From: a virus
Direction: 5' to 3' (one strand)
Length of the DNA stretch: 64,000 bases
IMG/VR virus record: IMGVR_UViG_3300029258_005404
In this document: positions 1 to 64,000 of the stretch, in pieces
Position numbering within the stretch: position 1 is the stretch's first letter
How the letters are laid out: the number at the start of each line of letters is the position of its first letter
Program-made: the position numbers and the translations under genes
Notes under the pieces: generated by a model
Told to the model about the DNA's origin: nothing
The model's database searches: none
What the model saw: only the letters and a program-made list of their open reading frames with translations

Positions 1-36
1 AAATTAACAAAACATGTTAAATCGATTAAAGATTCA

Positions 37-375
37 ATGGAAAATAAAAAACATGAACCATTGAAATATGAAATAGAAAAGTTTTTCGTTGTATCAACAG
101 CCCATATATCATCCAGTGATAATGATGGTCTTCAATATGCTGTTAATAAAAATAATACGATTGAAGATCAATCCCATCCTTGTAATATTGTTGTTTATCA
201 ATATGAATTTGGGTGGTTTATATGGATAGATCCTCAAATGACTTTCAATGATTATAAAGGGTATTCAAATGCATTCAAGCGTTTAATAACCATGGCAAAG
301 AAACTTAAATGCCAATATCTTAAAATAGATCGGGATGGGCCACAATATAATAATCTTGAAACATTCGATTGGTAA
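37..375 (+). CDS. Hypothetical protein, DUF5983-like
   Basis: STAHI...YEFGWFIWI...IDRDGP..LETFDW pattern recalled from the DUF5983 family. Confidence 0.5.
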   Translation: MENKKHEPLKYEIEKFFVVSTAHISSSDNDGLQYAVNKNNTIEDQSHPCNIVVYQYEFGWFIWIDPQMTFNDYKGYSNAFKRLITMAKKLKCQYLKIDRDGPQYNNLETFDW

Positions 376-378
376 AAT

Positions 379-726
379 ATGAGAATGTGGATGGTTCCTC
401 CGCAAATATTATGCAGAAAACACCTTTTTGGAGAACATGGTGAAATTCATAAACACCGTCATAATTTTGTTAAAAAATATTCTATAAATGGTCGAATATT
501 TCCAGTCGTTCAAATAGAGCCATCATCAATGTTAATTCGGCATGATGAATTGGCAGAAGAGATGTTGCGACGAGGATATAATCATAAATCACCTTATTAT
601 ATGCCTGATATCTCATACCTTCCTGAAGAAATACGTAATTCCAAAGTTGATATTAATAAATCGATTGAAGATCTTATTGATAGGTGTGAAGATTGCAAAT
701 TAAGAATAATGAATATAGGGGGATAA
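379..726 (+). CDS. denV: Pyrimidine-dimer DNA glycosylase / endonuclease V family protein
   Basis: N-terminal MRMW..P..LCRKHLFGEHGEIH and RHDELAEEMLRRGYNHKSP motifs typical of the T4 PDG family. Confidence 0.8.
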   Translation: MRMWMVPPQILCRKHLFGEHGEIHKHRHNFVKKYSINGRIFPVVQIEPSSMLIRHDELAEEMLRRGYNHKSPYYMPDISYLPEEIRNSKVDINKSIEDLIDRCEDCKLRIMNIGG

Positions 727-727
727 T

Positions 728-1101
728 GTGAAACCAAAAGATATACCTACCATGATACAAATCATGAAGGCTTCCCGGAAAAAAAAGTGATTCTGTTACA
801 AGACGGCCTTTCTATACCTCATCTGAGATGTTGGGGTATTCGCCAGCGAGGCAACACTCTGGCATTTTTTACATGTATTGACAGGGTTCATTCAAACGGT
901 TGGAAAGAACCGGAAGATTGGCGCGTTTCATACAGAAAAATGTTCGGTGCTATGTGGTGGGATGATAAAATTGAGCGGATGCTCGGCAACCCAGTGATAA
1001 TTAAATACCGGTATGATACTTTCATGCCGTGGTCTACTCAGCACTTTTTCTCAGTTCGTGTATATATGCAATATTTTAACGAATTTGAAATAATTGATTA
1101 A
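728..1101 (+). CDS. Hypothetical protein split at an A8 tract (20-codon ORF 728-790 plus ORF 787-1101 in the -1 frame)
   Basis: GTG 728 follows a strong AGGGGG SD; A_AAA_AAG at 781-787 then TGA; downstream ORF has only a weak SD. Confidence 0.45.
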
Positions 1102-1110
1102 GGAGGATAA

Positions 1111-1572
1111 ATGAGTTTATATAATCAGATACTTGGAACACATCCATTTTTACAACACCTTTTCGCGTTACTTGGCCTTGGTGTAAATGAGGATGATGAA
1201 TATTATGTCGGAAAGATACGGGATTTATACGTGATCAAGATTGAAGATATATTCAAAATCATTTTGTATACCAGGAATGGCGGACCAAACAGAAAATCTT
1301 TTTCTTTGGTTTTCAAGAAATTAAGATCGCATCCGAATTACATCAAAGATTATGATTGTAATATCGATAATACATATGCGTATTTTGAATTCTCACCACC
1401 AAAAGATTGTTTAGATATCGTTCAGGAAATATATGATATAGCTCCTGAAGAAAGAGGTACCAAACTCTTTATGCGGGTGTGTGATAATATGAGGAAAGGT
1501 AAGAAAGATCCAATAACAAATCGTGCCCTTGAGGTTGGCAAAAAAAATACTGAAACCAATTTTAAATGGTGA
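1111..1572 (+). CDS. Phage hypothetical protein (YTRNGG motif)
   Basis: AGGAGG SD, 153-aa ORF; C-terminus may be frameshifted at the A8 tract 1540-1547. Confidence 0.7.
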   Translation: MSLYNQILGTHPFLQHLFALLGLGVNEDDEYYVGKIRDLYVIKIEDIFKIILYTRNGGPNRKSFSLVFKKLRSHPNYIKDYDCNIDNTYAYFEFSPPKDCLDIVQEIYDIAPEERGTKLFMRVCDNMRKGKKDPITNRALEVGKKNTETNFKW

Positions 1573-1620
1573 TATTGAAAATAGTGGTATTGTAGAAGTA
1601 TAATTTCTCAAACATAAAAA

Positions 1621-1648
1621 CGTTATAATTTTGGCTTTTCTGGTATAA
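1621..1648 (+). promoter_or_regulatory. Phage promoter motif upstream of the dTnpB/Cas12-like gene
   Basis: CGTTATAA-N12-TGGTATAA; same bipartite motif recurs more than 10 times in intergenic DNA. Confidence 0.7.
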
Positions 1649-1692
1649 TAATAACAGTAAATAGCTTTAATAATTTATTAAAGGAGGGCTAG

Positions 1693-2907
1693 ATGGCCAA
1701 AGTTAAAAAAGCTAATACTGGCCTTAACAGAACGGTTGTATTTGAAGTCAGTGTTGCTAATAATAATATTAAAAAACAAGTCATGGCGTCTATAGATAAA
1801 TATAGAGCAGTGGCACGAAAGATGTATTCATCGGTTGCGATGGCAGCAACTGCAGGAGCAACAATCGAAGTAAAAAATGGTGATGTCAGGGTTAAACCTT
1901 ATACTCAAAATTCAAAAGATATATTGTCAAAAGCATATAATGTGTCTGGAAAAGCTCAATTTTATGAATTAAGAAATTTCGTATTAAAAGATCATGCTAA
2001 TACATGGCAATCTGTAATATGGGATTCTTGCAGACTTGCAGTGGCTGGGACATGGAATCATGCTGATCCCGAATTTTCTAAAGGTGAAAAGAAGGTTGGA
2101 CGTGGCTGGTTATCACTCCAAGGCGCAAGAGCTTTTGGATTTTTCAATCGTTGTGGTATAGGTTTACCAAATACAAAATCTATACAATTTGGTTCAAAAA
2201 GTATGACGATGAAATGGGACAAGGAAATTGATGATGTAACATTTTTCGTTGACAGTAAGCTTCCCGGGAATACATTCTGGAAATTTAAGAACATAAGAGA
2301 TGGTGTATGGGAAAGGGGTACATGTTACATTGGGTGGAAGTATAAAAATATCGGTGGTGGTAAAAAAGTAAAAACACTTTATATAACAATGACCTATAAA
2401 CTTCCAGAAAATTATTTCAATGAGGAATCAGGTGAAGGTGTTATGATTGTTGAGTTTACAGATGATCCTGAAAACGGAATCGTCATGTATTCTGATGATA
2501 AGTTCCATTATTCCGACAAAATAAGTGTGTATGAGGCTATAGCATGGAATAAGCAACTCAATGTTGTAAAGGATTACTACAAAAAACAAAGAGCATCAGT
2601 TGGTGGTAGAGATAAGCAGTGGGGTCTCAACCAAAGTCTCATGGTTATTAGTAACAAAAGTGAAAATTTGACCAAAAGGAGAATTAACGGCAAAAAGCAT
2701 CGGAATCATATATGGGCCAACAGAATAGTGGCGAGAGTTAGACAATGGGGTATGGGTGTTGTTGTACTCAAAGATTTTCCTGACGGCCTATTAATTGATC
2801 AGGAATGGTCTATGTTTGAGCTTAAAGAAATATTGAAGTACAAACTTAGAGAAATTGGGTGTGAGTTGAAAACCTATAATACCCCAAAAGAAGAAGAAGC
2901 TGCTTAG
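1693..2907 (+). CDS. TnpB/Cas12f-like protein, predicted nuclease-dead and C-terminally truncated, CRISPR-associated
   Basis: AAGGAGG SD; RTVVFEV (WED-like), HRNHIWANRIVARVRQWGMGVVVLKDF and WSMFELKEILKYKLREIG align by eye to TnpB H..SR.IV..A......IV.EDL and W.F..L...LEYKA...G; RuvC-I region VMIVEFT, RuvC-II E replaced by K; ends before the Zn finger; array directly downstream. Confidence 0.75.
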   Translation: MAKVKKANTGLNRTVVFEVSVANNNIKKQVMASIDKYRAVARKMYSSVAMAATAGATIEVKNGDVRVKPYTQNSKDILSKAYNVSGKAQFYELRNFVLKDHANTWQSVIWDSCRLAVAGTWNHADPEFSKGEKKVGRGWLSLQGARAFGFFNRCGIGLPNTKSIQFGSKSMTMKWDKEIDDVTFFVDSKLPGNTFWKFKNIRDGVWERGTCYIGWKYKNIGGGKKVKTLYITMTYKLPENYFNEESGEGVMIVEFTDDPENGIVMYSDDKFHYSDKISVYEAIAWNKQLNVVKDYYKKQRASVGGRDKQWGLNQSLMVISNKSENLTKRRINGKKHRNHIWANRIVARVRQWGMGVVVLKDFPDGLLIDQEWSMFELKEILKYKLREIGCELKTYNTPKEEEAA

Positions 2908-2918
2908 GAATCTAAATA

Positions 2919-3080
2919 GCGCACGGGAGAAATTAAAAATATAGGCGCTATGGAAATTGTGTTATACTAGGCCCTAAAAAAAATATCAGAGTAATTTTTT
3001 CATACGAGTGAGGGAAATTGATTAGGCTACAGCGCCATTCTAAAAGATTTCTGAACTTATTTGTACATAAGGAAAGCTGA
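2919..3080 (+). repeat. Decayed CRISPR repeat relics (up to 4)
   Basis: Relics ending at 2960, 3021 and 3080 are in 59-61-nt register with the array; 2993-3021 matches 17/29; mismatches mostly C>T/G>A; a fourth at 2919-2935 is out of register. Confidence 0.7.
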
Positions 3081-3112
3081 GTGGTGAGATTTTGGATGTT
3101 GTATCAATTATT

Positions 3113-3504
3113 GTTTCTTCCGCGCGCGCGAGGGAAACTGGGATTTGCATTTAATTTCAACTACCTGCGCAAGTATGCTCCGCGCGCGCGGGGGAAACTG
3201 GATATTCGGCCGGGAGAGGGCGAAACAGCTGTAGTATGCTCCGCGCGCGCGAGGGAAACTGGGTTACTTCGTACCTCTATTCCATCATATCCTAGTATTC
3301 TCCGCGCGCGCGATGGAAACTGGGGAAATTTCCAATCATACTGGCGTGACCATAGTATTCTCCGCGCGCGCGAGGAAAACTGGGTTTCTTTTATATACAA
3401 AAGGGTGCAATATTGTATTCTCCGCGCGCGCGAGGGAAACTGGCCCCCCAGCATTTGAACTTGCCGTTATCGTTCGTTTCTTTCGCGCGCGCGAGGGAAA
3501 CTGG
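3113..3504 (+). CRISPR. CRISPR array: 7 x 29-nt repeats (consensus GTATTCTCCGCGCGCGCGAGGGAAACTGG), 6 unique spacers of 31-32 nt
   Basis: Repeats start at 3113, 3173, 3234, 3295, 3355, 3415, 3476; resemble type I-E repeats; plus orientation inferred, not proven. Confidence 0.97.
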
Positions 3505-3544
3505 TTTGGGATATTTCGGTTTTAAAAATAAATTTATATCCGGA

Positions 3545-3661
3545 AATAGTAAGGTGAACACCCTTGCATTTCTTTACAAGTTACAACTGAGGCTACAGTT
3601 TGTCTCGTGGATAGTAGAGTGCTATCTAATGTTCCGATGGAACACCCTCGCGCGCCTTTTT
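3545..3661 (+). ncRNA. Candidate tracrRNA/scaffold RNA with two anti-repeat segments
   Basis: CAGTTTGTCTCGTG (3596-3609) and CCCTCGCGCGC (3645-3655) complementary to the repeat 3' half; hairpins 3610-3626 and 3631-3643; T5 at 3657-3661. Confidence 0.55.
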
Positions 3662-3684
3662 ATTAATAAATCAAAGGATATAAT

Positions 3685-3909
3685 ATGACTAAATTAAAAC
3701 CGAAAATATGTCCACACTGCGGGGTATTATTTACCCCCGCAGTGCCTGGACAAAAATATCACAGTCCAAGATGTCGGAAAAATGATTATAGTTCCAGAAA
3801 ACAATATTTTCCACGCTTCGGTAATGATGCAAAAATGAGACATGTCTTCAGAACAGAGAAAAACGTTATAACAAAATACTCAAAGGAGGTAGAATTTGCC
3901 AAAAAGTAA
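3685..3909 (+). CDS. Small Zn-ribbon protein
   Basis: CPHCG...F....PGQKYHSPRC motif; AAAGGA SD. Confidence 0.6.
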   Translation: MTKLKPKICPHCGVLFTPAVPGQKYHSPRCRKNDYSSRKQYFPRFGNDAKMRHVFRTEKNVITKYSKEVEFAKK

Positions 3910-3910
3910 A

Positions 3911-4138
3911 ATGGAGGAATTCCGTGAAAATGGAAAAAAAATACAGGAAGGATGTATTGCTGAAATGGAAAACCTTCGAAAGTCGTGGATAGATTATAAA
4001 GCTAATAATGAGACACATGGTGACGCCATGCTCCTCATACGCCAATCCAGAGCGCATGCATACAATGCGTCAGCGGCTGTCCGTGAAAGGGTAATAGAGA
4101 TGGGTCTCCATGTGGGTAGCGGCTATTACCATCCTTAA
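3911..4138 (+). CDS. Hypothetical protein
   Basis: ORF abutting the upstream stop; ATG 3911 preferred to track start 3896. Confidence 0.55.
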   Translation: MEEFRENGKKIQEGCIAEMENLRKSWIDYKANNETHGDAMLLIRQSRAHAYNASAAVRERVIEMGLHVGSGYYHP

Positions 4139-4209
4139 AAAAAAGTACTAATTAAATGTACTTTTTTTTATTTATTTATAATAAACCAGTTTAAGAATTG
4201 AGGATTAAC

Positions 4210-4515
4210 ATGGGCTATATATTGCAATCAAATTTTGATGGTTTAATCGGAAAAAAGTGCAGAGTTGAACCAGGTGATCGACCGGGTATTGATAAGTCAC
4301 ATAGTGTATCTGTAAAAGCAGGAGACGAACAGAATGGTGTTATTATTGGATATGTTGTAGAGCTTAACAATGAAATGTTTGAGAACGATCCTGTTGATAT
4401 TGAAACTATGCCATTAACTGTTTTTCTTTATATTCTTATTACGCATAATAATGGTGATGGAAACCAATGGTCTGAAATTGTTAGGGAGGATTTTTCATAT
4501 GTAACATTTAATTAA
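4210..4515 (+). CDS. Hypothetical protein
   Basis: GAGGA SD before ATG 4210. Confidence 0.6.
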   Translation: MGYILQSNFDGLIGKKCRVEPGDRPGIDKSHSVSVKAGDEQNGVIIGYVVELNNEMFENDPVDIETMPLTVFLYILITHNNGDGNQWSEIVREDFSYVTFN

Positions 4516-4703
4516 ATATTTCTTTAACCAAAACGTATATTATTAGTAAGGAGTCAAACAATGTTACCAATATAGGTTACTTCAATTCACCCGCCGTAGA
4601 TTTTTTACCGCAAGCGCAAACCGCCGTAATCTCTATTATACCATTCTGTATAATACCAATTAGTATAACAAATTTTATTTAATTTATTTTTAAGGAGATT
4701 ACA

Positions 4704-5030
4704 TTGAATATTTCAATTGAACAGATTAAACTTATCAGTCAGTTCAAGAAAGAGCTGAAATTAGAAGCGGCTGCGCTTCAACGCCTTAAACAGGACACTA
4801 AAAATGCCCAGAGAGAAGGTGATGTTGCTACTGGAGACCTTCAGTTTAAGATTATCAAGAACAAAAATAAATTTCGGCATCGCCACATTGCATACTGTAT
4901 GTTGCGCGGAAAGAAATACAATGAAATCGAAAAAAAATGCAGATGTAATCCAAACTTCAAAACAATCGAACTGATTAAAGGTAAATATACATACCATGGT
5001 ACAGAAGAAACTATATCTGCTGCTGCGTAA
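4704..5030 (+). CDS. Hypothetical basic protein overlapping the pth2-like gene
   Basis: AAGGAG SD, TTG start; RHRHIAYCMLRGK motif. Confidence 0.65.
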   Translation: MNISIEQIKLISQFKKELKLEAAALQRLKQDTKNAQREGDVATGDLQFKIIKNKNKFRHRHIAYCMLRGKKYNEIEKKCRCNPNFKTIELIKGKYTYHGTEETISAAA

Positions 5031-5304
5031 AGATTTAGGTACAATATATAGTATGGTTCAGGCCGGACATGCTATTGCAGAGTTCGCATTAAACGGCAAT
5101 ACTGCAGCATTTAAAATATGGGGAAACGGAACCCTCGTCTACCTCGGGGTTCCGGATCTTCAATCATTAGAGTTCTGGCAGGAAAGGCTTAAAGTCCGTG
5201 AAAAAGAATTCGTGTGCTTCTATGAGCCTGATATAAATAACGAATTAACAACCATCGCATGTATCGACGATGGAAAAATATTTAAGAAGTTGCGGTTGGC
5301 TTAA
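4996..5304 (+). CDS. pth2: Peptidyl-tRNA hydrolase type 2 (Pth2)-like protein
   Basis: KLYLLLRKDL...MVQAGHA...F.EPDI.NELT.IA motifs of the PTH2 family. Confidence 0.8.
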   Translation: MVQKKLYLLLRKDLGTIYSMVQAGHAIAEFALNGNTAAFKIWGNGTLVYLGVPDLQSLEFWQERLKVREKEFVCFYEPDINNELTTIACIDDGKIFKKLRLA

Positions 5305-5327
5305 AAAGTGCTAAAGGAGTATGTATA

Positions 5328-5642
5328 ATGGATTTTAAAATTGAAATTATTGAAGATATTCAAGATAAGTATGTAATATTTGATACACATCCTAATGTAA
5401 ATTATTATACCGTATCAATGCTGCTTGAAGGTCCATCTGTGGGGGATTTTGTTATAGATTTACAATTTGGAATAAACAGCCCAAGGTTTAAATTATATAT
5501 GTATAGTATTGAAAAGGTTTTTGATTTATTTTGTTGTATACATAAATATAAATTAGACCATGAAAATGATTTTGAATCTATTACTCTTGTAATAAATAAG
5601 CACAACAATACAATTGGCGCGTTTTTTACACAAAGTTTGTAA
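5328..5642 (+). CDS. Hypothetical protein
   Basis: AAGGAG SD, 104 aa. Confidence 0.6.
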   Translation: MDFKIEIIEDIQDKYVIFDTHPNVNYYTVSMLLEGPSVGDFVIDLQFGINSPRFKLYMYSIEKVFDLFCCIHKYKLDHENDFESITLVINKHNNTIGAFFTQSL

Positions 5643-5685
5643 GGTTTTTAAAAGATTCCAATTAGCATAAGGAAAATTATTTTAT

Positions 5686-5871
5686 ATGACTGATGACGAA
5701 AAAAAAAGAATTGATAATATGACACAGTATGAACTATGTTATATGTGGAGATTCGCAAAATCTGGAGAATCACTTCTGCAAGGTGATACTGGTAAGTATT
5801 TTGCAGAAGTTTTAAAAAAGAAAGGCGGATTTACTCCTGAAATATCAAAACATCTCGGTTGGAAAAAATAA
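5686..5871 (+). CDS. Small hypothetical protein
   Basis: AAGGA SD, 61 aa. Confidence 0.6.
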   Translation: MTDDEKKRIDNMTQYELCYMWRFAKSGESLLQGDTGKYFAEVLKKKGGFTPEISKHLGWKK

Positions 5872-5874
5872 TAT

Positions 5875-5957
5875 GGCAGGGTGATGCAGTGTTTAGACGT
5901 TCACGCCAACGATATGGTTCCGTGATTGCGGAGGTTCAAATCCTTCCCCTGCTACCA
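5875..5957 (+). tRNA. tRNA-like RNA with non-canonical, expanded anticodon arm
   Basis: Acceptor GGCAGGG/CCCTGCT, T-arm GGAGG-TTCAAAT-CCTTC, 3' ACCA; anticodon stem TCACG/CGTGA encloses 15 nt; D-arm imperfect. Confidence 0.65.
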
Positions 5958-5961
5958 TAAA

Positions 5962-6188
5962 TTAATGAGAACAATGTTCTCATTAACCCAACGTCGCAGC
6001 CCCTGACGGTCAGGTCCGGTAAAAGCCCGGTTAAATCGGGGAGTGGTTAGCGTAAGCGCCACCTCGCGTCTTAATGACGGGGTCTTCGAGCAGAGCCTGG
6101 CAATAAATTATGGTGTGGGATAACGCTGATATTTCCCGAGAATGAGCGATAGTGATGGGGTGCTCAAATATCAGCGGGCTTCCCCACT
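5962..6188. ncRNA. Structured GC-rich RNA region between tRNA genes
   Basis: Perfect 11-bp stems 5962-5972/5976-5986 and 6124-6134/6166-6176 plus several short hairpins; no ORF. Confidence 0.45.
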
Positions 6189-6193
6189 ACAAT

Positions 6194-6268
6194 GCGCCTG
6201 TAGCTCAGTGTTAGAGCAGTGACCTCTAAAATCACTGGTCGGTGGTTAGAATCCACCCAGGCGCTCCA
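6194..6268 (+). tRNA. tRNA with CUA anticodon (amber suppressor-type)
   Basis: GCGCCTG-TA-GCTC-AGTGTTA-GAGC-A-GTGAC-CTCTAAA-ATCAC-TGGTC-GGTGG-TTAGAAT-CCACC-CAGGCGC-T-CCA; C31.A39 mismatch. Confidence 0.85.
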
Positions 6269-6349
6269 AATTATGAGGGTTGGTATACAACTATATTACC
6301 TGCATCCTCGATCAATTCATCGCAAATACTCTTAAAAGGAAATCTTCAA

Positions 6350-6850
6350 ATGCGACCTGAGAATCTCTTCCTAAAACGTATTAAAGAATTACAGGGCACT
6401 GCAGAACAATATTGTGGCCTCTCTGCTAATACACAGGACAAATACTGGCCTTTCTATGACTCCTATGAAGCCCTCGAAAAAGACTGCTTCAAACGTGAAG
6501 ATGGCATCTGGCAACTTAATTATAAAATAAATACCCATATAAAAGGAGGCAGTACCGTCCTCTTTATATGGCGTATAGCTCCTAACTATTGTTGCCACGG
6601 CCAACCTTTATATACCGAAGACAAAATACAGGAATTCCTGAAACAAAGCGAAACCGAAAAAGTATTACTCATCCACAAAGACTATGAATTCGTCTGGACA
6701 TGGAATGAATTCCACAGACCTACAAGAAATATCTGGGGCCTGAAAAAAGGCCCAGACTATCTCGTCCTGCGAAAGAACGGAGAAATACTGGTAAAAACCC
6801 AAGTGAAAAAACATTTCCTGGAAACAGTCCATCGAATCTTAACCTCTTAA
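6350..6850 (+). CDS. Hypothetical protein with atypical (C-ending) codon usage
   Basis: AAAGGA SD before ATG 6350; track start 6242 lies inside the tRNA. Confidence 0.6.
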   Translation: MRPENLFLKRIKELQGTAEQYCGLSANTQDKYWPFYDSYEALEKDCFKREDGIWQLNYKINTHIKGGSTVLFIWRIAPNYCCHGQPLYTEDKIQEFLKQSETEKVLLIHKDYEFVWTWNEFHRPTRNIWGLKKGPDYLVLRKNGEILVKTQVKKHFLETVHRILTS

Positions 6851-7065
6851 AAATCAGTCTGGAGTAGAATGTAGTACTCTTTGTGGCTGCCAACGGTTGC
6901 GAAAAATGTAAAAAATCACCCCCGATTTTGAAACTGCACCACACCATGGGCCGAAGAATTCTTTCTACGCAATAATTCTTCGGCACCATTCGGTGGCTTT
7001 TGCTTAGGCTTTTCGCGTTTCATCTCACCTTAATAAATCTATCTTAGTTATATATTAAAAGGAGA

Positions 7066-7476
7066 ATGATTTTGAGTAATTTAGACAGTAAAGATGATTT
7101 TTCAAAAATAAATGATAATTTGTTGTTATCATTATTTGAAGATCTTGTTATAGACTTTAAAATGTTACCGTGCACCTCGTGTGATGCAAGAAAACAGAAT
7201 GCGGCAATAGTTCTAAATAATGTTAGAGCAGAAATTTTAAAAAGACTGACAGATAAAACACGTATCTTAAGAAAAACATTAACAGTAGAACAAATAGAAG
7301 CTGGCAATAACGTTGCATCTGAAATGTATACAGCATCAATTCAAAAAGCAATTGGACTTGGCGGTTGTGAAGAAATTGATATGAATAAGTTTAAATTTAA
7401 AAATATAGTCAAGCGCTACTTGGATGGAGATATTGACAGTGTTACCGGTATATGGTTGGCTATGGAGGGAGAATAA
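7066..7476 (+). CDS. Hypothetical protein
   Basis: AAGGAG SD, 136 aa. Confidence 0.65.
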   Translation: MILSNLDSKDDFSKINDNLLLSLFEDLVIDFKMLPCTSCDARKQNAAIVLNNVRAEILKRLTDKTRILRKTLTVEQIEAGNNVASEMYTASIQKAIGLGGCEEIDMNKFKFKNIVKRYLDGDIDSVTGIWLAMEGE

Positions 7477-8307
7477 ATGGAAAAAAGAGTTATTGAAATA
7501 TTAAGAGAAATAGAATTAATGGAAGATGTCAAAATTATCTACGCCTGTGAATCTGGGAGTAGGGTGTGGGGTTTTGAATCAGATAATAGTGATTATGACG
7601 TCAGGTTTGTCTATATCAGGCCAATAAAATCTTATTTCTCAATTAGTCCTCTCAGAGATGTAATCGATCGTAATAAGGGTAAGGAAAAAACCAGTCAGTA
7701 TATCAGACAGCTTGAGAAAGATGGTATTGATATTGTTGGATTTGACATAAGTAAAACCCTCAAGATGATTGCTGATGGAAATCCGGCTCTTGCTGAATGG
7801 CTTCACTCTCCTGTAGTGTATATGGAAAAGATGTTCGTCGTTGCAGCGCTGCAGAGGCTTTCTGAGAGGTTCTTCAAATCAAAAGCCGGTATTTATCATT
7901 ACGTACATATGGCTAAAAGGAATTTTACTCAGTACATCAAAAATGTTGATGGTGATGTAATAATTAAAAAATACCTGTATGTTCTCAGGCCACTCTACGC
8001 CTGCGAGTATATTATAATAACAAATGGCAGTGTTCCACCAATGAACTTTAGTAAATTAATAGATTGGTCTGAAAGCTCTGGTACTAAAGAGTTTAGTACA
8101 ATAAAAAGATCTGTTGAAAATATTATTACCAGGAAAAGAGAAGGGGAGGAGCTTGGCCACGGTCCACATGTTGAGCTTTTTGATGATACATGCGCAAAAC
8201 TACTTGAGTCATATGATGGATATGCAAAAACACTTGGTATAGAAGCGCTAACTGAGGAAGAATGGCAAAGTCTTGATGATGCGTTTTTTGATTTAGTTTG
8301 CAAATAA
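7477..8307 (+). CDS. Predicted nucleotidyltransferase (Pol-beta superfamily, Nuc-transf/YcgL-like)
   Basis: YACESGSR.WGF.S..SDYDVRFVY, KKYLYVLRPL motifs. Confidence 0.85.
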   Translation: MEKRVIEILREIELMEDVKIIYACESGSRVWGFESDNSDYDVRFVYIRPIKSYFSISPLRDVIDRNKGKEKTSQYIRQLEKDGIDIVGFDISKTLKMIADGNPALAEWLHSPVVYMEKMFVVAALQRLSERFFKSKAGIYHYVHMAKRNFTQYIKNVDGDVIIKKYLYVLRPLYACEYIIITNGSVPPMNFSKLIDWSESSGTKEFSTIKRSVENIITRKREGEELGHGPHVELFDDTCAKLLESYDGYAKTLGIEALTEEEWQSLDDAFFDLVCK

Positions 8308-8458
8308 AGTAATGTATTATATCAAATAGAAAATTCTATAAAACAACATCCTCACTTGAGGTTTTTGAGCGATGTTGATCTTGAAAAGTATACACAATAT
8401 ATTATTTTATATGTGTGTAAACAAAAAAAAAATTACATTTAACCAAAGGAGGTCAAAT

Positions 8459-8881
8459 ATGCGTGCTGTTTTAAAGCTGTGTGGCATATTTGCGTGTTTG
8501 ATTGTAATATTATTATTATTTTACACATCATATCCGGATAATGTTTCTATCAATGGCGGCAGAAATACTGAGTTGAGGTCAGTAGAAATGGAAGTAGATA
8601 ATACTATCCCTGACGAAATTACTTTTCAAAAACCAAGCATTGTTACAGAAAATACAATTCTATTCAATTTTCAATTTCTGGATAATCTGGAAAATCCAAT
8701 ATTTATCAATTTGAAAAAGTCAATATTTAATAATAATCAAAAGCGATATAATTTTAAGTTTGATAAGAGTGTTACAAATAATAAAATTTATTTAAGCAAT
8801 TCAATATATAAAGAAGAGTCCCTGGGAGTATTCACGCTTGACGTGCTTAAACTACCAATTAATCAGTGCTTAAATATATAA
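8459..8881 (+). CDS. Membrane-anchored hypothetical protein
   Basis: AGGAGG SD before ATG 8459; N-terminal hydrophobic helix. Confidence 0.6.
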   Translation: MRAVLKLCGIFACLIVILLLFYTSYPDNVSINGGRNTELRSVEMEVDNTIPDEITFQKPSIVTENTILFNFQFLDNLENPIFINLKKSIFNNNQKRYNFKFDKSVTNNKIYLSNSIYKEESLGVFTLDVLKLPINQCLNI

Positions 8882-8904
8882 ATAAATTTCTTTTTAAATC
8901 AAGA

Positions 8905-8935
8905 AGCCTCCATAGAAATATGGAGGTTTTTTTTT
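8905..8935 (+). terminator. Rho-independent terminator
   Basis: GCCTCCATA-GAAA-TATGGAGGT hairpin plus T-run. Confidence 0.8.
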
Positions 8936-8961
8936 ATTTTATATAATACTTTTTTTTTAAC

Positions 8962-8989
8962 TGTTATTGTTTTATTTATTTTGGTATAA
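8962..8989 (+). promoter_or_regulatory. Phage promoter motif
   Basis: TGTTATTG-N12-TGGTATAA. Confidence 0.65.
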
Positions 8990-9055
8990 TAATTATGGAT
9001 AATGTAATTATTTTTTTTTAAATAATTAAAATTCTAATAAATATATAAGGTTTTA

Positions 9056-9309
9056 GATGGTGTTTCGCCATCAATATTTTGTAATAAGGCCTCGATAACC
9101 TGGGAACGGCCACAGTCCGCCACGTCGTTGGCCTTGACCTCTTCAGCAAGCTGAAGAATTCAAGGCCACTCGGTGGCTCCCTTATGGCCTTACTCCCTGG
9201 TTATCTCACCTTCGTGTCTCAATATTAGTTATATATTAATAATTTCGATTGGCGCCATGTCGTACAGCCAAATTGCCGGCTTCCGGGTCTGTACTTCTTA
9301 TGGCGCCAA
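9056..9309. ncRNA. Structured intergenic RNA(s)
   Basis: Nested stems 9129-9168, crossing stems 9085-9105/9186-9205, second hairpin 9249-9309 followed by T10. Confidence 0.5.
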
Positions 9310-9333
9310 CTCGATCTACCTTTTTTTTTTAGC

Positions 9334-9361
9334 TGTTATCGCGTCACCAAATGTGGCATAA
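9334..9361 (+). promoter_or_regulatory. Phage promoter motif
   Basis: TGTTATCG-N12-TGGCATAA. Confidence 0.65.
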
Positions 9362-9437
9362 CTATTATGTGAGTAATAATTATTAATTTTAACAAACGGA
9401 GAAATAATATGTGGAATAATAAATGGTGGAGTTTTTT

Positions 9438-9830
9438 ATGTCAAGAATGATTTATCAGACACGCCCTGCCGATGTTATAGTAGCTGTTGAATTATATAAA
9501 AAAGTATTTTCCTGAACACTTTTTAGTTATGATGATAGTGAATTAATAAAACTTGCCTATAAATGTGAATATGGTTCTATTGGCAGTTATCTATTAGATG
9601 CTTTTGATAGTTTTATAGAAAATATGCCTGACATTCCTCCATACTTAAGGAGGTATATTAAATCAGATGAGCAATTAAAAGAAATGTTCGAAATAGAAAC
9701 AGAAGAAACCATTGTCAAATTATCTAATTCAATTTTTGATTTAAGTGCTATTTTTGATAAAGAGTATATATCAGATCACATATTTGAAATAGTAGATGAT
9801 ATTGAAATTTGTGATACTGATTATTTTTAA
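9438..9830 (+). pseudogene. ORF interrupted by one in-frame TGA (9513-9515)
   Basis: GGAG SD then ATG 9438; frame open to 9830 apart from that TGA; track ORF 9624-9830 is its 3' part. Confidence 0.5.
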
Positions 9831-9853
9831 ATTCAAACTGTTAAAGGTGAAAT

Positions 9854-10261
9854 ATGAATAGTTGGAGGAAAGATATGTATGACAATTGGCTTCGTAAGCT
9901 GCTTCAGAAGGCTGTAGAGGCCAAGAATATAGCAGGGTTATTTATGATGGACTTAGCACCGGAAGCTCAGAAACACATAGATAAGGCCGGCCTTAAAACG
10001 AAACCTGAACAAGAATTAAGAACGCTGGTTGTCGAACATTTTGGAAAAGAGTACTTCATCGCATTTATTGATGCGTTTGATGGAAATTTATATGCAGGTT
10101 TTTTTTTGAGTTACAACAGGTCCCATCGAGAATTATACCAGGCTCTGCAAATTATAAAGGTAAATGGATTGGATATTGCAAAGTTAGTAAATAAAGGTGA
10201 TTATGAAGTGTTGTACAACATAAACCGCGCTGAGATTATAGTTCGGCGCACTGGAGGTTAA
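9854..10261 (+). CDS. Hypothetical protein
   Basis: AAAGGTG SD, 135 aa. Confidence 0.65.
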   Translation: MNSWRKDMYDNWLRKLLQKAVEAKNIAGLFMMDLAPEAQKHIDKAGLKTKPEQELRTLVVEHFGKEYFIAFIDAFDGNLYAGFFLSYNRSHRELYQALQIIKVNGLDIAKLVNKGDYEVLYNINRAEIIVRRTGG

Positions 10262-10262
10262 A

Positions 10263-10454
10263 ATGCTCGGCTCAATATGCGGGGTTCCATTTCATGTTGT
10301 AGAAGCGACACTTAAACAAGGTGATACTCCTGAAGAAAAAGCAGATGCATTCAACCTTATTGCTCATATCGCAGATGAATCTGTGTCGCTTGAAAGCATT
10401 GTGGAAAATGTTATGAATGGTACGGTGCCAAAAGTTGTGGCGCCGAAAGAATAA
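10263..10454 (+). CDS. Small hypothetical protein
   Basis: GGAGG SD, 63 aa. Confidence 0.6.
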   Translation: MLGSICGVPFHVVEATLKQGDTPEEKADAFNLIAHIADESVSLESIVENVMNGTVPKVVAPKE

Positions 10455-10475
10455 TATTGAGGCGCGATTTACGTC

Positions 10476-10547
10476 GCACAACAACCGTATGTTGAAATGG
10501 GATAGAGGCATGCGGTTGTACCACATCAACATACTATCCCGTTGTGA
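10476..10547 (+). repeat. attC-like folded recombination site 1
   Basis: GCACAAC-AACCG-TATGTTGA ... TCAACATA-CTATCCC-GTTGTGA; near-copy at 10927-11003. Confidence 0.55.
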
Positions 10548-10997
10548 GCAATACCGCCCGGCTCTTAAAATTATAGGGCGGCCATTTATAACGAAAGGAA
10601 TTTGCCATGAACTTCGGGCAAGCCATCGAGTCGATGAAGCGCGGCGAGAAAGTCTGCCGTGCTGGTTGGAATGGAAAAGGTATGTTTATCGTTCTTATGG
10701 GAGCGTTGAGCCTGCCGCCGTACAATACACAGGGTACGGAGCGCAAGGTTAATGACCGCACTGCAAAGTGGATTGGCGAAGATAAGCCGCTGGACAGCCA
10801 GCCGTATTTCGCCATGTACACCGCGCAGCAGAAGTGGCAGCCGGGATGGCTTGCTTCTCAGGCCGATATGTTAGCCGATGATTGGGAAGTGGCCGCCTGA
10901 ACACTATGGTAGCCGGGCGGTACAGCTCACAACACCCGTATGGATGCCATGCGGTCAAAAAATATGTGGGCGTACCGCACAGCACCATACTATCACG
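10542..10997 (+). mobile_element. Integron-cassette-like insertion carrying the tad2-like gene
   Basis: Bounded by GTT-containing sites; 21/23-bp inverted repeat 10541-10563/10911-10933; GC 34/60 at 10621-10680 versus 12/60 at 11101-11160. Confidence 0.55.
10607..10900 (+). CDS. tad2: DUF2829 / Thoeris anti-defence 2 (Tad2) family protein
   Basis: MNFGQAIE.MK.G.KV.R.GWNGKGMFI...W.ASQ.DMLADDWE, matching Tad2/DUF2829; AAAGGA SD. Confidence 0.85.
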   Translation: MNFGQAIESMKRGEKVCRAGWNGKGMFIVLMGALSLPPYNTQGTERKVNDRTAKWIGEDKPLDSQPYFAMYTAQQKWQPGWLASQADMLADDWEVAA

Positions 10998-11003
10998 TTG
11001 TAA
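10927..11003 (+). repeat. attC-like folded recombination site 2
   Basis: TCACAAC-ACCCG-TATGG ... CCATA-CTATCAC-GTTGTAA with internal TGCGGT/ACCGCA stem. Confidence 0.55.
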
Positions 11004-11053
11004 GATTCATTTGAACCATTTTTGAGGCAATTAACGATTAATGGAGGATAAAT

Positions 11054-11536
11054 TTGATATTAGTTAAACATTCTATTGAGGAAAGGATTAAAATTGGCAC
11101 TCAAAGTAGATATATTAATTTTGTTTCACAAATTTGTGGAACATATTCATATGAATTTAAGACTGCTTATTTTAACAATGCTTTATTTAATTATTTTTGT
11201 AAAAAAATATTAAGAAGATTCCCTGAATTAGATGGGTTTATACAATTTCATATTTCCAGTAATAAAAAAAATATATATTGTGCTAAAATACCTACATCAT
11301 CAAAATTATGGTTCCAAATAAAATATATGATTGTTACAATAAATAATGCCACATGGTTAAATGATGGCAGGAAACATATTTGTGTAGATTGCGATCCACT
11401 ATGGAGGCTTTGGGGGCAACGGTGCTTAAATTGCCAGGCTATAAAATGTGATAAAAGCTTATGGGATAATTCTATAGCAGAACCATCAATAGAATGTGAA
11501 TTTAATCAATTAATGTTTGAAACATTCGGAATATAG
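11054..11536 (+). CDS. Hypothetical protein
   Basis: GGAGGA SD, TTG start, C-terminal CxxC pairs. Confidence 0.55.
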   Translation: MILVKHSIEERIKIGTQSRYINFVSQICGTYSYEFKTAYFNNALFNYFCKKILRRFPELDGFIQFHISSNKKNIYCAKIPTSSKLWFQIKYMIVTINNATWLNDGRKHICVDCDPLWRLWGQRCLNCQAIKCDKSLWDNSIAEPSIECEFNQLMFETFGI

Positions 11537-11539
11537 ATA

Positions 11540-12180
11540 TACTGCTCCTGAAAAAAAAATAGAAACATCTTGCATCAGAGTTAAAAAAAAATTATATTAC
11601 TTTTTACTGATTACCCTCTAATCAGATAAGTAAAATACACCCTTTTTAAAAATTTTGTAATAATCTCCAGATCTCTCGTATGCGCGAGAAACCCCCTATA
11701 GAGTTTTTTTAACTTTTTGCTTGCATTAATGTCAATAATTTTTTAAAAATTTAAAAAAAATTTTACGCACATAATGAGGGATTATTACATAATTTTATAA
11801 TATTATATATAAATTATATTATATTAATAACTTATATAGATATCTCTCTTAATGGCGTGAGAGCTTTTTTATATATATATTATAATATTATACTTCCTAT
11901 ATAGCTTGACAAATGAATACATCCGTGACCATCGAAAATCGAATTTTTAGTGAAAATACATGTTAATAACTAATGTATAGTGACAAAACAGCAATCTTTA
12001 CTTTCTTTAATGTCACTTTTTTATTTTTTCAATTTAACCGATTAAAATAGCATTAGCCAAAAATACCAAAGGTCGAGGTTTTATTCATTAGTAAATAAAA
12101 GTTAGAAATATAAAATATTCAAAAATATAAAAACGCAAATTTTGGTTGGAAATGTAAGTTATTGATTCAGATTTAAGGAG
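11540..12180. other. Extremely AT-rich non-coding region (candidate origin/regulatory region)
   Basis: About 640 bp without an ORF of 60 aa or more; TATAATATTATA palindrome twice (near 11797 and 11881). Confidence 0.35.
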
Positions 12181-12188
12181 GTTTTCAG

Positions 12189-12593
12189 TTGGAGAAAAAA
12201 AGAGATAAAAGTAACAGATATTATTCCTGCCAATGCATCCGTATGATAGTCGGTCCAATTAATAATAGTATGATTCATATGAATCTCGCCGGCAGACTGA
12301 GAAGGTTTGTTGTCGATGTTTTTGGTATTGATGCTGGGGATACTGATAAAATAATTGCTGACTTCTACTGGAGTAAAGGTGGAAATGTTGGTATTGGTGA
12401 TTTTAACGAATTATTTGAGATAATATATAGAAAGCATAATCCACCAATAGTAATCAGAGATAAATTTGCCCAGAAAATTGAACCTGTTATTAAATTATTT
12501 CAAGAAAACGGGTGGAATGAAAAGGAATTCGATATGATGCTACTCAGTGGTACCAAGTATGTAATTAAAATGAGAAAAAAATGGAGGAAATAA
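12189..12593 (+). CDS. Hypothetical protein
   Basis: AAGGAGG SD, TTG start. Confidence 0.6.
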   Translation: MEKKRDKSNRYYSCQCIRMIVGPINNSMIHMNLAGRLRRFVVDVFGIDAGDTDKIIADFYWSKGGNVGIGDFNELFEIIYRKHNPPIVIRDKFAQKIEPVIKLFQENGWNEKEFDMMLLSGTKYVIKMRKKWRK

Positions 12594-13391
12594 TTGGAAG
12601 ATACTTTTGTGTATAGTGGAACTCAAAAAATATTTGAAGAATTAAGGAATATGCCGTGTCCTCATCTTGAATGTGATAATGATGATCCGGAAGAAATTGA
12701 TGCAGCTGGTTGCATCAAATGCTCTCTCGGGAGAACATGCGACCCGGGGAAGCCTGAAACATGTCCTGTTATTGAAGCGCTCCTTGTTTATATACCATGG
12801 AAAAGAGATATGCTTGAAGAAGAGGAGGATTATAACGAGTATATGTATAACAATGCCCAAAACGTGCTCAAGCGCAGCGGAACAAGGCCAAAATGTATGT
12901 GGGATGACGATGATGAAGATTTGGTTGATAATTATGGTTTTTACAAACCACGTCATGACAAAATAGATCCTGATGGTGATATTTATACTATGGGTGTTGT
13001 TAAGATTGGTCAGATACGATTGGTTCCTGGCAACTATTATATAGTTAAAAGAGAAAACCACAGTGATGATTATATCGGATCTTTTTATAATATGAAAAAT
13101 GGTGAAATTCTGAGATTCACTGAAGATGATAGCTTTTTTGTTGAAATTGATATCAAAACAATTGATTCGATTGAATATATTTCATTTAAAGAGGTTCAAG
13201 AATACTATGCCAAAGATATATGTGGTATAGATATGGAAAAAAAAAGAGTTTATACCGTTCATTTTAATAATGGCCAATGTTTTACCGGGGAGTTTAATAT
13301 TGCTATGGTGGATTGTATTTTTATGAAAGCAAATGGTGAGCAGGAGAAAATATACATTGATGATATTACCGGTATCGAATTAATAGAATAA
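12594..13391 (+). CDS. Hypothetical protein, Cys-containing acidic N-terminus
   Basis: GGAGG SD, 265 aa. Confidence 0.65.
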   Translation: MEDTFVYSGTQKIFEELRNMPCPHLECDNDDPEEIDAAGCIKCSLGRTCDPGKPETCPVIEALLVYIPWKRDMLEEEEDYNEYMYNNAQNVLKRSGTRPKCMWDDDDEDLVDNYGFYKPRHDKIDPDGDIYTMGVVKIGQIRLVPGNYYIVKRENHSDDYIGSFYNMKNGEILRFTEDDSFFVEIDIKTIDSIEYISFKEVQEYYAKDICGIDMEKKRVYTVHFNNGQCFTGEFNIAMVDCIFMKANGEQEKIYIDDITGIELIE

Positions 13392-13486
13392 ATATATGAA
13401 AATTTGTTTGACTTTTTATATTATATATTATTATATTTAATATGGATAAAAATATATTATTTTTTCATATATAAAATAAGGTAATT

Positions 13487-13705
13487 ATGGCCGAACAGAA
13501 TTTAGTAACTGTAAATCTTAAACTCACTCGCAGAGAGAGAAATGATTTCAAGGAAACTGCTAAAAGAAAAGGCCATAAATCGATGCAGTTGGTTTTATCA
13601 GCATTTATCAGCTCATATATACAAAACCCAGACCAATTCGTTATTCAGTTAGGAGTTAAAGGAAATGGATCACCCATTCGGAAAGAGTCTGCAATTAAAT
13701 CCTGA
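13487..13705 (+). CDS. Small ribbon-helix-helix-like DNA-binding protein
   Basis: VTVNLKLT beta-strand followed by two predicted helices. Confidence 0.45.
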   Translation: MAEQNLVTVNLKLTRRERNDFKETAKRKGHKSMQLVLSAFISSYIQNPDQFVIQLGVKGNGSPIRKESAIKS

Positions 13706-13997
13706 GAATATTACATATGGATATGAAACATTCTCGAGGTTTTCAGTTGAAACAGTCTATTTAAATGGAAAACGAAAAAATGAATACCATCTGAAGGCAG
13801 AGGGTGATTTAACAAACGAGCAATTGCTTATTGTTTTAAAAAAACAACTGCAAAGAGATTGTGAAGTCGGATTTGTCGATAGAACCGGGATAATAACGCT
13901 TGAATATCCGATATACATTATTGTAACAAACCCGATACTCGTCGACGAAATGCATAATATATTCATAGATGTTGAACAAATTATTAACAAGGAGTAA
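13665..13997 (+). CDS. Hypothetical protein
   Basis: AAAGGA SD; overlaps upstream gene. Confidence 0.6.
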   Translation: MDHPFGKSLQLNPENITYGYETFSRFSVETVYLNGKRKNEYHLKAEGDLTNEQLLIVLKKQLQRDCEVGFVDRTGIITLEYPIYIIVTNPILVDEMHNIFIDVEQIINKE

Positions 13998-13999
13998 AT

Positions 14000-14920
14000 T
14001 TGAGCGATAAAGACAATCAGGATTTGAATGCCGGAGAGCTTCACGTAGATGGTGAAGGTGAATATACTCCCCCAACCGGGGAAGGAATTAAACATATTCC
14101 TCCAATTGATGAAGGAGGGACGGAAGAATCACTCGAAGATATGGTTGATGGTAAAACCAAAATTCAGGGAGATGATTTTCAGGTTGGTGGAGATAATGAT
14201 ATTGATGAATCTGATATCGAATTGCCGCCATCAGAAGGTGTTGAGTATGGTGCGCCTCCGGAGCCTGATGAGGATACTGATGATACTGCTGTAAGTCTTG
14301 AAGAGGCTATTGCTGAGCCTGATAATAAAGACATACCGGTAAACGAAAATGGTGCTATACAAGCTTCCACAGAAGGCCAGGTAATACAAGAACAGGCTCA
14401 AACATCAGATAATACCACAGCTCCCGTGGTCGGTCAAAATGTGGATGAAAAAACCGGTATAAATCTCGACAATGTTATTGAGGAGCAAGAACTCACACAG
14501 TCTGATAAACCTGGATTTAATCCAGCGGATACACAGGATGCCAGGAGTGATCATGAGGTTGAGGGTGGTATAGCGCGCAACAGGACGACAGGCAATCAAT
14601 TCCACAGCCGCGGAATGCCTGAAGGGCATCAGGTGAGACCAGACATATCAAAACCGAAAGATGTAAGTGAAATGTTCGAAATATCTGGGTTTACCGTCTC
14701 ATTTGAGAAAAAACCCGGACAGGGTAATGTTAATGTCGAAATAACTGACCACTTTATCGATCTCGAGACTGCGCAGGCAAGTATAAACGGAGAGAAATAT
14801 TTGATGCCACTCCCGCAGACAGGATTTAAAATTGTTGATATTGTTTCCGGAGCCCCGACAATCAGTCATCATGACAGGGTATTATATGAATATATTAACA
14901 ATAAATGGAGGAGAAAATAA
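14000..14920 (+). CDS. Acidic, largely low-complexity protein
   Basis: AAGGAG SD; D/E/G/P-rich N-terminal two thirds. Confidence 0.7.
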   Translation: MSDKDNQDLNAGELHVDGEGEYTPPTGEGIKHIPPIDEGGTEESLEDMVDGKTKIQGDDFQVGGDNDIDESDIELPPSEGVEYGAPPEPDEDTDDTAVSLEEAIAEPDNKDIPVNENGAIQASTEGQVIQEQAQTSDNTTAPVVGQNVDEKTGINLDNVIEEQELTQSDKPGFNPADTQDARSDHEVEGGIARNRTTGNQFHSRGMPEGHQVRPDISKPKDVSEMFEISGFTVSFEKKPGQGNVNVEITDHFIDLETAQASINGEKYLMPLPQTGFKIVDIVSGAPTISHHDRVLYEYINNKWRRK

Positions 14921-14921
14921 G

Positions 14922-15047
14922 GCAGGGGATGTCTCTTATAAAGGTGACGCAGGTTTATTCCTATATTCCACCCGGGGTATCATGGTGTGAATAAGTGGTA
15001 AAACCATTTCCGGAGAATAACCGGATAGGAATTCCTGCTACGCCTGC
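14922..15047. ncRNA. Cloverleaf-like structured intergenic RNA
   Basis: GCAGG/CCTGC and ATTCCTAT/ATAGGAAT stems enclosing three hairpins. Confidence 0.45.
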
Positions 15048-15062
15048 TGAAATGGAAATATT

Positions 15063-15539
15063 ATGATTCGATATGTATGTGGTTTTATGTTCAATAATTT
15101 AAAATCATCTGTTGTTCTTATAAGAAAGAAAAGACCTGAATGGCAGAATGGTATGCTCAATGGCGTCGGCGGAAAAGTAAATGATTATGATGATGACGAT
15201 ATTGGGGCAATGATTAGAGAATTTCGAGAAGAAACCGGTGTTCATTATGAAAATTGGAAACATTTTGTTACAATTACAGACCGGAAAGAATTTGAAGTTG
15301 TATTCTTCGCTGCAGCAGACACTGAAGCATTTGACAAGGCCTACACAGCAACAGACGAAATTATCGTAAAAAGTATTATTACAGGTCGTGGAGATATATC
15401 ATTTGCAATTGATGCATCTTGCGTCTTTAACCTCAATTGGTTAATCCCACTTGCACTGGATGAAAAAGTTATTAAACCAGTGACAATAATTTATACCGAA
15501 AATGGACTATCAATCGGTAATGGGCCATTTACTGCGTAA
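15063..15539 (+). CDS. Nudix hydrolase
   Basis: NGVGGKV......GAMIREFREETG Nudix box. Confidence 0.85.
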   Translation: MIRYVCGFMFNNLKSSVVLIRKKRPEWQNGMLNGVGGKVNDYDDDDIGAMIREFREETGVHYENWKHFVTITDRKEFEVVFFAAADTEAFDKAYTATDEIIVKSIITGRGDISFAIDASCVFNLNWLIPLALDEKVIKPVTIIYTENGLSIGNGPFTA

Positions 15540-15672
15540 GAAATTGAAGAGCCGAAGCTCGAACCACAGTTTTATAAAGAATCCAAAAAAAACAAATTAG
15601 TGTACAATATATTAAGCACAAATTTTTTTTTATATCTAATATTTTTCGGAAAATGACACTCAAAGGTATGTT

Positions 15673-16890
15673 ATGTCTGGTAATAATCAAGGAATAGAAG
15701 TTGTATATAATAATAGAAGATATAGAGCAATAGGTGAGGCTATGTGGGCTTGTTTTTTTGACATAATAGGAATAATTTTTGGTTATGAAGTAAAAAACAT
15801 CAGCGGTTGGTTGGTTGATTTTTATTTTTCATATATACCAGGATTATGTATAGATGGCTTTATTGAAAAGAAAATAGCATGTGAAAGAAAGGCTGCTGAA
15901 TATGATAATGATGCTCAGTTTACTCCATATCTTTCATATGTATACGAAAGAGGTGATCCAATTCTATTTATAGGGCATATACCTGGGTTTGCAAAGTATA
16001 AAATGTGTAAATATAATAAAATTCATTTTGCAACAGCTGTAAATCCAAGGACTGGTGAGCGAACTAAGTTGTACATTGGTTACAATCTTGACAAAGAAAA
16101 TATATTTGGACTTTACAGTAATAATGATAAAGTTGTTAAATGCACTGGTGAATATAAGCCGATTGACAGATCTGATATATCAATTGGTTTAAAAATGCTT
16201 GTTGATGACGCAAAAATAATAATAGATAAATTTTGCAGAAAAGGTAAGACTGGCCAAACAAGTAGGTACTTTGGAAAAATTAGATATTCATATAATGAAA
16301 TAAAGAAACTGCTTCTTCTAAAAAGAAGTGGAAAAAAAATTCACATCAAGAATGTGTTTAGATATCCTGATCTTAATATAAAAACACTATTCGACGCAGA
16401 ATATGAAGAATTAAAAGGAAAGCTTGTCGAATCCTGTATTGATGTATTTGATAATGAATGTTATTGGAAAGACTGCTGCACACTATCATCTACAGAATGT
16501 GTATCAAGGATATGTTATGCAAAAAGAAACCAGCTAGGATCATTTGTTGCTCTTATGAATCAATATAATAAAAAAATTGAAAAATGCGGGTTTATTCACG
16601 GTTGTTTTTATTGTAGATTTAAAGGTGGATATGCATGTAAAAATAAAATTGAAGATGCTGAAAAATATATTAGAATATCAAAAAAGACAAACCCTTGTAT
16701 ATATGTTTCAGTATGCAAAAAACTTTTGCAATGCGACCCTAATAAATGTGTTCAATATCATAATAACTGTGATGATATTAAGCATGTAAAATCTTCACCA
16801 TGCATCATGGGTAGTAATATGTTCGCATGTGATTTTTGTAGGATATATTCTAACTGTAATTGTGATTTAAAAAGAGATATATTTGGTTAA
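15673..16890 (+). CDS. Protein with N-terminal PD-(D/E)xK-like nuclease segment and Cys-rich C-terminus
   Basis: Y..RRYR...EA.WACFFD...I.FGYE...DFY resembles the phage FRSRLEARWAVFFD family; many Cys clusters distally. Confidence 0.5.
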   Translation: MSGNNQGIEVVYNNRRYRAIGEAMWACFFDIIGIIFGYEVKNISGWLVDFYFSYIPGLCIDGFIEKKIACERKAAEYDNDAQFTPYLSYVYERGDPILFIGHIPGFAKYKMCKYNKIHFATAVNPRTGERTKLYIGYNLDKENIFGLYSNNDKVVKCTGEYKPIDRSDISIGLKMLVDDAKIIIDKFCRKGKTGQTSRYFGKIRYSYNEIKKLLLLKRSGKKIHIKNVFRYPDLNIKTLFDAEYEELKGKLVESCIDVFDNECYWKDCCTLSSTECVSRICYAKRNQLGSFVALMNQYNKKIEKCGFIHGCFYCRFKGGYACKNKIEDAEKYIRISKKTNPCIYVSVCKKLLQCDPNKCVQYHNNCDDIKHVKSSPCIMGSNMFACDFCRIYSNCNCDLKRDIFG

Positions 16891-16921
16891 ACTATTAATA
16901 TTTTATAAGGAGTAAATAAAA

Positions 16922-18820
16922 ATGAATTTTAAATCAACAGATTTTGAAAAATCTGAATACAATGAGATTTCTGATGAGAAATATAAGAAAACAATGGATT
17001 CATTTTTTAAAGAAGATGATAATATTTCTACTGGCTATTATGGGTTTAAGATGAATGATCCATACAAACCGAAAATAACACTACCGAATGACGGAAATCC
17101 TCATAATAAAAAGTTGTCAATGTTTCCATTTCCGACATTTAGAAAGTTTCAAAAAAAATTACTTCAGAGAATGTTTGAGGTAGATGAAAAGTTTATTCTA
17201 TATCAAGGGCCTTGTGGAAGCGGTAAGTCTGCAACAGCTGTTACTTTTGCTATGAACCAGTCTAAAACATTTATACTTACTTCACAAAGAGTTCTTGAAG
17301 ATCAGTATATAAACGACTTCGGGTGCGATGATTTCGCTGTATTGAAAGCGAAGAGGCATTATCAATGTGAAGTGGATGATGCGTGTAATGCCGCAGAAGC
17401 AAGATGTTCACATGGTTTTAAGTGTGATGAGCTTTGTGATTACAGAATAGCAAGAGGAAAGGCTATGAATGCCAAGGTTGTTGTGATGAATTATACTTAT
17501 TTTCTTTATGCCACATATTTTGGTGATTATTTACCAATGGCAGATCTTATAATATACGATGAAGCTCATAATATTGAGAAGCAGCTTATGGCATTTATTA
17601 AAATAGATTTTAAAATTGGACATCTACTAGAATACGGTATTATAGAGATTCCAAGATACAAAAATGCTAATAATTATATTCAATGGATTAATGAGGTAGT
17701 AGATCATTATAAAGCTGATGTTCTTGAATCTAATAATTTATTAAAAAATAAACAAAAGGAGTGTAGTGATATTGAAGACAGAAAACCACCAAGCAGGTTT
17801 ATAGAAAAATTAGACAAATGGAAAATTGAACACGAGAAGATACTTGTTTCTATAAAGAAACTTGAGAAAAAAATAGAAGTTTTACACAAAAGAGTAATTA
17901 AAGTGGGTGATTTTATTAATTCGTTCAAAAAATATAAATGGGTTTATAAATTCTCATATGAAGGAGATACTCTAAAGGAAACAATAACATTCAAACCTGT
18001 ATCAGTTTCACAGTATGCAAATGAGATGTTATTCAAACATGGTAAAAGGCACCTTATGATGTCTGCAACAATACTCGACAGTGAAATGTTTTGTTATAAT
18101 ATTGGTATAGACCATACAAAAGTACATTACTTCGTAACACCATCTACATTCCCACCTGAAAACAGAAAAATATACTTTGTTAATGCTGGAAATATGTCTA
18201 ATAAAAAAAGAGATAAAAATATAGATAGTGCAGCAGAGATTGTAACGAAGATAATGGATATGTACTCGAATCAAAAGGGGCTTATATATACTAAAAATAA
18301 CAGTGTTAAAAATGAAATAAAGCGTGGACTTCCAGACAGGCACTTGGTAAGATTAAAAGACCACGAGAGATATGCTGATAGAAATGAATGCCTTAATGAG
18401 TTTTTGACGAATAAAACTAATAAAGTGCTTATCTCCCCATCGTTCAGTGAGGGTATTGACCTTAAGGATGATAGAGCAAGGTTTATAGTAATAGCCAAAG
18501 TTCCATGGCCAGATAAGGGAGACCCACAAGTTAAGACAAAAGACCAAATGGTGCCGGATTGGTATAGATTTCAAACCGCTCTCGATTTCCATCAGGTTTT
18601 GGGAAGGGGTGTTCGCCATGAAAAAGATTGGTGTGATATATATATACTCGATTCTGCTTTTGAAGGGTTAGTTTACCCAACAACATTTACAGGTGAAAGG
18701 CTTAAAAACTTTTTCTCTCATGATGTTATTGATTGTCTTGAATTAGATGAAGCAGGGTTTCCAGTTACTACTAATATTGACGATATAACACCATCAACAG
18801 GACCATCTGTAGTAAAATGA
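16922..18820 (+). CDS. DinG/Rad3-like SF2 ATP-dependent DNA helicase
   Basis: GPCGSGKS, DEAH, SAT, EGIDL, KVPWP, Q..GRGVRH motifs; Cys cluster consistent with FeS. Confidence 0.9.
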   Translation: MNFKSTDFEKSEYNEISDEKYKKTMDSFFKEDDNISTGYYGFKMNDPYKPKITLPNDGNPHNKKLSMFPFPTFRKFQKKLLQRMFEVDEKFILYQGPCGSGKSATAVTFAMNQSKTFILTSQRVLEDQYINDFGCDDFAVLKAKRHYQCEVDDACNAAEARCSHGFKCDELCDYRIARGKAMNAKVVVMNYTYFLYATYFGDYLPMADLIIYDEAHNIEKQLMAFIKIDFKIGHLLEYGIIEIPRYKNANNYIQWINEVVDHYKADVLESNNLLKNKQKECSDIEDRKPPSRFIEKLDKWKIEHEKILVSIKKLEKKIEVLHKRVIKVGDFINSFKKYKWVYKFSYEGDTLKETITFKPVSVSQYANEMLFKHGKRHLMMSATILDSEMFCYNIGIDHTKVHYFVTPSTFPPENRKIYFVNAGNMSNKKRDKNIDSAAEIVTKIMDMYSNQKGLIYTKNNSVKNEIKRGLPDRHLVRLKDHERYADRNECLNEFLTNKTNKVLISPSFSEGIDLKDDRARFIVIAKVPWPDKGDPQVKTKDQMVPDWYRFQTALDFHQVLGRGVRHEKDWCDIYILDSAFEGLVYPTTFTGERLKNFFSHDVIDCLELDEAGFPVTTNIDDITPSTGPSVVK

Positions 18821-19068
18821 TAACAATGAACTGGGCTTTACCATTAGATCAGCATGAAATTGAGGAATTAGGAGAATATAATATAGTACTGTCTGATGTT
18901 GGCATGATTAATAAAATGCTTCTAATTCCTACACATTTTTTGTTAGGAAAATATAATGTAAATAAATATAATTTTGATTCTGTAGGCTATGAGACACTTT
19001 TAAGAAGTATTAAAAACTCAGGATATGAATTTATTTCATTTGGGGTTAAGAATGGTACCAATTCTTAA
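18817..19068 (+). CDS. Hypothetical protein
   Basis: ATGA overlap with the helicase stop. Confidence 0.55.
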   Translation: MITMNWALPLDQHEIEELGEYNIVLSDVGMINKMLLIPTHFLLGKYNVNKYNFDSVGYETLLRSIKNSGYEFISFGVKNGTNS

Positions 19069-19570
19069 TAACTGGGTTGAATGTCCTAATGGTTTCTGTC
19101 GTAAAGATGAAATACTAATTAATAGTGTATACGATAGTGAGAGGTTTAAACACTACAGACAACAATACCCCCTCTACAATCACATCCTCCAACATCTCGG
19201 AGAATTTACTATACCTGAATATGAGCAAGGTTGGGCGCAACAAGAGGGAAGATTATTCCAGATGGTTGTTGATGAAATTGAGGATCTTGAGCAACCTCGT
19301 ACACCTATTATTGATACACCTATGTTTCCAGGTCTCTATATACAAGAGAATGAGCCAAACCGTAATAATCAATTATTTGTTGGAGGATGTGATTTTGGAA
19401 GGGATAATGACCAAGTAGGATTTTATATAAGTGGTAGTAGCTCTGGTAGCGGTATAAATATAAGCGCATCAAGTAGTGGCGCAGGTGTTGAACTTTCTAC
19501 AGGAGGTACCAATAATGCATCTCATATCCACTTTTTTAATCCACCTTTATCCACTGGCGGAAGTGCATAA
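19052..19570 (+). CDS. Hypothetical protein with Ser/Gly-rich C-terminus
   Basis: GGGG SD before ATG 19052 (track start 19025). Confidence 0.6.
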   Translation: MVPILNNWVECPNGFCRKDEILINSVYDSERFKHYRQQYPLYNHILQHLGEFTIPEYEQGWAQQEGRLFQMVVDEIEDLEQPRTPIIDTPMFPGLYIQENEPNRNNQLFVGGCDFGRDNDQVGFYISGSSSGSGINISASSSGAGVELSTGGTNNASHIHFFNPPLSTGGSA

Positions 19571-19760
19571 GCGATACCGTATTTTTCCCAATACAAAACA
19601 TGAATTTATTAAATGTCCATACTGCAATTCAATTTCAAAAGTATATTTTTTGGAGCTTCTTTTTATCGGTAAGTACTGCATAAATTGTGGAGCCAGACAT
19701 ATCGCCTGGAATGTAACACTTCCTCCATTTTATCGAAAAATAAAGAAACGATTGTTATAA
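19476..19760 (+). CDS. Small Zn-ribbon protein (true start uncertain)
   Basis: CPYC and CINC pairs. Confidence 0.4.
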   Translation: MAQVLNFLQEVPIMHLISTFLIHLYPLAEVHKRYRIFPNTKHEFIKCPYCNSISKVYFLELLFIGKYCINCGARHIAWNVTLPPFYRKIKKRLL

Positions 19761-19780
19761 CCAGCACAATTCTGGTATAA
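19753..19780 (+). promoter_or_regulatory. Phage promoter motif
   Basis: TGTTATAA-N12-TGGTATAA. Confidence 0.7.
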
Positions 19781-19851
19781 CCATTTTGTAAAATTTAATT
19801 AACATAAGGGCGTGCACACCCTTTTTTTTATTTAATATTAAAAACCGCGAG

Positions 19852-21864
19852 GTGGTGATGAGTAAATTAATCTTTAAAGACTTTAAAGATGCTGTACAGA
19901 AACAGTTCGATACTATGAAGAATAGGCCACTCTTTGTAGTCGAAGTGGAAAAGAATTATCTATGGAATATATATCTCAATAGCTTTCCCGAAGGTTACAA
20001 TAAAATGTTTCGTGAAAGGCTGGAATATGATTGCCAGTCATGTAAAACATTCATAAGGGCATGTGGCCATATGGTTAAAATCGTCGATAATAAAATGGTT
20101 TCAATATGGGATATTGATATTGAAGGTCCGTATAAAATTGTCGCCGATGCATTATCAAAAGCTGTTAAGAAAAGGCCTATCAGGAATGTATTTCGATATT
20201 TTCAGCAGAATGCAGGAACAAATAGTAATATGCAAATGCTCGAAGATGGAAATACAATTAAATGGGAGCATTTTTTTGTTAAACTTCCTGCACAGTATGT
20301 ACAAAGTGGTGATGATATTAATGTTACTTATTCGAACTGCAGAACACAGAAAGAATTATTCTGCCGGGCAATGAATGAGATAACTCTTGAATCAGCAGAA
20401 ACTGTTCGTGATCTTATTGAGCAGAATTCTCTTTACCGCGGTGAGGAGCATTTACCGACAATTAAGCTCTTCATAGCAGAAAAGAGTAAATATGATGTCG
20501 TTCCAGAAGAGGGCCGTGATATATATGAGTGGACAACCTCTTTAAGACTTGGTGGTAATTCAAGAATGAAAAATTCTGTTATCGGAACGCTCCTGGTAGA
20601 TTTATCGAATGGAGAATCGCTTGATAGGGCCGTTAGCTCGTTTGAGTCTAAAGTTGCACCCGCTAATTATAAACGACCTACTGCTCTTATTACAAAAGGT
20701 ATGATAAAGCAGGCTGAGAAGAAGGTAGAAGAGCTCGGCATAGAAAACTCCCTTTATAGACGGTTTGCTGTTACTGAAGATATAACAGTAAATAACGTTC
20801 TTTTTGCTGACAGAGAAGCAAAAAAGAAAATGGGAGCATTTGACACTCTTAAAAGCGAAGTTGCTGTTAATGAGAAAAAATACAGCAAGGTTGAAGAGGT
20901 TTCTGTTGATAAATTTATAAAAGACATTTTGCCAAATGTTGATTCTGTTGAAATGATATTCGAAAACAGACATATCAATAATTTGATGAGCCTTATTGCC
21001 CCAATGCAGCCTGATACAAAAAATATATTCCAATGGCACAATAATTTCTCATGGGCGTATAATGGTGATGTTACCGACTCAATTAAAGAACGTGTTAAGG
21101 CCGCCGGCGGGAGTGTTACCGGCGTTCTACGTTGTTCGCTCGGGTGGTTCAATTATGATGATTTGGATATCCATGTAATCGAACCTTATGGCAATGAGAT
21201 TTATTATGGAAATAAATCTTCTAGTACAGGTGGCTGTCTCGATGTTGATATGAATGCCGGTGGGTCACAATCTCGTAATGCTGTTGAAAATATTACGTGG
21301 CCAAGACTCTCTACAATGAAAGAGGGTAAGTATCAAGTATTTATCAACCAGTATAACAAGCGTGAAGATGATAACGTTGGATTTGATGCAGAAATTGAAT
21401 ATGGTGGTGAAATTCACCGGTTTCATTATCCGCGTCGTGTTTCAGGAAATGTTCATGTTGCCGAATTTACATTTTCTAAAAAAGGTGGTATAAAGTTTGG
21501 CAAATCAATGGAGTCAACTACAGCAAAAAAAACCGTATGGGGAATTTCTACCCAACAATTTCACAAGGTGAAATTGATTATGAATTCTCCAAATCATTGG
21601 GATGGTCATAAAACCGGTAATCGTCATGTGTTTTTTATACTTGATGGATGTAAAAACGACAAAGACGCAAGAGGATTTTTCAATGAATTCCTCAGTAATG
21701 AGTTGACTAAGCACAGAAAAGTGTTTGAAGTGCTTGGATCTAAACTCAAGGCCAAAGTTTCTGATGAACAATTAAGTGGTCTTGGTTTCTCAAGTACAAA
21801 GAGGAATTCTGTTGTTTGTAAGTTATCAGGGAATTTTTCCCGGACTATCAAAATAAACTTCTAA
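19852..21864 (+). CDS. Conserved phage protein (670 aa) with YfaP/DUF2135-like segment
   Basis: LR.SL.W...DDLDIHV.EP.G..IYY...GG.LDVDMNAGG...VENI.W motif. Confidence 0.6.
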   Translation: MVMSKLIFKDFKDAVQKQFDTMKNRPLFVVEVEKNYLWNIYLNSFPEGYNKMFRERLEYDCQSCKTFIRACGHMVKIVDNKMVSIWDIDIEGPYKIVADALSKAVKKRPIRNVFRYFQQNAGTNSNMQMLEDGNTIKWEHFFVKLPAQYVQSGDDINVTYSNCRTQKELFCRAMNEITLESAETVRDLIEQNSLYRGEEHLPTIKLFIAEKSKYDVVPEEGRDIYEWTTSLRLGGNSRMKNSVIGTLLVDLSNGESLDRAVSSFESKVAPANYKRPTALITKGMIKQAEKKVEELGIENSLYRRFAVTEDITVNNVLFADREAKKKMGAFDTLKSEVAVNEKKYSKVEEVSVDKFIKDILPNVDSVEMIFENRHINNLMSLIAPMQPDTKNIFQWHNNFSWAYNGDVTDSIKERVKAAGGSVTGVLRCSLGWFNYDDLDIHVIEPYGNEIYYGNKSSSTGGCLDVDMNAGGSQSRNAVENITWPRLSTMKEGKYQVFINQYNKREDDNVGFDAEIEYGGEIHRFHYPRRVSGNVHVAEFTFSKKGGIKFGKSMESTTAKKTVWGISTQQFHKVKLIMNSPNHWDGHKTGNRHVFFILDGCKNDKDARGFFNEFLSNELTKHRKVFEVLGSKLKAKVSDEQLSGLGFSSTKRNSVVCKLSGNFSRTIKINF

Positions 21865-21874
21865 GGAGTGTGTA

Positions 21875-22279
21875 ATGGATATTTTCGCTTACGCGACTCG
21901 TACAAAACTGAGGTTTGAAACGGACAGGGGTAACCTTACTGTAGAAGATCTCTGGGACCTTCCATTAACCGATGAAAATGGTGGGTTGTCGATCGATTCC
22001 ATCGGTAGAATTATGACAAAAGCTGTGAGAGATAATGAAGGTAATGAAGCTTTTGTTTCTACAAAAGAAAAGGATGATGAAGGCCTACCGTTAAAAGTAA
22101 AGCTTCAAATCCTTGAACATATAAGGGATCACAAGGTTGAATATGCTGCCCGGGCTGAAAAAGCTGTATTGACCAAGGCACGGAAGCAGAAAATCCTTGA
22201 GATTATTGAACAGAAAAAGGTTGGCGCACTTGAGGAAAAGAGTGTGGAAGAGCTTCAAGAGCTGCTTGATTCAATGTAA
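21875..22279 (+). CDS. Phage hypothetical protein, partner of the upstream gene
   Basis: AAGGAG SD; KLRF.T.RG.LTVEDLWDLPL motif, coiled-coil C-terminus. Confidence 0.7.
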   Translation: MDIFAYATRTKLRFETDRGNLTVEDLWDLPLTDENGGLSIDSIGRIMTKAVRDNEGNEAFVSTKEKDDEGLPLKVKLQILEHIRDHKVEYAARAEKAVLTKARKQKILEIIEQKKVGALEEKSVEELQELLDSM

Positions 22280-22306
22280 TAAAATGACGGGCTTGTTCAG
22301 CCTCTA

Positions 22307-22334
22307 CGTGATTATCGTATATTATCTGGTATAA
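22307..22334 (+). promoter_or_regulatory. Phage promoter motif variant
   Basis: CGTGATTA-N12-TGGTATAA. Confidence 0.55.
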
Positions 22335-22387
22335 TGATAATGTAAGATAAAAACAGCCCTCGTGCAACGAGGAGAAAGGGGTCTCAT

Positions 22388-22516
22388 ATGGTAAAAGAGA
22401 TTCTTAAAATATCTGCTGCATTAGTAGTAGGTATAGTCGGGACAATTCTTACCCCAAAGGTTATCAGAAAGCGGGGTAAGAAAGCTGAGAAAGCTCCCGA
22501 AGAAAAAGGTGAATAA
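22388..22516 (+). CDS. 42-aa small membrane protein (not in track)
   Basis: GGAGAAAGGGG upstream; MVKEILKISAALVVGIVGTILTPKVIRKRGKKAEKAPEEKGE. Confidence 0.55.
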   Translation: MVKEILKISAALVVGIVGTILTPKVIRKRGKKAEKAPEEKGE

Positions 22517-22628
22517 AACGAAATCTCAGCAGCTGAGGATAATAATAAAGTCGGGGTAACTTTCTTGAAAACATCTTAAAATCCTATTGACATTCCGACA
22601 TCAATAGGTGTCCTCATTTTCGAATGAA

Positions 22629-22663
22629 GGCTAGGTTATAATTGTAACCTAGTCTTTTTTTTT
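22629..22663 (+). terminator. Rho-independent terminator
   Basis: GGCTAGGTTA/TAACCTAGTC stem plus T9. Confidence 0.8.
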
Positions 22664-22704
22664 AATTATTAATAAGCAATTTATTTAAAATATTAGTAAA
22701 ATAA

Positions 22705-22732
22705 TGTGATTCTTTTTATATTCATGGTATAA
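22705..22732 (+). promoter_or_regulatory. Phage promoter motif variant
   Basis: TGTGATTC-N12-TGGTATAA. Confidence 0.55.
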
Positions 22733-22775
22733 ATAATATAGTAAGTCATATATATTAATTTCACAGGAGGATTAT

Positions 22776-22937
22776 ATGCCATTCTATGATGATTCTCTTG
22801 ATGAAGAGATGTCATTTCCTGAAGTCAGAAGTGCAGAGGAATTAGACGAAGAGGCGTTTGGGGATGTAAGAGGTAATTTTTCACAGCGCCAAACCGTTGA
22901 CGATGATAGTTATTACGGGCACTTATTGGACTCGTAG
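22776..22937 (+). CDS. 53-aa highly acidic protein (not in track)
   Basis: AGGAGG SD; 16 D/E versus 3 R; own promoter motif upstream. Confidence 0.65.
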   Translation: MPFYDDSLDEEMSFPEVRSAEELDEEAFGDVRGNFSQRQTVDDDSYYGHLLDS

Positions 22938-23127
22938 CTACGAGAAGGTGACTGGTAGAGAAGTTATTAATCACCATAATGTATTGTGATGTTAATAATG
23001 GATCCCGGTCGCCTTTTTTTTTAAAGGCATAATAGTGTCAGGGGGTTAAACCAATGATATGGAAAATATTATGGTGGACTGGGATTGTTCTGTCCCTGTT
23101 CATAATTAATTTACAGACTACTTTATA

Positions 23128-23151
23128 GGCGCTTTGCAGCGCCTTTTTTTT
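23128..23151 (+). terminator. Rho-independent terminator
   Basis: GGCGCT-TTGC-AGCGCC plus T8. Confidence 0.75.
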
Positions 23152-23168
23152 AAATCAGGAGGATAGCT

Positions 23169-24071
23169 GTGAATATATTTAGAAAAATTGAAGAAACAAA
23201 AGCCCTTATTAAAAAAATGAAAGACAGAATGCCAACCAATATACAGGCAGTAAATGTTGCTTATGATTTTATAACATTATATGAGAAATTAAATCTCTGG
23301 CAATCATTAGGTTCAAAAACATTCCGTTTATCCAAAGAGCTTATTGATGCTTTTACACTTACTGATATACCTCTTGATATTACTCCGAACGAATTTAAAT
23401 ATCCATTTGATACATTTCTTATTGAGGGCGAGAAGCCTTTATACCAGGTTCAAATTCGCAAAAACGATTATGCAGATGTGCACTGTCTGCTTTTTATTGA
23501 CAAAAGAGCAATAATAAAACAGCCTGGTGATAGATACCTTACACGCAATGGTGAATGGCTTGACGATCTTGAATGGGATCTATCTGTATCAGGATTATCT
23601 CCCGGCCTTGACGGATATGGGCTTGATCACATGTGGTTAAATATGAAAAATCATGAAACAATTGAAAACGCTCTTAAAGTAGAAAATCAAGCAAAAGAAT
23701 ATCGTGATACAGTATCGATACCTGAAGCCAAAAGGGCTTCGAATATTTTCTTTAATACGATAATGTATATCAACGATCCAACAAGGATACCTGTGGAGAC
23801 TGAGTCGAGAGGGAGAGCTAAATATAAATTAAGCGGTAAAAAAAGAACAATAAAGAATGAATATATTTTACTTCGTCCACCGAGAAATTACATTTCAATT
23901 CCTGGAGTCGGAACTGGTAGAAAAGTTGATAAGCGATTTATTGTTCGTGGTCATTATCGCAACCAAGTATATGGAAAGGGTCGATTAGAACGAAAAAGAA
24001 TTTGGATTATGCCATTCTGGAAAGGACCTGAATTAGCTGAGATTGTATCAAAAAAATATAAGGTGGAATAA
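23169..24071 (+). CDS. Phage hypothetical protein
   Basis: AGGAGG SD; C-terminal VRGHYR.Q..G.G...RK.IWI.PFWKG motif common in phage proteins. Confidence 0.7.
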   Translation: MNIFRKIEETKALIKKMKDRMPTNIQAVNVAYDFITLYEKLNLWQSLGSKTFRLSKELIDAFTLTDIPLDITPNEFKYPFDTFLIEGEKPLYQVQIRKNDYADVHCLLFIDKRAIIKQPGDRYLTRNGEWLDDLEWDLSVSGLSPGLDGYGLDHMWLNMKNHETIENALKVENQAKEYRDTVSIPEAKRASNIFFNTIMYINDPTRIPVETESRGRAKYKLSGKKRTIKNEYILLRPPRNYISIPGVGTGRKVDKRFIVRGHYRNQVYGKGRLERKRIWIMPFWKGPELAEIVSKKYKVE

Positions 24072-24072
24072 T

Positions 24073-24384
24073 ATGGATAAATTATTGGAAGAATTAGTTA
24101 AAGCTGCTATGTCGGAAGCTTACCCTGAAGGTGATGATAGTAATCCTGATGATGATTTTGTTAGTTGTAATAAAAATGGTTTTCGAGTTGCCTTTAGGAA
24201 AGTACTAATCCAAAATTCTCACACTATGGCTAAAAAATCCATATCGAACAATAAACAAATTGATGCCATTGCCTTGAAAGAAGAGATTCAAGAAGTATTG
24301 CGCGGTTATATTTTTTCAAATGAAGTGTCCAGAATAACCGATTGCATAATGAAAAAAATAGAACAAAGGATACATATTTCGTAA
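24073..24384 (+). CDS. Hypothetical protein
   Basis: ATG follows the upstream stop; AGGTGG SD. Confidence 0.55.
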   Translation: MDKLLEELVKAAMSEAYPEGDDSNPDDDFVSCNKNGFRVAFRKVLIQNSHTMAKKSISNNKQIDAIALKEEIQEVLRGYIFSNEVSRITDCIMKKIEQRIHIS

Positions 24385-24423
24385 ATTATTGTATTTAATC
24401 CAAAATTTTCAAGGATATTTTAT

Positions 24424-24633
24424 ATGGCAAAACGATATATAATAGTTGAAAAATGCAGTGAAAAGACGTGTCCGTATTATGAGATTCATCCGATATTAAA
24501 AAAACGATATTGTAAATTAGTTAGTAAAAATTATGGCGACATAATTGATTCTAGGGTTAAAACATTTCCAAGGTTTTGTCCATTGGATAATATTAAATGT
24601 CCGCATTGTGGAGGTAAATTTTATACTGAATAA
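24424..24633 (+). CDS. Small Cys-rich (Zn-binding) protein
   Basis: Several Cys motifs including CPHCG; AAGGA SD. Confidence 0.55.
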   Translation: MAKRYIIVEKCSEKTCPYYEIHPILKKRYCKLVSKNYGDIIDSRVKTFPRFCPLDNIKCPHCGGKFYTE

Positions 24634-24652
24634 CCTTATAGGAGAAAAAAAA

Positions 24653-24886
24653 ATGTTTTTATTTGAATGTTTGTTAAAGTTTCCATATCACTTACGTAGA
24701 TTGCCTGAAAAGGTATATGTAATTGCTGAATCTCCCGACGATGCCAAATTGTTAATAACAAAAGGTCAATATAAGTCAATTGACATTAAAATGTTATGCG
24801 AGCAAAAAAACATTCTTTCCTCAGATAATAAGAATTCTGACGATGATAAACCAATAACAAACAGATTCCTAAGATATACAGACTAA
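24653..24886 (+). CDS. Hypothetical protein
   Basis: AGGAG SD before ATG 24653. Confidence 0.55.
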   Translation: MFLFECLLKFPYHLRRLPEKVYVIAESPDDAKLLITKGQYKSIDIKMLCEQKNILSSDNKNSDDDKPITNRFLRYTD

Positions 24887-24944
24887 TATTAGACATTACA
24901 AGTTGAAAGAATAATAATATGTAAATTAATAAAATAAAATAAGT

Positions 24945-25045
24945 GAAAGTCTCACCCGAATTGGATAGAAATATCTGCCAGTAGTACCAGCAACTGTACG
25001 ACTGGGGCTATCTCCGTGTTCACCAGGAGACTTGGTGAGACTTTC
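24945..25045. ncRNA. Structured intergenic RNA element
   Basis: 12-bp closing stem GAAAGTCTCACC/GGTGAGACTTTC with nested stems. Confidence 0.45.
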
Positions 25046-25083
25046 CTTTCTTTTTAACAAGAAGGGGGTCTAATGTAAATTAA

Positions 25084-25881
25084 ATGGAAAAAAAGGCTAG
25101 TATTATAAGAGATAAAGAGCAAGAGCGCATATACCATTCTTTGCTCAGTGGACATTTTAAAACCGTAACCCTCGAGAAATATAATGACGCAATGATGAAT
25201 TTAATGTTTCAAGAGGCTTGTGACAAAGTGCTTGGTAAAAATTTTTCCAAGAATCGAATAAGCAAACGTAAAGAAAAAAAAATAAAAGATTATGTTGCAA
25301 ATAAAATTCGAAAAAAGTATGGTAAGTGGGTTAATCTTACCAATGTAAAATTAAAGAAAAATGGCCAAATGGCTTTTAGAACAAATCTTGACAGAACATT
25401 TATTGTTCCTGACAGAGGTAGATTATACGGTGCTTACTATCATACAATAAGTGGAAATGTATTTTTTACTGAACATTGTCTTGAACGGTTTGAAGAACGG
25501 GCAAATATGGAATTTCTTGATGGTATAATAAATGCTGCCAGGAGAGGTCTTAATGCAGAGCCAACTGCAGTTGATATTTTATCATTACTTATAAATTATG
25601 GCCCGCTTGATTATGGTAGAAATAAAGACCATCTTCATATAAGCGTATTATCTGGAATAATTGCGCTTGAAGATCTTGGAGATGTATTTATAGCAAAAAC
25701 ATTTCTTTCTGAGAACATGATTAAAGATATACAATGGTATCGACCCGAAATTGGAAATCGCAGTGAAGCAATGTCATTTGTCAGTGTATTACAATCGCCG
25801 TGTAAAAAAATAGATAAGCCCCTTTTATATACAACAGCAATAGAAGAAGCTCGTAAACTCTACAATGAAAGCGTGGATTAA
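25084..25881 (+). CDS. Hypothetical protein
   Basis: 265-aa ORF with normal codon usage. Confidence 0.7.
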   Translation: MEKKASIIRDKEQERIYHSLLSGHFKTVTLEKYNDAMMNLMFQEACDKVLGKNFSKNRISKRKEKKIKDYVANKIRKKYGKWVNLTNVKLKKNGQMAFRTNLDRTFIVPDRGRLYGAYYHTISGNVFFTEHCLERFEERANMEFLDGIINAARRGLNAEPTAVDILSLLINYGPLDYGRNKDHLHISVLSGIIALEDLGDVFIAKTFLSENMIKDIQWYRPEIGNRSEAMSFVSVLQSPCKKIDKPLLYTTAIEEARKLYNESVD

Positions 25882-25933
25882 TAATCTACGTTGCTTGACT
25901 ATGAGTTGAGCTTCTTTTTTAGTTATTAGATAT

Positions 25934-25961
25934 TGTTATAAAATATGAAAATCTGGTATAA
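25934..25961 (+). promoter_or_regulatory. Phage promoter motif
   Basis: TGTTATAA-N12-TGGTATAA. Confidence 0.7.
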
Positions 25962-25991
25962 ATATATTGAATGGCGATTTATATTTAAATT

Positions 25992-26109
25992 GGAAGAAAG
26001 GTTATACCGACCCCACCATGCCACAGGGTAGCGAGAAAACCGTAAGGGTAATCGTCCTGCTATATTGGTGCCTTCGTCGGTCTTTTCCTTGATTTGGGAC
26101 CTTTCTTCC
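25992..26109 (+). ncRNA. Structured 5' leader or small RNA
   Basis: 11-bp closing stem GGAAGAAAGGT/ACCTTTCTTCC with ACCGAC/GTCGGT and CACCA/TGGTG stems; directly after a promoter motif. Confidence 0.45.
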
Positions 26110-26146
26110 TTGTTAATATAATATTTCTTTATTAAAGGAGAATTTT

Positions 26147-26371
26147 ATGGAAAAGGGTGTGGATATTGATGCTGGAAGAATTATATTCTTCCAGAATGAA
26201 GAATATATTGATATATGTCAAATCGGTTTTATGCTACACGGATTTAGTGCATGTCATCATTGTAAAATGATGACAGTGTGTAAATTAGCAGTTACTAATA
26301 TGGAAACAAGTAATACATTATTAAATATATATAATCAACTGTCAATGAAATATCAAAATTCCTGGAGCTAA
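26147..26371 (+). CDS. Small hypothetical protein
   Basis: AAGGAG SD. Confidence 0.6.
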   Translation: MEKGVDIDAGRIIFFQNEEYIDICQIGFMLHGFSACHHCKMMTVCKLAVTNMETSNTLLNIYNQLSMKYQNSWS

Positions 26372-26400
26372 CCAGGCCTTATAAATGATATTTTCTTTTC

Positions 26401-26434
26401 AAAAGCGGCTCGGTAAAACGTGCCGCTTTTTTTT
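26401..26434 (+). terminator. Rho-independent terminator
   Basis: AAAAGCGGC/GCCGCTTTT stem plus T-run. Confidence 0.75.
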
Positions 26435-26443
26435 ACCTATTAC

Positions 26444-26471
26444 TGTTAGAAAAACAGTAAATCTGGTATAA
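26444..26471 (+). promoter_or_regulatory. Phage promoter motif
   Basis: TGTTAGAA-N12-TGGTATAA. Confidence 0.65.
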
Positions 26472-26505
26472 GTATAATGAAAGGAAAATTAACTATTCAT
26501 TTATA

Positions 26506-26886
26506 ATGGGAGACGTTATGGAAAAAGTAAAAGTTATCGATGAACATCCAAATAAAATACACGATGGAATGGAACTGTTCCTTGTCACCGGAAAGCAACT
26601 TACTAATGCCGGTGCTTTTCTAAAAGGCGAGACATTTTTAACTGGATTTCAGGAAAATAACAATGTCCGTGGAATGTTTAGTGAAGATTTCGAACCTGTT
26701 CAGATTATCGCGTTTGATAATGGAAAATATATATTCACGATGTTCAATGTAACAACTATTTCGAGAGAAGGTATTTCAGAGCTAATCAAAAAAGGCGAAT
26801 ACATTCTCGATAACAACAAATGTATGAGCCAATCCGAACGTGAAGAGTTTGGTGAATTATATCCTATATATAAATTTACATTATAA
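26506..26886 (+). CDS. Hypothetical protein
   Basis: 126-aa ORF after promoter motif. Confidence 0.6.
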   Translation: MGDVMEKVKVIDEHPNKIHDGMELFLVTGKQLTNAGAFLKGETFLTGFQENNNVRGMFSEDFEPVQIIAFDNGKYIFTMFNVTTISREGISELIKKGEYILDNNKCMSQSEREEFGELYPIYKFTL

Positions 26887-27136
26887 AAATAAAAACTATT
26901 CATTTACAAGGAGGAGATATGTTTAAATCATTCACAGACTTATGAAGAGTTTCAGGAGTGGATTGAAATGTGCAAAAAGGACAAGGAAAAGTTTAATTTT
27001 AAAACTTATGCAGCATTCATGATGATGAAGAGGGGTGTCATTGGAAATAGCTCTATTAGACAAAGGATTATTAATAAATTATTATAATGATATTTTCCTT
27101 TATACAAATTTACAATTTACAAATAAGGAGAAAAGT

Positions 27137-27535
27137 ATGTATAAAAATTACGCAGAATATGCAAAAGCCCGTGTTGAAAATATAAAGTCATTGATCCAGT
27201 TTATTCCTGAACTGGAAGCATGTGTCGAAATGATGGATGACTTCTTATCCGAAGCTGTCAAATGTGGTCCAATATTTGACAAAGTCAAATTGGCAATTGA
27301 AAACGCACTCGGCAAAGAAATTGAGTTTGCCGAGTGCGATACGATATTCGCCGTAATCTCGTCAGTCATGACAGGTAAAATTGACTATTCGCTGGTTAAT
27401 GAACCTGCCGACATAGGCAGGTTAACAATTATTGAAATTGCTAAAGTGCTGCCTGGCACCGGTATCGAAGGTGTCTCTGAGAGTATTGTTGAAATAACAA
27501 ATAAAATGTTAGGCCACGCCAAAGACCTAATGTAG
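27137..27535 (+). CDS. Hypothetical protein
   Basis: AAGGAG SD before ATG 27137 (track start 27035). Confidence 0.65.
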   Translation: MYKNYAEYAKARVENIKSLIQFIPELEACVEMMDDFLSEAVKCGPIFDKVKLAIENALGKEIEFAECDTIFAVISSVMTGKIDYSLVNEPADIGRLTIIEIAKVLPGTGIEGVSESIVEITNKMLGHAKDLM

Positions 27536-27569
27536 ACTGTTATTGGTAAGTGATTATATACAAAAAAGA

Positions 27570-27596
27570 GCGCAACTAAATAGTTGCGTTTTTTTT
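27570..27596 (+). terminator. Rho-independent terminator
   Basis: GCGCAACT-AAAT-AGTTGCGT plus T-run. Confidence 0.75.
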
Positions 27597-27599
27597 AGC

Positions 27600-27627
27600 T
27601 GTTATCAAAAAGATAATTCTGGAATTA
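27600..27627 (+). promoter_or_regulatory. Phage promoter motif variant
   Basis: TGTTATCA-N12-TGGAATTA. Confidence 0.5.
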
Positions 27628-27674
27628 CTATAATGTGCACGTTACTATTAACTTTTTTTATGAAAGGGCATGGC

Positions 27675-28442
27675 ATGCCAAAATTTTCCAATCCATTTGT
27701 AGAAGTGAAACAAGAGCCCGTCGAAGTCGGCGGTGATAAAGTCTCCAAAATAGGAGTTCGAGTGCAGGATGACGAAGGCAACTGGCAGTTAGCTGGAATC
27801 CAATCGGCTGGTTGGAGCCTGATTAAAAACAGTATTGCAAAAGATGTTGGTGATAATATTATGAGTCGCTCACCATATGACTGGGAAGAACTCAAAATCC
27901 TTTGGGATGGAAAGAAGTATGCACATTATTTTATTACAAAACAGACTGTTGCTGAAATTAATGCCGGCGGTAGTGAAGAAAATGTACGCGATATTCGTCT
28001 TGGTATGATGATGCGAAATGCATATGACGGAAGTGGTAAATTCGGAATGGAAATGTTTGCCTGTGATTACGGGTGCACAAATCAATTTGTGTCCAGGAAG
28101 AGGTTTGGTTATTTTGCTATTTATCATAGCGAACAGGATTCGTGGAAGATTGATGATGCTCTTCAAAATCTCCAAATTGGTGCAGAAAATCTTATTGCAA
28201 TTGCACCAAGAATTCAACAGCTCGCAGAAACACCACTGGAGACTCAGCACCTCATAAGTGCTTATAAAAATACAAAAATACCTCAAAGCAAATGGGGTGA
28301 AGTTATTGAGCGTTTATCCATCGAGCAGGCAACATTATTTGGGCTGTATTCAGCGCTGACATATATCACATCTCATCAATTGAAAGGTTTTAATGCGATT
28401 ACCGTTGGCGATACAATCACTGAGCATATGCTTAGTGATTGA
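27675..28442 (+). CDS. DUF932-family protein
   Basis: RNAYDGSG.F......C...CTNQ resembles the DUF932 NSHDGS...R.VC.NG motif; start at ATG 27675 preferred. Confidence 0.6.
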   Translation: MPKFSNPFVEVKQEPVEVGGDKVSKIGVRVQDDEGNWQLAGIQSAGWSLIKNSIAKDVGDNIMSRSPYDWEELKILWDGKKYAHYFITKQTVAEINAGGSEENVRDIRLGMMMRNAYDGSGKFGMEMFACDYGCTNQFVSRKRFGYFAIYHSEQDSWKIDDALQNLQIGAENLIAIAPRIQQLAETPLETQHLISAYKNTKIPQSKWGEVIERLSIEQATLFGLYSALTYITSHQLKGFNAITVGDTITEHMLSD

Positions 28443-28493
28443 TGAAGTTATAATAAAATAAAACATAACCAAGAGGTAGTTTTTTTCTATCTC

Positions 28494-28916
28494 TTGGTGT
28501 TATTTATAACAATTTTTATTTGGAATCAAATTATGATTTTAATAAAAGCGTCAATAATTATAATGTCCAATCTTGATATAGATGCAATAGGATTGACAAA
28601 ACAAAATCTTGCAAAATGTTGTCCGTATGGAGAAATATTAATAAATAATGAGGGAAAATATAAAGATACATTTTCTTTATTTAAAAGATTAATAATTTGC
28701 TCTGATATAACCAATATTTTAATTCATGTTCCATATGCTGAAAAATTTGAACCACACAGCAGAATATTTCGTAATAGAAAAGATAAACCATATATAATTT
28801 TAAAAAAAATGTATACTGATATGGATGAGGTTGAAGAATTAATTGAATTTTGTTTCTGCAAAAATATAATTGTAGAATCACATTGTATAATTGGTGAGAG
28901 TAGAAATAATGAGTAG
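28494..28916 (+). CDS. Hypothetical protein (start uncertain)
   Basis: ORF in operon context. Confidence 0.45.
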   Translation: MVLFITIFIWNQIMILIKASIIIMSNLDIDAIGLTKQNLAKCCPYGEILINNEGKYKDTFSLFKRLIICSDITNILIHVPYAEKFEPHSRIFRNRKDKPYIILKKMYTDMDEVEELIEFCFCKNIIVESHCIIGESRNNE

Positions 28917-29298
28917 TAATTATTGGGCAAATAGTGGATATATACTTAAAATTACAGATGAAGTTTTAAAGGCTTTTAATATAACAAAAGAACTTCTAAT
29001 TCAACAATGGTCTGACGAACATAATATAAAACATTGCGAATCAATAATGGATATGATTCGCGAAGCTACATATGGTGGTGAAAAGCTTCATCTGGATTTT
29101 TGTGGCAATAAATTTTCTGTTGATATATTCTGTGTTAATGATGATATTGAGAGTGCTGACGCATTACTTGATAGGTGGGAATATTATATGATTTTTGATC
29201 AGAGTGATATTTGTACTATTAAACCTACGCCCTTTTTACAAGCTTTACAAGATAGAAATATTGCTCCAGAATTTAAACAATGGGTGAGTTATGGGTAA
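28909..29298 (+). CDS. Hypothetical protein
   Basis: ATG 28909 overlapping the upstream stop. Confidence 0.6.
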   Translation: MSSNYWANSGYILKITDEVLKAFNITKELLIQQWSDEHNIKHCESIMDMIREATYGGEKLHLDFCGNKFSVDIFCVNDDIESADALLDRWEYYMIFDQSDICTIKPTPFLQALQDRNIAPEFKQWVSYG

Positions 29299-29308
29299 AA
29301 TTGCTCGA

Positions 29309-29336
29309 TGTTGTTTCTTTAAAATTTCTGGCATAA
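29309..29336 (+). promoter_or_regulatory. Phage promoter motif variant
   Basis: TGTTGTTT-N12-TGGCATAA. Confidence 0.45.
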
Positions 29337-29395
29337 TTATAATAAAGGTTGATTAACTATTTGAATCGATTAAATCGACTTATAAGGAAGGAAAA

Positions 29396-29581
29396 ATGTA
29401 CATTCAATTAACTTATAAACATGGAAACGGAATATATGATTCCAAAGTCAAAATCGTCTCAGATAATGAAATAGATTGCAGCTCGATAGACACTATCGAG
29501 GATAATGGTGTTGTATACTGGCAAGATGGAGACCTAAACGGAATAGCCATACCGCTTCCTGACAATATCGAAGAGGTATAA
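29396..29581 (+). CDS. Small hypothetical protein
   Basis: AAGGAAGG SD. Confidence 0.55.
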   Translation: MYIQLTYKHGNGIYDSKVKIVSDNEIDCSSIDTIEDNGVVYWQDGDLNGIAIPLPDNIEEV

Positions 29582-29584
29582 TAT

Positions 29585-29884
29585 ATGAATTCTAAAGCAA
29601 ATACTGTAACAATTTATGCATTTTTTACATTTGTAATAATAGCGGTTTGTTTAATAATTGTGTGGTGCCCGATAAAATCGAAATATAAAAAAATATTACC
29701 AGATAAAGATACCGTGTATGTTGATAAGGCTATAGGGATTGACACATTATATATTGATACCGGTATTATTACCAGACTTTATCTCAGAGAAGATAGTTTG
29801 TACAAAGAAATTATTATAACTCGTGATAGTCTCAACGAAATTAAAAGGAGGATAGCGAATGCCAAAGAAAAAGAAGCTCCCTAG
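29585..29884 (+). CDS. Membrane-anchored protein with coiled-coil tail
   Basis: N-terminal TM helix; DTVYV/DTLYI motifs. Confidence 0.6.
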   Translation: MNSKANTVTIYAFFTFVIIAVCLIIVWCPIKSKYKKILPDKDTVYVDKAIGIDTLYIDTGIITRLYLREDSLYKEIIITRDSLNEIKRRIANAKEKEAP

Positions 29885-30119
29885 AATGTTCATATACGTT
29901 GAGGGTGGTCTTATCCAGACCATAGCGGCAGATATTCCAATGGAAATTCTGGTGCTCGATGGTGATGTTGATGGTATCGAATGTCCGGATAATTATAAAG
30001 ATATTGATGGTAGTGAATTTCGTGCTCGAGTTGCCTGGGAAAGAAAGCCGTACCAAAGTAAGAGTACCGTTAATCATTATTTCAATGAACAAGCACGAGT
30101 AGATAAGGAAAACTACTGA
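29859..30119 (+). CDS. Hypothetical protein
   Basis: AGGAGG SD; I.VEGG.IQ.I.AD...E..V.D.D pattern. Confidence 0.6.
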   Translation: MPKKKKLPRMFIYVEGGLIQTIAADIPMEILVLDGDVDGIECPDNYKDIDGSEFRARVAWERKPYQSKSTVNHYFNEQARVDKENY

Positions 30120-30206
30120 TGGAAAATGAAACAATCGAATGTCCAGGATGTGGATACGCAATATCCATAAATAATCTTCAGTGCCCGGAATGCGGGTACG
30201 AAATGG

Positions 30207-30713
30207 ATGATGATGAGCGTGAGGAGGCCGGAAATGAATCCAGAACAGATAATTAATCAAATATGGACAATGCACTGGTATGAAGTAATACAAATCGCTT
30301 TAATGGATGATTTGATACTCCTGGTGAAAACATGGCCATTTTTACTTGTATCAATTTTTATTTTTTTCGGAACACTTCTATTAATAGAAAAGAATAAAAA
30401 GTATAGAATTACATCCCTTAAAAGCAAATGCCTATTATGCGAAGGTAAAATAGAATGCGGCCTCCCCAATCATAAACCGTGTGGAAAAGTTATAATAACC
30501 ATATCAGATATTTCAAATGAAGATTTCTGTATAGTTATGCATCGCAACTGTGCTAAAGAATATATGAAAAAACTTATCGGTAATGTGGAAGGGCTTCCAC
30601 AGACTGATGAGTTTATTGTCGGTGTAATAGCAAGCGAGCTTGTTAATAAAGGCGATCTTATCAGGCCGCAATGGGAAATATTTCAGTGTGTATCAAAGAA
30701 TCAAGGAGGATAA
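30207..30713 (+). CDS. Membrane protein with Cys/His-rich segment
   Basis: TM helix then CLLC...HKPC...HRNC. Confidence 0.55.
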   Translation: MMMSVRRPEMNPEQIINQIWTMHWYEVIQIALMDDLILLVKTWPFLLVSIFIFFGTLLLIEKNKKYRITSLKSKCLLCEGKIECGLPNHKPCGKVIITISDISNEDFCIVMHRNCAKEYMKKLIGNVEGLPQTDEFIVGVIASELVNKGDLIRPQWEIFQCVSKNQGG

Positions 30714-31031
30714 TTGTTAAAAAATAAAAAATTTGTAATACCTGTAATGCAATTACAGGATTTATTAACAAGATTTGTCGAAACGCCATCAATAGGAAAT
30801 CCTGATTATATTGATATGATACTCTGGCTTTATGCATGTGCGAGAAATAATAAAGATAATTGGGGGCTAAAAGGTAAATGGCCTTATTTCAGGATTAAAA
30901 TCGATCTCGAGAAGCAATGGTACCCGGTAGTTATAATATATAACCGCTGGTTTGCCAATGCATTCATTGAGGGATGGTTATTTAATTACATTAAAAAGAA
31001 AAGGAGTAGTAAGCGTGGCAAAAAAAATTGA
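30714..31031 (+). CDS. Hypothetical protein
   Basis: AGGAGG SD, TTG start. Confidence 0.55.
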   Translation: MLKNKKFVIPVMQLQDLLTRFVETPSIGNPDYIDMILWLYACARNNKDNWGLKGKWPYFRIKIDLEKQWYPVVIIYNRWFANAFIEGWLFNYIKKKRSSKRGKKN

Positions 31032-31305
31032 ACACTGGGATCCTGAATTTTGTCCGGAAGAGTTAAGCGCATTATATGATTTTCTTGATAATAGGGCGCA
31101 TGGTCTTCCGGAAGATATTGATCATTACATTATATCAAAAGAGTACTTTAAAGAACTTGAGGTATATACTTGCCCGGAAGATCATTATGATATTAATGAT
31201 TATGTGGATGTCGAGTACGTTGCTCATTTTGCAAGTATGTTAGAGCGTTTGAAAGATATTCCTGATGACGCTGTGCTTGAAATAGATTTATCAAACGCCT
31301 ATTAA
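30952..31305 (+). CDS. Hypothetical acidic protein (likely GTG start near 31015)
   Basis: AGGAG SD upstream of VAKKIEHW. Confidence 0.55.
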   Translation: MPMHSLRDGYLITLKRKGVVSVAKKIEHWDPEFCPEELSALYDFLDNRAHGLPEDIDHYIISKEYFKELEVYTCPEDHYDINDYVDVEYVAHFASMLERLKDIPDDAVLEIDLSNAY

Positions 31306-31316
31306 AGGAGTATCTT

Positions 31317-31703
31317 ATGAGCGAGGTGGTGAAGGTTGCGACTACGCAATCGTATGAATTCTGGCTGTTAATAACCGGCCATGGTGAAGGTTGCGACTAC
31401 GCAATCGATTGTAACAAAATCTGGAAGAAGATTGATGGCTGCACGAGCATGGAAGACGCTCATATTATGGTTGAGACAATGTTCGAGACCGGGAATCTTT
31501 TATTTGAAGGTGAAAGAGGTGTGAAGAGCATTTCTATCCTTCAGGTAAAAGATGCAGCAATATTCAATGTTCAGCAAGCCAAAACGAAAATCGAAAGGCA
31601 GGCTAATGTGGAAGAGAAGCAGAAAGAAGAAGCCGAAGATCTTGCTAAAATGGCTGAGCTAAAGATGAAATATCCTGAAAAATTCAAGGAGATGGCTCAG
31701 TGA
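31317..31703 (+). CDS. Hypothetical protein
   Basis: AAGGAG SD. Confidence 0.65.
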   Translation: MSEVVKVATTQSYEFWLLITGHGEGCDYAIDCNKIWKKIDGCTSMEDAHIMVETMFETGNLLFEGERGVKSISILQVKDAAIFNVQQAKTKIERQANVEEKQKEEAEDLAKMAELKMKYPEKFKEMAQ

Positions 31704-31990
31704 GATATAAAAAACTGAAAACGCTCTGGGCCGCAATGGAACGCAATATTGGGTTCAATGCGGCCCATTATGAGCGCGCTCTCGGCCTCGACCATGGAAT
31801 TATTGAAAGAGCCCTTAAAATTGAGAAGAATGGTGGTCAGTGCCCGCAAGAGTTGTTTGCTGTTATGAAAATAGTATATACATTTCCATGGATACTTAGG
31901 GTTGCTGATCAAAATTATGATCCGAAATACGCAATGAAGGAACTCTGCAAACACGCAGTAGATATCCTTGTCGAAACAACTTACCCTTAA
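31700..31990 (+). CDS. Hypothetical protein, possibly HTH-like
   Basis: GGAG SD, GTG start; ERALGLDHGIIERA helix-turn-helix-like segment. Confidence 0.5.
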   Translation: MRYKKLKTLWAAMERNIGFNAAHYERALGLDHGIIERALKIEKNGGQCPQELFAVMKIVYTFPWILRVADQNYDPKYAMKELCKHAVDILVETTYP

Positions 31991-32077
31991 ATACTAAAAC
32001 CTACTAATTTGTCCTAAAATTAGGAAGAAGGAGGATAATCAATGTATGAAAATACCACTTAACCCCAATGGATTCAT

Positions 32078-32281
32078 ATGCTGATAAAGGAAGAATTACT
32101 TACTATGATGGCTAGAGCTGACATTTTAATGCAGGAAATATCTGATGCTGCAGAAGAATGCACTGCGACCCAAATGCCAGCACAAAACGTCGTATCAGTT
32201 CTCACAGCTACTCATGAATTTAATAAATTATTAAATGAGTTTGTTGAGGCTCATTCAAAAGATGAGACCTTTATCGTATAA
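32078..32281 (+). CDS. Small hypothetical protein
   Basis: 67-aa ORF in operon. Confidence 0.45.
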   Translation: MLIKEELLTMMARADILMQEISDAAEECTATQMPAQNVVSVLTATHEFNKLLNEFVEAHSKDETFIV

Positions 32282-32624
32282 CCACTTTTTGTCGGAGGAT
32301 AAGTTGCCTACCATCAGAGAAATACTTGGAAAAGTAGTAAATTATGTGCAACCGCAGCCTAAAAAGAGGCGGATTAAAGCTCCTATAACCCCGGAAGGAG
32401 CAATTTGCACTGATATGTTAGTTATTTATGAATGGCTGGAGCAGAATAAGCACAATGCTCCATTTTACTGCCTTATGCTTCAGGAACAATTTGATACATC
32501 ATTCTTTCTCACACCGGATGGAACACCTGCAATCTTTAAAAAATGGGATGAGGTGATTCGTGAAAAAGAGGATCTTAATAATCCAAATGTTTGGATACTT
32601 GAGTTTACCGGAGTTGCAAATTGA
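32235..32624 (+). CDS. Hypothetical protein (start uncertain)
   Basis: ORF in operon. Confidence 0.5.
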   Translation: MSLLRLIQKMRPLSYNHFLSEDKLPTIREILGKVVNYVQPQPKKRRIKAPITPEGAICTDMLVIYEWLEQNKHNAPFYCLMLQEQFDTSFFLTPDGTPAIFKKWDEVIREKEDLNNPNVWILEFTGVAN

Positions 32625-32705
32625 TTTACCCTGAATGCGGTACTATAATTAAACCGGGGATTATGTTTTATCATTTCCCCGGTTTCATTTTCAAAATAGG
32701 AGGAT

Positions 32706-32978
32706 ATGGTGTTAGGATTTTATTTTATTTTTGAATGTAAACTGTGTGGAAAACAGTTTACTTTAACTCCTGAAGAAATGATTGAGGAGAAGCGTGTTGT
32801 GAGTGAAATGATTGAAAGAGATACACGTTATAAGTTTACTAATTTAGATATGGTAACACGAGTATTCCATAAATGTGAAATTGAATCGGTTCATGAGAAC
32901 GTTTCATTAAAAGAAAAGGGTTTAAAAAGTTATTATGGTATTGCTGAGACTGTTGGTTTTATGATTGTAAATACGTAA
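32706..32978 (+). CDS. Small Zn-binding hypothetical protein
   Basis: AGGAGG SD; CKLC...H.C. Confidence 0.6.
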   Translation: MVLGFYFIFECKLCGKQFTLTPEEMIEEKRVVSEMIERDTRYKFTNLDMVTRVFHKCEIESVHENVSLKEKGLKSYYGIAETVGFMIVNT

Positions 32979-33083
32979 ATCCGGAAGGGTGGCGGTATAT
33001 AATTATACACCTCTTATCCTCCGGCGTATAATTATTTATACAAACCGTCACCCGACTTTATATATATAAAATAAGGAGAAAAT

Positions 33084-33659
33084 TTGATACAAGAAAATAT
33101 TATCTTGTTCGATATGGATGGAACACTGTGTAATTATGAAGCAGCTTTATTAAATAGTCTTAATGAGCTGAAAGGTCCTAAAGAAAAAATGCTTAAAATA
33201 CTTCCACATAAATCAAAAACTCCTGCCTATCTTAAAGCAAGGATGGATTTAATACGCGATAATACAAAATGGTGGATAAATATACCACCACTTTCTTTGG
33301 GAATGCAACTGTGGAGAGTGGCAGGCGAGATAGGGTTTAGAAGAATGATACTTACACAGGGGCCTAAAAGATATCCAAAATCATGGATGGCAAAGAAAAT
33401 GTGGATAGATAAATATCTTGGAAGCGATGTTGATATAACAATAACCCGGGATAAAGGTCTTGTGTATGGAAGGGTCCTGGTTGATGATTGGCCTGACTAT
33501 ATAATTAGATGGGCGAAATGGAGGCCGAGAGGGCTTATTGTAATGCCTGATGGTAAACACAATCAGGGTTTTGAACACGATCAGGTCATCAGATATGATG
33601 GAAATAATTTTGAAAAAGTTGCTGGTGTGCTTCAGGATAAATTTGATTTCATAAATTAA
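33084..33659 (+). CDS. HAD-family 5'(3')-deoxyribonucleotidase (NT5C-like)
   Basis: LFDMDGTL motif I, ILT motif II, KMW, VLVDDWP motif IV. Confidence 0.8.
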   Translation: MIQENIILFDMDGTLCNYEAALLNSLNELKGPKEKMLKILPHKSKTPAYLKARMDLIRDNTKWWINIPPLSLGMQLWRVAGEIGFRRMILTQGPKRYPKSWMAKKMWIDKYLGSDVDITITRDKGLVYGRVLVDDWPDYIIRWAKWRPRGLIVMPDGKHNQGFEHDQVIRYDGNNFEKVAGVLQDKFDFIN

Positions 33660-33673
33660 TTTTGGAGGATAAA

Positions 33674-34033
33674 ATGAAATTAACAATTAGAAAGATAATT
33701 GATATTCTTGCATATCGGCCGGATATCGCCCAAAATGACAGGAATGAGTTGGTTAAAATTGCTGAAGATGAAGGGTTATTCATTGATACAGAAAAAACCT
33801 GTATTGATAGTGCCGAACGCAAAATATGCAATTCTAAATATCTTGGTATAAAAGCGAATACATGGGATAATAAAGAATTTTATTTCTATACAATGGAACA
33901 AAATCATGTAGATAATGCAATGCATATTATGGGTTATGATAGTCATGGATATTGGTTGAGTTTTTTCAATAACCCTCTGGAGCCTGAAACACCAGAAAAT
34001 TTTGAATTCAAAGGTGGTAAGCATGGTAGATAA
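33674..34033 (+). CDS. Hypothetical protein
   Basis: GGAGG SD before ATG 33674. Confidence 0.6.
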   Translation: MKLTIRKIIDILAYRPDIAQNDRNELVKIAEDEGLFIDTEKTCIDSAERKICNSKYLGIKANTWDNKEFYFYTMEQNHVDNAMHIMGYDSHGYWLSFFNNPLEPETPENFEFKGGKHGR

Positions 34034-34574
34034 TCTTGGATTTATACCAAAATCTAAAGCAAATGATATTGCAGTTAAAATATGCATGGAACTTCTTCCT
34101 CATTGCGAACAGAAAGGAATAACTGTAGTTGGTGATTTAAGGCGCGAGCGAAGCAAGGTTGATAGTATTGATATAGTATGCATTCCGAAAACCCATTATG
34201 CACAAACAGATCTTTTGACATATGGTCCGATAAGAACCAATGGTTTTATTAAAACTGTTAATTCATGGGCAAAAATGAAAGGGGATCCTGTTGGTGGGAA
34301 GTATACTCAACGGTATCATCCAACCCATATGATAACTATAAATCTTTATATGGTTACCAGGGATAATTATGGATTAATGGTTATGTTTCGCACCGGGCCG
34401 GTCAAATATTCAAAGCGCATGATGGAAAAGGAGACCAAAAAAGTTGGAATGAAATCTAGGGGTGGATATCTCCGCTGGGAAAAAAATGATGAGATAATTC
34501 CAACACCTACTGAAGAAGAGTTTTATCGTCTTGTTCAGGAACCATGGATTATACCAATGGCACGAATAAAATAA
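34023..34574 (+). CDS. Stand-alone PolX (Pol-beta-like) palm/thumb domain with altered catalytic residues
   Basis: GDLRR....VDSIDIV, INLYMV...YG....RTG, TPTEEEFY....PWI.P..R match PolX motifs. Confidence 0.75.
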   Translation: MVDNLGFIPKSKANDIAVKICMELLPHCEQKGITVVGDLRRERSKVDSIDIVCIPKTHYAQTDLLTYGPIRTNGFIKTVNSWAKMKGDPVGGKYTQRYHPTHMITINLYMVTRDNYGLMVMFRTGPVKYSKRMMEKETKKVGMKSRGGYLRWEKNDEIIPTPTEEEFYRLVQEPWIIPMARIK

Positions 34575-34583
34575 AGGGGAATT

Positions 34584-34925
34584 ATGGCTAAACATATATT
34601 TAAATGTTTATATTGCAATTCGCCAATGAAACTGGAATCAAAACCATGTGGAGAAGTTGAAGAAGGTTTTAAATGGCACTATCTACAATGCACTCAATGC
34701 CTGGCTACAGGTCCACAGTTTTGTGATTCAATAGATATATCTAAAGTCAATTGTATCAGAAAGGCTTTTGAGTCTATGACCATACCACATGGTTACAGAA
34801 TCACACTTGTTTGCAGCAAATGTATTCTTGAATGTTCGGGCCAATTGGAAGATATACATAAAGAGTGTCCATTGCCTGATTGTAATGGCACACTACACAA
34901 AATACCAGAAGAATATATACATTAA
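34584..34925 (+). CDS. Cys-rich Zn-ribbon protein
   Basis: CLYC, CTQC, CSKC, CPLPDC. Confidence 0.6.
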   Translation: MAKHIFKCLYCNSPMKLESKPCGEVEEGFKWHYLQCTQCLATGPQFCDSIDISKVNCIRKAFESMTIPHGYRITLVCSKCILECSGQLEDIHKECPLPDCNGTLHKIPEEYIH

Positions 34926-34936
34926 AAGGAGGGTAA

Positions 34937-35302
34937 TTGGACGATGCTGCATTTGACGGCCTTGTTCGTCAAAGAATACAAAAAATAAAAGATGTTCTGG
35001 CGTCAAAAGGTAAAGATTACGGGCGCGAAGATCGGCTTCACCAGTTCAAAGAGGCTGGAATGAGATTACACTGTACTCCGGAAAGAGCTCTGCAGGGTAT
35101 GGCTGTAAAGCATGATATATCAGTAGCGACAACTATTACTGATATTGAAAACGGTACTTATGATTATGTTACTCATGAGTATATTGATGAGAAGATTGGT
35201 GATGCAATAAACTATATGATACTTCTCGAAGCATTAATTAAAGAGCGTCTTCTTAAAGACAATTGTACTGTTGAAAGTGAGGGGGCTTTAAATGGAAAAT
35301 AA
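34937..35302 (+). CDS. Nucleotide-modification-associated (DUF1599/Nmad1-like) all-alpha protein
   Basis: K.KDYG..DRL..F......EK.GD.INY..L pattern. Confidence 0.55.
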   Translation: MDDAAFDGLVRQRIQKIKDVLASKGKDYGREDRLHQFKEAGMRLHCTPERALQGMAVKHDISVATTITDIENGTYDYVTHEYIDEKIGDAINYMILLEALIKERLLKDNCTVESEGALNGK

Positions 35303-35645
35303 AAAATCCGGACTACGGGATGAATTTGAAATGCGCCAAGATGCTGCTGAAATTGAAGCTGAAAGTCGAAACTTCAATAATGAAGAACCGCCGGATTGTC
35401 TTACATGTAATAGAACTGGCGTGTGCTTTGCCGGGTGTATTGAAATGCTTGGAATTGATCCTTTCAAGGTTAATGAGCCGACGAGCAGAATAATAAAGGC
35501 TTTGAAAATAGCCATGGATTATGGTACCGCCCAAGGAGACCAGCACAGAGCATTTGCTATTGATCAAATGGTGCGCGCCCTTTCTGGTGATCAATATGAA
35601 AATTTTACAAAACAAGCTGTCATCTGGGATAAAGGTGTCGGTTAA
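35292..35645 (+). CDS. Hypothetical protein
   Basis: GAGGGGG SD; CLTC..TGVC motif. Confidence 0.6.
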   Translation: MENKKSGLRDEFEMRQDAAEIEAESRNFNNEEPPDCLTCNRTGVCFAGCIEMLGIDPFKVNEPTSRIIKALKIAMDYGTAQGDQHRAFAIDQMVRALSGDQYENFTKQAVIWDKGVG

Positions 35646-35670
35646 ATAACAAAAAATTGGATTAGAAAAA

Positions 35671-35700
35671 AGGCTGAAGTGCTAATTTCAGCTTTTTTTT
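35671..35700 (+). terminator. Rho-independent terminator
   Basis: AGGCTGAA/TTCAGCTT stem plus T-run. Confidence 0.65.
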
Positions 35701-35728
35701 AGTTATTATCAATTAGTTTATGAGATAA
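35701..35728 (+). promoter_or_regulatory. Phage promoter motif variant
   Basis: AGTTATTA-N12-TGAGATAA. Confidence 0.45.
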
Positions 35729-35945
35729 CTACTATGTAAATGATAATTATTTGACAAGGAGAAGTAATGCCAGAATTTGATATTTCAATAGTAAAAATAG
35801 CCCAAACAACTGAAGATTTTCATATAACTACAAAGAATAAAAAAGAGGCTGAAAAGCTTGCTATACAAGCGGCTAAGAAAACTGAATTTAGTCATGGGGA
35901 GCCTGATATAATTACTGATATGATTATTGAGTGTAAGGGGGAGTA

Positions 35946-36224
35946 ATGGATATACGAGATTTTTGTGAATTGGTATACACATCTTATCAGAAATATGAAG
36001 AATCAAGATTGGAAAACTCTCTTGACATTCTTGAAGAAGAAATACAAGCAACTGTTTTGGACTTTGTTAATGATGGTGGGATCAATAACTGTTCAGTTGA
36101 TGCGCTTTGTTGTGATACTTCATCTCTTGTAAATACTATGTATGAACTACTCGGATTGAATAAAACCCCTGGGATTGAAGAAGAAATTGATGATATATTC
36201 TCTGCTGAAGAAAATAATTTATGA
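35946..36224 (+). CDS. Acidic hypothetical protein
   Basis: GGGGGAG SD. Confidence 0.6.
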   Translation: MDIRDFCELVYTSYQKYEESRLENSLDILEEEIQATVLDFVNDGGINNCSVDALCCDTSSLVNTMYELLGLNKTPGIEEEIDDIFSAEENNL

Positions 36225-36487
36225 TTTACATTGATGAAATACGCGATTATACCGGTATGACAAATTTAAAATATAAAAAATGGTCACATATGTGGACTGA
36301 TGGCGATATTGAAGAATTGCATAAATTTGCAGAGAAACTTGGATTAAAAAGAAGATGGTTCCAAAATAAAAAACGGTTACCACATTATGATTTAGTTCCT
36401 ACAAAAAGAGCTATCGCATTAAGAATGGGGGCGAGATTTATTCCGCTTAGAGAATGGTATAAAAAGTTGAAATTAATGAATAAATAA
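36221..36487 (+). CDS. DUF4031-family protein
   Basis: MIYID...WSHMWTD.DIEELH.FA..LGLKR.WFQ....PHYDL. Confidence 0.8.
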   Translation: MIYIDEIRDYTGMTNLKYKKWSHMWTDGDIEELHKFAEKLGLKRRWFQNKKRLPHYDLVPTKRAIALRMGARFIPLREWYKKLKLMNK

Positions 36488-36518
36488 ATCTATTTTATAT
36501 AAAATCATTACGACATAT

Positions 36519-36595
36519 TGCAGGGTAGAGCAGTTGGATAGCTTGCTTGGCTCATAACCAAGAGGTCGGGGGTTCAAATCCCCTCCCTGCTACCA
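36519..36595 (+). tRNA. tRNA-Met(CAT), initiator-like
   Basis: TGCAGGG...CTTGG-CTCATAA-CCAAG...GGGGG-TTCAAAT-CCCCT-CCCTGCT-ACCA; unpaired U1.U72 and A11:U24 are initiator-like; only 2 of the 3 anticodon-stem G:C pairs. Confidence 0.92.
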
Positions 36596-36609
36596 ATATA
36601 ATAGAAACA

Positions 36610-36837
36610 CATCATAGGTGTACGTGCTTTACACTTGGACATTGATCGTGGAGCCGTATAGCTTGTACGATTCGGTTCTTGTGCTACGAACACGAGTACA
36701 GAATAAAGCACACGTACTGGTAAGCGGGGTGAACTTCCGTGAGATATCTGTTGTGTTTCTAATTCGGGTAATATGGATGATCTGAGAAGGTGTTTTGTGT
36801 CTCCCATTAGGCATCTTTAATGTAATTCCATATTACC
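36610..36837. ncRNA. Structured non-coding RNA downstream of tRNA-Met
   Basis: Stems 36620-36631/36704-36717 and 36767-36777/36827-36837 with inner hairpins; no credible ORF. Confidence 0.45.
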
Positions 36838-36863
36838 TTTTTTAATTTTATAAAGGAGGATAA

Positions 36864-37331
36864 ATGGATATACGTATCATACTTCTATTTGCGGTTATTT
36901 TACCAATAATATTTATATTATTATGGAGAACATTCTGGGAAACGTATGGCAGACCCAAATGGATTCCATGGAAAATATTCTACCCTATTCACCAGGTGGA
37001 ATGGTGGATATTCGAAACTTTATGGTGTAACAGGTTTTTGACACAGTGGAGGTGGGATAGAAGGAAGGATAAAAACACTCTTCCGATCCAGAACTGGGGG
37101 TATAATGGATTTTCCGGGAGCCTTAAAGAAGGCATGGCACCATTCACAGGCCAGTTTGTCAGGTGGACAGCTGACCCTGGTGTAGCTGAGATTAGATGTT
37201 CTGATGGCAAGACCAGATACATACCTTCTTATGCAATTCATGGGCACAAGCCGCCTGAGCCAGATTATGAAAAAATGAAAAAGAATGGACAGATGGCTTA
37301 CTTCGGTAAGGCATCAAGCTCTGAAAATTAA
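36864..37331 (+). CDS. Membrane-anchored hypothetical protein
   Basis: AGGAGG SD, N-terminal TM, Trp-rich. Confidence 0.65.
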   Translation: MDIRIILLFAVILPIIFILLWRTFWETYGRPKWIPWKIFYPIHQVEWWIFETLWCNRFLTQWRWDRRKDKNTLPIQNWGYNGFSGSLKEGMAPFTGQFVRWTADPGVAEIRCSDGKTRYIPSYAIHGHKPPEPDYEKMKKNGQMAYFGKASSSEN

Positions 37332-37349
37332 ATAACTGAGGTAGAGATT

Positions 37350-37592
37350 ATGTCACAATTACCAATAGCGCATATTGAGTTCAGAGGTGATGTTCCTGCG
37401 ATTTATCACAATATGCCATGCCCAATATGCTATCATAAACATGCAGTTTATCAAACCAATAATGGTATATTTTTACCATGTTGGAGGTGTCAGGAAAAAG
37501 GATTCAAATTAATAAAAACGAAAAGTAAATTTATATTAAAAATCCTTCATTGGCTTGGCGTTATTAAATTACCACAAAAGGGCAGTGTTTAA
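37350..37592 (+). CDS. Small Zn-binding protein
   Basis: CPIC and CWRC; GAGG SD. Confidence 0.6.
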   Translation: MSQLPIAHIEFRGDVPAIYHNMPCPICYHKHAVYQTNNGIFLPCWRCQEKGFKLIKTKSKFILKILHWLGVIKLPQKGSV

Positions 37593-37606
37593 CTGTCCTT
37601 TTTTTT
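37577..37606 (+). terminator. Rho-independent terminator
   Basis: AAGGGCAGT/ACTGTCCTT stem plus T-run. Confidence 0.75.
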
Positions 37607-37634
37607 AGTTATTAACTTCATAAATGTGGTATAA
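37607..37634 (+). promoter_or_regulatory. Phage promoter motif
   Basis: AGTTATTA-N12-TGGTATAA. Confidence 0.65.
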
Positions 37635-37675
37635 TTATTATGTAAAGAATAATTATTAATTTTAAGGAGAACAAA

Positions 37676-38122
37676 ATGAAATTTAATTTTAAAGATGTTT
37701 ATAACACAACGGTAGATTTTGCTGCCGAAGCAATAAATCAAACTATTGATTTAGCGATAAACACATCAATCAATATATATGATTTTGCCAAAAGGCTCGG
37801 TTCAAAAAACGGTCGTGAAAAGAATTGGAATGATATTAAAAAAAAAGCTAACGACTTTGCAAAAATTGTTTTGAATGAGGCAAAAAAGATATTGAAAGAT
37901 GTGGTCGATAATTGGGAAGCGGCTATAATATTAACATTGTCGTCAGTTGGATTAACTCATATCATTGGCAGCCTTCCTGAAACAGTTAATTTACCAGCAT
38001 TTATTGAAATCCCTATGGTTGCTCCGGTAATCTCTGTATTAATAATACTTTTTCTTGTATTTCTTATTGAAAGAAAAATGAAAGGAGTCAATAATGAGAC
38101 TTCTGGCGCAAGGATTAGTTAG
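37676..38122 (+). CDS. Membrane protein (two C-terminal TM helices)
   Basis: AAGGAG SD; hydrophobic segments. Confidence 0.65.
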   Translation: MKFNFKDVYNTTVDFAAEAINQTIDLAINTSINIYDFAKRLGSKNGREKNWNDIKKKANDFAKIVLNEAKKILKDVVDNWEAAIILTLSSVGLTHIIGSLPETVNLPAFIEIPMVAPVISVLIILFLVFLIERKMKGVNNETSGARIS

Positions 38123-39746
38123 AGGGAAGGGCCTTTATCAGTGTATAAATCCAGCTTGGCCAAAAGTTTTAAAAATTGGAAAAGTAAAACGAATTCTCAA
38201 AATAGTTAAAATAATTTCACTGATTGAAAAATATCATAAAGCAAGATCTATTGATGACATAGTAGAAGTTTTTTCAAGAAGAATGATAAAGTGGTTTGTT
38301 TTTGGGTTTGTTAGCAAAAAGACAGAGAGTGTTTATCAAAAAGCGGCATCAAGTAGCAATGTTTTTAACGGTACAAAAAAGAGAACATGGTTAAATAGAG
38401 GTAGTAATTCTTCAAGAACAGTAAAACGAATGAGGGTTGTATTCCACCATGCAACCAACCCTCATTTGGACATTCATATAGGACACTTGAGTCTTGTAAT
38501 AAATCTCGGAAACAAACCGGTAATGAATGATATCAAGTTCAATAAAAATGGCGAACTTACTGAAAAGAGTAAAGCTGCAATTATGGAATTCCTGCGTGAA
38601 GAGATAATGAACAATTCCAGAATGGCACAGAATCTTGATCACTCGGTAAGGAACGCAGCTACATCATGGAACGCTGGTGAGGTTGGAATATCTGGTTATG
38701 GCTCTGGATTAACCAGGCAGACCGTTGTAAATGAACCAGTTGAGATAATGTCTATAGATGATGGAGATGGTAAAACGATAAAGATGTATTGTCCGATTAT
38801 TAACCGACACAGATTGCTCTATTTGCATAAACTATATAATGGAAATAAGAAAAAGGCACCTATAGTCACTTGGGGGACAATCAAGAAGCCATCCCCATCG
38901 TTTGAGAGCAGGCTTCATCTTAAAAGCGATAAGGATATCAATTCTTTCAGGAAAAACGTTGATCACGAAACAGTTACTAAGAAATATGATGGTGCAAGCG
39001 CATATTTTGATACCGGTGAAAAGGAGACGAGCTGGTGGTCTCCAAGAGTAAGTAATGAAACCGGAGATCGTATAATGTATTCAGGAAAGGTTCCAGAGCT
39101 GTTTCGAATAAAAAGTAAAGAGCATCCCCGTGGTATTGGTGAGCTGATGTTTATCAGGAAATTTAATATATTTAATCCGTTTGCAAGAAGAATGCTAACC
39201 GCTGCGGAAACAGGCGGGATTCTTAATTCGGATAAAATAAGGCCGATGAGTATAATTCCTGTATTCATAGTTTACCGAATTGATAGATGGGGCGGAAGCA
39301 GAACAACAGAGCTGCCATTTAAAGAAAATCGAGTTCTACAAAAGCTATTTGCTGATATGAGTGAATATGTCGAGATTCCAGAATTTGTTTCAATTGCAAT
39401 CCACAAAGGTATTGAAGGGATTGTCGGTGTCCCGGCCGGAAAGAGTATAAATGAAGGAAGAAAACATAGATTCTGGGGAGATCCTCATGACTGGCAGGTT
39501 ATTTCAGTTGATCTAAAATGGGGTCCAAAAGGAAAACCTGCTGGAATGGTTCTTTTTCGGTCTCTCGATTCAGAAAAAGTGTTTAAGCTCGGGCCCGGAC
39601 AGCTCGGAAAAGAAAATGAATTCATTGAGCTGCTTAATAAAGGTAATTCGCTTATTGGGATGGTGGCCAAAGTGAACTCTCGATACGGTCACGAAGGCAG
39701 AGCGTCTAAGCTGGCTGAATGGCATTTGGATAAGGGGATCGGTTAA
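38094..39746 (+). CDS. ATP-dependent ligase with N-terminal LigD-type 3'-phosphoesterase-like domain
   Basis: HHATNPHLDIH, RMAQNLDH, GYGSG (PE-like); TKKYDG motif I, GE motif III, EGIV motif IV; OB-like tail. Confidence 0.65.
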   Translation: MRLLAQGLVRGKGLYQCINPAWPKVLKIGKVKRILKIVKIISLIEKYHKARSIDDIVEVFSRRMIKWFVFGFVSKKTESVYQKAASSSNVFNGTKKRTWLNRGSNSSRTVKRMRVVFHHATNPHLDIHIGHLSLVINLGNKPVMNDIKFNKNGELTEKSKAAIMEFLREEIMNNSRMAQNLDHSVRNAATSWNAGEVGISGYGSGLTRQTVVNEPVEIMSIDDGDGKTIKMYCPIINRHRLLYLHKLYNGNKKKAPIVTWGTIKKPSPSFESRLHLKSDKDINSFRKNVDHETVTKKYDGASAYFDTGEKETSWWSPRVSNETGDRIMYSGKVPELFRIKSKEHPRGIGELMFIRKFNIFNPFARRMLTAAETGGILNSDKIRPMSIIPVFIVYRIDRWGGSRTTELPFKENRVLQKLFADMSEYVEIPEFVSIAIHKGIEGIVGVPAGKSINEGRKHRFWGDPHDWQVISVDLKWGPKGKPAGMVLFRSLDSEKVFKLGPGQLGKENEFIELLNKGNSLIGMVAKVNSRYGHEGRASKLAEWHLDKGIG

Positions 39747-39768
39747 ACCGGTCCCTTTACTTTTTTTT
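39732..39768 (+). terminator. Rho-independent terminator
   Basis: AAGGGGATCGGT-TAA-ACCGGTCCCTTT plus T-run. Confidence 0.65.
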
Positions 39769-39781
39769 AGAAAGGAGAAAT

Positions 39782-40003
39782 ATGGCTATCGATGGGGTAA
39801 CAAAAGCTCATGTAATATGCTGCAATGATGGCGTAATGGCTGTTGTCCTTGGTCCTGAGAAAAAGGCAAAAAAGAAATGTGAGCAAATGAAAGAGGAATA
39901 TATAAAGAAGCATTATCATTATATGCGTGAAAAAGAGCTCGAAGAGCAGAAACAACTTTTATATTTCCATTTGCATACCGTAGATGTATTTTTTATTAAT
40001 TAA
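39782..40003 (+). CDS. Small hypothetical protein
   Basis: AAGGAG SD. Confidence 0.6.
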   Translation: MAIDGVTKAHVICCNDGVMAVVLGPEKKAKKKCEQMKEEYIKKHYHYMREKELEEQKQLLYFHLHTVDVFFIN

Positions 40004-40030
40004 TATTTTAATCAAAATATAGGAGGTTCA

Positions 40031-40594
40031 GTGAGGATTGTTATTGACGTCAGAGATGATGTAATTGCCAGATGGGGTTCGTTATTCATTCACCCACTGA
40101 GTTATAATACGCAGGAAGTGCGTATGTATACGCCTGGTTTTGAAATGGTACAAGGTATTCAACCAAATCAGGCATTTACTGTAAGTATTTTACAGAGTCC
40201 TCAGCAAATGCAGGTACAGCAACCAACTACACCACCTCAACCTGCAGCACCGGCCGGATGGCCACAGCAGCCACAATTGCCAAACGAGTATCCGCCGCCA
40301 CAATTGCCGAAAGCGTATGAACCACCAAAGCCGGCACAACCGCCTACAATGCAGCAAACTCCACCTTCATATGTTCCGCCGGATAATCAACCTACCCCGC
40401 CTGCAACGCAAGACAATTCGTCTTTGCAAAAACAGCAATCATCTTCACAACAGCCGACACCAACCGATAAACCACCACTTTCATTGGTTACCCCGGATGA
40501 ACATAAAAAAGATAATGATAATTTGCAAAATAATGAAAGTGATAATAAAGACGCTAAAGGAAATAAAGGTGAAGAGCCCGAAAAGGAGACTTAG
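40031..40594 (+). CDS. Pro/Gln-rich low-complexity protein
   Basis: AGGAGG SD; PQ-rich centre. Confidence 0.65.
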   Translation: MRIVIDVRDDVIARWGSLFIHPLSYNTQEVRMYTPGFEMVQGIQPNQAFTVSILQSPQQMQVQQPTTPPQPAAPAGWPQQPQLPNEYPPPQLPKAYEPPKPAQPPTMQQTPPSYVPPDNQPTPPATQDNSSLQKQQSSSQQPTPTDKPPLSLVTPDEHKKDNDNLQNNESDNKDAKGNKGEEPEKET

Positions 40595-40624
40595 TGTCAA
40601 ATATGATATTTTATAGTATATTAT

Positions 40625-40658
40625 AGGTAGTGGGGTAAAATCTCACTACCTTTTTTTT
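40625..40658 (+). terminator. Rho-independent terminator
   Basis: AGGTAGTGGG/CTCACTACCT stem plus T-run. Confidence 0.75.
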
Positions 40659-40661
40659 ATC

Positions 40662-40689
40662 TGTGATATTTATAAATTAATTGTAATAA
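40662..40689 (+). promoter_or_regulatory. Phage promoter motif variant
   Basis: TGTGATAT-N12-TGTAATAA. Confidence 0.45.
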
Positions 40690-40823
40690 CTATATTGTAA
40701 GGAGTAATTTTGGCATCAGATTCAAAGAAAAAAAATAAGCGAAAGATGGCCCGTGCTTCCCGTCGTCTTAATCGTTTCAAAAAAGGAAGAAGTAAAAAAC
40801 AAGGGAAGTATTAAGGAAGTATT

Positions 40824-41132
40824 ATGCTTATATTTTTTGAAACCGACAGTGATTTAAACCTTATGACCGAAATGGTTAAAGCATATGAAGAAAAGCGTGC
40901 AAAAGCGCTCCGCAGTGATGACCTTATTACTCATAATATTATTGAGATAATAAAAAAAGAAATTCGTCTACAGAAATACACACGAGCAGGCTATCTCACC
41001 AAACATGTCCGTTGTCATAGATGTAAGAATGTATGGCTTGCGTTATATGATGACGAAAGGGCGTCAATTACATGCCCAACATGTAAAGAAAAAATTCCAA
41101 TTGTTCGACAAAAAAAGAACAAGGAAAAATAG
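40824..41132 (+). CDS. Zn-ribbon protein
   Basis: CHRC and CPTC; AAGGA SD. Confidence 0.6.
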   Translation: MLIFFETDSDLNLMTEMVKAYEEKRAKALRSDDLITHNIIEIIKKEIRLQKYTRAGYLTKHVRCHRCKNVWLALYDDERASITCPTCKEKIPIVRQKKNKEK

Positions 41133-41419
41133 TGTCTCAAAAATTAGATAATTTAATGATGAATTTTAACAAACTGGTAGAGTTAAAATTCAAAGAATTT
41201 CTATATATATTTTTAAAAAATTATTATCATAATGCAACTTGTGAAAAACTTACCCACATATTAATGAATCTACCATTAGGCTATTTTTTAAATGAAAAAG
41301 ATATTAGTCATATATTTAAAAATGGGAAACCATTATCATACAATGAAGTAATTGAATTATTATCAAAAAAAAACATTAAATCAATAATCGAGGAGGATGA
41401 ATGCCATACAAATGGGTAG
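41132..41419 (+). CDS. Hypothetical protein
   Basis: GTG overlapping the upstream stop. Confidence 0.5.
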   Translation: MSQKLDNLMMNFNKLVELKFKEFLYIFLKNYYHNATCEKLTHILMNLPLGYFLNEKDISHIFKNGKPLSYNEVIELLSKKNIKSIIEEDECHTNG

Positions 41420-42141
41420 ATCCGGATTTGTATCTGGAATATTTTGGTATACGCATCTTCCGTGCGTATGATGATGAATGGTATGACCAACCATTAACCT
41501 ATTGGTTTACAACATCTAATTTTGACGATAGTCAAGATTGGCAATTTGATGCTAGAGAGCATGTTAGTATAGTAAATATAGCAGCTGGTAGAGATGCGCA
41601 TTGTAGTGATGATATTGCTCTAAAAGAAGGAATAATGCGCGCAATAGAGCTTCAGGAGCTTAAGCTTCCTGTTGATGAAGGTGTTGACTACCCATTCAAA
41701 AGAGGGACGTTTAACTGGTATGTGAATCATCCGGGTGAATTTATCCAGTCACTTTCAAAAGCGATAATGAAAGCTGATATGGGAAACAGGTCAAAGCTTA
41801 ATAAAATATACAGGCATGCAATGTTGGCAAATGCAATAGGAAATTGGGATAAAATTGTTGATGGAAATATAATTGACGAACCGCTTGGTGATAACACTAA
41901 GGTTTCAGTAATAAACCCTGAAAATCCTGTTCATGGGTGCTTCTTCTGGTATCTGCATCATTCAGGTTCATTTGTAACGCATATGGCAAATACAATAAGA
42001 TATGCTGATAATAACAACCGTGAATTAATAAGAATAGTTTATCCGCAAATGGTTGCTGCATATGATTTAAGTAATTGGAATCAAATTCCAGAAAATTTTA
42101 CCCCAGTATATAATGCGGAGAATGTTGGTGAAAGAGGGTAG
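41401..42141 (+). CDS. Hypothetical protein with an internal two-copy repeat
   Basis: GAGGAGG SD; GTFNWYVNHPGEFIQSLSKAIMKADMGNR versus GCFFWYLHHSGSFVTHMANTIRYADNNNR. Confidence 0.7.
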   Translation: MPYKWVDPDLYLEYFGIRIFRAYDDEWYDQPLTYWFTTSNFDDSQDWQFDAREHVSIVNIAAGRDAHCSDDIALKEGIMRAIELQELKLPVDEGVDYPFKRGTFNWYVNHPGEFIQSLSKAIMKADMGNRSKLNKIYRHAMLANAIGNWDKIVDGNIIDEPLGDNTKVSVINPENPVHGCFFWYLHHSGSFVTHMANTIRYADNNNRELIRIVYPQMVAAYDLSNWNQIPENFTPVYNAENVGERG

Positions 42142-42304
42142 ATTAAATATAATTCTATCAATTCCAGCCGATTTTCTCGAAAAATTTATCCATTTCATAA
42201 ATAATATAAATGCTTTAAATAGCGATAAAGGGCAACCTGTAATAGTTGAAAAAATTTATTATAACAAGGAGGATTCTATTGAGGATAAGGCTGAAAGTGA
42301 ATAG
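42113..42304 (+). CDS. Small hypothetical protein (start uncertain)
   Basis: ORF bridging neighbouring genes. Confidence 0.35.
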   Translation: MRRMLVKEGRLNIILSIPADFLEKFIHFINNINALNSDKGQPVIVEKIYYNKEDSIEDKAESE

Positions 42305-42662
42305 TTATAAACATTATGGTGGTAACTATTCAGAACAATTAGAAGCAATAGATGGTCAATGGGTTAATATTGATACAACATTTTTACACAATGATCAATT
42401 AAATACAATGCCAATAATCGGGGTAACAAATATTGGTCTTAGAATATATCAAAAAGATATAGAAGAAATCCAAAATGATGAACGTGTTGGCAGATGGAGG
42501 TGCGATTATTGTGGTTCATGGACTGATACTGGAAAACCCTGTCAAAATTGTGATAAAGGAACTTCTTATATGAGTGAATTTTTTCCTGGAACAAAAAGAA
42601 GTCCAAGAACAGTTCAGGAAGAAGTTGACGGAATGTTAGAAGATATATTTCAGGAAACATAA
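42246..42662 (+). CDS. Zn-ribbon-containing hypothetical protein (start probably downstream of 42246)
   Basis: CDYC and CQNC. Confidence 0.55.
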   Translation: MKKFIITRRILLRIRLKVNSYKHYGGNYSEQLEAIDGQWVNIDTTFLHNDQLNTMPIIGVTNIGLRIYQKDIEEIQNDERVGRWRCDYCGSWTDTGKPCQNCDKGTSYMSEFFPGTKRSPRTVQEEVDGMLEDIFQET

Positions 42663-42779
42663 TAAATTAATGTATAAAGTCTTAATGTTATTTTATATAT
42701 AAAAAAGTAATAACTATTATAGTTGATGGATTAATTATTTATTTTACCCTTTTGTTTTCTCAAAGAATATAAATGCGGC

Positions 42780-43620
42780 GTTGTTTCGATGTCGTTTACT
42801 TATATCATTTATACTCAGCCACGAAGCTCGCTCTTGCAGAGCGTCGCTTCAGGCTGGTCGCTGATTTACTGAAGTAAATCAAAACGCGACACGTATAAAT
42901 GATACTGGGCGCTCGGCCGACCGCGGGTCCGGATGCTGTTGCGGTCCGGGGTTCAAACCTGTGACCGATGCTTGTTGAGGGGAACTTTGGCACCGCTCCC
43001 GGAAAAGTTAGAACGGTAAGAAGTTTAATATCGGTATGATACTTTCCGTCGGGCCTCGCGAAACTGCTCGAGCAATAGTTTGAGAATTATTTTCCAAGTA
43101 TGCCCCAACATCGCCGCTCCGGCGCTATGGTGGCCCTTGAAAAGTAAAAAAGTTTTTTACTACTCAAGGGTAGTTGCAGGGGCACATACTGCATTAGAGA
43201 TGCGGGGTAACCCTTCCCCGCATCTTCTATTAATTTGATATTTAACTCCAAGATTTTACACTTGATGTTTCATCAAGGTATAAAATACCACTTCGTGGTA
43301 CCGTCGAGGCGGGCTCGAGCGTGGGGCGTCGGAGGCGATGGTAATTCTGCCGCTCCATCCCCCGACGACTGCAGGTGCATGCTTGCGCGGTTACTGGGAT
43401 CTGGGTCCGGATGGGCACGAACGTACGCGACGGACAACAAGATTGAGCTATATTTAAGTTGGAGTATTTTCTTCTAAGATTTTTAAATTCTATTGTTACG
43501 ATAGAATATAAAAATTTTCCTATTATTAGCCACCAGTTTCCTACTGGTGGCTACAGCTCGGTGAATTCATCTCGAGATACCATGGTCTTGGACTGCAGCT
43601 GTAGCTGGATTTACGGTTAC
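42780..43620. ncRNA. Large GC-rich structured non-coding locus at the strand switch
   Basis: Many long stems (42803-42814/42893-42904, 43198-43225, 43527-43553 and others); no credible CDS. Confidence 0.55.
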
Positions 43621-43651
43621 TAAACCTGGTCAAATTTAAGTTAGAAGAAAT

Positions 43652-43689
43652 AAAAAAAAAGAGAGTAAAATTTAACTCTCTTTTTTTTT
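43652..43689. terminator. Bidirectional Rho-independent terminator
   Basis: A9-GAGAGT-loop-ACTCTC-T9, ending the minus-strand structural operon. Confidence 0.85.
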
Positions 43690-43711
43690 AGCTATTAGAA
43701 AAATTATTGAA

Positions 43712-44530
43712 TTAACCGTCGATTGCTGTTTGATCCCAATTGGTTTGCTCAGATACGATATTAAGATCGGCAAGATTCTCACCTTTAACATAATCTTTCG
43801 ATGCAGCTGTATTAATAGGTCTACAGCGAACAAATTCCATATTGATTGATTCTGTAAGCACATTCATATTGGCTGAAATACCCATATTCAATGTGCTAAC
43901 ACGACATCCTTCAAAATATGTTTGTCCAACAGTATCATCTTGTTGATCTTTGAAATAAAATGCGAGCCCAACGGGCTGTTCAAAGAAAGAAGAGGCTAGA
44001 TTCATGGCAAGATTTCCAGAACCAATATTGGCGAATTTTTGATATGTTTCGGCGCCATCAACATAATAAGGGTTTGAAGTAAATTTGGCAAATTTCTTAT
44101 CTTGTGTAGCAAAATCTGCTTTTACCTCACCCATATATATTGCCTTAAGAAGGCTTGGTCCGTCAAAAAATACACGACTTAAACTTATTCCACCCACGGT
44201 ACGACCAGGTATGATATAGCTGAGCTTTGATCCAATTTCAAAAATACGGCTCAAGGGCTTGTTCATACTTATCTGAGCTGTTTCGATAAGGCCGATAGGT
44301 ACAACTCTGAACCCGTCAGGGTCTTCCGAAGCTTTATCGAGATCAGAAGGGCCGGCAGCGATAAGAACGGTTCCCGATTCAACTATATCATTTATAGCAA
44401 TCGATTCTTTTGTGTCAATACCATGAGGGGAAATATAAGCCTGAGATACATGAGCATCTTCCCAGTCCCAACCGCCAGATTGGTCTATTAACTCTTGCAA
44501 ATCCACTTTAGGTAGAGGTGGCATATGCAT
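43712..44530 (-). CDS. Tail tube-like protein
   Basis: Follows the sheath gene; SRIFEIGS...YIIPGR..G.I.LSRV and FEGC.V....M.ISA....E.I.MEF resemble large-phage tube proteins. Confidence 0.6.
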   Translation of the reverse strand: MHMPPLPKVDLQELIDQSGGWDWEDAHVSQAYISPHGIDTKESIAINDIVESGTVLIAAGPSDLDKASEDPDGFRVVPIGLIETAQISMNKPLSRIFEIGSKLSYIIPGRTVGGISLSRVFFDGPSLLKAIYMGEVKADFATQDKKFAKFTSNPYYVDGAETYQKFANIGSGNLAMNLASSFFEQPVGLAFYFKDQQDDTVGQTYFEGCRVSTLNMGISANMNVLTESINMEFVRCRPINTAASKDYVKGENLADLNIVSEQTNWDQTAIDG

Positions 44531-44571
44531 TTCCTCCTTTAATTAATATTCTATATTGAATTGATTACCAT

Positions 44572-47127
44572 TTAACGAGAAACGACAATCAATGTTACGT
44601 CATAGTAATTACCAGCGACAAAGACAGTTGCTTCCATTGTGATATTAATCTTGTCAGCAATAACCTCATCTCGGGCAATTTTTAGAACAGAAAGCCGAGC
44701 AATTACCCCTTCTTTTACAAGTTTGGTACTTACAATAGCACAGACTTGGCCAATAAATCTGAACAAATCAGGGGTAATGTTATATTTACCAACATAAGGC
44801 GCAATCGCATTTCGAATTGTTTTTGCAGATACGTCAGCCTGCTTTGTGATTGAGCGCTCACGATACTCAACTGCATCCATATTAGATGTTAGATCGTGGC
44901 GTGATTTAACTGTTTGGCTAATTCGTGCATCTTGAACCATAATATCAACACCGCCGCCACCCATTTCATCGAGCTGTAGTTTGCGATAATAATGATTCGT
45001 ATCAAGTTGGATGTTTGACAACCCTGGAATAGCAAAGGTGTAATTGGTGAATGACTGAGATGCGATGATTCCACCATCCATACCAGTAATTGCAGCAGAC
45101 AGATAATAAGGTGGCAGTGTATAAGTTTCTCCACCCCAGTCAGCCTGGAACCATCCTGGCCAAACAACAGTAACACGACGATTTCCATATTGGATTGCTC
45201 CAATTCGAACTGCCTGATCGTCTTTACGACCGCTTTGAAATCTGAATGAATGCCCCGCTCCGAGCGCTGCGCCATCATAATCAGTTTGAACTTCAGTGAT
45301 AACACTTGGAGTTTCGGTAACATTTACCTCATCAACAAAATCACCACTGGAATCATATATCTTCACAATATCACTAACGGTAACACCTGAAGCTATAGGA
45401 TCAAATGCACCGTCAATTGTGATAAGGCCTGTGTCAGCAACAGAGCCGGTATCAGTTCCTTGAAGGAAGATATCATCAGCATCATATACAATAACACCAA
45501 TTCTTTCATGACCTTCATATGGTTCGGATTCTCCATCAACATATGGTCCAACAAGAGCGTTTACTCCACCATCTGTTGTACCGAAGGCGTGACTATATAC
45601 ATCATATAGTTTAAGCTCTTCAAACGCATCAGCATACTGCTGTGCTATATTTGGTTCTGTAGCATCGACATTAACACCATACAGCACTTTTCCACGGTTA
45701 AGACCGAATTGTATTTGGGCCATAAAAGCAAGCTCATTATGAATATCAATATCATTATCTTTTGACCATGCCGTGGTAATATCTTCCGGACTGGTGATAC
45801 GTTTAACAACACCAAGCTCTTCTTCGCGTACTGCACGAAAATCACCGAGAATAGGAGTTTCAACCTTTGGTGCCCACATATGAATGAATTCTCCACCAGA
45901 GAATTCAGTTTCAGGAACAACTCCTGATTGATAAATTGTTCCATCAACTGTAATTTCATAATTAGCACCAGAAGTAGTTATAGTACTTATTCGATACGAA
46001 CGAAAATTGGTTGTTGTTCTTTCGTCGGTACCGGCGGCAATATTTATTGTAGTTAAAATGAAAATATCACCTTCATTTACAATTGGAAATCCTGAAATTG
46101 GAACGGTAAGAACGCTGGAGCTCACTTTCGCGACGGCGACACCAGCGCCGGCGTTGAGTAATTTAATACCATAATTTTGAGAGAATCCGCAGTAACGCTC
46201 AATCCAATAGGTGCGAAGTTGCAATGTAGAGCCTGGTGTTTCAGTAAAATCTTGATACTTAAGATAATCATAATCAACCTGACCGGTAGTAAGAGTTTCA
46301 GTATTGAATTTCAACGTGTTCTTATCTATAATTGATACGACTGATGCGGCTATAGGATTTGCAACAGATGCCGCAATGGCCAATGTAGAAATATAGACGA
46401 TGTCACCAACTCTTACTTTTGCAGTAATAAAATCTGCATTCGGGTCATAAAGAGTATTTGGAATATCGATAAGAGAATCAGATACCGCCCCGACAGCGAT
46501 ACCATCACCGTTTGTTATTTCAGTTGTGTATGGCGTAGCAAGGCGTATTTTTGTTTCATCATTTCCAATAGAACCAACTGTTCCAACAAGGGTCCAGCTT
46601 GTACCGCCATCATCAGTGATAAAAACTTTTTGTCCAGGCTTTAATTGTGCAGTAACAACCGTTCCGCCTGTAATTACGACAGTCCTTAAATCGGCAGCAA
46701 GAATCTTAACATCACCTGCCGTCAGAATTCTTTTATAATATGGAATAATTCCCTGACAAGAACCAACAGCCTGTTCAGTATCAGGAATTTTATATGCTTT
46801 ATCCTTAAGAATCGTAGCCCCTGTGCTCGAAAGATTTGCATCCAACAGTTCGAGGTCTATATTCCCGAACAGCGAATTGACAAATACTTTTGCCGGATAA
46901 AAATCAAAGGCTTTCTGATCTATCACATCTTTATCGAAAACAACTTTATCTGTAACCCACGCAAACTCTCTGTCAACGATACCGTATGATGATCCGATTT
47001 GCTCTTTTTCAAATACATCGAAGGCAGTGCCAACAACAACTGAAGGCAAGTCTTCTAAAGCAATTGCACCGGGGCTGGTAACGAATTGCTGTGTTACCGC
47101 AACATGCGGTCCTTGATATGTAGGCAT
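44572..47127 (-). CDS. Contractile tail sheath protein (851 aa)
   Basis: MPTY..P.V.V.Q N-terminus, RVTVVWPG, C-terminal D.I.I.M...V....NY..V.L.V sheath-like motifs. Confidence 0.8.
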   Translation of the reverse strand: MPTYQGPHVAVTQQFVTSPGAIALEDLPSVVVGTAFDVFEKEQIGSSYGIVDREFAWVTDKVVFDKDVIDQKAFDFYPAKVFVNSLFGNIDLELLDANLSSTGATILKDKAYKIPDTEQAVGSCQGIIPYYKRILTAGDVKILAADLRTVVITGGTVVTAQLKPGQKVFITDDGGTSWTLVGTVGSIGNDETKIRLATPYTTEITNGDGIAVGAVSDSLIDIPNTLYDPNADFITAKVRVGDIVYISTLAIAASVANPIAASVVSIIDKNTLKFNTETLTTGQVDYDYLKYQDFTETPGSTLQLRTYWIERYCGFSQNYGIKLLNAGAGVAVAKVSSSVLTVPISGFPIVNEGDIFILTTINIAAGTDERTTTNFRSYRISTITTSGANYEITVDGTIYQSGVVPETEFSGGEFIHMWAPKVETPILGDFRAVREEELGVVKRITSPEDITTAWSKDNDIDIHNELAFMAQIQFGLNRGKVLYGVNVDATEPNIAQQYADAFEELKLYDVYSHAFGTTDGGVNALVGPYVDGESEPYEGHERIGVIVYDADDIFLQGTDTGSVADTGLITIDGAFDPIASGVTVSDIVKIYDSSGDFVDEVNVTETPSVITEVQTDYDGAALGAGHSFRFQSGRKDDQAVRIGAIQYGNRRVTVVWPGWFQADWGGETYTLPPYYLSAAITGMDGGIIASQSFTNYTFAIPGLSNIQLDTNHYYRKLQLDEMGGGGVDIMVQDARISQTVKSRHDLTSNMDAVEYRERSITKQADVSAKTIRNAIAPYVGKYNITPDLFRFIGQVCAIVSTKLVKEGVIARLSVLKIARDEVIADKINITMEATVFVAGNYYDVTLIVVSR

Positions 47128-47142
47128 TTTTATTCTCCTTGC

Positions 47143-48066
47143 TTAAGTATTATTGTTCGGAACATCCCCGCGTATATGTACACAATTCCAATACAATTGA
47201 TATCCAAGGTCAACAGCGCTCGCAGGCGCTGAATAAGGTATTGGGTTCCCATCTTCATCATGAGTAAGTAATTGTAAAGTATTTTGGTCCACAATATCTG
47301 CAATAGGATACAGTTGATCGCCATCTACGAACTTAATATAATAATACCCTTCTTGCAGCTCTTTTTCAATAAGTCTCGGGTCATTTGTTTCAAGATAGCC
47401 GAAATTGGCTGTAGAATCAGTTAATGTATCGAGACCTTCAGCAACTATGCCGCTATTTGAGGTTCTACCCCAATTTGAATTTACTGCATATATTGAAACC
47501 TTATTCCAAGGCTCCGGCTCCCGTATAGTTGTTGCCCATCCAACTTGCATAGAAACCATTATGCGAATAGTTACTTCCCATCTTTTAACTTCTGCGTCTT
47601 TAAATACCGGTATTTCCGGGCCAATATCAACATAATTAAAATTTCTTAAGAATTTTAATTGGTCTATAATTCCATGCCTGTCGGCTTGATAGTTGATAGC
47701 TAAAAAATTTGCTATATTTGATGCTTCTCCTGCTGCTCTGGATCCAACAATTACATTTATGTAACCATCCATCCAATCTACTTTTTCTTTTGTCTCAAAT
47801 GTATTTGGAGTAGCATTTTTTAAATTATCAATGGTGCTATTATTGAAAGCAAATGTTCCTCTTTCTACAACTATAAATGGTACACTCATTGGTTTTTCAT
47901 TATCGATAACAAAAGGCCCCTGAATTCTGAGTTTACTTTCTCTGTCATTTTCAGAATAGCGATAAGATGGTGGAGTAATCTCGTCATTGGTAAAAAGAAA
48001 TTTAGTATAACTGATTATACCATCAACTATTGCTTTCAGAGGAAAATTTAAAAAAGGTACTGGCAT
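47143..48066 (-). CDS. Putative tail completion/neck protein
   Basis: Position just upstream of sheath; beta-rich composition. Confidence 0.45.
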   Translation of the reverse strand: MPVPFLNFPLKAIVDGIISYTKFLFTNDEITPPSYRYSENDRESKLRIQGPFVIDNEKPMSVPFIVVERGTFAFNNSTIDNLKNATPNTFETKEKVDWMDGYINVIVGSRAAGEASNIANFLAINYQADRHGIIDQLKFLRNFNYVDIGPEIPVFKDAEVKRWEVTIRIMVSMQVGWATTIREPEPWNKVSIYAVNSNWGRTSNSGIVAEGLDTLTDSTANFGYLETNDPRLIEKELQEGYYYIKFVDGDQLYPIADIVDQNTLQLLTHDEDGNPIPYSAPASAVDLGYQLYWNCVHIRGDVPNNNT

Positions 48067-48157
48067 AATTTATCAACCGATTTCAAAGAGCATTACCTAT
48101 TCATAATATAAGTCTAAAAGAACAGAAAGGCAAAGGTAAGCTCCTAAAATCATAAGT

Positions 48158-48901
48158 TTATGTATGTAAAAATTCGACTGCATCTTCTTGATTTTCAAAA
48201 ATTGGTATTATATTATTCATTTTACACTCATGGAACATATCAATATGTTTGTTGCTTTTATTATAAAAAGCCATTTTTCCACCACGACTTGATACTGATT
48301 TATAAATTTCAAAAATCTGACTACAATGTGATGTTTCAATATAATCACGATCTGGATACGATACTATAGCTTTATTAATGCCAGATTCTTCACATTTTTT
48401 TATTAATCCTGATTTGCTTTCTTCTGATAAAATTCTTTTAATCTCTATAAAAGCTATATCATTATTAATTTCGAATGAATATCCATTTGCGCTTATAACA
48501 GCCCTATTTATATTTTCATCTTCTGCAGCGGCCATTTTCTGAAGCCTGTATTTAGTTTCAAGATATTTCAATTTATCTATTACTCTATCAATATCATTTA
48601 ACAAGACTCCATTGATTAAATCGTATGATATATCTGTTTTTGATAAACAATCAATTGAATCACATAATAAATATAAATCAGCATTTGTTTTTTCACGAAT
48701 TGATTTTAAAAGCTCAATTCCCCCTATAGGTTTTGTTTCTGAACATGCTATAATTGCATTAAATAATTTTATTTTTATTTTTCCAAAATCATGAGAATTA
48801 TTAAAAAAGAATATATTCCAACCATCATTGTTTATTTTTGCCAATTCTTCTTTTAAATAATAGATGAATTTATTATTACCACCTATAATTGCTATTCTCA
48901 T
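48158..48901 (-). CDS. Pseudo-receiver (REC) plus STAS (anti-sigma antagonist-like) fusion
   Basis: MRIAII...GGIELLKSIR (REC-like); YIETSH...GGKMAF.N......F......IIPIFEN.EDA (STAS-like). Confidence 0.6.
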   Translation of the reverse strand: MRIAIIGGNNKFIYYLKEELAKINNDGWNIFFFNNSHDFGKIKIKLFNAIIACSETKPIGGIELLKSIREKTNADLYLLCDSIDCLSKTDISYDLINGVLLNDIDRVIDKLKYLETKYRLQKMAAAEDENINRAVISANGYSFEINNDIAFIEIKRILSEESKSGLIKKCEESGINKAIVSYPDRDYIETSHCSQIFEIYKSVSSRGGKMAFYNKSNKHIDMFHECKMNNIIPIFENQEDAVEFLHT

Positions 48902-48910
48902 TTGTAATCC

Positions 48911-49312
48911 TTATTTGAGATGAACAAAGACGGCTGCCAAGGCGCTTATTACCGACGCTAATGCACCAAGTATTCCAGCAAGAAGTTTGGCAAATTTAAC
49001 TCCAGCCCTGATCTCTGTTTCAAATATAATTCTTTTGTCTTTTTCAGAATCTATATCTTTTATATTTTGATTAACTCTATCTCTTAATTCTCGTATATCA
49101 ACTTGTATAGATTCTTTTTCTTTTACATCTTTTGTTTGATGTATATTAACTTTTTCACCTATACGTGCAATTTCTCTTAAATGATCTTTTGACTCTTTAT
49201 CTATTGTTTGAAATAAACGGCCCAAATCATTTCTCATTGTTCCAATATTTTCAGATGTACTTTCAAGTTTTTGCTGTATTTGTCCTAATTCCCTGTCCAT
49301 AGATTCATTCAT
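48911..49312 (-). CDS. Coiled-coil protein with C-terminal TM helix (XhlA/holin-like)
   Basis: Heptad pattern then hydrophobic C-terminus. Confidence 0.5.
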   Translation of the reverse strand: MNESMDRELGQIQQKLESTSENIGTMRNDLGRLFQTIDKESKDHLREIARIGEKVNIHQTKDVKEKESIQVDIRELRDRVNQNIKDIDSEKDKRIIFETEIRAGVKFAKLLAGILGALASVISALAAVFVHLK

Positions 49313-49344
49313 AATAATTCCATTTCTTTTTTTTGAACAGGATA

Positions 49345-49545
49345 TTATACTTTTAATTCTTCATAATTTCCGTCAGTATTGACAAATATAGCCTTATCTC
49401 TTCTTAATATACTGATAAGTTCTTCAATTGTTATATCTGCATATGAAAACCACCCATCAATGAGAACACTGTCATCAGGAGCAGATTGACCATCATCACC
49501 AAACCATCCACCAACAATTATTGACTCATTATCTAAAAGGGCCAT
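49345..49545 (-). CDS. Small acidic hypothetical protein
   Basis: AGGAG SD; GGWF/DGWF duplication. Confidence 0.55.
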   Translation of the reverse strand: MALLDNESIIVGGWFGDDGQSAPDDSVLIDGWFSYADITIEELISILRRDKAIFVNTDGNYEELKV

Positions 49546-49742
49546 TTTAAACTCCTGAAATGTAGAAAGCCAGGTTTAGAACTTTTTTTCTTTTTTTTGT
49601 TTTTATATTTTTCGTTGTATTTTTCTTTTATACTTTTAATATAATTAGTTGTGCGCATTATAGCAGATGGCTTGGGAAGTTTAAGCCCGAGCTTCTCAAG
49701 CTCATCTGCAAAAGCGTTATTGTATATACTATTAAAATCCAT
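49533..49742 (-). CDS. Small Lys-rich hypothetical protein
   Basis: Overlaps the stop of the giant gene; Y.NAFADELEKLG. Confidence 0.5.
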   Translation of the reverse strand: MDFNSIYNNAFADELEKLGLKLPKPSAIMRTTNYIKSIKEKYNEKYKNKKKKKSSKPGFLHFRSLKWPF

Positions 49743-52700
49743 TATGATCGCGTTCTACCTGCAGCAGACCCAGAAATAACCATAACGTCAGCATTGTCAT
49801 CATAATTTCTATAAGTATATACTGAACCGGCTCGATTGATATTTCCTCCACAATAAGCAAGTATTTGCCTCATAGCAACTGAAAATGTTGCAGTTCCGTC
49901 AATTGTCATACCAAGTATTTCAGATGTGACATTATTAATTTCTGCTGCATCAATGTCTTTTCCAGTGCCGTTTCCTCTCATTATAAATCCAGCTTTATCG
50001 CCGGCCTGAGATTGAATATTAAGACCATATCCATCAGAAGATCCACCGATAACCTCGATACCGCTTCCTACCACACCACCTTCGAATCTCATTCCAGCAC
50101 CAGCATTAAAACCCTGTACATGAATACCATTAAATGAACCACCACCAGCAACTTCAGCATGGAATGCATGTCCACCAACAGCTTGAACACTTATACCAGC
50201 TCCAGAATTTGACTCAATACGAAGTCCGTTATAAGTACCACCACTACCGCCTTCTATAAGGGCTCCATTCCCGGCAGACGCAAATACTTTAATAGCAGGA
50301 ATTCCTGCTCCTGATGTGCCAATATCAAGGCCTATACCATTATTACCATAACATGCAAGGCCACCACCGTTTGCGAGAGATTGTATTTCGACAGCATAAT
50401 CCCCGTTAGCGTTTTGAGATTTGGCAAATAAGGCTCTTCCAAGAACAGAATCTAATCTAACTGCGTCGCCTGATGTTGATCCGCCTAGAACACTTAATCC
50501 AACACCGGTTGAACCTGCTTCAACAGTAATTCCATTTCCTATTCCATTTCCTTGGATAACAAGCCCAGTAGCATCAGTTCCTCCGGATATCAACATTCCA
50601 CCATCAAGGGATACAGCATATCCAACAGATGTGACACCTATTCCAGTTCCAAGAGTTGTGACTTTAATTCCACTTGAACCGGAGCCACCCATTGCTGTTA
50701 CATTAATACCATTATTGTTATTTGCGCCAACAGCAATGTCAATACCATGTCCGTCAGTAGTCGATATATCAATACCATTTCCAACTGCAGCAGCTATTTC
50801 AAGTGCATGCCCTGTATCACCGCCACCGACAAATAATCCTGCGCCATTCCCGGCGCCTGTCAGATTAATAGCATCGCCATTAGTACCGGCAACAGCCTGA
50901 ATAGCATGGGTTGTATCAGAGGTGGCAATTATAGCTGCGCCGCCGTCATTGTATATATTGAGTTGTTTTAGATTAAGCGTTGCATTATTACCTGAAGTAA
51001 GCTCATCATCAATTGATACCAGGTTAGCATTGATAACACCTTCAGGAGCCTCTTCAAGAACGAGGGTTGTCCTACTATAATGAAGTGCAACAGAACCCTC
51101 TTCACATGCGAAATCATACATGAATTGTGCTTCATTCTCTGTATTCACTATCTCCATGTAACAGAAGAATATTCCTTTAGCCTCCCTCTCAAGCTCTTTA
51201 TATCCGGAAAATTTAACTGAATTGTCCAAAGCGTTTGAAAGAGCAAACTCTTTATAGAGAAGAGCGTTCTTATCAGTGCCGTTGGCAGTTTCAAGATCGA
51301 TTGAGAACTCAGGCATACCGACACGATACGTCTTACCTGTACCTGTGAAAATATCAGCATCAAGAGTAAGCTCATCTTCACCATTAACAACCGTGACATT
51401 TGCTTCAGTTAAATCGGTGTCGTTATATACAACATCACCAATCTGAACACCGTTCGTCTGGAATGTTGCCAAGGTATCATAAAGCTTGTTCGTTCCAGTT
51501 GAAGTATTCGTACCTGTTTCTTTTTCATTTAAATCAGGATCTTCCATATTACCAGCAGAATCATAGAAATGTACTTGAAGTTTGTATATATTTGATCCTG
51601 CCACAGGAATCAGGCAGTAAGAAGGTATAGTTGCTACAAATCGAGTATTGTTTTGAATTGAATCAACCGAACTTTGTCTTGCGACGCCGTTTCCGGAATC
51701 GTAAGCATTAAGAGCATCATCGCATCCACCCTCGATATCGATAGCAGAAATTGCCGGCAGTATTGCATCGATTTCGTCAGCATCAATATCTTTACCAGTC
51801 GTTCCTTTAACACAAGAAAAGCCGTGGCCGGAACCATTACCCTGAACAAGCAATCCATTCTGATTCGGACCTGCCTGAATAAATGCACCAGCAAGTCCTC
51901 TCAATGAATAATTGCCAGGATCAGCAATAAGTGTTAATGCGTCACCACTTTCACCAGCAGCTACCTGTACACCACCATCCATCTGAATTGCTCGTTTAGT
52001 TCCTCCAGGGCCAACATATATTCCATAACCGTCAGTTGTGGAAACATCAATACCCATGCCAGAAGTTGAGCCGCCAACAATTTCAACACCGTTTCCAGTA
52101 GCACCACCCTCAACCTTTAATCCAGAATTTGCTCCGTTACCTTTAAGCTCTAAAGCAATGCCACTCGGAATAGCCTCAAGTTTAGCTGCACCAGAACCAC
52201 CTTGAATGTACAATCCTAATTGACCGGGGCCGCCTGTGACATTAAGAGCTGGATGTGACGGAGAACCTTGTATATAAGCACCATAGCCAGTAATACCAGG
52301 AACTAATCTAAGCCCTGATTCTGTTCCAGAGCCCCAAAGGCGTAGTCCATCATTGTTGCCACCAGCCTGCGAAATGATTCCGTGACCATCTGTGGCTGAT
52401 ATATTAATACCATTTCCTGATGTAGAACCTCCAACAACTTCAAGACCATTACCTGTCGCACCACCTTTAGAATAAATACCAGCATAAGCTCCTTCTCCAA
52501 GAGCCTCTATACCTGGACCACCGTATCCTTCAGCCTTAAACCCGGCGCCAGAAGCAGGTGGACCAGCCGAAGCGGTAAGGGCATAAATGCCATTAGTTTC
52601 ACCCTCTGATTTTAATCCAATCGCCTTACCCTTTGTATAAATACCGATGTTACCGGCAGTAGCAGCCGCATTAATGTTCACCCCGTTACCATTGACAGTA

Positions 52701-55700
52701 TTTATACTTATACCATGACCAGAGGTAGGACCACCGACTATTTCGATACCGGCACCTGTAGAATCAGAGTTAAAATAAGCTCCGGCACCAGAATTACCAC
52801 CAACTGACTTAATACCGTTACCGTCTGTGGCGGAAATATTTATACCGTTACCTGAAGTAGAGCCACCAACAATATTTATTCCGTTACCGGTAGCGCCGCC
52901 TTCAAACTTAGCACCTGAACCAGAACCATCACCCTTAGCGTAGAAACCGTGATAACCAGAGCCAACAGCAATAGCCTCAATACCATGGCCAGATGGCGCT
53001 GCAACAGCCTCTGCTTTAATACCACTTCCGGAAGAATCTCCACCAACTGCGTGAAAACCAGGACCTGTTGTGCCACCTTTTGAACGGATGCCAGCGCCAG
53101 TTCCGTCACCTTGTGCATAAATACCACAATAGCCAGAGCCAACACCTATTGCTTCAATACCATGGCCAGACGGTGCCGCAACAGCTTCAGCCTTGATGCC
53201 ACTTCCAGAAGAGTTTCCTCCAACTGCATGAAAACCAGGACCTGTAGAGCCTCCCTTTGCATAAATGCCGGCAAAAGATCCTTCTCCCTCGGCCTCTATA
53301 CCGGGGCCACCATTACCAGTTGCCTTAAAGCCAGCGCCAGATGGCGGAATAACAGCATAAGAACGAGCCCAAATACCATTGGTTTCACCCTGAGCTTGAA
53401 TACCAATCGTTTTTCCCTCAGTATAAATACCAATATTCCCTGCAGAACTATTGGCAATTATATTCATTCCATTTCCATCAGTTGTTGAAATGTCTATGCC
53501 ATGACCAGATGTAGAGCCACCTTTTATTTCAATTGCCTTGCCGGTACTATTTGAATCTATTTTAACAGCAGGGATAGAACCTGTATTTCTACTGTTTATA
53601 TACAAAGAGCCACCATTGTCCGATGCCCCATCAAGTTTTAATGCATATCCATCGCTATTACACGCAAGAATCATGGCAGTTCCGCCAGCACCACCGTTAC
53701 CAGCACTAACATAAATACCAGCGCCTTGTGAATTTACACTAATGCCAATACCAGAGCTACCGCCAGCAGTAATAGAGACGCCTTGCCCATTTGTGGTAGT
53801 AATATCTATACCTTTTCCGGAAGTTGAACCACCTGCTACTTCAATCCCATGGCCAGTAGCACCACCGGCTATCTCTATACCTGCGCCCGTGCCATTACCA
53901 CTTATCTTTATTGCGGATTGATTGGTACCACCAAATATTCCTATTCCAGCACCAGAGCCACCAAGGCAGCTAATGTTTATAGCATTGTAGGCTCCATTTC
54001 CAAATATAGACAAACCACTTCCGCTTTGAGTTGGATGATTGGAAAGATGTACAGCATCGCCACCAGAAGACGAGCCATACACTTTAATACCAACTTTACT
54101 TGTACCTCCCGGGGTAACCAAAACACCAACACCGTTAGTAGTAGAAATATCTATACCTTCTCCGGAAGTCGAACCACCTGCCACATCGATTCCATTACCA
54201 GTAATACCACCCTGCACATCAATTCCGGCTCCAGCACCGTTACCTCTTACAAGAATTCCTGGTGCATCAGTATCACTATTCTGGATATTAAGCTGTTTCA
54301 GATTAAGCGTCGCGTTATTACCGTTTGTAGCCTGACCGTCGATTGATACAACATTTGCATCCACAGCTCCTGAGCCCTGATTATCTCTAATTGCTTCTTG
54401 AGAATCAGTGGTTCTGTCATAAGAACCGGCATCACTTGTTTTACCAGCAATTGCGGTAAGCATCTCTGTGATTGATGTTCCATCTCCAAGATCCACACCT
54501 GATCCGAGTTGCGCAACAATAGCATCAATTTCGTCATCTTTATCGGACTGATCGCTTGAGCCCATAATATAATTAGTTGGTAATTTTGATACGATAGTGT
54601 CGACATTGGTATCAATTGTGTCAATTTTAGTTTCATTAGCATCAATATTATCATTGATATCTTTATAAATAGAACCGGACACTGCACCTGTCCCTGAAAC
54701 ATCACGCTCTTTTAACGCCTCTGCAATAATATCTTTATTAGTCGTATTGTCAGCAAGTGTTGTTGTTCCTGGTGTTGCAGCAAGAACATTTGTACTACGT
54801 GAATAATTAAGAAGAGTACTTGATTCTTCAAGTTTGAATGTGGCTGTCCACTGATCCTCGCTTTCAGTATTTGGAATCTTATAATAAGTTTCATAAACAC
54901 CAGTGCTTATTTTTACCATCTTCCACATATTTGCATCTATTACACCTGCGGTTGCAGGGGTTGTGCCACCCGCATCATCGAAGAAGGCATCTTTATCACC
55001 ACCGGAAACATTCTCATAAAGAATGTCGATTTCATTATTATCCGGATCTTCCATATTACCATCAGAATCATAGAAGTGCGCTGTAATCTTATACATTGTA
55101 TTGCCAGCAGCCGGTATAATCATATACGTTGGAACAGTAGCGACAAATTTTGTATTATTCTGAATACCATTTACACTCGTTTGAACACTGTCAATCTGAT
55201 CAGAAAGTGTCTCAAGCGTATCACCATCAGCCCCAGTTCTTGCAACGGCAGTTGAACCTGTATCTGCTGAAGTAAGCGGGTATGCAGTGGTTTCATCGAA
55301 TTTAGAAGCTGTGATTGCATCATCATTTAGATTAACAGCGGGGTGATTTGCATATGCTCCAACAACAAAAGCACCAGTCGCCTCATCGAGCTGAATATCA
55401 CCATCAGCATTAGCTGTACCAGCAAGGTAGCTCTTAGAAGGCAATTTAGCTTCAATATTATTAACACCAGTGTCAATATCGGTAAGTGCTCCTGAATTTG
55501 GAAGATTATCAGTAACAGCTTTAATAGCATTAATCTCATCATCCTTGTCTGTCTGAACACTTGATCCCATGATATAATTTGTCGGTAACTTAGCTTCAAT
55601 ATTGTTCACACCAGTATCAATATCAGTAAGCGCTCCAGCGTTTGGTAAAGCATCTGTCACAGTCTGAATATCATCAAGATGGGTATCAATCGAACCGGCA

Positions 55701-58700
55701 GCAGGTGCCCCGCCAGTTGGAGCAAGTTTCATTGCATCTCTGACCTGTTGAGCAGTAAGACCACCTGCAGCCTGATTGTCTCTGAGAGCCTCAAGCGAAT
55801 CGGTCGTATTATCAAAAGTATCCCAGTCCGCTGTTGCACTCTTGGATGCTATCTTTGCAAATACAGAGTTATCTGTCACATCAGTTCCAGTAACAGCAAC
55901 TGATAGCAGGTGGTCAAGTCCTATATCGCTCAATGCAGTATCAACCTCTGCATTGACATCGAGCTTCGCCTGAGCACCTAATGCATTAACGGTGCCAATA
56001 GTTACCGCGCTCTGGTCTGCATTCAAATCGACATCTGGATGATTCGCAAATGCTCCAGAAGGCAATGCACCAGTTGCCTCATTCAATTCAATATCACCGT
56101 CAGAATTATTTGTTCCGGCAAGATATGACTTACTCGGTAATTTCGCTTCGATGTTGTTCACACCAGTATCAATGTTGTTAATATCTGAATTCGCGGTAAT
56201 AGCAGCATCGCACGCAGTTTGCACATCAGCAGAAGACAGGTCATTCAATCCTTCAACTGTTGACTTAATCGAATCAATTTCATCATCCTTATCACTCTGG
56301 ACACTTGAACCCATGATGTAATTCGTTGGAAGTTTTGCCTCAATATTATTAACACCAGTATCTATATCAGTGAGAGCACCGCTATTCGGAAGATTATCTG
56401 TGACAGCTTTAATATCATCAACCACACTATCTACAGTATCTATCTTCGTCTCATTCGCATCGATGTTATCCATAATATCTTTATACACAGAGCCGGAAAC
56501 AGCTCCTGTTCCAGACACATCTCTTTCCTTCATTGCCTCTGCAATAATATCGGCATTTGTCGTATTATCAGCCAATGTTACAGAACCAGGATTCTCTTCA
56601 ACGATATTTGTAGTACGTGCATACTGAAGCAATGCAGAAGACTCTTCAAGCTTAAATGATGCTATCCACTGTTCCTGTGTCTCAGTACTTGGAAGCTTAT
56701 AATACGTCTCATAAACACCTGTACTAATCTTCACCATCTTCCACATATTCGAGTCTATTGTACCAGCGGTCGCTGGAGTAGAACCTGACGCATCATCAAA
56801 AAACGCATCTTTATCAGTCCCATCAACACCCTCATAGAGAATATCAATTTCATTATTATCTGGGTCTTCCATATTACCATCAGTATCATAAAAATGCGCT
56901 GTTATCTTATACATCTTAGTACCGGTATCAGGTATCAACATGTTTGTTGGAACAGTTGCAACAAATCTCGTATTGTTCTGAATACCATCAACACTGGACT
57001 GTACACCGTCAATCTGGTCTGACAAGGTTTCAAGAGTGTCTCCATCTGCACCGGTCCTCGCAACAGCAGTCGAACCAGTATCGGCAGATGTAAGTGGATA
57101 AGCTGTAGTCTCATCAAACTTAGAAGCTGTTATTGCATCATCATTTAATCCAACATTCGGGTGATTTGCAAATGCACCAGAAGGCAACGCTCCAGTTGCA
57201 TCGTTCAATTCAATATCACCATCAGAATTCGCTGTTCCTGTAAGATATGATTTGCTCGGAAGTTTCGCTTCAATATTATTTACACCAGTATCAATATCAG
57301 TCAGGGCACCTGAGTTAGGAAGGTTATCAGTTACTGCTTTAATTGCATCAATTTCATCATCTTTATCTGTCTGAACTGAGGAGCCCATGATATAATTAGT
57401 CGGGAGTTTTGCTTCGATATTATTTACACCGGTATCTATATTATCAATTTCATTAGCATCAATATCTTTACCAGTTATTCCACCAATGAGACTTAATCCG
57501 TGACCGCTGCCAGTTCCATTAAGCTGCATTCCATCACAATTAGACCCTGCACCTGCATAAATTCCATGTCCTGCGGTTGATGTGATACGTAGCCCATCAT
57601 CTTGTGCAGCTATTTCAAATCCATAACTTCCAGTTGTAGATACATAAATTCCTTTTTGATTCGATGCTATTGAAATCCCATTGCCACCCGTTGCTGATAC
57701 ATTAATACCAATCCCGGCAGCATTGGTTATATCTACACCAACGCCGGATGTTGTATCAATACTGACAGCATCCCCAGAAGTATTTCCGCCTTTAATCCAT
57801 ACGCCACGGCCAGTTTCTCCGCCTTGTACTTCAATACCGGCCCCAGTTCCACTGCCCCCTATCAATACACCAGGATAATTTCCAGTATTGCAATATATTT
57901 CAACGCCAGCCTGAGATGATTCAATGTAAACACCTTGGCCGCTTGTTGCAGCTACTGAAATTCCATGGCCATCTGTGGTTGATACATTAATACCTTTACC
58001 AGATGTTGAACCACCAATTACATCCATTCCGTTTCCAGTTGGTCCGCCTTGGGCTTTTAATCCAGCATTTGAACCAACTCCAAAAGCATAGATTCCATTT
58101 CCATTATTCGGAGCCTGAGCGAACAATCCATGGCCAGATGAGTTTCCACCAATCAATGCTGCTCCATGTCCAGCTGAACCACCGAGGCCATATATACCAG
58201 ATCCGCCACCATTCCCCTCTGCGCGTATTCCAGAATCTCCACCGCCTGCAGCTTTTGTATGAATACCATGGCCGCCAGCAGCACCACCAGAGGAATATAT
58301 TCCATTACCAGAAGCTCCACCTTCTATATACGCACCATTTCCACTTGTTGATGTTATTTTTAATCCATCACCTGAAGTTCCGCCCCCATAAACACGTATG
58401 CCCTCTCCGGTGGCCCCGGCTTGGACTTTTATACCTGCTCCAGCCCCATTTGCTGTTATATCAATAGCATTGACACCAGTTCCTGTAATGTCAATATCAA
58501 TTCCAGGGCCTGCTGAGTTTTGAATATCAATAGCACCACCGGCATCGGCCGCATTTATTGCAAGTTTAGTAAGAGTCATCTGTGCACCGGTTCCATCCAT
58601 GATAGCTTCAAGATTATCCGCAGCCGTAGAATCATCACTGATTTGCTTCATATTAGACACTGCTGGTCTTGTCCAAATAATAACCTCCTGGTCATCCCAC

Positions 58701-58987
58701 TCTTTTGGACTCGTCTGGTCTATAAACTGGACAATAATCGGATACTTTGTATCATCTGGATTCAATTCAGTTGCTGTAAAGGTAACAAGAAGCTGGGCTG
58801 TCGCTCCAGATATAGCAGAAGGAAGTGTACCTATGTTTGACACATTCCAACTTCCGCCTGTATGCCTTATAATCTTAACGTCTCCAGCAGCAAGTGTCGG
58901 ATTCGATTTGTAACTTGGTCGGTTCGCAGCATCAACCAATGGAATTACAGCATACGATGCAACATTTTGTTCTCTTAATATTTCCAT
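49742..58987 (-). CDS. Giant (3081 aa) Gly-rich repetitive virion/fibre protein
   Basis: AAGGAG SD; three Gly-rich beta-helix-like blocks and internal duplications; located in the structural operon. Confidence 0.8.
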   Translation of the reverse strand: MEILREQNVASYAVIPLVDAANRPSYKSNPTLAAGDVKIIRHTGGSWNVSNIGTLPSAISGATAQLLVTFTATELNPDDTKYPIIVQFIDQTSPKEWDDQEVIIWTRPAVSNMKQISDDSTAADNLEAIMDGTGAQMTLTKLAINAADAGGAIDIQNSAGPGIDIDITGTGVNAIDITANGAGAGIKVQAGATGEGIRVYGGGTSGDGLKITSTSGNGAYIEGGASGNGIYSSGGAAGGHGIHTKAAGGGDSGIRAEGNGGGSGIYGLGGSAGHGAALIGGNSSGHGLFAQAPNNGNGIYAFGVGSNAGLKAQGGPTGNGMDVIGGSTSGKGINVSTTDGHGISVAATSGQGVYIESSQAGVEIYCNTGNYPGVLIGGSGTGAGIEVQGGETGRGVWIKGGNTSGDAVSIDTTSGVGVDITNAAGIGINVSATGGNGISIASNQKGIYVSTTGSYGFEIAAQDDGLRITSTAGHGIYAGAGSNCDGMQLNGTGSGHGLSLIGGITGKDIDANEIDNIDTGVNNIEAKLPTNYIMGSSVQTDKDDEIDAIKAVTDNLPNSGALTDIDTGVNNIEAKLPSKSYLTGTANSDGDIELNDATGALPSGAFANHPNVGLNDDAITASKFDETTAYPLTSADTGSTAVARTGADGDTLETLSDQIDGVQSSVDGIQNNTRFVATVPTNMLIPDTGTKMYKITAHFYDTDGNMEDPDNNEIDILYEGVDGTDKDAFFDDASGSTPATAGTIDSNMWKMVKISTGVYETYYKLPSTETQEQWIASFKLEESSALLQYARTTNIVEENPGSVTLADNTTNADIIAEAMKERDVSGTGAVSGSVYKDIMDNIDANETKIDTVDSVVDDIKAVTDNLPNSGALTDIDTGVNNIEAKLPTNYIMGSSVQSDKDDEIDSIKSTVEGLNDLSSADVQTACDAAITANSDINNIDTGVNNIEAKLPSKSYLAGTNNSDGDIELNEATGALPSGAFANHPDVDLNADQSAVTIGTVNALGAQAKLDVNAEVDTALSDIGLDHLLSVAVTGTDVTDNSVFAKIASKSATADWDTFDNTTDSLEALRDNQAAGGLTAQQVRDAMKLAPTGGAPAAGSIDTHLDDIQTVTDALPNAGALTDIDTGVNNIEAKLPTNYIMGSSVQTDKDDEINAIKAVTDNLPNSGALTDIDTGVNNIEAKLPSKSYLAGTANADGDIQLDEATGAFVVGAYANHPAVNLNDDAITASKFDETTAYPLTSADTGSTAVARTGADGDTLETLSDQIDSVQTSVNGIQNNTKFVATVPTYMIIPAAGNTMYKITAHFYDSDGNMEDPDNNEIDILYENVSGGDKDAFFDDAGGTTPATAGVIDANMWKMVKISTGVYETYYKIPNTESEDQWTATFKLEESSTLLNYSRSTNVLAATPGTTTLADNTTNKDIIAEALKERDVSGTGAVSGSIYKDINDNIDANETKIDTIDTNVDTIVSKLPTNYIMGSSDQSDKDDEIDAIVAQLGSGVDLGDGTSITEMLTAIAGKTSDAGSYDRTTDSQEAIRDNQGSGAVDANVVSIDGQATNGNNATLNLKQLNIQNSDTDAPGILVRGNGAGAGIDVQGGITGNGIDVAGGSTSGEGIDISTTNGVGVLVTPGGTSKVGIKVYGSSSGGDAVHLSNHPTQSGSGLSIFGNGAYNAINISCLGGSGAGIGIFGGTNQSAIKISGNGTGAGIEIAGGATGHGIEVAGGSTSGKGIDITTTNGQGVSITAGGSSGIGISVNSQGAGIYVSAGNGGAGGTAMILACNSDGYALKLDGASDNGGSLYINSRNTGSIPAVKIDSNSTGKAIEIKGGSTSGHGIDISTTDGNGMNIIANSSAGNIGIYTEGKTIGIQAQGETNGIWARSYAVIPPSGAGFKATGNGGPGIEAEGEGSFAGIYAKGGSTGPGFHAVGGNSSGSGIKAEAVAAPSGHGIEAIGVGSGYCGIYAQGDGTGAGIRSKGGTTGPGFHAVGGDSSGSGIKAEAVAAPSGHGIEAIAVGSGYHGFYAKGDGSGSGAKFEGGATGNGINIVGGSTSGNGINISATDGNGIKSVGGNSGAGAYFNSDSTGAGIEIVGGPTSGHGISINTVNGNGVNINAAATAGNIGIYTKGKAIGLKSEGETNGIYALTASAGPPASGAGFKAEGYGGPGIEALGEGAYAGIYSKGGATGNGLEVVGGSTSGNGINISATDGHGIISQAGGNNDGLRLWGSGTESGLRLVPGITGYGAYIQGSPSHPALNVTGGPGQLGLYIQGGSGAAKLEAIPSGIALELKGNGANSGLKVEGGATGNGVEIVGGSTSGMGIDVSTTDGYGIYVGPGGTKRAIQMDGGVQVAAGESGDALTLIADPGNYSLRGLAGAFIQAGPNQNGLLVQGNGSGHGFSCVKGTTGKDIDADEIDAILPAISAIDIEGGCDDALNAYDSGNGVARQSSVDSIQNNTRFVATIPSYCLIPVAGSNIYKLQVHFYDSAGNMEDPDLNEKETGTNTSTGTNKLYDTLATFQTNGVQIGDVVYNDTDLTEANVTVVNGEDELTLDADIFTGTGKTYRVGMPEFSIDLETANGTDKNALLYKEFALSNALDNSVKFSGYKELEREAKGIFFCYMEIVNTENEAQFMYDFACEEGSVALHYSRTTLVLEEAPEGVINANLVSIDDELTSGNNATLNLKQLNIYNDGGAAIIATSDTTHAIQAVAGTNGDAINLTGAGNGAGLFVGGGDTGHALEIAAAVGNGIDISTTDGHGIDIAVGANNNNGINVTAMGGSGSSGIKVTTLGTGIGVTSVGYAVSLDGGMLISGGTDATGLVIQGNGIGNGITVEAGSTGVGLSVLGGSTSGDAVRLDSVLGRALFAKSQNANGDYAVEIQSLANGGGLACYGNNGIGLDIGTSGAGIPAIKVFASAGNGALIEGGSGGTYNGLRIESNSGAGISVQAVGGHAFHAEVAGGGSFNGIHVQGFNAGAGMRFEGGVVGSGIEVIGGSSDGYGLNIQSQAGDKAGFIMRGNGTGKDIDAAEINNVTSEILGMTIDGTATFSVAMRQILAYCGGNINRAGSVYTYRNYDDNADVMVISGSAAGRTRS
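54610..57440 (-). repeat. Internal ~1-kb duplication in the giant gene (about 56430-57440 and 54610-55625)
   Basis: Near-identical ~340-aa protein blocks with many synonymous differences. Confidence 0.85.
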
Positions 58988-59003
58988 AATAACTCCTTAG
59001 AAA

Positions 59004-62000
59004 TTATCTGGCACCTCTTCCGATACCAGCTCCCACGCCTCGGTAAATACAAGGTATAATAAGTTCTCCAGCGCATGTATTATAAACAAGATATAAACTA
59101 TACCAAAATCTACTATATGCCCCACTACTGTCAGTCGGCCATGCTGCCGGAAAAGCAACATCAGGGTCTGTACTTACAGCAGCAGAGGCAAACCTTCCAT
59201 CAGCCCTCTGAAAATCACTTCCCTCTGGGCTTGTATTATATCTCACTGAAAACCCAGACGGCAATTTCATCGCAATCCACAATTGAGTATTTTTAGGAAT
59301 AGATGCCAACCCACCATCTAATTCTTGCCATTCTTCTGTTCCAGAACCAGATGTTTTTCCACAGTCTTTGACAAGAAATGCGGTCGGTGGTGTAAATACA
59401 ACCCCGGATGTCTGCCAATCAGCATCTTCCATATTTGTCAATGTTCCATCATTATCATTACTTGTTTCATCAGCGGCATTCGTGCCACTTGATTCATTTA
59501 GTTTCCAATACCCTACCAGGTTTGCTGCCGAAGGTGAAACGCTCAAATGCATATTATCATATATCTCAGCATCAGTACGAACATCACTCCACATTCGAAC
59601 TTCATCAAGTTTCCCGACAAAATATTCAGTGTCGTTTCCAGCCTGCCCAAGAGTCATATTAATACCAGTTGTAGTAGCAGGGTTTGAATTATTCACCTGA
59701 TTAGTAAACTGACCATCTATATAAAACCGCGCATCATTCGTACCATTAATAGTCACAGCAGCATGAAACCACCTATCCAATGGACATGACTGATTCGATT
59801 CATAATCATGCTTTCCAAATGAAGTATATCTCAAATACCCATTGCTTGTATTATAACCGAAACCGACACCGTTATCTCCGTTTCGTGACCCAATCCATCT
59901 TATTACTCCAGTCTGCCCATGGTCAGATGGTATATATACCCAGCATTCAAGTGTAAAGTTATTTGTAAAATTAAATACTGAATCGTTACCTATATCAACA
60001 TACTCAGGGTCTCCATCGAAATTCAGACAATTGCCCTGAGCAGGACCTGAATACACAGCCAATCTTGCCTGTGCAGAATGGGTGTCGCCTATTCTCACCA
60101 CAACTCTATCTAATAGCATGTTATCAATATCTGGAGATATACCACCAAATGCTAAAGCCTGAGTCAATCCTGTTCCATTAGTAGCCAATGCCTTTGTTAT
60201 TCCCCAACTGCTGGCACCAATAGTGATTATTACAATTCTTCCGTCATTCCCATCAGAACCATTACTGGTTGTTCCGCCGCCATTTCCGCCATATCCTGCG
60301 TTATCACCATAGTCATCATCACTGGTATTCGGTGGAGTTTGTGAAGAAGCCTGCTGATTAGACGTATCAGTTGCAGTCCCAATTATATAATTTGAACCGC
60401 CACCGCCGCCACCACCGCCGGCATTTCCTGATGCAGAACACGAACCTCCACCACCACCGGCACGACCTGAGCCGCCGCCGCCGCCGCCAGCAAATCCGGC
60501 TTGTGCTCCCATGTTACCACCACCACCGGCACCACCGTTTGTTATACCACCATTGTCTTCATTTCCTTTGCTGTTGTCATTATTACGGCCATCTCCTCCA
60601 TTTCCACCAGCTCCAGACACAAGAGATCGAACCCAATCAGAATCTTCCATATTTTGAGTTGTACCATCTCGACCGTTTGATGTAGAATCAGCAACATTAG
60701 TTCCTGATGTTTCATTCATTTTCCAATAAGCTTCAAGGCCGGATTCGTCACCATTAAGTTCTACCCATGCATTATCTGATAATTCAGAAAGCGTTCTTAC
60801 ATCATTCCAGATTCTTACATCATCAATTTCACGTAACCAATAAGATGTTCCAACATCATTACCGATTCTAACATCCAAACTCGATGATGTATTAACAGTT
60901 CGTGATGAGCTGGAGCTTATTGTTTCTTCAACACCATCGACATACAATTTAGTATCAGTAACATTTCCACTTGCAGGAAAAGTACATGCCACTCTGTGCC
61001 ATTTACCATCATCGAGTACTGTTGTTCCTATTACATACCCATTAGTAACTTCTACTCTTAATTGTCCTGTAGTAGGCTCTAATTTAAAAACCCATTTAGC
61101 ACCATCCCCTGACGCAGATCCCCAAGAGAGAATTGTATATCCACGACTTTCTGTACGAATCAAAGCTTCACAAGATCGCGCTCCTGTTCCGGTTATTCCT
61201 TTGTATCCAGATATGTTAACATATTCGTTTGTACCACCAAATGATAGGCAGTTATGAAAATCAACAGATGAATTTATAAAAGGGTCGCCATCACTACCAT
61301 AATTTGCGCCCCCAATTCCTGCATCACCTCCAGCAGTTTGCGTTCCTCCACCACCGCCACCAGCACTACTTGATGCTCCGCCAGATCCACCTGTTGTACC
61401 TCCACCAGCACCACCGGCTCCTCCAGCAGTGCCTGATGAATTATCTCCGCCACCGCCACCACCACCTGCGCCAGCTATAAACAATGCTGTAGAGCCTCTG
61501 AAAATCGATGAACGTCCACCTCCACCGCCACCACCTCCAGAATATGCTCCTGGATAAGTCCCATTTTCACCCATACCGCCAACATGTAGAGTGAGTGTCT
61601 CGCCTGGAGTTACAGCAATTGTTCCCTTCACATAGCCACCACCACCACCGGCACCGCCTGAACTTGCTGTACCACCAGCAGCACCACCTCCACCAGCACC
61701 CCAAGCCTTGACTGTAAGCTGGGTCACACATCTCGGAACTTTGAATGATTGGCTACCAGGCGTATTGAATATAAAACTTCCAGATGTACCGCCACCAGGC
61801 TCAGTATAAGTCACATACAATTTAACCTGTGATATCTCTATCCAGCGTGTAGTTGCATTATCACTTCTGGTAAGAACAATACCCCAATTATCAGCAGCAT
61901 CGTCTATCCAACTTTGAACAAGGTCTTTGATATTGCTCCCACTATCAAGTATCGTATACCATCCATTATCAAGAACACTTCCGACATTATTAAGCTCAGT

Positions 62001-62330
62001 ATCCCAATACTCATGTGTTCCCGGGAAATTACCAAAATCATCATAAATTGGAGGACTTGACCAACTATCAGGGTCGGTCTTATTCTGCTCCATAGCATAA
62101 ACTGTCTGAGCCTCTGTACCGGAACCACTATCAGTAACCTGAAATTGCAAATACGCAGAATCAATTGTTTTACCAGCAAGTGAGGAAACATCAAATTGAC
62201 ATAATGTCTCATAAACATATCCATTAGACCTCAAATACATACCAGCTCTCGGTGGTGTCACATTCGTATCACCATCGAAATTATTATTCCAAAGTCCGTA
62301 TGCTGTTGCTGTAAAATTTACTTCTGGCAA
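59004..62330 (-). CDS. Tail fibre/receptor-binding-like protein with two LamG (concanavalin-A-like) domains and Gly-rich linkers
   Basis: LSFGG...WHRVA.T...LYVDG...IDDVRIW and LNFDG...FTLE.W...WFHAAVT...FYIDG...LDEVRMW; GGGGG tracts. Confidence 0.8.
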   Translation of the reverse strand: MPEVNFTATAYGLWNNNFDGDTNVTPPRAGMYLRSNGYVYETLCQFDVSSLAGKTIDSAYLQFQVTDSGSGTEAQTVYAMEQNKTDPDSWSSPPIYDDFGNFPGTHEYWDTELNNVGSVLDNGWYTILDSGSNIKDLVQSWIDDAADNWGIVLTRSDNATTRWIEISQVKLYVTYTEPGGGTSGSFIFNTPGSQSFKVPRCVTQLTVKAWGAGGGGAAGGTASSGGAGGGGGYVKGTIAVTPGETLTLHVGGMGENGTYPGAYSGGGGGGGGRSSIFRGSTALFIAGAGGGGGGGDNSSGTAGGAGGAGGGTTGGSGGASSSAGGGGGGTQTAGGDAGIGGANYGSDGDPFINSSVDFHNCLSFGGTNEYVNISGYKGITGTGARSCEALIRTESRGYTILSWGSASGDGAKWVFKLEPTTGQLRVEVTNGYVIGTTVLDDGKWHRVACTFPASGNVTDTKLYVDGVEETISSSSSRTVNTSSSLDVRIGNDVGTSYWLREIDDVRIWNDVRTLSELSDNAWVELNGDESGLEAYWKMNETSGTNVADSTSNGRDGTTQNMEDSDWVRSLVSGAGGNGGDGRNNDNSKGNEDNGGITNGGAGGGGNMGAQAGFAGGGGGGSGRAGGGGGSCSASGNAGGGGGGGGSNYIIGTATDTSNQQASSQTPPNTSDDDYGDNAGYGGNGGGTTSNGSDGNDGRIVIITIGASSWGITKALATNGTGLTQALAFGGISPDIDNMLLDRVVVRIGDTHSAQARLAVYSGPAQGNCLNFDGDPEYVDIGNDSVFNFTNNFTLECWVYIPSDHGQTGVIRWIGSRNGDNGVGFGYNTSNGYLRYTSFGKHDYESNQSCPLDRWFHAAVTINGTNDARFYIDGQFTNQVNNSNPATTTGINMTLGQAGNDTEYFVGKLDEVRMWSDVRTDAEIYDNMHLSVSPSAANLVGYWKLNESSGTNAADETSNDNDGTLTNMEDADWQTSGVVFTPPTAFLVKDCGKTSGSGTEEWQELDGGLASIPKNTQLWIAMKLPSGFSVRYNTSPEGSDFQRADGRFASAAVSTDPDVAFPAAWPTDSSGAYSRFWYSLYLVYNTCAGELIIPCIYRGVGAGIGRGAR

Positions 62331-62342
62331 AACATATTCTCC

Positions 62343-62876
62343 TTAACCACTTAACTCTCTCAAATTTGTTGACACTTCAATATCTTCAATATCAACATAA
62401 TTTTTGAAACCTTTTGTATCAGATACAGCGGGATTTTCAGAACTACTACTCATTAATCTAACATTCAAAGTCTGATGCAATAATGGCTTTTCAGGTGATA
62501 CACCATAATTCTCATATGATATAATCAAATCAACCCATTCACCTGACAATCTAACAAATTTAGCCGGTGGATATTTTTTCTCAAATTCAATAATAGCTGC
62601 TGCTATCTTACTAACCATAAACTTATATGTGGTATCAAATTCAGTAAACAAATCAATAAGAATTTGAGCCTTTTCAGCAGTATATGGTGGATCAAATTCA
62701 TTAGGCCCATTAAATATTGTTTCATCGAATGATCCTGGAACAAATTCAGCAGTTGTATCAGTATTTCTTATCCAAAGCATACCTTTCATCTTTTGATCAA
62801 TTTCTGCATTACTTTTAGAAGGTATTCTATTTTTAATTGTATCTTTTGATGTTTCTATTGGATTATATTGTGCCAT
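62343..62876 (-). CDS. Hypothetical structural-region protein
   Basis: 177-aa ORF in the operon. Confidence 0.6.
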   Translation of the reverse strand: MAQYNPIETSKDTIKNRIPSKSNAEIDQKMKGMLWIRNTDTTAEFVPGSFDETIFNGPNEFDPPYTAEKAQILIDLFTEFDTTYKFMVSKIAAAIIEFEKKYPPAKFVRLSGEWVDLIISYENYGVSPEKPLLHQTLNVRLMSSSSENPAVSDTKGFKNYVDIEDIEVSTNLRELSG

Positions 62877-62884
62877 AATAAACC

Positions 62885-63961
62885 CTATGGAATTGCCCTT
62901 ATTACCGGGCTTCTTAATAATATATCAATTGATGTAGTTGATAATGGTTTTGCTATTATCATAAAAAATCCAATACCCTCAGCTTGAGGTGTTTGGGTTA
63001 AATTTCCGGCGCCATCAAAGAAAATACTTTTTCCGACATCCCAACTCCAGCTTGGATTTGATAATACTCCCATTTTTTGAACCATTACATCCATACCTAT
63101 ACTGGCAACATTTAAATTTATCCCGACAATTCTGTTTAAATGGTCTATATTGGTATAATCTGCAATTATTACTTTACCATCATCATTTACTGCACAAACT
63201 TTCATTGTGGTAGAAATAATTTCAGCTGAAATAAATGTATCAATACCGATTGCCCCAGTACTATATTTTAATTTTAATTTGCCATCTTCAATTACAAAGT
63301 CGTCATCATTTATTTCAAGAGCTAAATCCTGTTGCCCATCAGTGATAATTAATGGGGCATTAACTGTAACAGGCATATGATCATTAAAATAAGGTGTTGT
63401 ACTTCCGGTGCCGCCTTCTTCACTTGGGGGAACTTCTGGTATCCCATCAACATCAAGAAAATATTCATTATCATCTGGATTAAGCTCTTCCAGAGTTAAT
63501 AATTGACTAAGAATATAATTTTGTTTTGATAAAATTACGGTAGAGCCTTCTAATTCGCTTAATTTAGGCAGCTTCGTTGTTTCAACGTGTGTAATAACAT
63601 ATCGTTTATAGTCGTCTTGATTAACTATTAAATCTTTCGGACGTAATAAAGGATAATTACACACTCTTGCGCGCTTAGTATCGTATACATTTTCCCATTC
63701 TTTCTGTCCATCGGTCTTTCTTGGATCAGAATCAAAAGATATCTGAGTGGCAATTGGTTGATAATATCCAACAACGAAACCGGTCCCATGGCATGTATCA
63801 CAATGTGATTTTATTACTTGTCTACGTTCATATGACCAACATGTTGGACATCGTGCTCCAAAACTTTTTCGTTTGATAATAAGACATGGTTCGCCATGAT
63901 ACATTCGATATAAAGTATCTTCGGCATGTTTAATAGTTTCGTGTACACCATTTTTGTACAT
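62885..63961 (-). CDS. Putative neck/head-completion protein with Zn-finger N-terminus and DUF2190-like C-terminal domain
   Basis: CPTCW...CDTCHGTGF..GYY..I; C-terminal ..GI....A..G..V.V...G...N..W.W..G..IF....G.LT. Confidence 0.5.
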   Translation of the reverse strand: MYKNGVHETIKHAEDTLYRMYHGEPCLIIKRKSFGARCPTCWSYERRQVIKSHCDTCHGTGFVVGYYQPIATQISFDSDPRKTDGQKEWENVYDTKRARVCNYPLLRPKDLIVNQDDYKRYVITHVETTKLPKLSELEGSTVILSKQNYILSQLLTLEELNPDDNEYFLDVDGIPEVPPSEEGGTGSTTPYFNDHMPVTVNAPLIITDGQQDLALEINDDDFVIEDGKLKLKYSTGAIGIDTFISAEIISTTMKVCAVNDDGKVIIADYTNIDHLNRIVGINLNVASIGMDVMVQKMGVLSNPSWSWDVGKSIFFDGAGNLTQTPQAEGIGFFMIIAKPLSTTSIDILLRSPVIRAIP

Positions 63962-64000
63962 ACCAATCCATACTTTATCAGAAAATACACCATCACCCTC

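What the first reader, a model, noticed from the sequence alone, without database searches (positions are those of the whole stretch)
3545..3661. Anti-repeat (tracrRNA-like) structured RNA right after the array
Seen: 3596-3609 (CAGTTTGTCTCGTG) pairs with repeat nt 15-28 by 11 Watson-Crick pairs, 2 G.U and 1 mismatch if both are plus-strand RNAs; on the minus strand the G.U pairs become A.C mismatches. 3645-3655 is a perfect 11-nt complement of repeat nt 12-22. Two hairpins (3610-3626, 3631-3643) and a T5 run lie between/after them. Repeat variation is concentrated in the first 8 nt, outside the paired part. Established: Cas12f-type effectors use a tracrRNA with repeat:anti-repeat duplexes. Inference: this is the scaffold RNA of the system.
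Basis: partly seen in the sequence, partly recalled or inferred. Interest (0 to 1): 0.75.

Follow-up and report, generated by a model that had tools for sequence, protein, structure and literature searches.

The report
TracrRNA of a phage dead-Cas12f system
The stretch after the CRISPR array very probably encodes a small helper RNA (tracrRNA) that docks onto the array's repeats at two places and loads the guides into a phage-encoded, shortened Cas12f protein that has lost its DNA-cutting residues; the RNA design is the known Cas12f one, found here in an untested phage family.

Summary

Window 3585-3661 (+) has three hairpins, an 11-nt perfect complement of repeat nt 12-22 (3645-3655) and a T5 run. 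That 11-mer is the only non-palindromic complement of the repeat of 10 nt or more in the 186-kb phage genome.

Both contacts co-vary with their own repeat:
- In 13 elements, 76 of 78 loop pairs are kept, and 0 of 20,000 permutations reach this.
- A covariance model then found three unseen elements, again with matching loops.
- Loci with two arrays carry two elements, each matched to its own repeat variant.

This short-plus-long repeat:anti-repeat layout is the published Cas12f1/TnpB design.

The adjacent 404-aa protein has a Cas12f fold. It has K360 in place of the RuvC-II Glu and lacks the zinc finger and RuvC-III.

Two spacers resemble the phage's own primase-helicase gene, differing mostly at codon third positions. 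This suggests silencing of rival phages.

Expression and binding are untested. The scan had already noted this locus.

The parts
1575..1604 (+). Sigma-70-like promoter match (TTGAAA, 18 nt, TATAAT) upstream of the effector gene. It may be the promoter of the whole unit.
   Evidence: 11 of 12 consensus positions. No other plus-strand promoter-like site lies between it and 3661 except one inside the gene (2249). This is a consensus match only.
1693..2907 (+). Gene for a 404-aa C-terminally truncated Cas12f-like protein (P0001) lacking RuvC-II Glu, the zinc finger and RuvC-III.
   Evidence: No Pfam, NCBIfam or PDB hit with the single sequence. The family profile hits OsCas12f 9nzq at E 5e-26 and dCas12f 9n9c at 7e-16. 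The AF2 model has pLDDT 92.9. Foldseek gives AsCas12f 8j12 at 9e-14 and dCas12f 9n9c at 2e-13. E254 aligns with the RuvC-I Asp and K360 with the RuvC-II Glu. The protein ends 44 residues later.
3113..3504 (+). CRISPR array: 7 repeats of 29 nt with spacers of 31-32 nt.
3585..3661 (+). Core of the tracrRNA-like element (covariance-model match).
   Evidence: Model R1 scores 58.6 bits, E 8e-16. It is the only copy in the window.
3589..3606 (+). Hairpin 0: stem 3589-3593 with 3602-3606, 8-nt loop 3594-3601.
   Evidence: Fold. This helix is 97.5% paired across 16 elements, and 4 of its 5 pairs change on both sides.
3596..3601 (+). Short anti-repeat (CAGTTT) in the loop of hairpin 0. It pairs with repeat nt 23-28 (AAACTG), directly 5' of G29 and the spacer.
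   Evidence: Loop and repeat pairs seen across loci: CAGTTT/AAACTG, CCATTT/AAATGG, CCATTA/TAATGG, CCATCA/TGATGG, CCATCT/GGATGG, CCCTGT/GCAGGG. 76 of 78 cognate pairs are kept, and 0 of 20,000 permutations reach this.
3610..3626 (+). Hairpin 1.
   Evidence: The helix is 93.5% paired, and 6 of its 7 pairs change on both sides.
3631..3643 (+). Hairpin 2.
   Evidence: A hairpin is present at this place in all 13 elements folded singly. Its loop is 3 nt in the window's clade and about 6 nt in most of the others. Compensatory changes are seen between the two copies in L001.
3645..3655 (+). Long anti-repeat (11 nt). It pairs with repeat nt 12-22.
   Evidence: Perfect complement, unique in the genome. 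The duplex is -25.8 kcal/mol and is the pairing chosen in the co-fold. The summed cognate energies are reached by 0 of 20,000 permutations. Double compensatory changes occur between the two arrays of L013.
3657..3661 (+). T5 run; probable 3' end of the RNA.
   Evidence: A T run follows the long anti-repeat in all five copies of the window's clade and in L209. It was not called as a canonical terminator.
3685..3909 (+). 74-aa zinc-ribbon-like ORF that travels with the system (associated; role unknown).
   Evidence: An equivalent CxxC ORF follows the array in L001, L013, L063 and L164. There is no family match.
3896..4138 (+). 80-aa ORF that follows the zinc-ribbon ORF in the related loci too (associated; role unknown).

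Best explanation
Window 3585-3661 (plus strand) encodes a compact tracrRNA of about 77 nt or somewhat longer.

How it pairs. Each crRNA carries repeat nt 12-29 in front of its spacer. The tracrRNA's 3' tail (3645-3655) forms an 11-bp duplex with repeat nt 12-22. The loop of its first hairpin (3596-3601) forms a 6-bp helix with repeat nt 23-28, immediately next to the guide. Seventeen consecutive repeat bases are therefore held by two separate tracrRNA segments, with hairpins 1 and 2 between them. This is the guide / pseudoknot-type short duplex / long duplex design of Cas12f1 sgRNAs and TnpB omega-RNAs.

What it does. The assembled dual RNA is bound by the adjacent 404-aa Cas12f-like protein. 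That protein keeps the Cas12f fold but lacks the RuvC-II Glu, the zinc finger and RuvC-III. The complex should therefore bind target DNA without cutting it, and most plausibly blocks transcription or replication of related rival phages.

Shown here: the sequences, folds, covariation, protein fold and missing catalytic parts.

Inferred: expression, the RNA ends, protein binding, absence of cleavage, and the biological target. Co-transcription from the promoter-like site at 1575 with termination at the T run is a guess (about 50%).
For: Conserved structure. Three hairpins and two anti-repeat segments are conserved in 16 elements from 10 loci. 87% of cells are paired, 13 of 17 pairs change on both sides, and 0 of 500 shuffles reach the covariation score. 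Slid controls fall to 33-49% paired.

Covariation with the repeat. The loop hexamer and the tail each match their own repeat better than any permuted assignment (0 of 20,000 each). Loci with two arrays (L010, L013, L063, L208) carry two elements, each matching its own repeat variant. A model built on 13 elements found three unseen ones beside homologous genes, again with complementary loops.

Strand. G.U pairs (for example 10 of 16 at one pair of hairpin 1) would be C.A on the other strand. All model hits are on the gene's strand.

This window. The co-fold keeps the hairpins and pairs the tail with the repeat, gaining -18.2 kcal/mol over the monomers. The 11-mer is unique in the genome.

Protein. 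Cas12f fold and lost catalytic parts.

Published design. Cas12f1 duplexes have a long repeat/anti-repeat stem plus a pseudoknot with a 5-7 bp short stem (PMC11246509). In TnpB the pseudoknot next to the guide corresponds to Cas12f repeat:anti-repeat 1 (PMC10097598).
Against: - No transcript data exist. The 5' end is undefined, and no promoter-like site was found just upstream.
- The T run is 13 nt from hairpin 2, so it is not a canonical intrinsic terminator.
- From this locus alone the complementarity is only moderately significant (23 of 2000 shuffles).
- The related elements are not independent samples, and the model-made alignment leans towards the structure.
- Hairpin 2 is only 69% paired in that alignment, because loop length differs between clades.
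- In most distant relatives the element sits directly in front of the first repeat and could act in cis, so action in trans is inferred from its position here, after the array.
- A 6-nt pairing inside an 8-nt hairpin loop is sterically demanding, and the 3D pseudoknot was not modelled.
Confidence: 0.85

Rival explanations
1. The element is only the scaffold part of a cis-acting natural single guide. It works only when fused in the same transcript to a neighbouring repeat-spacer, as an omega-RNA does, and not as a diffusible tracrRNA.
For: In L009, L010, L013, L063 and L164 the element lies directly 5' of the first repeat. A 12-16 bp stem joins its 5' flank to the linker and the first bases of that repeat. 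Hoffmann et al. call conserved structures upstream of such arrays 'putative gRNAs' (PMC13472631, Extended Data Fig. 1). In the window, array and element may be one transcript.
Against: In the window the element follows the array and ends in a T run, with no repeat or guide 3' of it. In L001, L003, L008 and L209 a T run and about 100 nt separate it from the array. Arrays hold 7-12 repeats that all keep the paired bases, which only makes sense if every repeat can pair with the one element.
Confidence: 0.07
2. It is a transcription terminator or array-end structure, or a decayed inverted repeat copy, with no role in the ribonucleoprotein.
For: A GC-rich segment is followed by a T run at the end of the array unit. 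Array ends often carry degenerate repeats.
Against: The terminator scan did not call it. Decay or a simple terminator would not keep three hairpins by compensatory change, nor keep two separate segments complementary to the cognate repeat across loci with 29-48% protein identity. In relatives it lies upstream of arrays.
Confidence: 0.03
3. It is a decoy or antisense RNA aimed at the host's type I-E-like crRNAs. Acting as an RNA anti-CRISPR, it would sequester host repeats rather than serve the phage protein.
For: An RNA complementary to them could in principle also pair with host crRNAs.
Against: The element co-varies with the phage's own repeat variants, including two variants within one locus. 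It is always beside the Cas12f-like gene. Its layout is that of Cas12f scaffolds (PMC11246509). No host repeat was examined here.
Confidence: 0.03

Closest known systems
Cas12f1 (type V-F1) tracrRNA:crRNA, e.g. AsCas12f and Un1Cas12f1 sgRNAs (PDB 8j12, 7c7l; PMC11246509)
   Same: It is a trans-encoded RNA beside the effector gene and array. A long repeat:anti-repeat duplex is formed by its 3' part. A short 5-7 bp repeat:anti-repeat helix of pseudoknot type lies next to the guide. Hairpins lie between the two. The effector has the same fold.
   Different: The conserved core is much shorter: about 77 nt, against the roughly 200-nt RNA bound by Cas12f1 (PMC12255294). The long duplex is only 11 bp. 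The repeats have type I-E geometry. The partner protein has no RuvC-II Glu, zinc finger or RuvC-III. Expression and binding are untested.
ISDra2 TnpB omega-RNA (PMC10097598)
   Same: It has the same guide / pseudoknot / stem order, with the bases just 5' of the guide pairing with a distant upstream segment. In distant relatives of this locus the scaffold is fused in cis to the first repeat, like a natural single guide.
   Different: Here the scaffold and the guide-bearing RNA are separate and the guides come from an array. There is no transposon end and no TnpA.
dCas12f-sigmaE RNA-guided transcription systems of Bacteroidota (PMC13472631; PDB 9n9c)
   Same: Both have a nuclease-dead, C-terminally truncated Cas12f of similar size (365 aa against 404 aa) and the same fold.
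   Different: Those systems use one chimeric 85-105-nt guide RNA with a fixed 14-16-nt guide. The authors found no tracrRNA, and a sigmaE gene is adjacent. Here there is an array, a separate anti-repeat RNA, no sigma-factor family on the genes within about 5 kb on either side of the effector gene, and a phage genome. The profile match covers only the C-terminal half. A sample of 401 Bacteroidota genomes gave only such partial matches.
CRISPR-associated dCas12f cluster (PMC13472631, Extended Data Fig. 1) and phage 'dCas14' (PMC7162821)
   Same: Dead Cas12f/Cas14 next to CRISPR arrays, with conserved structured RNA upstream of the arrays, and a phage-borne dead Cas14 proposed to repress rather than cut. 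Both are mentioned only in passing.
   Different: Neither paper describes a tracrRNA or its pairing scheme. I could not test whether their proteins belong to this 143-representative family.

Membership tests
Cas12f-type tracrRNA | Encoded next to a Cas12f-family gene and a CRISPR array | tested here: met
   Gene 1693-2907, array 3113-3504, element 3585-3661. The same neighbourhood is found in 9 other loci.
Cas12f-type tracrRNA | Long anti-repeat complementary to the repeat | tested here: met
   11 of 11 bp with repeat nt 12-22. It is unique in the genome and co-varies with the cognate repeats.
Cas12f-type tracrRNA | Short (5-7 bp) anti-repeat pairing with the repeat bases next to the guide (pseudoknot) | tested here: met
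   6 bp between 3596-3601 and repeat nt 23-28. Six different co-varying loop and repeat pairs are seen. The three-dimensional pseudoknot itself was not testable.
Cas12f-type tracrRNA | Expressed as a discrete RNA that binds the effector and is needed for guide function | not testable with these tools
   No transcriptome or biochemical data were available.
Cas12f nuclease (type V-F effector) | Cas12f fold (WED, REC, RuvC core) | tested here: met
   AF2 pLDDT 92.9. Foldseek probability is 1.00 to AsCas12f, OsCas12f and dCas12f. Profile E is 5e-26 to 9nzq.
Cas12f nuclease (type V-F effector) | Intact RuvC Asp-Glu-Asp triad and zinc-finger (TNB) domain | tested here: not met
   E254 aligns with the RuvC-I Asp and K360 with the RuvC-II Glu (N or L in the two close homologues). 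The protein ends 44 residues after K360, with no TNB or RuvC-III. No acidic residue at these positions is among the near-invariant columns of 58 relatives. Three of the 58 relatives weakly match PF07282.
dCas12f-sigmaE system | Adjacent sigmaE gene and a single chimeric guide RNA without tracrRNA | tested here: not met
   No sigma-factor family is recorded on the called genes within about 5 kb on either side of the effector gene. An array and a separate anti-repeat RNA are present.
TldR (TnpB-like nuclease-dead repressor) | Omega-RNA-type single guide, no CRISPR array | tested here: not met
   A 7-repeat array and a separate scaffold are present.
Intrinsic terminator | GC-rich hairpin immediately followed by a U run | tested here: not met
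   The site was not called by the scan. 13 nt separate hairpin 2 from the T run. A terminator-like helix would need the tail to pair with an upstream repeat.

The most novel reading that the evidence does not exclude
This phage family preserves, side by side, the stages of 'guide-RNA splitting' proposed for type V evolution. In some members the scaffold is fused in cis to the first repeat of an array. In others, including this window, it is a free-standing terminated tracrRNA placed before or after the array. All serve a truncated dead Cas12f that reads arrays of type I-E geometry. Those arrays are probably filled by a host type I-E adaptation machine (AAG flank) and used to silence replication genes of rival phages. 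If true, this is a natural hybrid of two CRISPR types that acts by binding alone.
Probability: 0.3. Interest if true: 0.75.

Novelty: new member of a known kind. Interest (0 to 1): 0.5.

Why it matters
It gives a concrete, testable RNA design for a very small (404 aa plus about 77 nt) natural DNA-binding CRISPR effector: the two pairing sites, the handle of repeat nt 12-29, and a candidate 5'-TTAAG flank.

Published work on nuclease-dead Cas12f found no tracrRNA in the sigmaE-linked systems and proposed that the ancestral single guide split and later re-fused. This family shows both the split and the fused arrangement in close relatives. That order of events can therefore be studied on real sequences.

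It also adds a likely case of phage-against-phage CRISPR silencing without DNA cleavage.

Tried and rejected
- Rfam: no family matched near its threshold.
- Minus-strand RNA: rejected. The fold is weaker, the G.U pairs would be lost, and all model hits lie on the gene's strand.
The 8 bases beyond the hexamer pair at 7 of 8 positions here but at only 4-6 of 8 in the other elements that were read in register (for several rows the automatic loop assignment was off). These bases are needed for hairpin 0 and compete with the long duplex.
- Second, pre-array copy in the window: none down to E 10. Only short look-alike fragments lie at 3005-3032.
- The search for related loci with broad alignments failed for lack of conserved peptide stretches.
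- The 17-mer loop-region pattern in metagenome and genome collections gave about 180 loci. Only L063 and L164 carry the gene and arrays; the rest are chance matches.
- Spacer targets in 50,697 phage records: none of use.
- Genome-wide sliding duplex scan: uninformative, because it is dominated by the array itself.
- Zinc-ribbon ORF as a split-off Cas12f zinc finger: no support.
- Cas1, Cas6e-type and RNase III families in the phage genome: none found. The Cas6e control found only one control genome, so that search is weak.

Full report
**Setting**

The window is bases 8442-72441 of a complete 186,450-bp phage genome with direct terminal repeats. GC content is 36%. Phage helicase and tail-related families are present.

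On the plus strand lie, in order:
- a strong sigma-70-like promoter match at 1575-1604;
- a 404-aa ORF at 1693-2907;
- a seven-repeat array at 3113-3504, with 29-nt repeats and 31-32-nt spacers;
- the finding at 3545-3661;
- two small ORFs.

**Observation**

- 3645-3655 is a perfect 11-nt complement of repeat nt 12-22. Apart from the CG palindrome inside the repeats, it is the only complement of the repeat of 10 nt or more in the whole genome.
- 3596-3609 pairs with repeat nt 15-28 at 13 of 14 positions.
- The hairpins 3610-3626 and 3631-3643 and the T5 run are there.

Taken alone the case is moderate. The fold z-score is -1.9, and 23 of 2000 shuffles of the element pair as well with the repeat. 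The two claimed pairings also overlap on repeat nt 15-22, so they cannot both form.

**The neighbouring protein**

P0001 has no Pfam, NCBIfam or PDB sequence match on its own. It does have 143 representatives at 50% identity in the large protein library.

A profile of 58 of these hits solved Cas12f proteins: OsCas12f 9nzq at E 5e-26, and the nuclease-deactivated Cas12f 9n9c at 7e-16. The AlphaFold model is confident (pLDDT 92.9). Its best Foldseek matches are AsCas12f, dCas12f and OsCas12f, at E about 1e-13.

In the profile alignment the RuvC-I Asp corresponds to E254 and the RuvC-II Glu to K360 (N or L in the two close homologues). The protein stops 44 residues later, before any zinc finger or RuvC-III. 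Neither acidic position is among the near-invariant columns of the family. It is therefore a truncated Cas12f relative that lacks the residues needed to cut DNA.

**Comparative evidence for the RNA**

I collected homologous loci by exact-protein look-up and by a DNA pattern. Their proteins are 34-48% identical to P0001.

All that retain flanking DNA have arrays of the same 60-61-nt period and one or two copies of the same element.

The element has three hairpins.

On a model-based alignment of 16 elements:
- 87% of cells are paired;
- 13 of 17 pairs show changes on both sides;
- no shuffle of 500 reaches the covariation score;
- sliding the partners drops pairing to 33-49%.

Hairpin 2 scores lower there (69%) only because its loop is about 3 nt longer in most of the other clade. 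A hairpin is present at that place in each of the 13 elements folded singly.

**Pairing with the repeat**

Two segments track the repeat.

1. Loop bases 3-8 are complementary to repeat nt 23-28, the six bases before the final G and the spacer. The pairs seen are:
   - CAGTTT with AAACTG (window);
   - CCATTT with AAATGG;
   - CCATTA with TAATGG;
   - CCATCA with TGATGG;
   - CCATCT with GGATGG;
   - CCCTGT with GCAGGG.

   
2. The tail after hairpin 2 is complementary to the middle of the repeat, with compensatory double changes. For example, the two arrays of L013 differ by a C-G to G-C swap.

Over 13 elements, 76 of 78 loop pairs are kept with the cognate repeat. Neither this count nor the summed tail energies is reached by any of 20,000 permutations of element and repeat assignments.

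These sequences are related, so the permutation count overstates independence. Two further observations carry weight on their own. First, four loci hold two arrays with different repeat ends, each preceded by an element with the matching loop. Second, a covariance model built on the 13 elements found three elements it had never seen, beside homologous genes, and they follow the same rule.

**Model**

Repeat nt 12-22 pair with 3645-3655 and nt 23-28 pair with 3596-3601. Seventeen consecutive repeat bases are thus held by two tracrRNA segments that flank hairpins 1 and 2.

The co-fold of the element with a repeat-spacer keeps all three hairpins and forms the 11-bp duplex, 18.2 kcal/mol better than the monomers. 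The program cannot draw the loop contact, because it is a pseudoknot.

This is the published Cas12f1 layout: a long repeat/anti-repeat stem plus a pseudoknot with a 5-7 bp short stem (PMC11246509). It is also the TnpB layout, where the pseudoknot beside the guide equals Cas12f repeat:anti-repeat 1 (PMC10097598).

Its complementarity to the repeat is 7 of 8 here but 4-6 of 8 in the other elements that were read in register.

The plus strand is supported by frequent G.U pairs, by the T run, and by all model hits lying on the gene's strand.

**Cis or trans**

In the more distant loci the element sits directly before the first repeat. A 12-16 bp stem joins its 5' flank to the linker and the start of that repeat, so the first guide may be a natural single guide.

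In the window's clade the element ends in a T run. It is separated from the array (L001, L003, L008) or placed after it (window, and the second copy in L001). In the window nothing guide-like follows it. I therefore read it as acting in trans on all seven repeats.

The window has a single copy. The flanking stem is weak here. Where the RNA starts is unknown.

**What the system may do**

- Spacers 2 and 4 match the phage's own primase (Toprim) / MCM-like helicase gene (genome 107865-111347) at 27 of 32 and 23 of 31 positions.
- The mismatches fall mostly on codon third positions.
- Both sites are preceded by TTAAG.
- The 208-kb relative's gene matches no better.
- This is what spacers taken from a related, competing phage would look like.
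- The phage has no Cas1, no detectable Cas6e-type protein and no RNase III.
- Together with the dead effector, this suggests silencing of rival phages by binding. This is inference.

**Relation to the literature**

Hoffmann et al. (PMC13472631) characterise sigmaE-linked dCas12f, which uses a single chimeric guide, and state that they found no tracrRNA. They mention in passing a separate cluster of dead Cas12f near CRISPR arrays with conserved 'putative gRNAs' upstream.

Al-Shayeb et al. (PMC7162821) mention a phage 'dCas14'. Neither paper gives a tracrRNA or its pairing.

A sample of 401 Bacteroidota genomes held only partial, distant matches to this family. Several loci here are clearly phage. 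One contig filed under a Thermoplasmatales genome bin carries both this system and a 48%-identical primase-helicase.

**Verdict**

The finding is real and its interpretation holds. It is a Cas12f-type tracrRNA with a bipartite anti-repeat, belonging to an untested phage-borne dead-Cas12f family. The RNA design is known; the family, the small size and the mixed cis/trans arrangements are new details.

Earlier notes of this scan on the same genome reached the same reading of the protein and the array.

Noticed in passing
window 3202-3233 and 3324-3354; genome G000 108819 and 108159 (locus L205): Spacers 2 and 4 resemble the phage's own Toprim/MCM-like primase-helicase gene, at 27 of 32 and 23 of 31 positions. 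The mismatches fall mostly at codon third positions, and both sites follow 5'-TTAAG. The spacers probably came from a related rival phage. AAG is the type I-E acquisition motif.
   Followed up: partly
window 3685-3909 and 3896-4138; L001 7361-7805; L013 3375-3780; L063 about 5930-6311; L164 3010-3397 (-): A small CxxC zinc-ribbon ORF and a second small ORF follow the (first) array in every locus with enough sequence. In L013 and L063 they sit between two arrays. They look like conserved accessory genes of unknown role. No family match was found.
   Followed up: partly
L010 1160-1579; L013 2828-4486; L063 5442-6990; L208 2774-4478: Several relatives carry two arrays with different repeat ends. 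Each is preceded by its own scaffold element whose loop matches that array's repeat end.
   Followed up: yes
L001 6320-6440, L003 1365-1480, L008 4285-4400, L063 5421-5530 and 6321-6430, L209 3413-3521: Long stems (10-21 bp) join the 5' flank of the element to sequence after it. These may be processing sites. In one clade the 3' strand includes the first bases of the first repeat. In another the 5' strand includes the last codons and the stop codon of the effector gene. The equivalent in the window is weak.
   Followed up: partly
window 2908-3112: The gene-to-array spacer has no scaffold copy, although relatives carry one there. It holds a repeat-like fragment (3005-3020) and an 8-mer shared with hairpin 0 (3025-3032). 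These may be remnants of a lost copy.
   Followed up: partly
L164 / L197 / L206 (genome handle G001, contig 2): A 168-kb contig filed in a Thermoplasmatales archaeon genome bin carries this dead-Cas12f system and a 48%-identical primase-helicase. It is probably a related large phage that was binned wrongly.
   Followed up: partly
window 49742-58987 (-): A very long ORF of 3081 aa lies next to tail-related genes. It was not examined.
   Followed up: no

What the first reader, a model, noticed from the sequence alone, without database searches (positions are those of the whole stretch)
10476..11003. Tad2-family anti-defence gene inside an integron-cassette-like unit
Seen: two related 72-77-nt hairpins flank the gene, each arranged xCACAAC-5 nt-TATG.. 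..CATA-7 nt-GTTGT, like attC R''-L''-L'-R'. The left arm of site 2 (GCTCACAAC) is the perfect complement of the right end of site 1 (GTTGTGAGC), and this extends to a 21/23-bp inverted repeat (10541-10563 versus 10911-10933). That is the pattern expected if a circular cassette with one long hairpin site inserted at G/TT. The insert is much GC-richer than its flanks (34/60 versus 12/60 in sampled lines). Established: integron integrases recombine folded single-stranded attC at the AAC/GTT triplet; Tad2/DUF2829 proteins sequester Thoeris and CBASS signalling molecules. Inference: the phage acquires counter-defence genes through integron-like cassettes. No tyrosine recombinase is visible in this window. 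The core (GTTGTGA) deviates from GTTRRRY, so it may be a distinct site family.
Basis: partly seen in the sequence, partly recalled or inferred. Interest (0 to 1): 0.82.

Follow-up and report, generated by a model that had tools for sequence, protein, structure and literature searches.

The report
Anti-defence gene on phage integron-like cassette
A large AT-rich phage has picked up two small foreign genes, one of them the immune-signal sponge Tad2, as ready-made mobile cassettes bounded by folded DNA sites that behave like integron sites, which suggests that phages trade counter-defence genes through a cassette system of their own.

Summary
Two related 66- and 71-nt imperfect hairpins flank a genuine tad2 gene in a GC-rich island, and they occur nowhere else in the 186-kb phage genome.

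The insert is two cassettes (window 10210-11000), a 63-aa ORFan and tad2. Each ends in a hairpin closed by CAAC...GTTG. Each starts, directly after the preceding GTTG, with about 20 nt that are the reverse complement of the sequence in front of its own hairpin. That is the integron cassette signature.

The same 460-bp tad2 unit occurs at 96.5% identity in a metagenome contig with different neighbours, and the identity breaks exactly at GTTG on both sides. A relative of the recipient phage lacks both cassettes and both hairpins. The pair therefore probably entered at a bare GTTG just before a native stop codon.

Arrays of such cassettes occur in several unrelated uncultured phages. In three contigs the array starts about 30 nt behind a compact Xer-type tyrosine recombinase. 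The window phage has no recombinase of its own.

The sites are not canonical attC, and I found no paper describing them. Earlier reports of this scan found the same kind of array on other DNA.

The parts
9854..10213 (+). Native part of the recipient phage's 135-aa ORF. It would end at the TAA at 11001-11003 if the insert were removed, giving 120 aa.
   Evidence: The homologue P0002 (124 aa, 66% identity) lies in the syntenic relative L131, and similarity runs to about window 10182. The last 16 sense codons and the stop of the present ORF (10214-10261) are cassette DNA.
10210..10213 (+). Left junction core GTTG, the inferred secondary target site and the start of cassette 1.
   Evidence: The inverted-repeat (IR) signature starts here. 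A 377-nt contig in runs X5 and X7 matches 10210-10257 only, with unrelated sequence before 10210.
10210..10229 (+). Left inverted repeat (IR_L) of cassette 1. It continues into a conserved 5' module with a TATAG motif up to about 10257.
   Evidence: 16/20 reverse complement of 10463-10482. The module is homologous to the 5' module of the cassette that follows tad2 in L118.
10263..10454 (+). Cargo of cassette 1, a 63-aa ORFan.
   Evidence: ORF list. No Pfam or PHROG match.
10463..10482 (+). Right inverted repeat (IR_R) of cassette 1, ending in the 5' core CAAC.
10479..10544 (+). Hairpin site 1, the recombination-site-like hairpin of cassette 1, closed by CAAC/GTTG.
10541..10587 (+). Core GTTG between the two cassettes plus IR_L of cassette 2. 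It contains a local hairpin CCGCCC...GGGCGG and the TATAGG motif.
   Evidence: 47-nt IR at 74% with 10887-10933 (I1), and 18/20 over the first 20 nt. The 96.5% identity with L118 starts exactly at 10541.
10607..10900 (+). tad2, a 97-aa gene of the Tad2/AcrIIA7 family and the cargo of cassette 2.
   Evidence: PF11195 E 1.8e-26. PDB 8wjd E 2.7e-20.
10887..10933 (+). IR_R of cassette 2, ending in the 5' core CAAC.
10930..11000 (+). Hairpin site 2, the hairpin of the tad2 cassette. Its closing GTTG (10997-11000) is the right junction with native AT-rich DNA.
   Evidence: Identity with L118 ends exactly at 11000. GC content drops from 55% to 24% here.

Best explanation
Window 10210-11000 is a two-cassette insert from a phage-borne gene-cassette system that works like an integron.

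Each cassette has this structure: [GTTG core | about 20-47-nt left inverted repeat with a conserved 5' module | small gene | right inverted repeat | CAAC - imperfect hairpin - GTTG].

If a cassette is circularised, the two inverted repeats and the hairpin form one long folded site. Recombination in or next to the 3' GTT(G/A) core splits that site. This explains why each cassette's first bases pair with the flank of its own hairpin and not with the hairpin in front of it.

The pair (63-aa ORFan plus tad2) was most likely cut out of an array in a GC-richer phage. It was then joined into a bare GTTG that stood directly before the stop codon of a native gene of this unrelated, AT-rich, 186-kb phage.

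The likely enzyme is a compact Xer-type tyrosine recombinase, which other phages encode immediately upstream of such arrays. It would have acted in trans during co-infection, because the recipient has no recombinase.

The cargo gives the recipient a Tad2-type sponge for Thoeris/CBASS signalling nucleotides.

Shown: the anatomy, the family, the exact junctions, the absence from a relative, and the recombinase-array linkage in other phages.

Inferred: the circular intermediate, the folded single-strand substrate, the identity of the enzyme, action in trans, and Tad2 activity.
For: 1. The same unit occurs elsewhere. L118 carries the tad2 unit at 96.5% identity over 460 bp. The identity starts at GTTG (10541) and ends at GTTG (11000), and both flanks are unrelated.

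2. A second independent case. L120 and L127 share a 632-bp two-cassette block at 100% identity, bounded by GTTG on both sides. L127 has one extra cassette inserted after a GTTG.

3. The left end at 10210 is a real boundary. Another contig, seen in two runs, shares 10210-10257 only.

4. The integron-type signature holds across the family. For 9-10 of 12 hairpins chosen by motif alone, the 16 nt before CAAC are 12-16/16 complementary to the 16 nt after an upstream GTTG. The hairpin's own 3' flank gives a mean of 5.75/16, and flanks of other hairpins give 6.5/16. Shuffled sequences give about 0 hits.

5. The hairpins share one grammar with covarying stems. Among 60 non-redundant hairpins, A follows the 5' core in 56/60, C precedes the 3' core in 51/60, and the 3' spacer is longer than the 5' spacer in 41/60.

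6. The recipient's relative L131 is syntenic, lacks the insert and both hairpins, and its homologous ORF ends ...GGGGTTGATAA. Removing 10214-11000 leaves GAAGTGTTG-TAA, an in-frame stop.

7. These two cassettes are the only ones in the whole genome.

8. Recombinase linkage. In L162, L164 and L165 a 279-307-aa Xer-type recombinase is followed by stop, a small hairpin, about 9 nt, GTTG, and then an array with the IR signature (PF00589 E 2.7e-39). Two further homologues show the same gene order.

9. Other cargo fits counter-defence: a Lar-like restriction alleviation protein and methyltransferases.
Against: - No recombinase of the tyrosine, serine or Y1-HUH type is present in the window phage or in the array-bearing phage G001. 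Seven of eight array-bearing viral records lack one.
- I observed no circular cassette and no empty-site allele. The only relative is about 66% identical at protein level, so the empty site is inferred and not read.
- The site grammar differs from attC. The core flanks do not follow GTTRRRY, the spacers are asymmetric, and the single bulge lies on the same arm as the crossover.
- Adjacent hairpins are sometimes near-identical (96% in L127; the ends of site 1 and site 2 are 82-85%). Homologous recombination between hairpins would also produce this.
- Mixed GTTA/GTTG cores in L162 give conflicting assignments of the fourth base, so the crossover cannot be placed to the nucleotide.
- Everything rests on sequence comparison.
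Confidence: 0.62

Rival explanations
1. PeSL-like shuffling. In this reading the hairpins and the conserved 5' modules are terminator/promoter-type regulatory elements. Cassettes move by ordinary homologous recombination between similar copies, through minicircles as proposed for T4-like phages. No site-specific enzyme is involved.
For: - The conserved 5' module with a TATAGG motif looks like a promoter, and the hairpin follows each gene like a terminator.
- Hairpins of one type recur on different cassettes (L114/L115/L123 and L116/L125).
- L127 carries two 96% identical hairpins around the extra cassette.
- PeSL-mediated modular shuffling is documented (PMC2839356, PMC4122927).
Against: - The recipient genome has no other copy of the element to recombine with.
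- Its left junction has no hairpin at all.
- The upstream hairpins of the window and L118 differ over their whole length, yet the identity starts exactly at GTTG.
- The three bases next to the core covary within a cassette and not within a hairpin. Homologous exchange does not predict this.
- No U-tract follows the hairpins.
- The sigma-70 scan is not above chance.
Confidence: 0.13
2. The sites are true, if divergent, integron attC sites, so this would be a CALIN (a cluster of attC sites lacking an integrase). The cassettes are moved by a bacterial integron integrase of the host, as shown for attC sites of some virulent phages.
For: - The sites share the attC layout: an R box with the AAC/GTT triplets, a spacer, an L stem, a bulged base, a variable terminal structure and lengths of 45-166 nt (attC features in PMC5027507).
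- The boundary lies at the 3' GTT.
- CALINs exist in phages and are recombined by IntI1 (PMC9892861).
Against: - The core flanks do not follow RYYYAAC/GTTRRRY.
- The spacers are 0-2 nt against 4-6 nt, instead of 5-6 nt on each arm.
- The bulge lies on the crossover arm.
- The canonical element is absent from one genome of each of 185,579 bacterial and archaeal species.
- The recombinase found next to arrays is Xer-like. It scores below the IntI cut-off and lacks the IntI-specific insertion.
Confidence: 0.1
3. Single-strand 'peel-and-paste' by an HUH (IS200/IS605-like) enzyme. The enzyme would recognise the subterminal hairpins and insert 3' of the tetranucleotide GTTG. Because each unit also ends in GTTG, insertion would regenerate the target and build tandem arrays.
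For: - The insertion sits at a bare GTTG with no upstream hairpin.
- The cut site lies about 9 nt 3' of the hairpin foot.
- Both cassette ends carry small hairpins.
- Arrays and multi-cassette units follow naturally from this mechanism.
Against: - No Y1 transposase is present in G000 or G001.
- The enzyme actually found beside arrays is a tyrosine recombinase.
- The long inverted-repeat complementarity of cassette ends is not a feature of that family (my own knowledge).
Confidence: 0.06
4. The elements are only RNA structures, for example RNase III-type processing stems around each gene. They were carried along in a single illegitimate horizontal transfer and have no role in mobility.
For: - All elements lie on the coding strand between genes.
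- The stems covary.
- Some hairpins are translated as gene tails (G001, L130).
Against: - Both ends of the transferred block, and of other shared blocks, coincide with the 4-nt core.
- Each GTTG would have to pair with two different CAAC partners in one RNA.
- A recombinase gene is linked to the arrays.
Confidence: 0.04

Closest known systems
Integron gene cassettes, attC sites and CALINs (clusters of attC sites lacking an integrase), including CALINs in virulent phages (Qi et al. 2023, PMC9892861; attC features in Nivina et al. 2016, PMC5027507)
   Same: - One small co-oriented gene per unit.
- A 3' imperfect hairpin with conserved AAC/GTT triplets, a spacer, a second stem, a bulged base and a variable tip.
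- Site length 45-166 nt.
- The unit boundary at the 3' GTT core.
- The first bases of a cassette pair with the 5' flank of its own site.
- Tandem arrays, and arrays without an integrase.
- A tyrosine recombinase at the head of some arrays.
   Different: - The core flanks do not follow RYYYAAC/GTTRRRY.
- The complementarity of cassette ends runs 20-47 nt instead of 7.
- The spacers are asymmetric: 0-2 nt on the 5' arm and 4-6 nt on the 3' arm.
- A single bulge lies on the crossover arm.
- Cassettes carry a conserved promoter-like 5' module.
- The associated recombinase is a 279-307-aa Xer type without the IntI-specific insertion, transcribed in the same direction as the array.
- The canonical element was found only in phage or metagenome DNA, not in bacterial genomes.
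PeSL (promoter-early stem-loop) cassettes of T4-like phages (Arbiol 2010, PMC2839356; Comeau 2014, PMC4122927)
   Same: Small accessory genes of phages are flanked by repeated hairpin-containing intergenic motifs that mark points of gene exchange. Minicircle intermediates have been proposed for them.
   Different: - PeSLs are many copies of one promoter-terminator motif within a genome and recombine by homology.
- Here the recipient has only the two imported copies.
- The junctions sit at a fixed 4-nt core.
- The ends of each unit are complementary to each other.
Xer/dif-based mobile modules (pdif modules of Acinetobacter plasmids; IMEXs such as CTX phage, which uses a folded single-strand site)
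   Same: A Xer-family tyrosine recombinase is the likely enzyme. A folded single-strand site is also known for the CTX phage (my own knowledge).
   Different: There is no 28-bp dif-like 11-6-11 site here. The sites are 45-166-nt hairpins and the units form tandem arrays behind a phage-encoded recombinase.
Tad2 / AcrIIA7 (Pfam PF11195; PDB 8wjd, 8v3e, 8sme)
   Same: The full-length 97-aa cargo protein matches the family over its whole length.
   Different: None of 80 other Tad2 loci in IMG/VR is cassette-borne. Here the gene has been recruited into a mobile cassette.

Membership tests
Integron attC site / gene cassette | Imperfect hairpin whose base (R box) carries the conserved AAC...GTT triplets | tested here: met
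   All motif-selected hairpins close with CAAC/GTTG. In L162 the cores are TAAC/GTTA, so only AAC/GTT is invariant.
Integron attC site / gene cassette | Cassette boundary in the 3' core, with the first bases of the cassette complementary to the 5' flank of its own site | tested here: met
   Shared blocks end at GTTG. Complementarity to an upstream GTTG flank is 12-16/16, against 5.75/16 for the hairpin's own 3' flank.
Integron attC site / gene cassette | R'' = RYYYAAC and R' = GTTRRRY consensus | tested here: not met
   The R' boxes read GTTGTGA, GTTGTAA and GTTGTAC, and the R'' boxes read GCACAAC and TCACAAC. The family is variable after GTTG.
Integron attC site / gene cassette | Unpaired central spacer of 5-6 nt on each arm, and 2-3 extrahelical bases on the arm opposite the crossover (PMC5027507) | tested here: not met
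   The 5' spacer is 0-2 nt in 52/60 hairpins and the 3' spacer is 4-6 nt in 33/60. There is one bulge on the 3' arm of the coding strand, the arm that carries the crossover core. These values come from minimum-free-energy folding and are approximate.
Integron attC site / gene cassette | Recognised by the IntegronFinder/HattCI attC model and recombined by an IntI integrase | not testable with these tools
   The attC covariance model is not in Rfam. The Rfam search found nothing at the sites.
Integron (platform) | Integron integrase with the IntI-specific additional domain, next to attI and the array | tested here: not met
   G000 and G001 have no PF00589 match. The recombinase beside arrays in L162 scores 137 bits against TIGR02249 (cut-off 265). 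It has 24 aa where IntI4 has 66.
PeSL cassettes of T4-like phages | Many copies of one composite promoter/stem-loop motif in the same genome, with exchange by homology between copies | tested here: not met
   There are only two copies in 186 kb, both inside foreign DNA. The left junction has no hairpin.
IS200/IS605-type elements | Y1 HUH transposase, subterminal hairpins and insertion 3' of a fixed tetranucleotide | tested here: inconclusive
   G000 and G001 have no PF01797 match. The fixed GTTG target and the end hairpins are present.
Tad2 / AcrIIA7 (PF11195) | Full-length match to the family profile and to solved members | tested here: met
   PF11195 scores 92.9 bits (cut-off 25), covering residues 1-95. 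PDB 8wjd gives E 2.7e-20. Nucleotide binding was not tested.

The most novel reading that the evidence does not exclude
Phages run an integron-like gene-capture system of their own. Its parts would be a compact Xer-type recombinase, an attI-like site and arrays of self-contained cassettes bounded by hairpins. The cassettes would circulate in trans between unrelated phage families and serve as a shared pool of counter-defence genes. Under this reading, this window records one such transfer into a phage that has neither an array nor a recombinase.
Probability: 0.5. Interest if true: 0.9.

Novelty: new variant of a known kind. Interest (0 to 1): 0.78.

Why it matters
If the reading holds, the spread of counter-defence genes among phages is not only a matter of chance recombination. 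It would be served by a dedicated cassette system with exact cut-and-paste points. That would explain how an anti-Thoeris/CBASS sponge can move between phages as different as a BPP-1-like podovirus-type phage (56% GC) and a 186-kb AT-rich phage.

The system is directly testable, because the site, the candidate recombinase and the attI-like sequence are all in hand. It could also serve as a search handle: unknown genes sitting in such cassettes are candidates for new anti-defence functions.

It would also extend structure-specific, integron-type recombination to a different branch of tyrosine recombinases.

Tried and rejected
- Rfam, at gathering and at permissive thresholds, found nothing at the sites. 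ARAGORN found no tRNA-like gene there.
- IMG/VR searches with the two native flanking proteins found no relative. A later search of the large protein collection found one.
- The right-half motif alone gave 25 IMG/VR matches, of which 24 were chance.
- Three of the 18 metagenome matches and the single bacterial-genome match are chance hits in a Bacteroidales contig.
- None of 80 loci with Tad2 relatives carries the elements or the inverted-repeat signature.
- L135 turned out to be a fragment of the same phage and not a new context.
- Exact-protein look-ups of two cassette neighbours failed, probably because my start codons differ from the called ones.
- Two contigs with the exact Tad2 protein in another context had no DNA available.
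- The G001 array region has no match among cultured phages.
- A single-protein search with the recombinase found only itself in IMG/VR.
- Laying contigs of partial-holder runs showed no joint and no empty-site form. The parts of the stretch without cover in runs X5-X7 say nothing.
- I considered a terminal-inverted-repeat transposon bounded by 10541-10933 and rejected it, because the shared block includes the hairpin beyond the right repeat.
- I considered reading the conserved halves as remnants of coding sequence (NNRM...ILSRC) and rejected it, because the two halves are in different frames in different copies.
- I tried to place the crossover to the nucleotide from the mixed GTTA/GTTG cores of L162. 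One junction argues each way.
Full report
**1. What is in the sequence**

The window is part of a complete 186,450-bp IMG/VR phage record with direct terminal repeats. All genes around the finding lie on the + strand.

- Between 10400 and 11000 the GC content is 45-58%. The flanks have 22-30%.
- The ORF at 10607-10900 is a full-length Tad2 protein. It matches PF11195 with E 1.8e-26 and the solved structures SptTad2 8wjd (E 2.7e-20), AcrIIA7, Tad2 8v3e and SPO1 gp34.65 8sme.
- Two related imperfect hairpins flank the gene: site 1 at 10479-10544 and site 2 at 10930-11000. They share CAACA(A/C)CCGTATG at the 5' end and CATACTATC(C/A)CGTTG at the 3' end, but their interiors differ.
- Each conserved half occurs only twice in the window and only twice in the genome, against 0.09-0.35 expected by chance.

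**2. The element belongs to a family**

- One IMG/VR contig (L007 = G001, 40,280 bp, 56% GC) and 15 metagenome contigs carry the same hairpin base with different interiors.
- In every case the hairpin is followed, after CGTTG, by three variable bases, a (G/T)(C/A)AATA motif, about 17 nt, TATAGG, a ribosome-binding site and the next small gene.
- G001 is a BPP-1-like podovirus-type phage. It has a P22-type portal and coat, terminase, DNA polymerase A, DUF2800, an Enc34-type ssDNA-binding protein, an SNF2 helicase and a PriCT-2 primase. Its hairpins lie in a row of small genes directly behind the primase gene.
- The canonical element is absent from one genome of each of 185,579 bacterial and archaeal species and from cultured phages.

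**3. The same tad2 unit sits in another context, with exact ends**

Contig L118 (1,093 bp, 51% GC) carries tad2 at 96.5% identity over 460 bp.

- The identity begins exactly at GTTGTGAGC (window 10541).
- It ends exactly at ...CACGTTG (window 11000).
- The sequence on both sides is unrelated.

L118 has a different, diverged hairpin in front of the unit and another cassette behind it.

A second independent case comes from L120 and L127. They share a 632-bp block of two units at 100% identity, bounded by GTTG on both sides, and L127 has one more unit inserted after a GTTG.

**4. The integron-type signature**

In a scan for 20-mers that start with GTTG and are the reverse complement of a 20-mer ending in CAAC 100-1600 nt downstream, almost every unit in every contig scored 15-20/20. 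Shuffled sequences gave about zero hits.

I ran a test free of that selection on 12 hairpins chosen by motif alone:

| Comparison with the 16 nt before CAAC | Complementarity |
|---|---|
| 16 nt after an upstream GTTG | 12-16/16 in 9 hairpins, a tenth with a 1-nt indel |
| Hairpin's own 3' flank | mean 5.75/16 |
| Flanks of other hairpins | mean 6.5/16 |

Each unit therefore starts, right after the preceding core, with the complement of the flank of its own hairpin. The three bases next to the core covary within a unit and not within a hairpin. This relation historically defined integron cassette boundaries. It arises when one long folded site in a circular cassette is split by recombination at one core.

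**5. The window holds two cassettes**

The window scan finds two units:

- GTTG 10210 to CAAC 10482 (16/20), closed by site 1.
- GTTG 10541 to CAAC 10933 (18/20), closed by site 2.

They are the only two in the whole genome (shuffles give 0.2).

The 5' module of the first unit (10220-10255) is homologous to the 5' module of the cassette that follows tad2 in L118. A 377-nt contig present in two runs of different studies matches 10210-10257 only, with other sequence before 10210.

Site 1 is therefore the hairpin of an imported 63-aa ORFan cassette and not a resident attachment site.

**6. The recipient and the target**

The 135-aa ORF upstream (9854-10261) has one homologue, P0002 (124 aa, 66% identity). 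It lies in a 149-kb contig (L131, 36% GC) that is syntenic with the window on both sides.

- L131 has no tad2, no 63-aa gene and no hairpins. Other small genes fill the gap.
- Similarity of the native ORF ends near 10182.
- The last 16 sense codons and the stop of the present ORF are cassette DNA.
- Deleting 10214-11000 gives ...GAA GTG TTG TAA, a 120-aa ORF.
- The L131 homologue ends ...GAA GGG GTT GAT AAA TGA.

I infer that the two-cassette unit joined a bare GTTG just before the native stop codon. This corresponds to what integron biology calls a secondary-site insertion. It explains why the left junction has no hairpin and the right junction has one. The empty site is inferred, because no close relative is available.

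**7. Grammar of the sites**

Sixty non-redundant hairpins from 20 loci share this form:

(C/T)AAC - A - [first stem of 5-6 bp, sequence free, strongly covarying: GCTAAA/TTTAGC, GGCCAA/TTGGCC, AACAAA/TTTGT, TCAGCA/TGCTGA ...] - further stem - variable tip - often one bulged base on the 3' arm - 3-6 unpaired nt - C - GTT(G/A)

- A follows the 5' core in 56/60.
- C precedes the 3' core in 51/60.
- The 3' spacer is longer than the 5' spacer in 41/60.
- Site length is 45-166 nt (median 84). Cassette length is 144-1404 nt (median 316).

In several cassettes the ORF runs into the hairpin, for example G001 and L130 with tails ...LRQLSTF* and ...LRELSAV*.

Compared with attC as described in PMC5027507:

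- The layout is the same: R box with AAC/GTT, spacer, L box, extrahelical base, variable terminal structure, and a length range of 57-141 bp for attC.
- The metrics differ. There is no RYYYAAC/GTTRRRY consensus, the spacers are asymmetric, the bulge lies on the crossover arm, and the end complementarity is 20-47 nt instead of 7.

**8. The enzyme**

Neither the window phage (100% complete) nor G001 (95% complete) encodes a tyrosine recombinase, a serine recombinase or a Y1 transposase.

Earlier notes of this scan report the same kind of GTTG-core arrays in other phage genomes and a Xer-like recombinase in front of some of them. I tested that lead.

- A further IMG/VR scan found more arrays. L138 is a complete 213-kb phage with at least 13 units. 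L139, L148/L160, L150 and L151 also carry units with the signature, and L153 carries a family-type hairpin.
- Of eight such records, only G006 (L153/L162) has a PF00589 match, with E 2.7e-39.
- That gene (L162:8289-9212, 307 aa) is best matched by XerA/XerC models. It stays below the integron-integrase cut-off (TIGR02249: 137 bits against 265).
- It aligns end to end with XerA 4a8e. It has 24 residues where VchIntIA (2a3v) has 66, so it lacks the IntI-specific insertion.
- Its stop codon is followed by a small hairpin, about 9 nt, GTTG and then a cassette array. The cores in that array are partly GTTA/TAAC.
- Two homologues with 51-65% identity in other phage contigs (L164, L165) show the same order: stop, hairpin, GTTG, then an array with the signature.
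- Two more homologues without available DNA sit at the end of a replication module in front of rows of small genes.

A cognate recombinase is therefore plausible. For the window it would have to act in trans.

**9. Cargo**

Besides Tad2, cassettes or their neighbours include:

- a Lar-like restriction alleviation protein (phrog_599, E 3e-8);
- radical SAM proteins next to arrays;
- DNA methyltransferases behind the recombinase.

Most cargo genes are ORFans. None of 80 other Tad2 loci is cassette-borne, so tad2 was recruited into a cassette in this lineage.

**10. Rivals**

- *Homologous exchange between conserved intergenic hairpins (PeSL model; PMC2839356, PMC4122927).* This explains similar neighbouring hairpins, but it does not explain the hairpin-less left junction in a genome without other copies, the exact core junctions, or the covariation within units.
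- *Canonical attC with a host IntI (PMC9892861).* This remains possible but fails several defining features, and the element is not seen in bacterial genomes.
- *An HUH peel-and-paste mechanism.* This fits the bare GTTG target, but it lacks an enzyme and conflicts with the linked tyrosine recombinase.
- *An RNA-only role.* This does not explain the junctions.

**11. Verdict**

The finding is real.

Literature searches found integron components in phages and PeSLs, but no description of this site family or of its recombinase linkage.

The scan has reported the same kind of array before on other DNA. This window adds three things: an identified anti-defence cargo, the identical cassette in a second context, and a transfer into a phage that has no array of its own.

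Noticed in passing
window 6194-6268 (+): A tRNA with anticodon CTA, i.e. an amber suppressor. ARAGORN labels it tRNA-Pyl, and it scores 64 bits against the Rfam tRNA model. Whether the phage recodes TAG was not examined.
   Followed up: no
window 9050-9340: An ORF-less island with about 50% GC between AT-rich flanks. It contains long hairpins and has no Rfam match. It lies only 500 nt upstream of the gene that received the cassettes, so it may be another foreign insert or an unknown RNA. L131 shows only a 16-residue tblastx match at its edge.
   Followed up: partly
window 10210-10219: The left junction reads GTTGTACAAC, a perfect 10-nt palindrome formed by a 3' core directly abutting a 5' core-like sequence. 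I do not know whether this is chance or a trace of an empty unit.
   Followed up: no
window 10210-10257 and the 377-nt contig of runs X5/X7; L118:200-260 (-): The 48-nt 5' module of a cassette (left inverted repeat plus TATAG motif) recurs in front of different genes. Similarity ends just before the ribosome-binding site, so cassettes seem to be modular inside as well (5' module / gene / 3' site). This may bear on how cassettes are made.
   Followed up: partly
L032:326-458 (G001) and L130:339-467: Hairpins of 130 nt are translated. Their two arms encode the start (..QQLKxEI..) and the end (..LRxLSxx*) of a roughly 40-residue C-terminal tail shared by otherwise different cassette proteins. This agrees with earlier notes of the scan on translated hairpins.
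   Followed up: partly
L138 (IMGVR_UViG_3300037461_000428, complete 213-kb phage), locus 3800-10900: At least 13 cassettes with the same signature occur in a third, unrelated large phage with 39% GC and no tyrosine recombinase.
   Followed up: partly
window 1693-3661: Other first-stage notes describe a TnpB/Cas12-like ORF with a small repeat array here. I did not examine it. It shows that this phage carries several imported accessory modules near its left end.
   Followed up: no
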